Assembly: GCF_964188315.1 (NCBI RefSeq)
Contig: NC_135659.1
Location: 51,832,001 to 51,896,000 of the forward strand
From: Podarcis muralis
Lineage: Eukaryota
Reading direction: 5' to 3'
Length of the DNA: 64,000 nucleotides
Of the stretch, positions 1 through 64,000 are shown in pieces (position 1 is the stretch's first letter; each line of letters starts with the position of its first letter). The notes beneath the pieces are model-generated. The model did not search any database, was not told the origin of the DNA, and saw only the letters and a list, made by a program, of their open reading frames with translations. Made by a program: the position numbers and the translations under genes.

Positions 1-337
1 ATATTTTTTTCTTTTTGTAAGTCTCATGATGCAAGTGGTCTAGAAATAACCAAAACCTTGAGGCTAGTGCTAAATTGTGTGCATTCACTCACTTGCTTGC
101 TTACTTATGCACAGGTTCCTATCTCCCATTTTCAACTGTTTGATCAAAGCAGCTAATGTCATAAGGCCATTACGCCAGCATTTAACATAATAGGCTGTCA
201 CTCCTGGCAATGTCAGCGGCCCTAATGTCTGGGGTTGGACCTTTGGGTGGGGGCAGGTTGGGCAGGTGTAGATTGGTTGGGGTGTGTTTTCTGGAGCACA
301 TATGAACTCTGGTTTGTGCTGCTGTCTTCTACTCCAG

Positions 338-6023
<5,686 letters not shown>

Positions 6024-7223
6024 ACATGAGCCTGGGAGGCAGGGCAGGGAGCCCTCCTTGCACCTCCCCTCTCCCACCTGCCCTGGTTCTCCAAACCCTA
6101 CTCTGCTCAGATATATGACAGCGCCCCCCCACTGGGTGGGGGAGCCCTGGCTCCCGGGCTGCGCCGGACTCTGGGGGAGGGGCTGTGAGTTCCAACCCCA
6201 CCCACCTCATTAGTGCCCCCCCCCCGTGCCATCTTGTAACCCTCATGTTTACAGTCACGTTCGGATGGCCCCAATTCGCAACCAGGACCAGGGTCAGGGG
6301 TGGGGAGGGTGTGCTGAACCGTTGGGGGTGCCTTGGGAAAGGGCACCAGGAGGAGGGTCGGTTGGAGCCTCGCTGGCTCAGCAGCCCCTTTGGGGGTGGA
6401 TTCTGGCAGCTGCACCTGGGCCCAGGGGGTCTGGTATCTATTGGGGGTGGTATGCCCCATACTGCCCTGGATCAGGGCCCTGGGGACTGGCCCCACAGAT
6501 AAGCAAATGGGGGATTGGGGTGGGGGGAGGGGGAGGGGAGGGCAAGAGGGTTGGTTGTAATTGTAAATGTTAATCCTGACATTCTAGGCATCGCTTGGCC
6601 ACAGGCTAGGCAGCCTTCAGCTAGGCTGCTGCCCCTGCGAGGGCTTTTCCAGAGATGCACTTAAGACTGCACCTCCCCGCCCCCAACCACTGCACAGACC
6701 TTCCCAGCTTCCCCACCTAGGAAAGGAAAGCTAGCTTCCCCAGCACTTAACAATTTGCACTTCTCGCCATGGCCTCCCATGATAAGAAACGTTCCTGCTA
6801 GAAACTATGTATTGAATTTGGCAGGTTAATGACTGGGGTGGGTGGGTAGGGGGCAGGAGAGCTCTCCTTAATTGGGTTGCAAGAGCATGGGAGAATCACA
6901 ACTCCATGAACAAAAATATGCACTTGTCTCCCTTCTGATCTTAATATTGAGCCTTATTTGCACACCATCCAGAATCGCACACCTGCAGAGTGAAACATAA
7001 GCAAACAGCATCTCTCACAAATAGAAAAAGCGACAGCTGAGAGGCTGGATGCACCGTATTACCATGATAGACATCTCAGGCAGCGCCACAGACTCTGGGC
7101 AGCACATGCAGCCCACTGGACAGATTTTGCCCAGGTGTGCATTCTTGGTCTAGACAGCATCTTCCGGATGCTCCCCCAAGCCTGTTATTCTGAAGCACTT
7201 TTCTACACTCTTCCCCTAAGAGG

Positions 7224-7229
7224 AATAAA
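7224..7229 (+). terminator. Candidate SLC6A9 poly(A) signal AATAAA (proximal)
   Basis: First canonical hexamer I found downstream of the GlyT1 stop, about 1.2 kb into the 3' UTR. Confidence 0.4.
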
Positions 7230-7374
7230 TTAATTTGAATGGGGTCTCCATAAAGGCAAGAGACCATTGGGACCTAGCTCTGCCCTATCCCACAGGGAAA
7301 GGGACAGGGCCAACCATGGTGCTAAGAGCAGATGATGTGCCAAGTCCTGCCCACACCATTGCAGGTGGGAAAGA

Positions 7375-7390
7375 CACACACACACACACA
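7375..7390. repeat. (CA)8 microsatellite
   Basis: Direct reading. Confidence 0.85.
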
Positions 7391-8180
7391 AAGCAAAAGC
7401 ACAAGCTTCCCTAAAGGCTATCCTGGCCAGGCCTGGGTTCCATGTGGCCCACTTCTCCACTAGTAGTGGGGGCAGAAGCTGCTAGTTTCATGGTGAAGCT
7501 TTGGAGAAGTTGGCCATCGGCACCAGCCCCGTCTCCAACTCCAAGGCTTTTCTCCCTAACACAAAGCAGGGCCTGTGCTGCCTCAGATGGGTAGGAGGTA
7601 CTAATGGTTCCGTCTTTCGGCCTCACCGTCCCGTGTTTCCATGTCAGTGTTGCTGCCTGCACTTTACCCCCTAGAAACGCCTGGGTGGAGGAGACAGGAG
7701 ACCCCGGCAGCCACAATCCTGTCTTGTACCCTGATGCCAATTCACTTAACCAATGCCAAACAGTGCATGTCGGGGGGGCGCCCCTCAGCTCCCAGCCGTG
7801 CACGATTGCTGCGGTGTAGCCATGGTGCCAACAGCAAGGGCACACCTGGCTCCTACCCACGTAGTACCTGTTCCAGCCGGTGGCATGGGCATAGCAGCCA
7901 GTGTACAAGTGCCAAACGTCTGCATCGTGAGCAGTTAAGAGGGAGAGGGGGGACAGATGGCTCCATGCCATGATGGTACTTTTGCCCTAAGCCACCAGCC
8001 CCCAGACCTTCCCTCCTCTGTGCCGAGGCTGCACTATTTAATGCATGGTTCCGTGTCTGTCCTTTCCTCCTGTGTCCAAGGCGGCAGCTAGCATTGCCGC
8101 CTCATTGTTCATAGCAATAATTGTGACGCGTCTCCCATACTGTGACTCTTCCAGTTGTAGATTTTTAAAGTCTGATAGAT

Positions 8181-8189
8181 TTTAATGAA
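8181..8189. terminator. Overlapping candidate poly(A) signals: ATTAAA on minus (CCDC24) and AATGAA on plus (SLC6A9 distal)
   Basis: TTTAATGAA: 8181-8186 reads ATTAAA on minus; 8184-8189 reads AATGAA on plus and is followed by a GU-rich tract. Confidence 0.45.
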
Positions 8190-8562
8190 ATTTATATTCC
8201 TGAACCTTGGGTGGTACAGTTCTTTGGTGTGCATGGAGGAATGGGGAAGGTGTGGGTTGGGTTCACAGCCTCACTGCCACAAGGCCCACTGCCCTGTGTT
8301 GTGGAGAAGAAGCATCTCACTGGCATGAGTCCCACTTGCAAGTAGTTTATCTGCATTCATGGGTTGGGGGAGGTTCTGTGTATGCATTTCTTTGCCTTTT
8401 CGCTTTCCCTGGAATCCCATTGACCCTGTTCACAAGGATGAGCAAAAGGCAACAGCAGCAACTCTTGAGGCACAGGATGCTGCAGGGCTGGGTCCCTTGG
8501 AGACCCTGCAGCAGGGGAGCGGGAAATGAGGTACTTAAGGGAAGGCGGCAGCTCTCCATTCC

Positions 8563-11500
8563 CTAGCTGGGTCCTTTGCATCGCAGCAGCCGAGTGCGAG
8601 GGCAGAAGCGGGGCACTGGGCATGGCTCTGTAGGAGGCGTGGGGTGGAAGACATGGTCCAACCCTGCTACTGCCAGCCCGCAGGCTGAAGCAATCCTGCC
8701 CCCTTTCAGAGGCACTGGCAGCACAGGTCTGGGCAACAGAACATCATTGTCCTTCCTGGCTTGGTTGGGTTCCTCACCATCCCGCTGCGACCATCCATAG
8801 GACCCTCGTGCTGAGTGGCCCCGCCGGGGTAGTGCCTGATGGCATAAAGGAGAAGTCTGGTCTCTGAGAGTTGGTGAAGAAGCAGGACTGATCTCTCCAA
8901 AGCTTGGTCCTTTTGCTGAACCTCTTAAGCCACTGCAAAAGGAAAGGAAGGGGTTACCAAGAAGCAGGAGGTGTTGCCCAAGCATCTTTCCATGTAAAGC
9001 ATCAAGGACAGAAAAGCCTTAGTCATTACAGCAGAACTAATGGGTCCTGCACAGAACAAACTCCAGAATTTTTACTTAAAATATTGCAGGTATGAGACCA
9101 TACAGCACAAAGAGCCAGCAAGATGCCCCCTCTAGATGTTAGACTCCCAACAGCCCCACTTGGAGGGCACCGCATTGGTGACCCCTGCCACAGAATAATA
9201 AACCAACCCTGAACTATGCTTGCACCTCTCTGCTGCAGGCGCCAGTTTGACAGCTACCCCTCAGTTATAATATTATGCAGTTCCATGGTATCATAGCTTT
9301 GGTGCTTGCAGGCTCACCTGAATTGCGGCTGGTAGCTGCTACTCCCAAGATGTTTCGACATCAGGGAAGGGCTGGTGCCTGGCTTAGGCTGGCTTAGCTG
9401 CAAATCCCGTTCCATGGCGCGCTTCTCCTCTTGTAATTCTGTGGAGAGAAGACCCTATTTCATGGGGATTGGGGGAAGCAACAATCATGAAGAGCATTGG
9501 GGCTGGCACTCACAAAGAGACCATGCCCCACTGCAAATACCACTCCTTGGCAACACCTGCCTAAAGATGATGTCTGTAGGCACCATCATGCTGCATCCCT
9601 TCCCCAATTCCCAGCCTGGCCTTATCCGAGACTCGGGTTCTGCATACCAGCCATGGTGGGCTCATGTGTTGCCTCTAGCAGCTCTGTAGCGTGCTGATGC
9701 GCCTCCTCCAGTTGGCACTGTGGAACATGAAAAATGCTATAGGAAACACAACACAGAAGAAAGAAGCTGCTCCTTTAACTATACCATTTCTCTTAAAGAT
9801 GTACATGTCTCTGCTTAAAGGTTTTCCTCGTGTTGGAAAGTCTTCCCGTATTAAATACCTTACTTTTCCTCCCAGCCTTCTAGTTGCCCCAGTCACTGCA
9901 GAAAGCTAATGGATAGGCACCAGCGTATCCAGTCCCTTCAGCTGAAGATGCTCATTTCATATTCTTCTGGAAAACAGTCTGTCAGGTTGCTGACTTAGAA
10001 ACTTAGTGGGCTGACTTAATAGGCTCTCATTTGCTAGAGGTTTTTAAGCAGAGGCTAAATGGCCACTTCTCAGGGATGCTCTAGCAGTGGGTAGCCTACA
10101 TTGATGGAGGTTGGAGTAGATTATCATTGGGATTAGATGATCATTCCAACTGCAGTTCTACGATTCTTTTGACCCTGATTCTGCAGTCACAAGTCACTGA
10201 TTTCATAACTTGGCAGCTCTCAGCACTATGGGTGTACTGCTGCAAAGGTGTGTTTTTTAATAAATAATAATAATCAGACACTGGTGACAGGAAGTACTCT
10301 TGCTGCAGTCCTGCTGCCCAATGTGATTGTGTTTTCACATCCAAATCATCATAACAGTTTTCCTGCCACTCACATCTTTCCTCAGCCCCTCCCTGTCCCC
10401 CAGATTTGGGAAGGAGACAAAAAAGCTAGCTATTTGGGCAATTGTAGAACTGGTATGGAAGCCAAACACCCTTGTCACTTCTCTCAAGAGTTCTGACCGA
10501 AGGCCTGTCCACACTCTGTTCTAACCCAGGCTGCCATAGCCATGGGAACAGCTTTGTAGATACAGCTCTGAGACCAAGCTCCTATGTATGTGGGCAGGAG
10601 GGAAGACATGAGAGCAGTAATACTAGAACTTCGGTCCATCCAATGAAGAAGATGGTTGCAACATTCAGGACAAACAAAAGTAACTATGGAATTTGCCCCC
10701 ATGAGATATAGGGGTGGGTGCCAACTTAGATGACGTGCCGTGGGGATATCCTGCATGCAAGTTTTCTATAAGCATCTGTGAGAACAGGGTGCTAGACTAG
10801 ATGGGGCTTTGGTCAGATCCCACATTGCCTTGCCTCTGTTCTTACACAATAGTCTCGAAGGGCTGAGGAAATGTTGCCGCAGATGCTGCACCCAAGCTGC
10901 AACAAAAACCAGTCTCACAGACCTATTGGCCAAAACTTGAAGCAGATCCTTAGAAGTGCATGGGAGAAACACTGCTTATGAGGAACTCTAGAGACCCTCC
11001 TTGAGATGAGAAGGGTTTATTCCTTACCTGTAAATAGGGGATGTATCTTTCCAGATCACAGCACTCATCCTCTAGCAAGGTTCTAGGAAAAATAGTACAG
11101 CCAGTGAGACCCAAAGGAGGTGACACATTTGGGACAGAAAGCAATTGCCAGCACTGCAGACTTGGTGTCTCCACATCTTCCTCACTTTTTGTTTACGTTC
11201 CCAATGTAGGGGCTGGCAATTCAAATGAAAGTTAGATGTGAGGATAGCCACCATCTGCTTGCAGTGGCAGCTCATGTTGCTAGGGATGAGAAGAGAAAAC
11301 CACGCTACTTTGAAGCAGTTCGTAACTAGGCACAAGTATCTCTAATGCCGACAGTGTTTCTAAACCTTGTTTTGTACTCTGCTGCTCTCCTTGTTCAGAG
11401 TTCCCCAAGTTCCTGGCTGGTGAACACTTTCTGGCATTTCTGGGGGTGGTCTTTAGTAAGATCCCTTCAATAACTATACATACTGCCTGGAATATGCAGG

Positions 11501-14500
11501 ATGCCAGTGGCACAAGATGGAAGAATCTTTACAAAGCCCTTTGTGTGTTCCCCACTGGAGACTGCACTGGGAGCCAAGACTATGTATGGCTTAGACACCC
11601 CACTCCTGTGTTGCTTCTTGACCTTCTCTTGAGGGTCCCACCTTTTTATGCTATGCCCTTCCCACCAAGTTCTGCCACAACTGTTGTTTGATCTGCTTCA
11701 CTCCTTGCAATTACACAGAGCAAAATGTGCCATAGAAATTATATCTGTACCCAGAGGAAGTTTGGAAAGAGACTCTTGCCCCTCCTCGTCTTCATGATTG
11801 TGGTACAGGCCAGACTGGGAGACAGCTGGTGGGGAGAGTTAGAAGGTAGAATACAAGCTGCTTGGGTCCATCTGCACACATTTTCACACAATGCCATCCC
11901 CAGCTTCCCTTCTGTCTCTGCAGTGAGTTTACTGTTCTCAGACACAAGGTCTTCTGTTATATCTGCCTTCCAGACACCTGCAACGGATACCTGTAACCCT
12001 CTTGTGCCTTCTTCCCTCTTACAATATTTGTGCAAATAAAAAACCTAATAGAGCAAAAACTTACCGAAGTTGAGAGGCTACCTCACTGATATGGGCAATA
12101 TTCAGTTTATTACAGAACGATTCCAGATTAGCGGTTCTGGAGAATAATGGCCTAAGGAAACAGAAATTGGGTGAGACTTGCATTTTCCTGTCACCAGATG
12201 GGCTTGATGCCTGCAACTGGGCATTCCTGCACTAAACAAAGCTTGAATGGGACACTGGCACAAGGATCAGGTAACAGAAATTGGTTGGGGATGTCAGTCA
12301 TTTTCTTTCCAGGACCCCTAGTCTCTTTCAATGAGTTGTACTCCCATCCTCTCTGTATGGCTGTCACAGGACAGGGATTCATCAAACTGAACTAGCATGC
12401 TTCTTAGGACTCAGACACAGAACATTAAAATCACAGACCATGCCCCAGTAGAAGCAACCCTCATAATAGGAGAGGAAGCATAAACTACCCAATCATGGTC
12501 CTTCAGCCCCATCCTAACCACAAACAAACTACCTAGAGTCTCTTGAAAACTCTCCAAAACTACTTTAAGGACAACAATGTGGACGACATTGCAACCCCAC
12601 TTCTCTAGGACACAATGAAAGTGGTCATCAGAGGAGCGTACATAAAGGAGAGGACATCCCTTAAAAAACAAACTTCCTCAAAAATTGGTAAATTAGAACA
12701 AGACATTTCAACCTTGTCATAACACTACAAACAAACAGGAGCCTTAAATTCATAGAACAAAAAAGAAGGGAAACTGACTCTCCAGAAATCAATAAAACAA
12801 TGATTAACATCCTATACCCTAAACAATGCTTTTACGAATATGGAGGGAAGAACTCCAGACTATTAGCGAACAGATGTGGGGGGGGGGGAATCACTCAAAA
12901 CAAGTATACACTGTGTCACTATAAAAGACAGTAGTGTTAACATCCTCCACCAAAGAAATAACCTCAGAATTTTATGCCAACTTATACACCTCCCGCAACC
13001 CACCTGAACAGGAAATCAGAAGATTCCTAACAGGGCTGACCATGCCAACCATAACTGCAGAGGAACAAAAATTCATGGGGACACCATCGAAAACATCCCC
13101 GCAACAGCACACCCATTTCTCCAAAACAAACTATAGTAAATCCCCACAACACTGATGCAATCAAACAACAATGGGAGCATGATATAGGCTATGAAATTAA
13201 CCCCACCCAATGACTAGAATGTGGTCTATACCTCCCTTTAAGTCCATATCAACCAAAAGAAGGGAACTCACTCTGAAACTCACCTACAGGTGGTACTTAA
13301 CACCACAGAAACTGGAGCTGATATGCCCAGGAATCTCACCAAGATGTTTGAGAGACTGTACCTCCGCATACCAACCTGCTCTTGGTTTCTTCAACTAGAT
13401 ATAAAAGGAAAGCATACTAGGGGTGGGATTCACCTACATCTCTGTCAGTGGAAGCCCTGCACAAAGATTTCTGCTTGCTCAGTGAGTCTCCCCTCCCCAC
13501 CCCATTGATATTGCCCCATCTTTGCTGGCTAAGTCTGTAATTTCACAGCTTCTCTGACTTAACATTAAAGGTTCTATCCAAAATGGACACTTATAATTTA
13601 AGTGGGCACACCACTGCCAATTCTACATATGAATAATATGCATATCTATATAAATAATACAAGCACATTTCTAGATTAATACCACTATGGGACTGAAACC
13701 AGCACGGAGGCCAACTCATTGCAAGTCCCCGCTCCTGGAACTTGTATGAGGATCAAATGAGATAACAGTGATCAGTCCCAAACTGCCCATAGATGCAAAA
13801 AGAACCAATCACTGCTAGGTTGCTAAGTCTATGGCATATGGCACTCTGGTGTTAGGCTTCCTACAGACAAAATCAGTCCTGGATTCTGAGACCTCCTGTG
13901 GTGATACAGTTCATGGTGTTCCGGGTAAGAACAAGTCACAGCCCAGAAGCTCATTGTGTGGAGGCTGCAGCTTCCTTCAGTCTTACCTGATTAGGGCACT
14001 GCTCCCAGATGAAGACTGACTATTGCCAGCATTTGCCTTCAGTGCAAAGGTGACCACATGAGGGCTGTATTTAGCGATGGCACAATCTTGGTTCCTGTGA
14101 AGCAGAAAACGTACAGCCATAAGGCAATTGTTCATCCCCAGTCTTTGGGCTGACAAGGACAAGAGAAGACCAGTTGGTGGCAGTGCTGGGTCACAAAACC
14201 ACCCAGTAGCTGGAATGAATAGAAGCCTAAAAGGAAAAACAAGCTGGACTAAAGAGCCCAGTGAGGTCCAACTGTCCATACAAAGTAGACCACAAAAGTA
14301 GTTTGACACAGAACCAATAGAACACATACTGTATTGTGCGGTGGGGAGACTGAGGCAAAAATTTGATGCCACCCCCCCCCCCAGTCCTTGCCCTGCCTTC
14401 CCAAAGCCAGCTAAGTGAGACAACAGGCTTTGGGAGGGTCCTAGAGCACTCCAGGGAAGCAGCAATTAGGCTTTGGGCAGGAGACAGGAGGACTCTAGGA

Positions 14501-17500
14501 CCCTGCCAGAGCCTTTACACCTCCTTCCTAAGCCTAGTGCCTTGCTTATCTGGCTTTGGGAAGGCAGCATGAGGGTTGGGGAAGGTGTCAAATGTTGCCC
14601 AGGGCCAACAAAACAGGCCTTGAGGGCTACATGCAGCCCTCAGGTCATTCATTGGACCACCCAGTTCTAGGCAGCACACAGGGAGCCATGGCCTGTGCTC
14701 ATGTCAATGTAGGGAAATTCAACAAGAGGGGAGCTATTTGAAAGTAAGTAAACAAATGCAGAATTTCAGGTTGTGACTGAGAGATAGTAGAAAGGTTTGA
14801 AGGGTGTGAAGGGATTCTCCTATATGGCAACATGGTACAAACAACTCCAGCAGGAGGAGTTTAAGAGCTCATCCCTTACTAGCCAGCCTGTTCTAATCCA
14901 TGCCTTCACTGAGCTATTCATTGGTTACACAGGGCTAAGGCAGGGAGCAAATCCTCAGGCAAGGGTTCCAGCAGGTGCTGATCCCAGTGCTCACTCGGAT
15001 GAATGCTCACTTTGAACTTGGAGGTGGGACATAATCCCAGCCTCAGGCTATGGACTGAACACACCATAAAAAACAAACGCATTAGCAGGACTGGCATTCT
15101 TGATAGAGGCGCTCAGCAATGCGATTCCTGCATGATGTAAGGGAGCTAAGTGGGAATGACAAAGGTTGAGACCCAAAGAATGGGAATGTAAGGCTGGAAT
15201 TAATTATACATATAAAAAAGACTAGAGAGACACACAAACTGACAAGCTGCACTTGAATGGGAGCGCAAGTTACAGATGGAGGTGTATGGTGCAAACATGT
15301 GTTTGGCACAGGTTATTTTTGCTGGACGTTGGCCATCTGAGTGGCAGTCATGTTGAAACTATACTGGAACTGCCAATTAAATTGCATTGGAGCTGATATT
15401 TCCTAGTAAGCATTTCTGGAACAGTCACCCTTAAAAGGCAAAGGGAGAAAGAATACTGTGTCAATAGTGTAAATATATAGTTTAGTCGCTAGGTGGCACT
15501 GGACTTATTTATATCTGAGTGGAATCAGAGGTTTCCCCCATCCTGTTCTTGTTAAGAGAGACAATCAAGTTATTGTCTAGCCTCCTAACTGATTTGTCCC
15601 ATGAAACTCTAAGCCTCTCGTAACAAATAGTTATGGCTTCCTCAATCTAGACTGCTTTGGCCAAAAGATGATGTAAAACTCACCCATTCCACACACATAA
15701 ATACCACCAGCCACATCAGTTGGAAACTAATGGGCTCATTCTTATATCAAATAGGCTTCAGGTCTTAATATAGTCTGCTTGTTTTTCTTCTATCCCTACT
15801 ACCTGCTCCCCCTCAACTCAGCCCTTAATTCTCTCAAGTCCCTTCTCTTCCAATCTCCAGTACCTGCCCTCCTGCGATGCCTTCTGCTGTAGGCCAATTA
15901 GAAGAAGGCGGATCTCCTCCCTCACCAGCTCCTTGAGGTTGGGGGGAGCTGCCAGCAAGGCCCAGCTGTCATCTGCTTGCAGTGGGCTTTGCTCCACTCC
16001 AAGGCGGCCTGACTGCAACTCCTGATGTAATTCCAACAGTGTCCGCACCTGTAAATAGGGAAGGGGTTGGACTGCATTAGGGACAGTGCATTGCCACATG
16101 CAGAAATTCACACATGTGCACATTGACACAAACTGCAGTAACTTTCTCAAAGTAATCTTTCCCCCACCCTCCACCTCCCCAAATGATGAAGCACTGACAC
16201 AACCTAAAAATACAAGTTGCACTCCCATTCCCAGTATTGGTATTCTGCACACCTGGAAATCAAGCCAGGTGCCTGCCTGCAAGAAAAGAAAATCAATACC
16301 TAGCCATGGGTTAGTTACTCATCTGATGGTAGACAATTACATTTCATAAAGGCCACAGTCAGGGAACTGACAACTTTTCGGAAGTATGTCATCCATCAAG
16401 GGAATAAAAGATGCTTCAAATGTGATAAATGTGTGTGAGAGCACACTGAATTCAGTAAAACGTTGCATCTGCCCAAAAACTGGGAACAGTCTATGAGGCT
16501 ATTAGTTTATGTAAAGAGTATTTTAGGATTAAGAGTGAAGTTTTTAGGTTTTAAAAAAACAACTCTTTTGCAGAAAGTGGGCAAAGTTGTCTGCAGAAGA
16601 TAAGAACACCAGCCAGGACACTGTCATTCCAATGTAGCTGGCAAGAGGGCACTGCATTGTTGCTGTCTGTACACTCCATAAAAGGTGCAAAGCTGCAGAC
16701 AGCCCACCCACAATCATTCTCTCCCTCCCCCCATGAGGAAAGTCAAGGTCATGCCGCAAAAATATCTGCAGGATATTTGTAAGGCAAGCGAGCGCCAGAA
16801 ATCCCTTTCTGGCCCCACACATCCACAAGAGGAACGTTATGCTACAGCTGCTTCCCTGGGCGGCCTCTCAGATATCCAATTGAGGAGGGGAGCAGAGACA
16901 CATACAAGAACACAGCAGGGAGACAGGCAGTACCTGGGCCACATTTATCAGGCTTGTGATGAAGAGGTAATAGACATCCAGGTGAGAGACCCCATAAAGG
17001 CTGGGGAGGGGTCACTGGTCACAATGTTGGGGGGGGTGGATCTCAAGCAAAGCTCTAACATGAAGAAGTGATAGAGAGAAAAAGGTGCCATCTTGTCAGG
17101 GTGTGCTGTGCTTGCTCTTCTGGTTTCAGGAGGAGGTAAGGCAATTACCATGTGAAAAGCCTCTGGGATGTTTACTGTTCTTCTCAGCTGCAGTCAGGAC
17201 CATGCTGAATAAAGAAAGGGCATGAATGGCTGGAGGAGAACAAAGGGCCTGGAATAGCATGGATTAGGGGCTCTGGCCAAGCATTAGGAACCAGCTGAGC
17301 TGGGAGCTGGCAAATGGGGGCCTTGTCAAACAGGGAGGGGGTGGTTGCAGTATTTTATCCCCTCCTTGACTTGCCTTCTCAGATATGCTTTCCTTTCACT
17401 GAAATCAAACAGCACTCAAAGCAGATGTAAGTGGCAAACCAGAGGTTTTTTCCATACACACATGAACGCTACTCTATATGAAAATGCATGTATGCCAAAA

Positions 17501-17967
17501 CTAGTGGCCAGTGCTCAGTGGAAGGGGGCTTAATACAATTTATAAGCCCTCCCTTAGCGCCGCTCAATTTTAGCACTCAGTCCACTCCACTCAATCTATA
17601 GACATGAAAGGCGGGCCCTTTCATCAGTCAAATCCCCTTACAAATTTAGTGCTGCCTCTTTAGCTGATGAGAGCTAGATTTTATGCTTTATTCAGATATC
17701 CCTTTGTCACCAGCCACTTCTAAATTGTGTAGTAAGAGGGGTGGTTGGTTGGTTTGTTCTGCTCTTTTGTGAATCATTTTGAATAGGAGATCCAGTATTT
17801 CGGTACTTAACCTCAGCATGAAGTTCCAAGCTCCGTTCCACAAGGCCATGACCCAAGATAGCTTTCGCCTCAAGCCTCTCACTGGGTGCTAATTGTTCCT
17901 CTACCATTGTCCAGAGTGATGGTACGGACTGCAAGGGTTCCCCAGATGCACCAGGCAAGGGCAACAT
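8563..17967 (-). CDS. CCDC24: Coiled-coil domain-containing protein 24 (383 aa predicted)
   Basis: Minus-strand exons 17967-17812, 16048-15864, 14094-13987, 12151-12065, 11082-11028, 9717-9648, 9438-9318, 8932-8563 sum to 1152 nt with consistent phases. Motifs PSLWTMVEEQLAPSERLEAKAILG..SLELHAE, LLAAPPNLKELVREEIRLLL.GLQQKA..EGR, KYSPHVVTFAL, LNIAHISEVASQLR, LLEDECCDLER and ELQEEKRAMERDLQ match remembered CCDC24. Position next to SLC6A9 is syntenic. Confidence 0.92.
12500..13400 (+). mobile_element. Degenerate L1-type LINE fragment with internal deletion
   Basis: Frameshifted ORF2-like peptides: YFKDNN..MKVVIRGAYIK, EFYANLYTS..IRRFLTGLTMPTITAEEQ, then directly the C-terminal QWEHDIG..KLTYRWYLTPQKL..PGISPRC. 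Confidence 0.7.
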
Positions 17968-18342
17968 GGGTGCTGTATCCGATTCCACGATAATGGGCTT
18001 TAAAGGAAAAAAAGATTGTGACAATGAGACAGTGAGTAGAAGCTCCACATCACAACTATTCGGTGCCACATGCAATGGTGCACCTAGGTAATTTTAGACA
18101 CTGAACTTAATGGTTTTACACATGGGCTGCTGCCCTCCCAAGATTCACAAATATTATTGAAAAGCATTGAAAGTATTCAATTATCTGAGGTTCTGCCCCC
18201 CCCCAACAGAAACCTGGCCCCCCGCAATGTCCTATTTATGAGGTATTTTTACCCATGATTTCCCAAGAAAAGCTCAATAACTTTGTCCCTCCCCAACTAA
18301 AATCCTGGCCACATCCATGGTTTTACACCCCTCTCCCATTAG

Positions 18343-18886
18343 GGACGTGGGTGGCGCTGTGGGTTAAACCACAGAGCCTAGGACTTGCCGATCACACAGA
18401 GCCTAGGACTTGCCGATCAGAAGGTCGGCGGTTTGAATCCCCGCAACAGGGTGAGCTCCCATTGCTCGGTCCCTGCTCCTGCCAACCTAGCAGTTCGAAA
18501 GCACATCAAAGTGCAAGTAGATTAATAGGTACCGCTCCGGCGGGAAGATACCATATTTTTCGCTCTATAACACGCACCCGACCATAACACGCACATAGTT
18601 TTTAGAGGAGGAAAATCCGTAGGCATGCCACCCGTAGGCATTCCCTCCATAACACGCACAGACATTTCCCCTTACTTTCTAGGAGGAAAAAAGTGAGTGT
18701 TATGGTGCAAAAAATACGGTAAATGCCGCTTCTGTGCGCTGCTCTGGTTCGCCAGAAGCGGCTTAGTCATGCTGGCCACATGACCAGCTGTACGTCGGCT
18801 CCCTCGGCCAATAAAGCGAGATGAGCGCCGCAACCCCAGAGTCGGTCACGACTGGACCTAATGGTCAGGAGTCCCTTTACCTTTTA
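18343..18886 (+). mobile_element. Sauria SINE (tRNA-derived head, BovB-related tail), interrupted by a MITE
   Basis: GGGACGTGGGTGGCGCTGTGGGTTAAACC...CCCTTTACCTTTTA; TSD CCCATTAG at 18335-18342 and 18887-18894. Confidence 0.9.
18551..18719. mobile_element. Tc1/mariner-type (Tc2-like) MITE, 169 bp
   Basis: Imperfect TIRs CCATATTTTTCGCTCTATAACAC / GTGTTATGGTGCAAAAAATACGG; TA duplicated on both sides. Confidence 0.85.
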
Positions 18887-19539
18887 CCCATTAGACAGCC
18901 ACACATATTACATTTGTCAGTTGTCAGTTGTAAGGTAAGCCATTCCCATGTTTTATAACTGCTCCTACATTCCTGATACATTAGCACAATAGATAAATGG
19001 TTGTGAAATACTCTGAGCATGTACAGTTTCACATTCTAAACTCACTTAAGTCATAGCACTAGCATTACAGGAATACAATGGAATTTGCTTTTGCTGCCCT
19101 GATGTTAAACACATTTATGGGGGGGGGGAGCACCAAGGATGAAAGTAAAAGTAAAAAATAGAATCGAGTGCCATGTACATGCCTGGCTAACCACCCTCTG
19201 ACTAAAACTGTTGTAGAAAATAAGGATGCCGCTGTGACTACCATCAGCGCCAATAGACCACAACATGCCCATGCCAGCCCAGGTGCTGCCACAGGTCGTT
19301 TGTTCCTGACTCCATCACCTGACACTCTCTAGATGGCCATTTGAGGCGCCCCATTTTTGTGGTGCTCTGTACTTTCCCCCTGAGTTGCACTACTGTCTAC
19401 AAATCCTGTTACTTGCACTCACCTTTCTACCACGTGGGTCACCAGACAATAAGAGCATATAATTTTTATTGCTCCCCATATACTGTACCAAACTCATCCC
19501 CTCACATTAACCTCGAGAGTCACACTAATTCCCGTTAAT

Positions 19540-19716
19540 CGTAATTATTATTAATCATTATTATTATTTATTTGTACCCCGCCCATCTGGCTGGGTTTCC
19601 CCAGCCACTCTGGACGGCTTCCAACAAAGATTAAAAATACATTAAAATGTCACACATTAAAAACTTCTCTGAACAGGGATGCCTTCAGATGTCTTCTGAA
19701 TGTCAGGTAGTTGTTT
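19540..19716 (-). mobile_element. LINE (L2-like) 3' end with (TAA)n tail
   Basis: Reverse complement closely matches 32381-32580 (..CCCAGCCAGATGGGCGGGGTACAAATAA..); family assignment from memory. Confidence 0.65.
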
Positions 19717-19887
19717 ATAGCCCCAAATGTAACCTATTGCCCATTATCCCTCCCCATAGTTGCTCCCCAGTGCTTAAGTCACCTACGTCTCGGCCCACCG
19801 AGCCCACTTCCGCCCCAGACCTTTTACTCTCCCCACACTTCCTCACTCCCTACGGACTCACGGACACAACTCTGCGGTAGCCCTCAC

Positions 19888-19990
19888 CTGCGACACCGGG
19901 CGGAGGGGCGGAGGGCCAGGCGCCTTGCCCTATCCGAGCCCCCTCCACCCTCTAACTCTCTGGAATATAAACTCGCCGTCTCCATGGTAA
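19888..19990 (-). other. CCDC24: Probable non-coding first exon of CCDC24 (5' boundary approximate)
   Basis: Minus-strand donor CAG|GTGAGG at 19888/19887 inside a CpG island. The next exon has acceptor tttttcctttaaag| at 17998/17997, 30 nt upstream of the ATG. Confidence 0.6.
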
Positions 19991-19991
19991 C
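19978..19991. promoter_or_regulatory. RFX X-box motif
   Basis: GTCTCCATGGTAAC fits the X-box consensus GTNNCC-AT-GGNAAC and lies at the inferred CCDC24 start region. Confidence 0.7.
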
Positions 19992-20717
19992 GCCCCGCCG
20001 CGTTCCTCTGAAGCCTCGCCTCTTAAAGGAGCCGTGCCCACGAGGCAGACAGGATGTCGATCGAGCGTGGAGACGGGCGTCCCGGGGGAAGGAAGCGTGC
20101 GCGTTGAAGCTCTTGGCGCGCCCGCGCTTGCACCCAAGCAATCGGAGGTAAAGAGAAGCCACACGTCGGCCAGTTTTCATCCAGGAGGGGTCCCACTGGC
20201 TTTACGCTTTGGCAACAGTACAGTATTGAGAAACTTCTTTCTTTGCCTATTAATGTTCCTAGGATTAAGATGGGGGAGGGAGACATCCAGAGCCGCGCGT
20301 GTTTTGGAGGCCGCGGAGACTGGGAACTGGGGAGACGCAACTTTCGCTGCCCGGATGAGTGTTCGAGGGGTCTGGAGAGGGAGCACAGTGGACTTGTCTT
20401 AGCAGGCTTTTCCTGAGGTGCAGATAGGGGGCCAGGTCCCTCCCACCGCCCCGGTCCCGCCCGCTCCGTTGGGGAGGGGGTGCTGTGCCCCTGGGCGGGC
20501 TCGGGTTGCAAGAAGGGGCGGGCCGGGCCGGGCGGCGGCTGCACAAAGGCCGAAGCACGCCAGGGCGGTTCTTAGCCGCAGCTTCAGCAGGCAACCTCCC
20601 GGCGGGACCCCGCGGGCGGCGTTGGGGCGGACTGGATGCCCACTTTCCCCGCCAGCTCTCCTCCGCTTCGCTTCCCTACCGCTGCTGCTGCTCTGCTCCT
20701 CCCTCTCGCCAACTCCC

Positions 20718-23700
20718 ATGCCCGGCATCTGTCCCTCGAGTCCAGCGATGCCCTTTCCGTTGGCACAGCTGAGCTTAGCGTTGCTGCTGCTGACTCTGGT
20801 GCCCGTCCCAGGACTGGCAGGGCCAGTGACCACGTGCGATGCCAACGGGAGCCTGTACTACGTTGGGGAGTGGTATTTCCTGGACAGTGACCACTGCACC
20901 CAGTGTGAGTGCACAGCGGAGGGGCCGGCCTGCGCCCGCACGGACTGCACCGCTCTGCCACCTGCCTGCATTCACGTCAGCCACTACCCCAGCGACTGCT
21001 GCCCACGCTGCGAAAGGGTTGGCTGTGAGCACCGTGGACAAGTGTATGAGCTGGGGCAGCATTTCCAGGTAAGGCATTCACGGGAGAATTAGGCAAAGGG
21101 GTGGCATGGGGTGGCATGAGAAGTAATCTAGAGCGAGGTGGGCAGGGATGGATATGTGATGGATGGCAAAGTGAGGATATTCAAAAGCAGGAGAAAAGGC
21201 GAATGCTCCTGAAAAAGGCACTGTCTAAGAATCGCAACCCGTCACTTTTGTTTCTTAAATCTTGTTCTGAAAAGGAGGCCTAGGCAGGAGAGTAAGAGAC
21301 TGGAAGCAGGAATGCTGGCTGTGTCTTTATAGTTTGTTCATTACTGGCTGAAGCAAAAGAAAAGACAAACAAAACTAATAAATTGCATTTTTCCAAAGTG
21401 GGCGAGAAGCACCAAATCAAAAGTGCTCTATGAAGCTGGAGGTGCTCTTAAGATGTTCCCATAAAACCTCTTTGATAATTCAGAAGGCAATTTTATTGGC
21501 TGTAGTACCTAGCTGAGCATCCTTTGACTAACTGAATTGCATTTTCATCCATTTCTTAGGCCTGACATTGACCAGTTCAGCACCTTGCTTCTGGCTTTTG
21601 TCTGTTGCTGCCAAAAATGTGTGTAGTTTATTTTAGGACTTGAGTCAGACCAAACAATCTCTAGCATGGCTGACTTGGACAATTGAGGGTGGGTGGGGAA
21701 AGGAGTATTTTTGGCACTAAGCCTGCACTAGCCGAAGGGAGTCAAATTCTGGCCCTGAGGCTGCAGGTGGAAGATCAAAGCCCTCTATTCCTGGGCTCCA
21801 TGCCTCTTTGGATAGCATGAATTGAGTGTTTGCAAAAAATAAGTGTATTGATGAAGAAAGGACCAGTTACTACATATAGTCAAAGAATGGGCAGTGGGGT
21901 TCTTCCTAGGTGAATTGCCCGTTACCTAAACATCAAATTATTGTGTGTCTGTTTGATGACTTATCTCTTGGCCTGTCCCATTTACCCAAACACAAAATTC
22001 TATTGAAAGGTACACAGAAAGTAACTGCTTTCTGCAAAGCTATTTGTTGTTGTTTAGTCGTTTAGTCGTGTCCGACTCTTTGTGACCCCATGGACCAGAG
22101 CACGCCAGGCACTCCTGACTTTCACTGCCTCCCGCAGCTTGGTCAAACTCATGTTGGTAGCTTCGAGAACACTGCCCAACCATCTCGTCCTCTGTTGTCT
22201 CCTTCTCCTTGTGCCCTCCATCTTTCCCAGCATCAGGGTCTTTTCCAGGGAGTCTTCTCTTCTCATGAGGTGGCCAAAGTATTGGAGCCTCAGCTTCACG
22301 ATCTGTCCTTCCAGTGAGCACTCAGGGCTGATTTCCTTAAGAATGGATACGTTTGATCTTCTTGCAGTCCATGGGACTCTCAAGAGTCTCCTCCAGCACC
22401 ATAATTCAAAAGCATCAATTCTTCGGCGATCAGCTATATTGAACCATAATTTCCCCCCAAATAATAACTTTATTATGGCCAGCCAAAATATCATAAAATA
22501 GCAAGCAACCTTTTGATTATCCAGAACCATTCAGCTGGGGCCTAACTTGCCCTAAAATACTTTGCTCATCCAAACCTTCACAGTTCTTTACTAGGGATGG
22601 CCAGATTTTGCTCTAGGTCCAGAGCATCTGGGTTGTGGATACAGTAATATAGGGCTGCTTCCCAGCACCGCCTGGAACTAGGTTATCTTGCATTTGCTTA
22701 CAAGCAAGACAAGTGCTGTAGATCTAGAGAGAGAAAAGTTCTGTAATTAGGAAGGGTAAACACTTTCCTTTGTACTGTAGGTTTGTACTAAGAACAAGAT
22801 ATCAACTTGCCAGTGAAGTTGTGCAATCTCCTTCCCTGGAGTTATAAAGATGATCATGGATGATTGTATTATTAAGATGTGATTTTTGGTGTTAAATGTT
22901 GATGTCATCTTCCAGTTTCGTTATTTTAAAGTATTGTGACGAGTGATCTAGAGCAAGTGACCAATGTTTTCATTTTCAACCACTTGAAGTTCAGTGAAGT
23001 CCAGTCTTCATCATCACCCACCCTGAAGGTGTGAAATCAGATAACCAACCTATTAGTTCAGGAGGGAGGGAATTTGACAGAAGGTAGAATCTTGGAACTT
23101 TCCCCTTAGGGCAGAGATCAGAGGCATGTGGCTTGGCTAGAATTAGCCTCATGTTTCGCTAGTGAGAAGGCAAATGAGCGGCGAGGTGCTGAAAACGACT
23201 TCAGTATCCTTTGCTGGATATTTTAAGGAGGAGCTTGATTGGTTAATGGGTTCCAAAACACATTCATGGGCCTTTTTAGCATATTGGGATCCTTGATGGT
23301 TCTGCACTACTGGGGAACAATCTCTCACTCAGTTTTCTCTATTCAACATTTTCTTATGACCAGTCAGTTTCCCCAGTGGCCAGCCGCATGATTATTTGAG
23401 AGTAATCTTGAGTTGGCCAGAGCTGACAAGATACACAAAGTCAAGGGAGATTGGGACAGAAGCTTTTTCTCCCTCGTTATCTATCAATTCTTGGTTGATA
23501 GTGCCATCTGATGGTATAATCCCAGTACTGCCATGGCTATGCATTCAGTTTGGAATGCTTCTTCACACAAAAAAAGGAAGATGATGGGCCTTATATTTCT
23601 TTTGTGATCACCCCTTCCCCTGATACTTAAAGCACAGGTACAGGTAAGCAAAGATGCAGCCAGGAGCCTAATCCAATTAAGTATCTGAGGCATGAGTTTC

Positions 23701-24939
23701 CCACCTGCTTGCATACGCACATCTCTTTGCAAATTACAGACAGAAGACATGACTAATTCATTCTGGAACCGCAAAATCCAGTCAATTCTGCAACATGGTG
23801 GTGTGGGGTGGATGGGTAACCTATTTCTCTCAGCCTAATTTTATTAGGAGGAAAAGGGGGAGGGAAACAGGGTAGCAGAGGAGGTGCCCTACCCACTTTG
23901 ACTCTGGACCAGCACACCACTGGCATGCAATTCTGAACAGATTCCCAAGGGAATGCAATTCTCAGAAAAGAATAAGCTTCTGCACCACTGATGCAAAATA
24001 GTTCTGGAGCTGCATCATCATCATAACCGTGTGCTGTCCACGTAAAGCTGCCTTGCAATATTGACCAATATTTGTCTCTCACAGCCCTCAGAGTGTGAGC
24101 AGTGTACCTGTGACCTAGATGGCATCGCTCGTTGCCTAGTGGCAGACTGCGCCCCTCCGCCCTGCGTCAATCCAGTCTACGAGAAGGGCCACTGCTGCCC
24201 CACCTGTGAGGATGGTGAGAAAGACACACCTTCACAGCAAGGGACAAATGTTCCACTTCACGCTGTCCAGAAGGGGGAGAGAACTTTGTCTCCCTCACAG
24301 TTCAGGGGCCCTGTCCTAATGGAGCTGGGAAGTGAGAGGAATTGGGCCAAGCTGACCAGACACAACCTTGCTTAACTGAACAGGAAGCCTCATACTTAGA
24401 AATGATGGTGGGACACCTGGTAGCCCCCACTTCATCTTGAAGGATTTGGCAGGTGTTTAGCCCTAGTGTTAGAAGAGGGGCTCCCCCCCCCCCAAAATGA
24501 AAAATGTCTTCCTGGTACAAAAGCAGCCTCTAGCACAGAACCTGTGCATGAGGTGAGCTCCCAGTAGAGGATAGGGGTGCAAGGCTGGAGTAATAATAAT
24601 AATAATTTTATTATTTATACCCCTCCCATCTGGCTGGGTTGCCCCTACCTACACATGTACTCTTAAAACTGCTTGCTATTTCTGCTTCTAAGATTCATGA
24701 AGGGACTTCTGCAAACAATGGCAGACTCTAATACATGGACATGTCTCTCCACAGGGCCCAACTGCTACGTGGATGGGAGCCAGCGACGCGTAATTCCTGC
24801 TGGGGAGAGCATATGGGTGGGGCCCTGCACCCGTTGCCGCTGTCATGATGGCCAGGACGCCGGTTACTGGGAAGGAAACAGATTAGCTAAATGCGAGCGG
24901 CTACGGGGATGCCGGGCTACAGGTGCACATCACACCTGA
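20718..24939 (+). CDS. Secreted von Willebrand factor C domain protein, Brorin (VWC2/VWC2L) family paralog, 221 aa (211 aa from the second ATG at 20748)
   Basis: Exons 20718-21068, 24085-24214, 24755-24939 (666 nt, canonical GT-AG, in frame). Signal peptide (AQLSLALLLLTLVPVPGLA), two complete 10-Cys VWC modules (C..CxxCxC..C..C..C..CCPxC) and a third 6-Cys truncated module. Exon junctions HFQ|PSECEQC and CED|GPNC mirror remembered VWC2L junctions EFK|PSPCEWC and CKN|GPNC. Confidence 0.93.
22044..22434 (-). mobile_element. RTE-BovB LINE, 5'-truncated 3' end
   Basis: Uninterrupted peptide ADRRRIDAFELWCWRRLLRVPWTARRSN.SILKEISPECSLEG..KLRLQYFGHLMRREDSLEKTLMLGK..WRALVHGVTKSRTRLND* followed by a (CAA)n tail; this is the typical BovB C-terminus. 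Confidence 0.93.
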
Positions 24940-25185
24940 GCTGCTCCAAACACCAAAAAATTCCTGGGCCAGTCATTCATCAGCACTTGCAAGGTTTCTG
25001 CTTAGCCAGACAAGCCCTAGTGTGCCCTTACACCCAGCCCTGGCCCAACTCCTTCAGCCATACACATAAGCAATTGCCAGTCGCAGAACGCTTTCCAGAT
25101 CTACCCTCTTTCCCTTGACAATGTCTAGAGTTATTACGCAGGGGAGTAGCTCATATGAGAAAGCCTGTTTTATTTAGCATGGGTG

Positions 25186-25301
25186 GGCAACCTGTGGCTA
25201 TTCAGATGTAGTTGGACTCCCAGCTCCCATCAGCTGTAGCCAGCATGGCTAATGGTTAGGAATAATTTAGCCACATCTCGAGAGCCAGAGGTTCCCCATA
25301 T
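25186..25301. mobile_element. Palindromic hAT-type MITE in the VWC gene 3' UTR (diverged)
   Basis: ggcaacctgtggc..cagatgtagttggactcccagctcccatcagc..ccacatctcgagagccagaggttcccc; boundaries approximate. Confidence 0.6.
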
Positions 25302-25407
25302 GATTTAGGGAATCACCCCTCAACCACCACCACATTCCCACTCCAGCTTCAACTAAACATAGCATCTTTTGCTACTATTTAACAGTTTTTCTCTGTGTGT
25401 GAACATC

Positions 25408-25413
25408 AATAAA
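25408..25413 (+). terminator. Poly(A) signal of the VWC-domain gene
   Basis: AATAAA about 470 nt after the stop codon, followed by T/GT-rich sequence. Confidence 0.6.
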
Positions 25414-25688
25414 ATAACCTTGTAGAATAGTTCTCTCTTGTCTTCTGGGCTGAGTAACTACGCCCAGAGTTTCCTGGGCCAGAAAACCCAGTCCCTGCTT
25501 TAAACAAACTTGTTGGGGAAGCACAATGAAGTGCCATTCATTTGGAAACGAATTTAATTCTTCATTTTGTACCTTGCCGAGATGAGCACAAGGAGGGGAG
25601 GCTGCAGATTGCATAAACCTGCAGCGTTGCCCCTATCCACAGACCCCACCTGAATCCCATAGGCAAGGAGTCTCCCAAGTTTTGAAAC

Positions 25689-25694
25689 TTTATT
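25689..25694 (-). terminator. Poly(A) signal of B4GALT2
   Basis: AATAAA on minus about 1.4 kb after the stop codon, facing the VWC gene poly(A) signal roughly 280 bp away. Confidence 0.6.
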
Positions 25695-27062
25695 GAATAC
25701 AAAAGTCTGATCGTAGTGACCAGTGCTGCATTCACCATAGGCTTGAAAAGGGATCAAAACATTCAAATGTACAAAAGTCACCAACACCTGGGCTGTGCAA
25801 CACGCTGGTGCCTGGCTTCAAGCCTGGCCCAGCTGCCACCCCAAAGTGGACCAGCGCAGGAGATTCTACCTGCCAGGCACCATAACCAGAGATGAGGGAT
25901 ACCAGCAGCTTCCTAGCTCCAGGAATTAGGCACACGGCCACCATGTGTCATGAGCAGACGGTCGGACCCAGGGGCCTGGCCTCAGGTGGTGGCAGATGGC
26001 AGCTTGACAAAGAGGGCACGATGAGTGGTCAACGGCAGGTTGCCTGGCAGATGGCGGGAAGGTTGATTGGTGAGTGAGGGTTGGTATGGGGTAAGTGGGT
26101 TGGAGGTGAGAGGTAGGGGACAGGCAGCAAGAAGCCAACTTCACCTTCCTCTGTTCAGTAGCTATAGGCCCATCGGTGCCTGTAAAAAAGAGAAGCCAGC
26201 CCACACCAGAGAGTAGGCCTAACCATGCCATTTTAATTCCACCCTTGCTGAGAAGTGAAGCACACACTGCCCAACCAATATTCCCCATTCACAGACAGAA
26301 GAGCAAACACTGCTAGGAAGAATGACCTGTTGTCCCTTGACAGACAGGCTACCTGTCACACTAACCCAGGAAGCACTCAAGTATTCTAATGAGGGTTTTG
26401 TATAAAACGCCCCTGTGTTACTGGAGCCAGAAGTGACACCCAGGGCCCAGCAGGGGGACAGCACCAAGCCATGAATGGAGGTGGGCAATGGCCAGCCCCA
26501 TGAGAGCTTCTCCTTTGGAAGAGCTTCTCAGCTGGGCACGAGTGAACCACCTGGACACCTTGCGGGCTGGCATTTGTCGTAAGGCCAGGCCACCCCCTGG
26601 AAGGAAGGCTCAAACGGCACTCTTGCACACTGAGAGGAAAGGAAAACAACTACCTGTACTGCACTTCCGGGATCCTTAAGGGATGCCGCTCTGTGAAAAG
26701 TTCTGGGAGAGGATAGGGAGGTTCAAGAACCTGCACAAGGTTTCTCTGCTCTCAGTGCCTTCCAGCCAGGAGTGGGGCTTGGCTGTGCCCAGGACCCCTA
26801 AGCGCTGCGCCAGGCACCATGACACACTCACACTTCCTCCCCAACCTGTGAAGGGCACTGTGGAGAACTGACTAGTGATCAGGAGATGGGCTTCAGCCAA
26901 AGGCTGGGGCAAGGCGAAGGTGTAGTCTTGGCCTTTCCCGCATCCCCACAAAGGAGGCAGACAGCTCCTCCAAGCCAGGACACAGTCCTCTGAACCAGTC
27001 AGGGCTGGGATCCGCACAGCTCCTCATGCATGGGGCCATGGGCAGAGCCAGGCAGCAAACAG

Positions 27063-30000
27063 TCAGCCCCGAGGGGGGCGTGGTGGTGGGCGGCCAATCT
27101 CCACGGTTACATTGGTGTACATGGGACGACGAACCACCTCCACCAGGCGGTACTGAAGCGAGCCAATGCCATCGCGTTTCATGGTCACCTTGGTATTCTG
27201 GATTTTGGTGAACCTGCCAGGAGAACCAGAGAAAAATTCATCTTACACATGAAAGTAGGCAGTTAGATTAATTCAAGTTAAACCTACAAGCCATTCCTCG
27301 ATGAATGGAATAGAGCAGGCTTCCTCAAACTTGGCCCTCCAGATGTTTCGAGACTACAATTCCCATCATCCCTGACCACTGGTCCTGCTAGCTAGGGATC
27401 ATGGGAGTTGTAGGCCAAAAACATCTGGAGGGCGGAGTTTGAGGAAGCCTGGAATAGAGAGTTGAATGACAGCTCAGGCCACTTGGAAGGATTTTGGGTA
27501 GAGCCTTACGTGACATCCACGCACAATAAAGCAATTTCTTATGTCAGATTTCCAGCATACAAAGCACTGTGGGACTTCCGAAATGAAATTGTGTCTTCTG
27601 AACACATGAATGGACAGTCACCAAGCACAGCCCTTCCAGGTTGAAAGTCCCAAGTAACAGAGTGAGCTTCTCTACCCAGAGCTCAGCTTTAAAACAACAC
27701 TCCCCGTCAAATGATATAGCAAGGTTGCAAAGTGTGATGGCGTCATAGGATCCTGGAGGGCCATGGATGGTGACTGCATTTAGTTCTCATGATAGGTGAT
27801 TACTACCACCACACAACCTTCTCAAGTGGAATGTCATGAAATAAGGTTTAGTGTATTGCTCTGAAACCATGCCAGCTGTGGCTTTTCTCTGGTTCCAGAC
27901 AATAAATGTTAGGGCACAGGACAGGAGTCTCTTTCTCTTTCCTTGCCTAGAACTAGCAGAACATAGATTTAACCAAACACACCTGGTGCATGATTGGGAC
28001 TCTGATTCATGTCTGTGTCTCTTAGAAGTAAGAGGCAGAGAGTGGAATTAAAACTGGGGGTAGGTCAGAAAGAGGGATGCACACACAGTAATAGAAAACA
28101 CTGTCTGGGGGAAGGCTAAGGACTTGTAGGCTATCTTGGTTTGTCTCATGGACATTCTACAGGGAGGCAAACAAATGTGGCCCCTCTCTCATAAGGTGTA
28201 GAGTAGTATGCTATAAAAGGGAAGAGGCGTCTGGAAGATTATTTTCCATTGGAAATCAGGCTTGAAAACCATTATGTGCCCAGGGAAATGGTGCAGAAAT
28301 TGTGTGGGAGCTTTCTATCTCCTTATGTAGCTTGCAATGGACTAGGTAGGGAGCTAGCAAGCACATTGTCTCTCTCACCGCTGGGGATTGGGCTCGTTGT
28401 GTCGGTCACGCTCGTGCTTGATCATGCGGTAGCGCCCAATGCGGGCATCAGGACGTGACACTTTCATGCCATTAAGCGAGATCCTGTGCAAAGAAAAAGT
28501 GCAGCTCAAAGACCAGCAGACAGGTCGGGGGCAGACTCTAAATAAAGCAGGAGTTAGTCCTCACCCTCCAGTCCTCAGCACCCCCAACCCCTTCTGGCTT
28601 TCAGAGTATTGGCTCCCCAGGCCTTCTATTTGGCCCTGCCTGTTATGTGCTGCGGAATACCTACCTGCCTATGTCCTCCTCTCTCAGATTTGGGAGCATT
28701 GTTATAGAAAAGGCAGGTGTTGCATATTGCCACCTGCCATTTGCACAGCTACCCCACCCCAGAAGAGGATGCTGTTCCCTGCCACTCAGCACATTCCCAG
28801 GAGACACCACATGGAAAAACAGACTACATGGCTACTACAACCAACTTGCAGAGAACAAGTTCTGGCTAGGCTTGGCCCAGCCTCTCACGCACCGGTTAAA
28901 GATGTCGTCATCTTCCCCACCCCAGCCCCAGTACTCGTTAGGGAAGCCATTGATCTTCAGAAACTGTGTCTTGCTCAGGCCAGAGACACCTCCGAAGTAG
29001 CCAGAGTATGGCAGCCTGCAGAGGACAAGCAGGAGAGATGGGAATCAGTCAAGCCACGAATGGGTTCAGGAGCACAGAACCTGGGTGGTCCAAGCTACAC
29101 CTGACACAGTCTAAATCCCAGTTTCCAAATCAGCCATGTGATGTCACCCATTGCTCACACTGCATCAGGTCTCTCCTAAATCCTTCCCATTTCCCTTCTC
29201 CTTAGCTGGAATGCAGGATTCCATTTTATACACACTGTACCTCCTCCCTCTCCTTTTGCCATGGTTGGCAGGTAAGAATATAGGCAACACAGAACATTCA
29301 CGTGGGGATCCTGTCTGTTTACATCACCTTCATATAGGTTTTGCAAGCGCCCATTCCATAATGTAGTATCACAAGGACTTCCCTGGAGCATTTCATCTAG
29401 TCATATAAGAGGCAGCAAAGTTTAAATTAGGGGTGTGCACCAAACAGAAGATTCAGTTTGGACCTGGATTCAGTACTTCAGAAAACAACATGCCTCAGTC
29501 CCAAGTGCTTCAGAGTCTGAGTTGGGAAAAACAAGATTTCATTTCCCCTCATTCACTATTGGGTTGTTGTTGTTTTTTAAGCTATACCTTTCCCCCTTTT
29601 TACAGTGGATAAAATTTGCAGGCACATTAGCTAATCCACAGTGGATTCAGCCAGCCACATAGTTCCAGGGTGGGGCTTTTTTCTGTCAGGTACCTTTGAA
29701 ATTTGATGGATATTTTTCTAAGGAAACTTTTCCCCCTCCCCCACTATTGGATGAAATTTGCAGGCATCAGAGGCTCCATGAAAGATGAATCCTGTCAAAT
29801 TTCTGAACGATAGCTTCATTGGTTTTCCCACAAGGACAGCCTTCACAGTTTGGGGATGGGTAAAAAGTGTCCACTTAAACTTCCCATGTCTTTTGAGGGC
29901 AATTGTTTGGAAACCAGACATGAAAGAGGTTTCCCTAGGTATGAAACTTGCCAATGGCAGACAAATTGGTCCAATTTTTGTGAACTAGGGACTTTTAATC

Positions 30001-32535
30001 TTGGGAGTCAGGGGACAGAACTAAAAAGGATTTCCTTTCCTCCTCACAAAGCACTGGGGTTGAAGACTCCAGGTGAAGTCATTCCCTCTGATTACAAGCT
30101 TGACCGGTCAGTCACAGCAGAATCCTGCCCCCCCCCTTACCCTGGCATTTGTTCTACTTCAGCCATTCCACACCCCTTGTGTTTTCCTTATACACTAAAG
30201 TTAGCTACATTAGTTTTGCTTTCAGCAGACAATTGTCAGAGTTTTCACAGTGCCATGAGGCACTTTGGGAAATCCCCACTTTGTCTCTGGATCCCTGAAG
30301 AGGTTCCACTTTGTCTCGGACAATCCCAGAATCCGTGCAAAGCACCCTGCTTTGGCTTGGGATTCATCTAAAGCTGTTGTGTATCCCCACTTTTAAGTAA
30401 AAAACCCCCTGAAAATTATGAAGAAATGTGACATGGTAGTCTTAAGAATGGGGGAGGTTCCTGTACTGCAATCTAGATAAGAAACACATTTCACAGCTTG
30501 CAGGTCCCCACAAGGTCCAAGCCACACAGAATGAGAGCACACACTGCAAAAGGGATATTTCTCCCCATATGGTCTCCAACAAGGCAGTTTCAATTATGCT
30601 ACATTGGCAAGGTAAGTTATGTGTGCAATAAAGTCATATATTCCTCCTTCCATTTTGCCTCTGACACTCTGAACAATTTCAAGGGGCCACTGGCATTTCA
30701 AAAAAGATCAAAGTGCACAAACTCACCGGAAGCCAAACTTATCCATGGCAACAGCAAAGTGCCGGGGTTGGTCATAACAGCGATAAAGATTCCGGTCATC
30801 CATGGGCACCAGGTCAACGTCGCTGAAGATGAAGCAGTCATAGCTCTCATCATCTCGAAGGGCTTCTAGGAAGCCCACATTCAACAGCTTAGCTCGGTTA
30901 AAGGTGTCTTCACCAAACTGTATGGAAAGATCATGAAGGACAGGATCACATCAACTGCCACGACCCTCTTACTCTTACCTGATGCAGCTGGCCAAACTCT
31001 CTCTTGTTACATTTCATTGTGAATAACATTCTATTTTTTCCTATTTTTTTCTAGAACTGTTTTATCTCCCTTTATAGATCTTGCAAAGTCCCACCAACTG
31101 TATTTCAGGTTTATTGTCATGTCAAGAGAGCAGGCCTGATTTTTTAAAATGAGAAGCAAGTGAGAAGCATTTGCATCACATTCCACACTTACCATAGGTG
31201 CAAAGTTCATGGTGCATTGTAAGGCCCACACTCTGCTTCCCCCACAAAGCAGGAAGCCTTTGCTTCTAATCAGAACAGAGAGGCATATATTCATGAAAAC
31301 TAACATACCGCTTTCCCTAATCAGGTTCCTCTCAATTGAACCGGATGGCACTATGTTCTATACCCAACCATCTTGCTCTCTTCCGTATCTGTGGTGCCAT
31401 TAGGACAGAACTTTGGGTCAGATATCCAGGCCCTACTCCTTCTGCTTTGGAGCACCGCAGGGCTGGAACACCATATTTTGAAGTAATGCAGATTACCATC
31501 TGAAGGGGATGCCCATGAGACCATTCAGTCCAGAATGCTCAATGACCCAAGTGCACCACTGCCCCCACATTATCATTCTCTACGCACCTGGTTAATTATA
31601 TAGATGCCGTAAGACACCTTCTGGCGCCGTAGAATCGGGTGCAGGTAGTGCAGCCAGTACTTGAGGTGGTGCTCCCGGTGCCGGAACGGAATGAGGATGG
31701 CCACCTTCTGGCGAGGCACACAGTCTGGGGGAGAATACTTGCCGCCCTCCCGCACATCTGGGTTTTCCCGTTGCACCCGCTCCATGCTCATGGGAGTGCT
31801 GAACTCGATAAGGAGCCGGCCCACTGCAGGAGAAAGGACTCCATTATCTATGCATCAGCCACAGCCTCTTGACTTACACAACAGCTCATGTCCCTTTCAC
31901 TAGCCAAGTTGCCAGGGCACTGCCCAGAAAAAAATCAGCAAAGAAACCTAAAAACCGAAACATGTATCAAGCATAGAGACAGCAAACAGTCAAAGCAGAG
32001 TTAACTCGAATACCCAGCTAAGTGATTCAGAGTTAACAGGAAAGGTTGTTGCTCGTTGCAGATCATTGTTTAATAAAAGTTTTAGCCCCAGTTAAATATC
32101 AATTCCAAAGCTTGTGCTTCAGCTCTTTATTCACCTGTCAGGAATAAGGGTATTAAGTTCTCTGTGCCTTAAATGTTTTGCTCCCTAGGGTGAGGAGATT
32201 GTCTATTCTGGTCTTCACCAACCAGGTGCTCTCCAGATGTTTTTGCGCTACAAGTTTCATCAGCCGCAGCCATGTTGTAGTCCAACACATCTGGAGGGCA
32301 TCAGGTGAGTGAAAGCTGGTCTACTTCATGCATTCATTAGAAGAGATCAGCATATCAGATGTATCAGATGTAAAAGTGATAAATAACTACCTGACATTCA
32401 GAAGACATCTTAAGGCAGCCCTGTTCAGGGAAGTTTTTAATCTGTGATATTTTAGTGTATTTTTGGTTTCTATGGAAGCCGCCCAGAGTGGCTGGGGAAA
32501 CCCAGCCAGATGGGCGGGGTACAAATAATAAATTA

Positions 32536-32581
<46 letters not shown>

Positions 32582-33405
32582 GGAGCTAACCCTTGTAGCC
32601 CCTACTAAGCCATGTCTGTGCAGAACCTGAGCCCTTTCCCCAATTACTTGTAGCCCACTTGCAGAAAGGCACCAGCTAGATACAGTGGGGCTGGGAAAGA
32701 GACAAGGAGTTGCCATGGCAAAAAAGGAAATAAAATGTCCACTATCTGATCACTGTAAATATACTAAGAACACTATTCATTTTGCCAGCTTTCAACAAAT
32801 ACTGTCCACATATTCCTAACTGCTTTTCCACTGCAGGATTGCCTCCAATGTTAGAGGCTATTGGAGCCTATGATTTGCAATACCATGCCTGTTCTGCAGA
32901 TTCCTAGATCTTCTAGTTCCTATTATCAGGAGCCAAAGCCACTTGACATATTTGCATTAACAGGCAGCAGAGACAGGGAAACAGCAGGTGGCAAGCAGGG
33001 CACAAATAAACCCAATAAGTGCAATACAGTTTCACCACTAAAGGGCCTTCTGTAGGACACGGCATGAGGCAGACAGAGCTCATCTGTAATCTTACCTAGC
33101 CCAGGAGGCATCTCTGGGCAAGGTGGTAAGGGCTTCTCGGTGACAGTGCTGTTGATACTGGCGGACTTCACACTTGGGGCCAGGAGCTCAGGGCCCAGAG
33201 GCCCGGCAGTCCCGTTAGGCCGAGAGACGTTGACGTAGGGCAGAGTGCGGGAGGAGTTGCGCATATTGAAGCGGCTGAAAAAGTCCAGGCGCTGGGCGTA
33301 GACATCAAAGTAGAGGATCATGATGATGAGGAAGTGCAGTAAACATAAGAGCAGCACAGCTTTGCAGATCCTCTCCAGGGTCACTCCCACCAGCAATCTG
33401 CTCAT
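27063..33405 (-). CDS. B4GALT2: Beta-1,4-galactosyltransferase 2 (371 aa predicted)
   Basis: Exons 33405-33096, 31823-31588, 30917-30727, 29015-28893, 28483-28379, 27213-27063 (1116 nt). N-terminus MSRLLVGVTLERICKAVLLLCLLHF, plus IPFRHREHHLKYWLHYLHPIL, FNRAKLLNVG, FSDVD (DxD), YWGWGGEDDDIFNR and C-terminal PPRG*. Confidence 0.97.
27316..27451. mobile_element. Palindromic hAT-type MITE (intact)
   Basis: TIRs CAGGCTTCCTCAAACT/AGTTTGAGGAAGCCTG; perfect 8-bp TSD GAATAGAG. Confidence 0.9.
32381..32580 (+). mobile_element. LINE (L2-like) 3' end with (ATT)15 tail
   Basis: Matches the copy at 19540-19716; ends in an ATT microsatellite at 32536-32580. Confidence 0.65.
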
Positions 33406-34554
33406 CTTCTGGGCACAGGCCAGCCAGCATCAGGGGGGCACAGTGTAGGGGGCTCCTGCCCAGGCACCAAACCTGTTTGGGGAAGATGGAGGGGTCAGCA
33501 AATACACCTTCCCTACCAGCAGCACCCACCAATCACTCTCATAAGAGCAGAGTGTGTTAAAGGCAAGCAAGCCCTTCTGTCTTCCCCACGAATTTTGGGC
33601 ATGTTTCATGGGGAAAGGGTGGCCATCCTATCACTACCATCACCCACAACCTGCAGAATGACTATGCATGCTTACACTATGGCATTGATTCCAGACTAAG
33701 TAGATGAGCTTTTTCAATCTAATAACTCTCCTGACATTCTATCTCCCCCTATAAAGAAATGTTGGCAAATGGGCAAGAAGCAACCCAGCCAAAGAAACAA
33801 AAACAAAAGAGATGAAGGGCTGGCACTCAACAAGGGGCTATTAAGAAGGAAGGAGAGGGCTTCCACTTGCCAGCACTGATATCCTCCTACCCTTAACATC
33901 AGAAATGAAAGAAGGGCAGGTGTCCCTTGAGCTTTGGGGAGGGCAGACACAGGAATCAAGAGGGGAATGATCCAAGTTAGGCACTGCATCCCTTTCTAGG
34001 GATCAGGGCCTGTCTTATCTCTCCAATAGCAACTCAGATACCAGCTCTGGAACTAGACCTTTACCACACCAGACCAGCACCCCACCCATGCCCTCTTTTC
34101 TGTATTCAATTATCCTTTGCTTCCTCAAAGATCTACAGCCTGCACACACAGACATGACAGATAACACAGATCAATCACCCATCATCACACCTCTTATCAG
34201 AAAAAGGCACCAGTTCCACAGCATTTGGAAGGGAACAATTCTCAACAGGAGCTTTATTTAAGAGGGGCTGTTACATTTTCACTTTGAAATCCTGCTGTCC
34301 CATGCTGGAGTCCCTTTTGTGTGTGTGGAGGGGATAAAAAAAGGCAAGCTGGATCTAAGGCACAATTGCACACATGTGGAGAGTATCTGATCTTATCCTT
34401 ATCAGCAGGATCCCCCCTCATCTATGACAACGAATTTGTAGGATAATAGCAGAAAGCAGGCAGAAAGAACAGAACACAGAGCAGGGATGTACTCCTAGCC
34501 CCACTTATTTGGGAGTAAGCCCCACTGTGTTTAATGGGACTTACTTCTGAATAG

Positions 34555-34913
34555 AGGGATGCGGGTGGCGCTGTGGTCTAAACCACTGAGCCTAGGGCTT
34601 GCTGATCGGAAGGTCGGCCGTTCAAATCCCCACAACGGGGTAAGCTCCCGTTGTTCGGTCCCAGCTCCTGCCCACCTAGCAGTTCGAAAGCACATCAAAG
34701 TGCAAGCAGATAAATAGGTACTGCTCCGACAGGAAGGTAAATGACTTTCCTTACGCTGCTTTGGTTTTGCCAGAAGTGGCTTAGTCATGCTGGCCACATG
34801 ACCTGGAAGCTGTCTGCAGACAAACGCCGGCTCCCTCGGCCTATAGAGTGAGATGAGGGCTGCAACCCCAGAGTCGTTCGCAACTGGACCTAGTGTCAGA
34901 GGTACCTTTACCT
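34555..34913 (+). mobile_element. Sauria SINE, full length
   Basis: Aligns end to end with the copy at 18343; 14-bp TSD TTACTTCTGAATAG at 34541-34554 and 34914-34927. Confidence 0.9.
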
Positions 34914-36347
34914 TTACTTCTGAATAGGAATGGTTAGGATGGCACTCTTAGGATTCCCAATGAGACTAAAGTCTAACTAGAGAAGTAACCTTAGGATTCC
35001 CAAGGAGTCTGAAGTCTAATTAGAGAAGTAAATTTTCTGGAAATATTGAAGCCATGATTAAAAAACCCAGGGTTTTTTCCACCACTACCTCAAAATAGAC
35101 ATTTCTGGGGACCCTGAAACATTTGCAATACTTTTGAAATGCACTATGCAGATTGAGGGGTGTTAGGGGAGGAGGAGTACCTCTGGCAGCGGACTCGTAA
35201 TGCTCTTTCTGGGAAAGTTTGTCCATGTTTGGTTCCCACCCTGCACTCAGCTCTCACCTGTGGCTCCTATAGGTTGTCAGAATGTGACAGTGGCACACGC
35301 CAGGAAATGGCTTCAACTGGCTGGCTAAACCAGGTAAGGGTGGCCAATGGATCTCAAATCCTCAGTAAGTTAAGGACTTCCCCTGCATGCAAAGACAGGC
35401 TCCAACATGTTCAGCAGAAGAGACCAATAGTGGGCCAAATGGTCAAGAAGGCTGTAAGGAACCTAGCATCTCTTTGGTTCTGCCAGTTTATGAGGAGCAG
35501 GCAAAACACTATACAGAGAGAATAAATCATCAACATTATAGCAAAACAAAAAAATTTAATTGTCTCCTCCAAACCTCCAAAGTGTCAAGCAGACATAAAG
35601 CACTCAATTCCATAAAAAGAACTGAGAGGGGAAAAGAGGGTGACCAAGACTCAATGAATACTACATGGAATTTAATCAGTCTCATTTTCAGAGCTATTGC
35701 CATCAGTTTCTGCTTCTTAATATCTGTCATCATATTTATCAGAGACTTCTAAAACCTCTACTTTCTCCACTCACACCCACAGTCCTTTGAGGCCCAGGCA
35801 AGAAGACGGAAACAAACCCAACAACTATGCCAACAAGAGGAAGCCCACAAGTAACTGAATCTTTCTCATGTCAATTGCAGTGCCTCACAGAGGTAGCAAT
35901 GCAACTTGCTTTTGCATTTGAGAATTGTGCTTTCAGTGTGCAGCTCGTGGCCTGCTTATTCTAAGTGTACAGGAATAATGTTGTAAGGATCTTGTAAGGA
36001 TCTTCCTATTACGTAGTTTTTAGAAATCATTTTGGGGAGTAAAACTCTACCATTCCAAAAGAAAATGTTTCATAAGTCTATTTTTTTCACTTTTGGGGGC
36101 AGGGGAAGGCTTTTTGGTGTGGAATTGGGTATCCCCCCAAATATTTTTGTTTCCCCGCCCAGACCTTCATAATCCCTGTCAGGGAAAAGTGCAGGGTATA
36201 AATATATAATCATCATCATCTCAAGTTACTGTACGTGAAATATCAGCTTAAAAATAAAAATAAACCTGCTCCTTTTATTCATTCTAACTGTTTAAAATGT
36301 TAGGAAGTACTGAACATGGGACTGTGTGTAAGTAGGTTTTGTTAGAA

Positions 36348-36482
36348 CAGGAGTGGAGAACTTTTGGCCCTCCTGCTGTTGCTGAAATACAACACCCATC
36401 ATCCCTGTCCACTGTCCATTTCTGCGCTGGGGCTGATGGGTAGTTCAGAAACATCTGGAGGGCCAGGGGTTCTGCATCCCTG
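36348..36482. mobile_element. Palindromic hAT-type MITE
   Basis: CAGG...CCTG ends; perfect 8-bp TSD TGTTAGAA. Confidence 0.8.
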
Positions 36483-36881
36483 TGTTAGAAGAAGAATAAA
36501 GTCTCTATAACAGTAGATTTATTTATTTGGAGTCTTACCTTATGCCAAAGTCAAACATTTCACTACACTCACTGCAATTGATGGAAGGAAATAGGAGTTT
36601 TCAAGTAACTACTTCAGGCACCACGACAAAGCATCTGGCTCTCAGCTTAATACAGAGGAAAGTTATAATAAGCTGTTTCATTCAGGCAAATGCTGGGCTA
36701 ATCACAAAGCATTTAGCACGTCAGACAGCTGCATATTCAGTACATTCACCCACATACCTTAATCCCATAAAATCTCTTTCATCCTTTGTGACTGAAACAG
36801 CAGACTTTCTGCCTTACTACTGCACTATGACCCTCACAAAAAGGGAAGAAGCCAATAGCTCTCTCCTTAGATGGGGAGGCA

Positions 36882-37031
36882 GAATCATAGAATTGTAGAG
36901 TTGGAAGGGACCACGAGGATCATCTATTCTAGTCCAACCACCTGCAATGCAGGAATCTTTCACCCAACATGGGGCTCAAACACCTGACCTGACCCTGAGA
37001 TTATGAGTCTCATGCTCTTCCAATTGAGCTG
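36882..37031 (-). mobile_element. tRNA(Lys)-derived SINE with CR1-like tail
   Basis: Minus strand reads agctcaattggaagagcatgagactcataatctcaggg..(tRNA-like)..ttggactag..gtggtcccttccaactctacaattctatgattct (CR1 3' end). Confidence 0.7.
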
Positions 37032-40000
37032 TCAGAATAAATTTTGTTGGTGGGTGTGGGAGTAGTCACTCTTTCCAAAATATGTATGCACAAGAAAACA
37101 CTCCTGTATTCATTTTACAACAATCAGTTGATCATCACTACTTCCCTTCTGCCTCCAAATTCACAACGACTGTGGGCAGTGTCCAACGCTCCTGTTCCAC
37201 TGGTACAAAAGACCTTGTGCTAATGGAATGGAACTTCCTCTCCCATTCAGCTCCACATGCACTCTCAAAATCAGCTCTGGAGGATTGGGGAACCCTCTGG
37301 AGAAGATTTTGGGGGAACATCAAGGGTAGGAGAAGAAACAGAAGTGCCACTGTGCCAGCAGGACTCTGTTGATACTGCTTTTGATGCAACCCTAATGGAT
37401 AGGAATCTTCACTTCATCCAGGTCACACAACCAACAGAATAAATTGTAACACTCTTCCTAAAGATCTATCATCTGACCTGAAGGTTTGGAGCGAGGTTGA
37501 ACGCTTTCCCATGGGGGAAAATGCACGCACAAAGTAATGTAAATGTCAGGGAAAGCATGGATTTCTCCCAAACATCCACATTTCTATGTGCAGGGAGTTT
37601 TTATATCAGCTGTGAGCTAGGGGTTGAAAAGAGTTGAACTAAAATGACAGCATTCACCCTGGCACACAAACCACAGCTTTTCACAACTTCTGAAATACAT
37701 GCTGGGACATTATATGGGGATAGAACAGAAGTCTTGAGTCCTGGATCTTTTGCACTAGGTCCTAGATCTCTTGCCCCCTCTTTTTCTTTTTCTTTTTCTT
37801 TTCTTTTTTTGCAAAACCATTTTGCTTGCAGGGTGGCTTTCCCTTTGAAAGGGAGCCTAAATTTACACCTACACATGAACGGAAATTAACATATCCAAAT
37901 ATATATCATGGGCATGTGCCCTGAGTATTTTAAGGTCCTAGTAATGCCCCTAGGTATGTTTATTGTGAATGCAGCAGAGTGGGAATAGGATTTATAAGGC
38001 ACTCTCATTTAATTTTAACCTTACATGTCCCAATCATCCTACTTACTTGCTCCAGAACACAGTGAGGAAAGTTCAATGAGAGGAACAATATAAACATCTG
38101 AGCTGAAGCAACAATTCCCATTCCAGAGATTCACACATCTCACCTGCCACTACGGCACACCCAACAAAGCATACACTAAGAAGAGCTCAAGAGCAGAAGA
38201 CAACATATCCAGGGGCATTCGGATGGTTCAGGGAATGAATGAAGCCCCGTACAAATTTGCAGCTTCCTTGCCAAACCAACTGACACCAGCACCACTGCTG
38301 TATATGGGTCATGCTCCAAGCAGAAGCGGGCTGCAGAGCACATCACACTGGTCTCGGGGCGATGTAGCTTCCTAACAGTTCGCAATGGGCTGGGTGCACT
38401 TGCTCTACTCAACCACATTGCAGAGCTGGAATCTCAAAAGTAGCCATTTCTCAGAACGTGTGCCAGGACGGCATCCCAGTGCCTTGCTGAGTCTGCTGGA
38501 GGATAACCTCAACAGAGTTTGCTCTATTCGTGGTGAAGATAACAAGGCCTTGCTTAAAAGGAAGGGTGTAGGGAACCTCAGAGGCAGTTCTAAGCTAGCG
38601 CAACCAGTTTGGCTGCACTAAGCACTGGCACCACAGGGGGTGCCACAACAGTGATGTAGAACGGGGCACGAGAGGTGGGGGGCACCAAAGTTTAGCATCA
38701 CACAGGGTGTCACTGAAATTTGGGGATCCAAAGTCTGCCACTGGGAACCTGAAGATTAAGAAAACCAGTCCAGACACATCCTTGTTCACAGTACGATGGC
38801 TCCTCTCAATGAACAAAATATCTCAAAACAGAATATGTGGATACACATTGGCATCCTAGAACCACCATGTTTTACCTGTCAACCAGACGTCTCTTGTCCT
38901 AAAGCAGCCCTTGTCAACATAGCACCCTCCAAAGCTTTGAACTATAACTCCCAAACAGCCCTAGATGGCACATGCTAGCTGGGCCTGGTGGAAGTTGTAG
39001 TCCATAAGGTAATTCCTTCAAAATTATTGTTTTGCTGCACTATGGCTAGTGGAGTGGGTGCCAAAGGAATATAATTATCTCCTCCCAGGAGCTTTGCTGG
39101 TCCCCAAGTTCATCCTCAGATACTTCCTTTGCCAACCTACACCCACTGCATTCAAAAAAACCCTTGGCCTCCTCTCACACAAGAGGATGAGAAACAGAGG
39201 CAGAAGTCAGAAACTGCTTAAGTGGCAACTTGGCCCATGTGTCAGAGACAGCTCATCTCAGGGGCAAGAAAGACTATTTGTGAAGCTAGTACACATTACA
39301 GGAGCCCATTAGCCACCATCTTATTCCTAGGATATTATCTACAGCAGCCTCTTAAATGAGATGGCATCCCAGGTCTGCCTGTGTTTTCCCTCACAGGAGT
39401 CTCTCCATTCCTTTCCCCTCGATTAAGTATGTAGCTGGATATCCCATTGTACAAACAGAGTGCAGGCAAGCTGTGCAAAATACAAGTTAGCAAAGCTGGA
39501 GAGATGGGCTTTTGCAATGTTAACAATCCACTAATGGAGCCAGACTGCAGCTGGGCTGCTCCTTGGCTGTGAATAATTTATCTGGAAATTCAGTCTTGTC
39601 TTCTGCCTGATGATCACCAGAGAGCAGACACCAATGTTTATACAATTTGTGGGCATTAAAAAATATCCATGTTTTAACTGGAGTCAGAAAACATAGCCTC
39701 GGGTCAATAATGTTCCTTGCTGACCTGACTTGGCATAAGCATCCCTAACAGTTCTCTGTTTTGGAAAGTTACCTATCTACCTATCTGTGAAAACAGGAAA
39801 GTGAAACATTTGTAAATGGTGCCTGCAGGAAGGCAGAGGCAGCACAGAGCCCCCTGCTTCCCAGGCACACACATTTCTAGGCTATATATAGTGCTAGCCC
39901 CTAGTCCCATATGGGCTCCCAAGGGGCAACAAAACCCGTTGGCTGAAGAGAAGCCCATGGGGAAGCTCTGGGAAAGGTAAGTGGATGCCAGCCAAGGGTT

Positions 40001-40289
40001 GCTGTTGTGTGTGTGTTTATTCCTCTCTTCTTCTTTTTTTGCAAAACTGATCCAAAAGACAGCAACAAGGCCATTCTGTTCCACACAGAGCACACAGCCT
40101 GGTAAACATATACAAGCTCCATTATTTTCCGCCTGGGCTGCCTTGGCTGTGAGGCCCCTCGTTCCTAAAAGCAGCTGCCCCTTCCCTTTTCCTAAGAGAA
40201 AGGCTACATTGTTTCTCCACGGATCCCCCTGCCTGGAACAGGAAATCCCCCGTCTTGTCAGGAACCTCAAACGGGTAGAAGAACCTCAA

Positions 40290-41500
40290 AAGTGATCCGG
40301 CCCAGAGGCGGAGGGGCTGAGAACAAGCTTGTGCAGCAGGTGCCAGAGCGCCCCCCTCCCCAATTCCCAGGCGGCCCAGACACAGCCCCAGCCTTTCTCT
40401 GCTCGAAGAAGCGCCTTGGGGATTGTGCAGGAGCCATCTTGGGGGAGGGGGAGCGAGGCTGGCTGGGGGAGGGGCTCAAGTGCCAGCATCCTAGAGATAC
40501 GCGCAGACAGACAGCCAGAGGCACACCTTTACTCTCGCCCACGTACCTGCTTGTAAACAGACATCCGTGCACAACTGGTATCTAGAGACACGCATCTACG
40601 CTGCACACCCCCGAGAACTGGCGCACGCGAGAGCATCCATCCGCGCCTCTCGACACACCTATGCCCAAGCCCATCGGTCCACACAATGCCCAGTTTGCCC
40701 AGGGGTGGGTGGTCAGACGAAACATGGCTGAGGTGCCGGAGGAAGCGCCCCGCCTGGGGATGCGCCCCTGAACCCCGGAGGTGGGTGCAGGTGATGGAGG
40801 CGCCGAGAGGAGCCGGGTGAGGAAGACCTGCTGGGAACACACCCAGCCCCTTCTCCGACAACAAAAGGAGGCTGCCGGCCGTAAAGGCAGGGTCTCTCTC
40901 TTCGCCCACCCGCCCCTCTGGGCTCCCGCGCCCAAGCAGCGGACTCCCTTCCCGGCTCGGCCCCGCTCGCTCCAGCTCACCGCCTGCTCGTTCCCGGCCG
41001 CGCCGTGCGCTCGTGGTGCCGCTGTCTCTCGGCGCCCGGGCCGGGCGGCTCAGGGGACGGCGCGGCGGCTCCCCCGGCCCCAGCCCGGCCCGGCCTCAGA
41101 GCGGGCGGCTGCCCGGCCAGCTGCAACAGCGGCTCCTGCGCCCCATCCCGGGCAGCACAGCGGAGCCCAGGCAGGACGATGAGCGGCGCCCACACCGGGG
41201 AGCGGATCAGGCCTGCTTGGGCGCGCCGGCAGCTCCGCCTCCTGCGCGCTCAGCGCCGCCCCTGCCAGCTCCGGCCAGCCATTCCCAGCCAGCCCGCTCC
41301 CCGGGCCCCCGCCGTCTCCGCCGCCGCCGCCGCCGCCCTCGTCAGCCCCCTTTAGTGCAACAGGACGGGGGGCTGCTCTCCAAGAAGTCACGTGGGAGAT
41401 TAGGGAACGCGGAGAGCGCGTCTTCGGGATTGGTGGAGATCACAGGTTCCTCGCCGGCTCTCAGTCCCGATCAGAGGAGAAGATCCTAGGGGGTGGGGTG
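40290..41500. promoter_or_regulatory. CpG island, B4GALT2 promoter
   Basis: Dense CpG with (GCC)n runs, upstream of B4GALT2 on the minus strand. Confidence 0.85.
40981..41340 (-). other. B4GALT2: Probable non-coding first exon of B4GALT2 (5' boundary approximate)
   Basis: Minus-strand donor GCG|GTGAGC at 40981/40980 within a very GC-rich CpG island. The first coding exon has an acceptor at 33473/33472. Confidence 0.55.
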
Positions 41501-44500
41501 GGGAGTACCCATTCGTCACACACGCACTCCAGCCAAGGCATGAATCTCATCCCCCAGGGGTAATGATACTCACCTGAGGGGTGAACCAGCGATGTATTGA
41601 CCTCCTCTGCCGATCTGTGATGTATTTCGTACTTGTTTTGTGAATCTCATGTTATTGTTGCTTTTATGCTGTTCGTCGCCATGATATTTTCCCATAATGT
41701 CAACTGTACACACCATATTGCAAATAAAATAAATAGAATCGCATATATTAAACGTCGTGGGCTCAGCTCCATGGGACACACACGTTTTCAGTCGTGGGCT
41801 CTGGAGCATGTGAAGATGCAACAAGGGAACGGGTTTGACTGCATACAGAATGCATCTCCCTCCCTTCTAAATCTCCCTCCTTTTTCTCACTTTTGAACTT
41901 AGCAGCAGGTACGCAGGGTCCAAGCATGCAGAAATCTAGGTTCCTCACTTACAAAGGTACACCAAACATGAGGAGTTGGGTCGCCACATCTAAAAAAGAA
42001 GGGGCATTTAGTTGGTATTCCAAAATTAATGATGTTTTGTGTGGTTGTGAGTTTTTGACATGTGAGATAGGGTGGTGGCCCATCTGTTCCTTCCACAGAG
42101 CTCGCCACCCTGACCCATTTTCTGTGGCACTGTGGTTCATCATAGGCCACTTACTAGTCCTGCCCGCCATGTTTTAAGCTAGAATATGATGTTACTTAGG
42201 GTAACCAAAACCAGCAGGGAGCCTGAGCCCAACTGGTGAAATGCAACAAACAAGGAAGTTTGGGCCTCCTTCCAATCTGCAGAATTGGAAATCTCTATAA
42301 TTATTATTATTTTTTAAATCGCTTTTAAGATTCCTTTCAAGTCTAGGGTACTGTAAAAGCAAAGAGGAAGGTCATTCCATTCCCTGTTGCTTCTCCACTC
42401 TTCTCTGAATTTGGCATATAAATGGTCAGGTGGCAAGTTGCTAAGCACATCTGCTGAGGCCCCAGGACAGCGCTAACTGAATGTTTCCACTAAATGTGGC
42501 TTCACAGGACCAGCCTCTTAGCAGGGTTATATAGCCAGAAATGTAAAATGTGTCTGTCACCATGTTGGTGCTTGGTTAGGCAACTTGGAAACGAAGTGGA
42601 GATGCAAGGGAAATTCATGCTGCCAAAGGCATGATAGGGTGGTGCCAATGCTGCCCACAGAAACCACACTTCTCGGCATGCTGGAGGAGAACAAAACCCA
42701 GCAAGAGGCAGTTGCCTCTCCCTGAAGCAACCTCTGTATTAATAATAACTTTGGGCTATCACTTGGATAAGGGGGTGCATAATCAGACCCATGGAGTTTG
42801 GTAGGGTATAGATGTGTCTAACACCAGGGATTTGGGCTCTTCATTTCCAGCACTACATCAGTAATAAAAATATGCAAAATAAATAAAAATAAAGCATACA
42901 TAAAATATAACTCATCGGCTGTAGCAAGGTAGTAACTTGCTTAGGGTTTCCCAAAATGTCCGTATGTTTAGGAGACTGTTATCCAACCTGTGTCTGCTAG
43001 TGCACTGTCACCTTCCTATCTGGCACAGACCATTCAAATGTTCTCTGTCTTGGTTTGGTCTGTCTGTCTGCCCCCCCCCCCAGTTCAGTTCAATTTGTGA
43101 CTCCTTCCTCCCAAAGTTTCTCTTTCCAGCTGTGCTATAGAATGCTTTTGGGATACAAGTGGAGATACATTTCCAGGTAACTGTGAAATGAACCAAGCCT
43201 TCTTCATAAAGGACATTCTAGGAAAGAAGGAGCTCATTAAATGAGAATATGGTTTGGAAGAGATGCTACATGTTAACAGTGGTGAGAGGCCCAGGTAATC
43301 TGAACAATGAACTTGTCATAGTTACATATATTTAATACAAATGCATCTTTCTTTTTATTTCATCTCTGTATCCTTTTCTTTAATAAATAGGATTGAACTT
43401 TAACTTGGGCAAACTATAGCAGGGCTGATGGAACATCACCCTCCCTGAACATTTTTGAGCTGAGACAAGCAAATAAATGCCACCTGTTTGTATGTTACAC
43501 TTCAGAATGGCTGTTCTTGCAACTACACGGGTAGGCCTTGGGAAGAACTCACAATAGACAGCACGGTCTATCTTAGCAGTGGCAGTCCAAGGTTCTTATT
43601 TTTCTCCACTTGGTATCTTTTCAGTTGGAAATGTTAATTATTGGACCTGGGGCATTCTGCATGCAAAACATGTTTTCCTCCAGGGAACTATAACCTCTGC
43701 CAATAGGACCATGCTGCTGTTGCCAAGACAGTGCCATTAACACTAGCCTACAAAATCTCCACACCCTAATACCCTCAAGAATCATCAGGAAGTATTGTCT
43801 GTTCCTCACTAGAATTTGGAGAACCCTGTAAGTTCCAAACAAAGAGCTTCTTTTGTTTTTCTCCCCTCTCAGCCACCCAGCCCCACCCAGCCTTCCCCTC
43901 CAACTATCATGTAACGTAACCTAATGAGTTCAGTGCTTCCAGGCACTCTGCAAGCCATGCCAACATTCTTGCCCAAGCACATCTGAGCTCCTTCAGTCCC
44001 AGTGCAATATTGCGGGGCTCATGTGTTTATTATTCTCTCTCTGTGTGAGAGCTGTCAAGCTCCCCAGTGCTTCTTTACAGCTTTGCATGCCAGCCTAGTG
44101 CCTCGATCTGGTAATCTTTACCTTCCTACCACACCCAGCAACTTGCATGCTCATTAAGTGGGAGGCAGGATACAAATATCCTGGAAGACTCTCCCCACAA
44201 CACCCACCCACGATGCTACAAGGATCCCTGCCAGCTCATTAGTCTGATGAGCCAGCTTGGCTCCTTATGCCGGGCACTCTACAAACATCCAAAGTGAGTG
44301 GATTTTCTGCATCTTACAGCAGATTTGCAGGGATGTGGCAGAATCACCCAGGGAGCCAACACTAAGCCAGCAAAAGCACTGCGATTGTACTTAAGCCTCC
44401 TAGAGAGGAAAAATGGAGGACTTCACTTTCACTCCTTGTGTAGGCTCAGGCCCAGTCTGCACCGCCTCAGAGGTCATCCACATGAGACACAGGACCTCAT

Positions 44501-45247
44501 GGCACTAAGGAAAGAAGCGCCCTCAGAAAAGCGGTGTGGCAAGATTCCTGAGGACAACAGCTCCTAACATAGTGCTAGGAGATAACACCATTTCAGTGTA
44601 GGAAAAAACACAGCAGGTGGCAGGTGGGGACTACAGAAAGGGCCTTCACCATTTTAGCACATCACTGGAATGCTTTCCCAAGAAAGCACACCTAGTGCCA
44701 ACTACAATGCCTTTTTGATGTGACGCACATAGCCTTTTAATTCCCTATACTTCCCCCCCCCGCCTTTTAAATATCAGTTGAAGTGTTTTGTAGTTTGCTG
44801 CTGTTTTTATTTTCAAGCATTTGATTGTGCTGCCACTTCCATTGTTCACTAATCGGAATCTGTTCTTCTTTTAAGCTGCTTTTATTACCATCAGCCTGGC
44901 ACATAGCAGACAGGGCAGGACACACATTTGTTAAATAGAGAGAATTATCTGCAGCACCACAGAAACACGCAAGGCCAGTGTAAGGTTCCTAAAAAGCAAT
45001 GGGCTTGCCAGGGTTATGCCTCTGCAAGATAAGCCACCTCAAGGCAGTAACCGCAACATGTTTTGAGGGGGGAAATGTGGAGCTACAGTGTAGCAGGCCC
45101 TACCCATGCCACAGAACAGCAACCTGTCCTGATCTGAAGGAACCCTCACAACTTCTCCAGCATATTTCCAATGAGAACAAAGCCAAACTAACCCATTTCT
45201 TTGAACAGTGATAGTTACTATGATTTCACATATGGCAATCAGAATGT

Positions 45248-45465
45248 AGGAGGAGGAGGAGTTTGGATTTGATATCCCGCCTTTCACTCCCCTTCAGGAG
45301 TCTCAAAGCGGCTAACATTCTCCTTTCCCTTCCTCCCCCACAACAAACACTCTGTGAGGTGAGTGGGGCTGAGAGACTTCAAAGAAGTGTGACTGGCCCA
45401 AGGTCACCCAGCAGCTGCATGTGGAGGAGCGGAGACGCGAACCTGGTTCCCCAGATTACGAGACT
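45248..45465 (-). mobile_element. tRNA/CORE-type SINE (Squam3-like)
   Basis: Minus strand has a B-box-like ggttcgcgtctcc, CORE-like ctgggtgaccttgggccagtcac, and a tail ending in (CCT)n. Confidence 0.7.
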
Positions 45466-48129
45466 AGGTGTTTTGTTTGGATCAAGATTCATCTTGTGAT
45501 ACTGACTGCTCACCCAATGACTGTATTCAAATACACGGAAGTGGGGTATGCAAAATCTAGGACTTGAGGTTACGTGTACAGGTCAAATTTTGAGTTATTA
45601 TCTATGTAAAGCAAGGCCCCCCTGAGCTGCAATCACAATGAGAAGAACATTAAGAGTATGAACTGCAGGCAAACGAAGCCATCACAAGTAACTGAGATGC
45701 AGACCTTGAAGAGACTTGTTATACATATCTCAGTGCTTAAGAAATGTTGTGCAGGGACCACCGGGCTGCATTCGAAAGCAGGTAAGTCTTGTGGCGCAGC
45801 TTAAAGGTTAGGAAAATAAATCCATCACCCCCACCTATTGCAACTTGTGTTAAGGCTATTCTGGACATATTGTTATAGTCCTATATGTTTTAAATTGGAA
45901 AGATTTTGTAAATACATCACCAGGAAAGAATGTATGTGGCACTAGACAAAACAATGTTTGTCTTTTGAAATCCGTTTTGCCCCACAGCAAGATGTTAGGC
46001 TTGTCAGTTATCAAGCTGAACTGAAATTTGAGGCTCTATGTCCTCTAAATTTACACAAGCCATCACATCTAGCTATCAAAACATGTACAGATCTGAACTG
46101 AAGGAAACGTCCTTGACAGAGCCATTTACTGGAGGGCTTCTTCCACCACCTGACCTACATCATTTTTTAAACACTAAATGAATCCATTTCGGTCAGCCTA
46201 TGAGAGAGCATCGGGGTATCATCAACATAAAGATGATGCTCTCTATCCTTTGATGACTTTTATAACCACATGCTGATAAAGCTACAGTTTGGCAATCAAA
46301 TTATGGAGAGCAAGGGAACATGCAACCCCATCTGGTAGCCCTGCTCTAGCTTATATGGGTCAGATCTTGCCCCACTAGCAATGTTCTTAAAAGCTTTATT
46401 TAGATGAACACCAGTTATGTCATTGAGAAGTGCCGAGAGTGTCCCACAGGAACATCTTTGCCTTCAGAACAAACAGCAGAATGGCTCACACATGTAAATT
46501 CAAGTGTTTGTACTCAAGAGTAGTGGAAAACGTGGAAAAGAGGCTAAATATACAGTTGTCAAAAGTGTTTCAGGAAATCTCCCGGGGTGGGGCTCTGTCC
46601 CAGCAAGGAACCCAAAAGGTGACACTAAACACCCTGCCACATAATTTTTTAAGTTCCTGTAGAAAAATAAGCATAGCTCTGTTGCTCTCCAAAAGCACTG
46701 AGCCAATCAGAACAGTGAAGACTTGCTGTAAATAATGAAATAACAAACGGACAGAATCAGTTTTCTTTTTTTATATATTCCTTAAAATAAGAATATATCA
46801 CAATACCCACCCCCCCCATTTGACTATCTAAACTTTGCAGGGAAAATAACAAATTTTTCTGCCTGGAATCCAGCTCTTTCCTCCCACCCTTACAGTTACC
46901 AGGTAAGGCTGGCATGGGATTGGATTACAGATGGCAAATCCTGCTCAGGACTTAAGCTATAAGATCTTTAGATTCATCCTACCATAAGAAGTGTTTCCCC
47001 TTCTGCAATGTGACTCTCTGGCTTCTAATTTTCAGCTAAGTTTTGCTTTAACTGAAAGCTGCCTTTGGCAACTCCCAAGATAGGATACAAATACAGTTTT
47101 GTAAATTAATATGCTTCATGGTCCTAGGACTGCAAAACTACCCACCCTTGGGAAGAGGTAGCAGGAATACTCTTTACCCTGGGAGAGGGAACCTCCAATC
47201 CATGGGGGTCCAGTGTAGAAACTCAGATACATAAGCTAATCGCTAAATGGTAATTTAAATCTAGGTTGTGGCTGCCACAATGGACTGTCCAGGTCTCATT
47301 TTCTTTCTCAGGGATGATGTTGATGATTAATTTCATTTCTATACCACATTATAAAGGAAAAAAACCCTTAAAGTTTACAACACTTTAAAACTTCAGGGTT
47401 CAAATCCCCACTCAAGTCATGAAGCTCACTGGGTGACCTTGGGCCAGTTACGGCCTTTGCACCTACCTCACAGGCTCTATCAAACCTCTGAGTGATTTGC
47501 AATCAATCAGCAGGGCTTTTCAACTATCAGTTGTCTAAAGGAAATAACAAAATGACCTTTCCTATCTAAATTTGGCCGCTGAAATGATGAAAGTTACGCA
47601 GGAGAAGACTTGGGCAAAAGGACTATGAGCTCCGTTCTAGTACTGAAAACCAATTCCTAGGATTCAAAATGGGCTCAGAGGAACCCCTTCTAAAAAATAA
47701 TAATCTATATTTTGCCCCTGGTTAGTAGATTTTGGATTCCAGTTAAAGAAACAAAGACAATCAGATAAGCCTGAAGTTTGCCCACCCCTGCATTGAGCAG
47801 TTTGATGAGCAGCAGGCACACCACAGAGAAACAGCAACTATTAATCACAGTACAAGACATTTCCCATAATTAATTTTAATTAACCAATCATTTGTGAAGT
47901 TTCAGGGAACTCAAAAAATCACAACTTTTAGCTCCTATGCACCCCTTCAGCATGGAACAGATGTGCCTAGGAGGGCACCTCCCATAGCCTGCAGAGCCAA
48001 ATCTTCAGCCAGTACCACTGGCTGTTCCAGAAAATGTGGACTGTGAGAGGCAGCAGGAGCCGGGGTAGCAGGAGGGGCACAGCAGCACGGGGCGCACAAG
48101 GAAGGGAAACTACTTGGGACACGGATGAG

Positions 48130-48135
48130 TTTATT
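48130..48135 (-). terminator. Poly(A) signal of ATP6V0B
   Basis: AATAAA on minus about 310 nt after the stop codon. Confidence 0.65.
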
Positions 48136-48441
48136 TCACAGAACATGGCATTGCTGTTGGCAGTGGTTGCCACAAAGAGTGCAAGGGCTGGAAGACTCTA
48201 GGCTCCTTCTCCTAGGTCCATCCAGCCCCTTCTTTCAGGGGAAGTGGAGCAGGAAAGGATGGAAGGAAAGGAGGACAGATTCTTTCTCACACACACACCA
48301 ATTGGTCAGGTTCTTCCACGGCCTTGCAGGGAAAGATCACGGGAATAAATTTATACACCAAGCTCCATCCCAAGCCAACAGAAGACATTAAATAAATATG
48401 TACAGAGTCTGCAGCTGGCAGACAGGCTGGTGGCAAAGGGC

Positions 48442-62816
<14,375 letters not shown>

Positions 62817-63149
62817 GGCGGCGGCGGCGGCGAGTCCTCAGAACGGACTGAACGCGACCGGGAATCACCTGACCCACAGAATGACGGGAACCACGCTCCA
62901 CGTGACCAGACCAAGTTTATCTGACGCCTCTGGCCGGCTGGGATGATTGGTCGGCTCGGAAGAGAGCGAAACTCCAGCCCCCACAATGCACCGCGCTGAT
63001 AGGCTTCCCGTTTATTCTACTTTTCCGAGGGCCTTGCTGTGTCGGGATCTTTTATTGGCTGCAAAGCTCCCTGCTAATGACGTAGGAGAGAGAAAGAGAA
63101 GCGTAGCGATAGAAAAAAGACGCGTTCCGATAGGGAAAGGAGCGCGGCG

Positions 63150-63224
63150 TTCTCATTGGGTGCCTTTAATCCCACCCAGGAAGTGTATTGGTGGCCATGT
63201 GGTGGATGTTGGGGGTTCCTCTAG
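63150..63224 (+). other. DPH2: Probable non-coding first exon of DPH2 (5' boundary approximate)
   Basis: Strong donor TAG|GTGAGT at 63224/63225 at the CpG island edge; acceptor tatttttgtag| at 63871/63872 just upstream of the DPH2 ATG. Confidence 0.55.
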
Positions 63225-63413
63225 GTGAGTAGAGTGACAGTAATGGGGCGCAGTAGTTGATGTTTCTTATGTCGGGCGGGCGCGCGGGCGGGGGGATACA
63301 TTTGTTTTGTGTGCAAAGGGGTTCCAGATTAAATTCCTGGCATTTCCAGGTAAGGTTGAGAAATGCGTCTGCCCGAAATGCCAGTCAGTCTTCTTGACAA
63401 CATGGAACTAGAG

Positions 63414-63548
63414 CAGGCATAAGCAAACTCGGCCCTCCAGATTTTTGGGACTACAACCACCACCATCCCTAGCTAACAGGACCAGTGGTCAGGGATGATG
63501 GGAATTGTAGTCTCAAAACTTCTGGAGGACAGAGTTTGCCTATGCCTG
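63414..63548. mobile_element. Palindromic hAT-type MITE (intact) in DPH2 intron 1
   Basis: TIRs CAGGCATAAGCAAACT/AGTTTGCCTATGCCTG; perfect 8-bp TSD AACTAGAG. Confidence 0.9.
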
Positions 63549-63888
63549 AACTAGAGAGACCGGTGTTCTGTCTTTGTGTAGTAAGGAGCCTTCCTGAGTT
63601 CTGCTGTTTCCCAGGCCGCTTCAGTGCCATTTTCTTGTCTCTCTCCTATTTCAGTGCATGTTTCTGAACGAAGGAGGCATTCTAATCAGTGTTAGTAATT
63701 AGAAGCATGGATACAAAGGGTTTTAGCTATGTCTGTTCCCTACTGATTCATACAGAATCTGATCCTGCAAATGTGACCTTGGAGAACTGAAGCTCAGGAC
63801 CATTCTCATCCAGCATCTTGCTAGTAGTGGGATATTGCAATGCGGACGGGCATCACTTTGTATTTTTGTAGTTTGGATATAGGCCACC

Positions 63889-64000
63889 ATGGCAACAGCA
63901 TTCAGCAGTGATGGTGCTGAGGTTATGCAGCGGACCGTGATTCCTGCAGAAGCAAGTGGACGTCCCCCAACCACCAGGCTGGAAGAGTTCTATGAACTGG
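63889..64000 (+). CDS. DPH2: Diphthamide biosynthesis protein 2, N-terminal 37 codons (runs off the window)
   Basis: Perfect Kozak GCCACCATGG. MATAFSSDGAEVMQRTVIPAEASGRPPTTRLEEFYEL resembles the remembered DPH2 N-terminus (MESMFSSPAEAALQR...LDGVYEL). DPH2 is the expected neighbour of ATP6V0B. Confidence 0.8.
   Translation, partial: MATAFSSDGAEVMQRTVIPAEASGRPPTTRLEEFYEL

What the first reader, a model, noticed from the sequence alone, without database searches (positions are those of the whole stretch)
20718..24939. Third Brorin-family (VWC2/VWC2L-like) secreted protein gene, apparently absent at the human locus
Seen: an intact 3-exon gene with signal peptide, two full 10-Cys VWC modules, a 6-Cys third module carrying a GQDAGYWEGNRLA insert, an N-G-S sequon, its own CpG island and a poly(A) signal. 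It lacks the acidic ..DDYRGKG pro-segment that precedes the first module in VWC2/VWC2L. Known: VWC2 (Brorin) and VWC2L are neural secreted BMP antagonists and AMPA-receptor complex constituents. From memory, they lie at other loci and human B4GALT2 and CCDC24 are directly adjacent. Inference: a distinct, largely uncharacterized paralog kept in non-mammalian vertebrates (I recall similar fish sequences) and lost in at least eutherians. It is usually hidden under a generic 'VWC2-like' label. This is the best candidate for an undescribed system in the window.
Basis: partly seen in the sequence, partly recalled or inferred. Interest (0 to 1): 0.75.

Follow-up and report, generated by a model that had tools for sequence, protein, structure and literature searches.

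The report
Lizard ortholog of uncharacterised Brorin-family gene
This is a real, expressed lizard gene for a small secreted cysteine-rich protein: an old, well-conserved but unstudied relative of the BMP antagonists Brorin (VWC2) and Brorin-like (VWC2L), found from lampreys to reptiles but in no mammal or bird protein set searched.

Summary
A 3-exon gene on the + strand (20718-21068, 24085-24214, 24755-24939) has both introns confirmed by spliced RNA, a CpG island and a used poly(A) signal. Each exon matches one Pfam VWC2L module.

It is the lacertid ortholog of a gene databases label only "VWC2-like" (zebrafish-derived name zgc:113531). That gene occurs in squamates, turtles, amphibians, lungfish, gar, teleosts, sharks and lampreys. 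It lies in the same CCDC24 / gene / B4GALT arrangement in two lizards and pike.

Trees put this clade outside the clade that holds VWC2, VWC2L, a fish-only group (si:dkey-283b1.7) and two cyclostome lineages. An AU test rejects grouping it with VWC2L (p 0.004).

Selection is purifying: dN/dS is 0.05 between two lizards, and lizard and lamprey are 78% identical. No mammal, bird or crocodilian member appeared in two word searches of 5.8 billion proteins, but the mammalian locus was not examined.

One detail is wrong: the "GQDAGYWEGNRLA insert" is the homologous segment of VWC2, only 2 residues longer.

Function is inferred, not shown: probably an extracellular binder of BMP-type ligands. The gene is an uncharacterised member of a known family and is already annotated, so interest is moderate.

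The parts
19800..21100 (.). CpG island spanning the 5' end of the gene and the interval towards divergently oriented CCDC24
   Evidence: GC 0.64 and CpG o/e 0.72, against 0.21 in intron 1 and 0.27 window-wide
20718..21068 (+). Coding exon 1: start codon, hydrophobic signal-like N-terminus, N-G-S sequon, first 10-Cys VWC module and the start of the second
   Evidence: Translation. Pfam VWC2L_1st 1.8e-14. 96% identical to Podarcis and 94% to Phrynocephalus. RNA depth and joint.
21069..24084 (+). Intron 1 (GT..AG), which holds a highly repeated element at about 22040-22540
   Evidence: Joint 21068|24085 in RNA runs X24 and X21 and in a spliced contig of X1
24085..24214 (+). Coding exon 2: the rest of the second 10-Cys VWC module
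   Evidence: Translation. Pfam VWC2L_2nd 4.7e-10. 89% identical to lamprey.
24215..24754 (+). Intron 2 (GT..AG)
   Evidence: Joint 24214|24755 in 8 reads of X21 (5 start places) and in a spliced contig of X1
24755..24939 (+). Coding exon 3: 6-Cys C-terminal module and TGA stop
   Evidence: Translation. Pfam VWC2L_C 2.1e-17.
24940..25429 (+). 3' UTR with AATAAA at 25408
   Evidence: X1 contig covers 24754-25429 and ends there. Signal position.
13969..18039 (-). CCDC24 exons (synteny anchor, head to head with the gene)
   Evidence: Collinear tblastn with the Phrynocephalus locus L001. Pfam CCDC24 1.8e-11 for 15845-16051.
26974..31827 (-). B4GALT-family exons (synteny anchor, tail to tail; taken as B4GALT2 from its linkage to CCDC24)
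   Evidence: Collinear with L001. Pfam Glyco_transf_7N 1.8e-31 and 1.7e-20.

Best explanation
Shown: the window carries an intact, transcribed, correctly spliced and selectively constrained gene. It encodes a protein of about 210-220 residues with a signal-like N-terminus, two 10-Cys VWC modules and a 6-Cys C-terminal module. It is the lacertid ortholog of the vertebrate gene that zebrafish-derived annotation calls zgc:113531. This gene forms its own old branch of the Brorin family, present from lampreys to reptiles and held in the CCDC24 / gene / B4GALT arrangement. It is sister to the clade that contains VWC2, VWC2L and a fish-only group.

Inferred: the protein is secreted and N-glycosylated. 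It acts outside the cell by binding BMP/TGF-beta-type ligands through its VWC modules, most likely the first. That would limit or shape BMP signalling, as shown for Brorin, Brorin-like and Crossveinless-2.

Inferred: the gene was lost in the mammalian stem and perhaps in archosaurs.
For: - Gene model and expression.
- Domains.
- Orthologs at 60-96% identity in squamates, turtles, amphibians, lungfish, gar, sturgeon, teleosts, sharks and lampreys.
- Synteny: the same arrangement in the window, Phrynocephalus and Esox, with B4GALT downstream in Emys.
- Trees and AU test.
- Constraint: dN/dS 0.05 against Phrynocephalus and 0.08-0.12 against turtle, pike and lamprey. Lizard and lamprey are 78% identical over 184 ungapped residues.
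- Fold: AF2 model of the Phrynocephalus ortholog has pLDDT 85.7. It matches NEL tandem VWCs, collagen IIA VWC (rmsd 2.6, 33% identity), CCN3 VWC and CV2 VWC1 bound to BMP-2.
- By sequence, the only solved relatives of the clade profile are the CV2 VWC1 chains 2mbk and 3bk3, the latter from the BMP-2 complex, at E 2e-4.
- BMP antagonism of Brorin, and its likeness to CV2, are reported in PMC5407822.
Against: - No binding or signalling data exist for any member of this clade. No paper in the library mentions zgc:113531.
- It is only about 40% identical to VWC2 and VWC2L.
- It lacks their acidic N-terminal segment and DYRGKG motif. It also has different Cys spacing in module 1 (CxxCxC against CPCxC) and a shorter linker.
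- At most about five residues precede Cys1 after the likely signal cleavage. In CV2 an N-terminal clip helps grip BMP-2 (my recollection of the 3bk3 work).
- VWC modules also bind other partners: VWC2L bound CD36 in a screen (PMC9578707).
- Tissue of expression is unknown because run labels were coded.
Confidence: 0.55

Rival explanations
1. It is a secreted VWC protein whose main partner is not a BMP. It could be a synaptic or AMPA-receptor-complex component, like VWC2 and VWC2L, or a ligand of another cell-surface receptor.
For: Conservation is high across the whole mature protein, 78% between lizard and lamprey, which would fit a specific conserved partner. VWC2L bound CD36 in a receptor screen. 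The clade lacks features of the Brorin N-terminus.
Against: The nearest solved sequence relative is the BMP-2-binding VWC1 of CV2. Every studied member of the family antagonises BMP. There is no evidence here for neural expression.
Confidence: 0.25
2. The gene is not truly lost in birds or crocodilians. It is merely missing from assemblies and annotations because the locus is GC-rich.
For: The turtle ortholog has an odd, GC-driven residue make-up and is poorly modelled in several turtles. GC-rich 'hidden' bird genes are a known problem (my own knowledge).
Against: Hundreds of annotated bird genomes and many transcriptome-derived Logan proteins gave no avian hit.
Confidence: 0.25
3. It is a translocated or fast-evolving ortholog of VWC2 or VWC2L rather than a separate paralog.
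For: It shares the Pfam architecture and the three-coding-exon layout.
Against: Trees separate it with 100/99 support for the rival clade. The AU test gives p 0.004. A lacertid has its own brorin (P0328). Lampreys and sharks carry both kinds. Synteny is conserved from pike to lizard.
Confidence: 0.02
4. It is a decaying or non-functional gene copy that merely looks intact.
For: None beyond low read depth in two bulk RNA runs.
Against: The frame is intact, both junctions are spliced in RNA, dN/dS is 0.05, all 26 Cys are kept, and exon-intron positions are conserved in lizard, turtle and pike.
Confidence: 0.01

Closest known systems
[quoted passage not shown]
   Same: Same clade, same three modules, same signature stretches (ANGS sequon, VADCAPPPC, GYWEGNR) and same CCDC24 / gene / B4GALT microsynteny
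   Different: Nothing material; the window gene is a member. The group has no descriptive name and no published function in the library searched.
Brorin (VWC2) and Brorin-like (VWC2L), neural secreted BMP antagonists
   Same: Pfam VWC2L_1st, VWC2L_2nd and VWC2L_C architecture. 10 + 10 + 6 cysteines. Small secreted protein. Coding region split by two introns.
   Different: About 40% identity. No acidic N-terminal segment or DYRGKG. CxxCxC instead of CPCxC in module 1, two extra residues before the CC of module 1, and a linker two residues shorter. Separate clade and a different locus. BMP antagonism untested.
si:dkey-283b1.7 group (fish, coelacanth, sharks)
   Same: Another Brorin-family paralog hidden under the same generic label
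   Different: It belongs to the VWC2 / VWC2L side of the tree as sister of VWC2, keeps DYRGK, and was not seen in tetrapods.
Crossveinless-2 (BMPER) VWC1, the BMP-2-binding VWC module (PDB 3bk3, 2mbk)
   Same: Nearest solved relative of module 1 by sequence (E 2e-4). Same VWC fold (TM 0.55 by target).
   Different: CV2 is a large multi-VWC protein with a VWD domain. Only one module is comparable. The stretch before Cys1 is much shorter here.
Single Ciona gene labelled 'VWC2-like' (P0132)
   Same: Shares with this clade the CxxCxC spacing, the short inter-module linker, VADCxPPPC and YW.G...A.C
   Different: 38% identity and a long N-terminal extension. Used as outgroup.

Membership tests
Brorin family (Pfam VWC2L_1st + VWC2L_2nd + VWC2L_C architecture) | All three family-specific modules present, in order, above Pfam gathering scores | tested here: met
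   53.8, 40.0 and 63.2 bits against a cut-off of 27, one module per exon
Brorin family (Pfam VWC2L_1st + VWC2L_2nd + VWC2L_C architecture) | Two 10-Cys chordin-type repeats plus a 6-Cys tail | tested here: met
   Counted in the translations. All are aligned with VWC2 and VWC2L cysteines.
Brorin family (Pfam VWC2L_1st + VWC2L_2nd + VWC2L_C architecture) | N-terminal signal peptide / secretion | tested here: inconclusive
   A hydrophobic stretch followed by small residues is seen by eye. The ortholog model has a low-confidence helix at 12-26. No signal-peptide predictor or secretion assay was available.
Brorin family (Pfam VWC2L_1st + VWC2L_2nd + VWC2L_C architecture) | Binds BMPs and antagonises BMP signalling | not testable with these tools
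   Known for Brorin and Brorin-like only (PMC5407822)
VWC2 or VWC2L orthology | Falls inside the VWC2 or VWC2L clade | tested here: not met
   Separate clade. AU test p 0.004 against a union with VWC2L.
VWC2 or VWC2L orthology | Acidic pro-segment ending in DYRGKG before Cys1, and CPCxC spacing in module 1 | tested here: not met
   Alignment
zgc:113531 orthology group | Clade membership of its closest full-length proxies and high identity of the window's exons to them | tested here: met
   Exons are 94-96% identical to Podarcis and Phrynocephalus. Phrynocephalus sits in the clade. The window's exons were not joined, so the window protein itself was not placed on the tree.
zgc:113531 orthology group | Conserved position between CCDC24 (divergent) and B4GALT (convergent) | tested here: met
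   Window, Phrynocephalus, Esox, and partly Emys. The shark loci gave no DNA and showed no neighbour within 10 kb.
Chordin-type BMP-binding VWC modules | VWC fold | tested here: met
   AF2 model pLDDT 85.7. Foldseek hits to collagen IIA, CCN3 and CV2 VWC domains and to NEL.
Chordin-type BMP-binding VWC modules | Direct ligand contact through an N-terminal clip and subdomain 1 | not tested
   Only about 3-5 residues would precede Cys1 after signal cleavage. No complex was modelled.

The most novel reading that the evidence does not exclude
This clade is the conservative, ancestral-type half of an early vertebrate duplication of a single chordate Brorin-like gene. It keeps features also seen in Ciona. 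It has a non-redundant, still unknown extracellular partner, possibly not a BMP, that constrained it to about 78% identity between lamprey and lizard. Mammals, and perhaps archosaurs, dispensed with it while keeping the derived VWC2 and VWC2L copies.
Probability: 0.2. Interest if true: 0.65.

Novelty: new member of a known kind. Interest (0 to 1): 0.42.

Why it matters
BMP modulators of the Brorin family are studied almost only through the two mammalian genes. The family also has an older, strongly constrained branch present from lampreys to reptiles. That branch is absent from the mammalian and avian protein sets searched, has no descriptive name and has no published function in the library searched.

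This branch offers a tractable zebrafish gene (zgc:113531) for asking what the ancestral protein did. It is also a clean candidate case of lineage-specific loss of an extracellular signalling regulator. It is not a new kind of system. The gene is already predicted in public annotations, and its mechanism is likely conventional.

Tried and rejected
- Earlier findings of this scan, by place and by words, returned nothing.
- Paper searches for zgc:113531 in several spellings found nothing relevant. A search for gene-loss or ohnolog papers on VWC2/VWC2L also found nothing relevant.
- The ESM Atlas gave only family-level neighbours.
- The shark loci returned no DNA and no neighbours within 10 kb.
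- P0053, an unnamed hit, first seemed a possible bird, crocodilian or mammal member because it fell among amniotes in a small tree. Cluster look-up showed it is lamprey. The placement was a GC-composition artefact.
- The first AU run did not finish and was resumed.
- Two Pfam calls failed on frames with stop codons and were corrected.
- Rejected readings: translocated VWC2 or VWC2L ortholog, pseudogene, and a 13-residue insert in module 3.
- The spliced protein of the window was never assembled. Full-length work used the database orthologs P0005 (Phrynocephalus) and P0377 (Podarcis). The joined step was left out.
- No human sequence or contig was fetched or compared.
Full report
**1. The observation**

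The window has no N runs. On the + strand an open frame starts at ATG 20718, with a second in-frame ATG at 20748 in a better Kozak context. It runs to a CAG|GTAAGG donor at 21068/21069. It resumes after a polypyrimidine-AG acceptor at 24085 and leaves at 24214 (ATG|GTGAGA). It resumes again at 24755 and stops at TGA 24937-24939.

The three pieces carry 10, 10 and 6 cysteines. Each piece alone passes the Pfam gathering score of one Brorin-family module: VWC2L_1st 1.8e-14, VWC2L_2nd 4.7e-10 and VWC2L_C 2.1e-17.

The 5' end lies in a CpG island. At 19800-21100 GC is 0.64 and CpG o/e is 0.72, against 0.27 for the window. An AATAAA lies at 25408.

Full-length analyses used database orthologs instead.

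**2. Expression**

Public runs labelled with the same species as the DNA holders of this stretch were laid on 20600-25450.

- The joint 21068|24085 (GT..AG) appears in two bulk RNA reads (X24), one single-cell read (X21) and a spliced contig of X1 at depth 21.
- The joint 24214|24755 appears in 8 reads with 5 start places (X21) and in a spliced X1 contig at depth 70.
- That contig runs to 25429, just past the poly(A) signal.
- In X1 the exons stand at depth 21-70 and the introns at 0-8.

The model is therefore transcribed and spliced as read. Tissue is unknown because run labels were coded. The X1 contig over exon 1 continues 299 letters beyond the laid stretch, so the 5' UTR starts upstream of 20600.

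**3. Identity and range**

A word search with exon 1 gave 65 hits. A second search used a profile of 20 full-length hits, alignment A1, and gave 115 hits. Every named hit is called 'VWC2-like', 'brorin-like', 'VWFC domain-containing', 'hypothetical' or similar, or Zgc:113531.

The named hits come from these groups:
- squamates (Gekko, Phrynocephalus, Candoia, Thamnophis, Pituophis, Pseudonaja)
- turtles
- frogs and caecilians
- lungfish
- gar and sturgeon
- many teleosts
- sharks and rays

A cluster look-up added Podarcis muralis. It also showed that the unnamed hit P0053 is the lamprey protein (Petromyzon, Lampetra, Lethenteron).

The window's exons are 96% identical to Podarcis and 89-94% identical to Phrynocephalus. 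Exons 1 and 2 are 84% and 89% identical to lamprey, against 34-56% to VWC2 or VWC2L. The genome is therefore a lacertid close to Podarcis.

No mammal, bird or crocodilian appeared. All unnamed transcriptome-derived hits sit nearest to fish, squamate, amphibian or lamprey sequences.

**4. Synteny**

The window is collinear with the Phrynocephalus locus. CCDC24 exons lie on the - strand at 13969-18039 (Pfam CCDC24 1.8e-11). The gene follows on the + strand. B4GALT-family exons lie on the - strand at 26974-31827 (Glyco_transf_7N 1.8e-31).

The called genes show the same order and orientation in Phrynocephalus and in the pike Esox lucius. In the turtle Emys the B4GALT gene is downstream. The exon boundaries fall at the same codons in lizard, turtle and pike.

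A human GWAS paper lists B4GALT2 and CCDC24 consecutively in the chromosome 1 cluster with nothing between them (PMC6813133). I did not examine any human sequence.

**5. Place in the family**

The exhaustive profile search of the 1.84-billion-protein library was justified because the claim rests on absence of relatives. With a third word search, run with alignment A2 of first hits from that side, it supplied the comparison set:
- VWC2 and VWC2L
- a further group named si:dkey-283b1.7, here 'D', found in teleosts, gar, bichir, sturgeon, coelacanth and sharks
- two lamprey/hagfish lineages
- one Ciona gene

Two maximum-likelihood trees (LG+C20+F+G4) gave the same picture: 61 rows, and 43 rows with lamprey added. 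The window's clade is monophyletic, at 98/98 and 90/76. All VWC2, VWC2L, D and the other cyclostome sequences form a second clade at 100/99, on a stem of 2.1-2.3 changes per column. Inside that clade VWC2L is sister to VWC2 + D.

The AU test rejects a clade of this gene with VWC2L (lnL difference 18.2, p 0.004).

Lampreys have members on both sides. The split therefore predates the cyclostome-gnathostome divergence. With Ciona as the only outgroup, it is compatible with the first vertebrate genome duplication. That dating is inference.

The tool warned that long branches meet at the root, so the root position is not secure. The separation of the two clades does not depend on the root.

**6. 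What distinguishes it**

- The mature protein starts about 3-5 residues before Cys1. The acidic segment and DYRGKG of VWC2, VWC2L and D are absent.
- Module 1 has CxxCxC where the Brorin side has CPCxC.
- Module 1 has two more residues before the CC.
- The inter-module linker is two residues shorter.
- VADCAPPPC replaces VSACPQTEC-type sequences.

Ciona and an unnamed non-vertebrate-like sequence (P0134) share the spacing, the linker and the VADCxPPPC / YW.G...A.C features. In these respects this clade looks ancestral and the Brorin side derived. P0134, however, keeps a YRGGK motif, so the loss of the N-terminal segment is derived in this clade.

**7. Constraint**

Counts were summed over separately aligned exons.

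| Comparison with the window | dN/dS | dS |
|---|---|---|
| Phrynocephalus | 0.05 | 0.75 |
| Turtle | 0.12 | - |
| Pike | 0.09 | - |
| Lamprey | 0.08 | - |

The last three comparisons are near synonymous saturation.

Full-length identities are 78% for lizard against lamprey, 72% against pike, 66% against ray and about 40% against VWC2, VWC2L or D. VWC2L is as conserved or more so among jawed vertebrates, so the conservation is strong but not unique in the family.

**8. Mechanism**

An AF2 model of the Phrynocephalus ortholog, built on alignment A3, has pLDDT 85.7 and shows beta-rich modules in series.

Foldseek finds the tandem VWC region of NEL/NELL2 (E 1e-6). It also finds single VWC domains of collagen IIA (rmsd 2.2-2.6, 33% identity), CCN3, and CV2 VWC1 in its BMP-2 complex. 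By sequence, the only solved relatives of the clade profile are the CV2 VWC1 chains 2mbk and 3bk3, the latter from the BMP-2 complex (E 2e-4).

Brorin inhibits BMP2/6 signalling, and its repeats are reported as most like those of CV2 (PMC5407822).

The best-supported reading is therefore a secreted, N-glycosylated VWC protein that binds BMP-type ligands and tunes their signalling. This step is inference.

Three things argue for caution:
- The stretch before Cys1 is very short.
- The Brorin N-terminus is missing.
- VWC proteins are known to have other partners, for example VWC2L-CD36 (PMC9578707).

**9. Novelty**

The gene is predicted in many public annotations, and its domains are in Pfam. 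No paper in the 8.4-million-paper library names zgc:113531.

What is added here:
- It forms a separate, old clade that includes lampreys.
- Its microsynteny is fixed from pike to lizard.
- The family has four gnathostome groups.
- Mammals and birds appear to lack this one.

That makes it an uncharacterised member of a known family, of moderate interest.

Noticed in passing
window 22040-22540 (- strand ORF 22054-22530), inside intron 1: A highly repeated element. RNA and contig depth there is hundreds to about 100,000-fold, with many loose ends. From memory, the 158-aa ORF resembles the C-terminal end of a Bov-B/RTE-type LINE ORF2, which is common in squamates. This was not tested against a repeat library.
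   Followed up: partly
window 25716-25926: A block between the gene's poly(A) site and the last B4GALT exon is 85-94% conserved with Phrynocephalus in several frames, which means DNA-level conservation. It is probably B4GALT 3' UTR or a regulatory element.
   Followed up: no
P0377 (Podarcis muralis UniRef model), matching window 24082-24372: The public Podarcis protein model reads through the exon 2 donor into intron 2 and so lacks the third module. In this window's RNA the 24214|24755 joint is used and depth is zero at 24326-24649, so that model is probably a mis-annotation.
   Followed up: partly
proteins P0167, P0344, P0350, P0352, P0342, P0354: A further Brorin-family paralog group (si:dkey-283b1.7), sister to VWC2. 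It is present in teleosts, gar, bichir, sturgeon, coelacanth and sharks, was not seen in tetrapods, and is also hidden under 'VWC2-like' or 'brorin' labels.
   Followed up: partly
proteins P0116-P0127; P0116 and P0117 named: Very long proteins carry 13-30 matched stretches to this clade's profile. Examples are the Acanthaster 'zonadhesin-like' protein (3329 aa, E 5e-146) and a Seison protein. They out-score true VWC2 and VWC2L against the clade profile.
   Followed up: no
trees: The turtle (Emys) and lamprey members have a deviant, GC-driven residue make-up. In a small tree this pulled the lamprey sequence into the amniotes. It is a warning for any phylogeny of this locus.
   Followed up: yes
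window 24582-24619, intron 2: A short AAT-type simple repeat that the read tool skipped.
   Followed up: no
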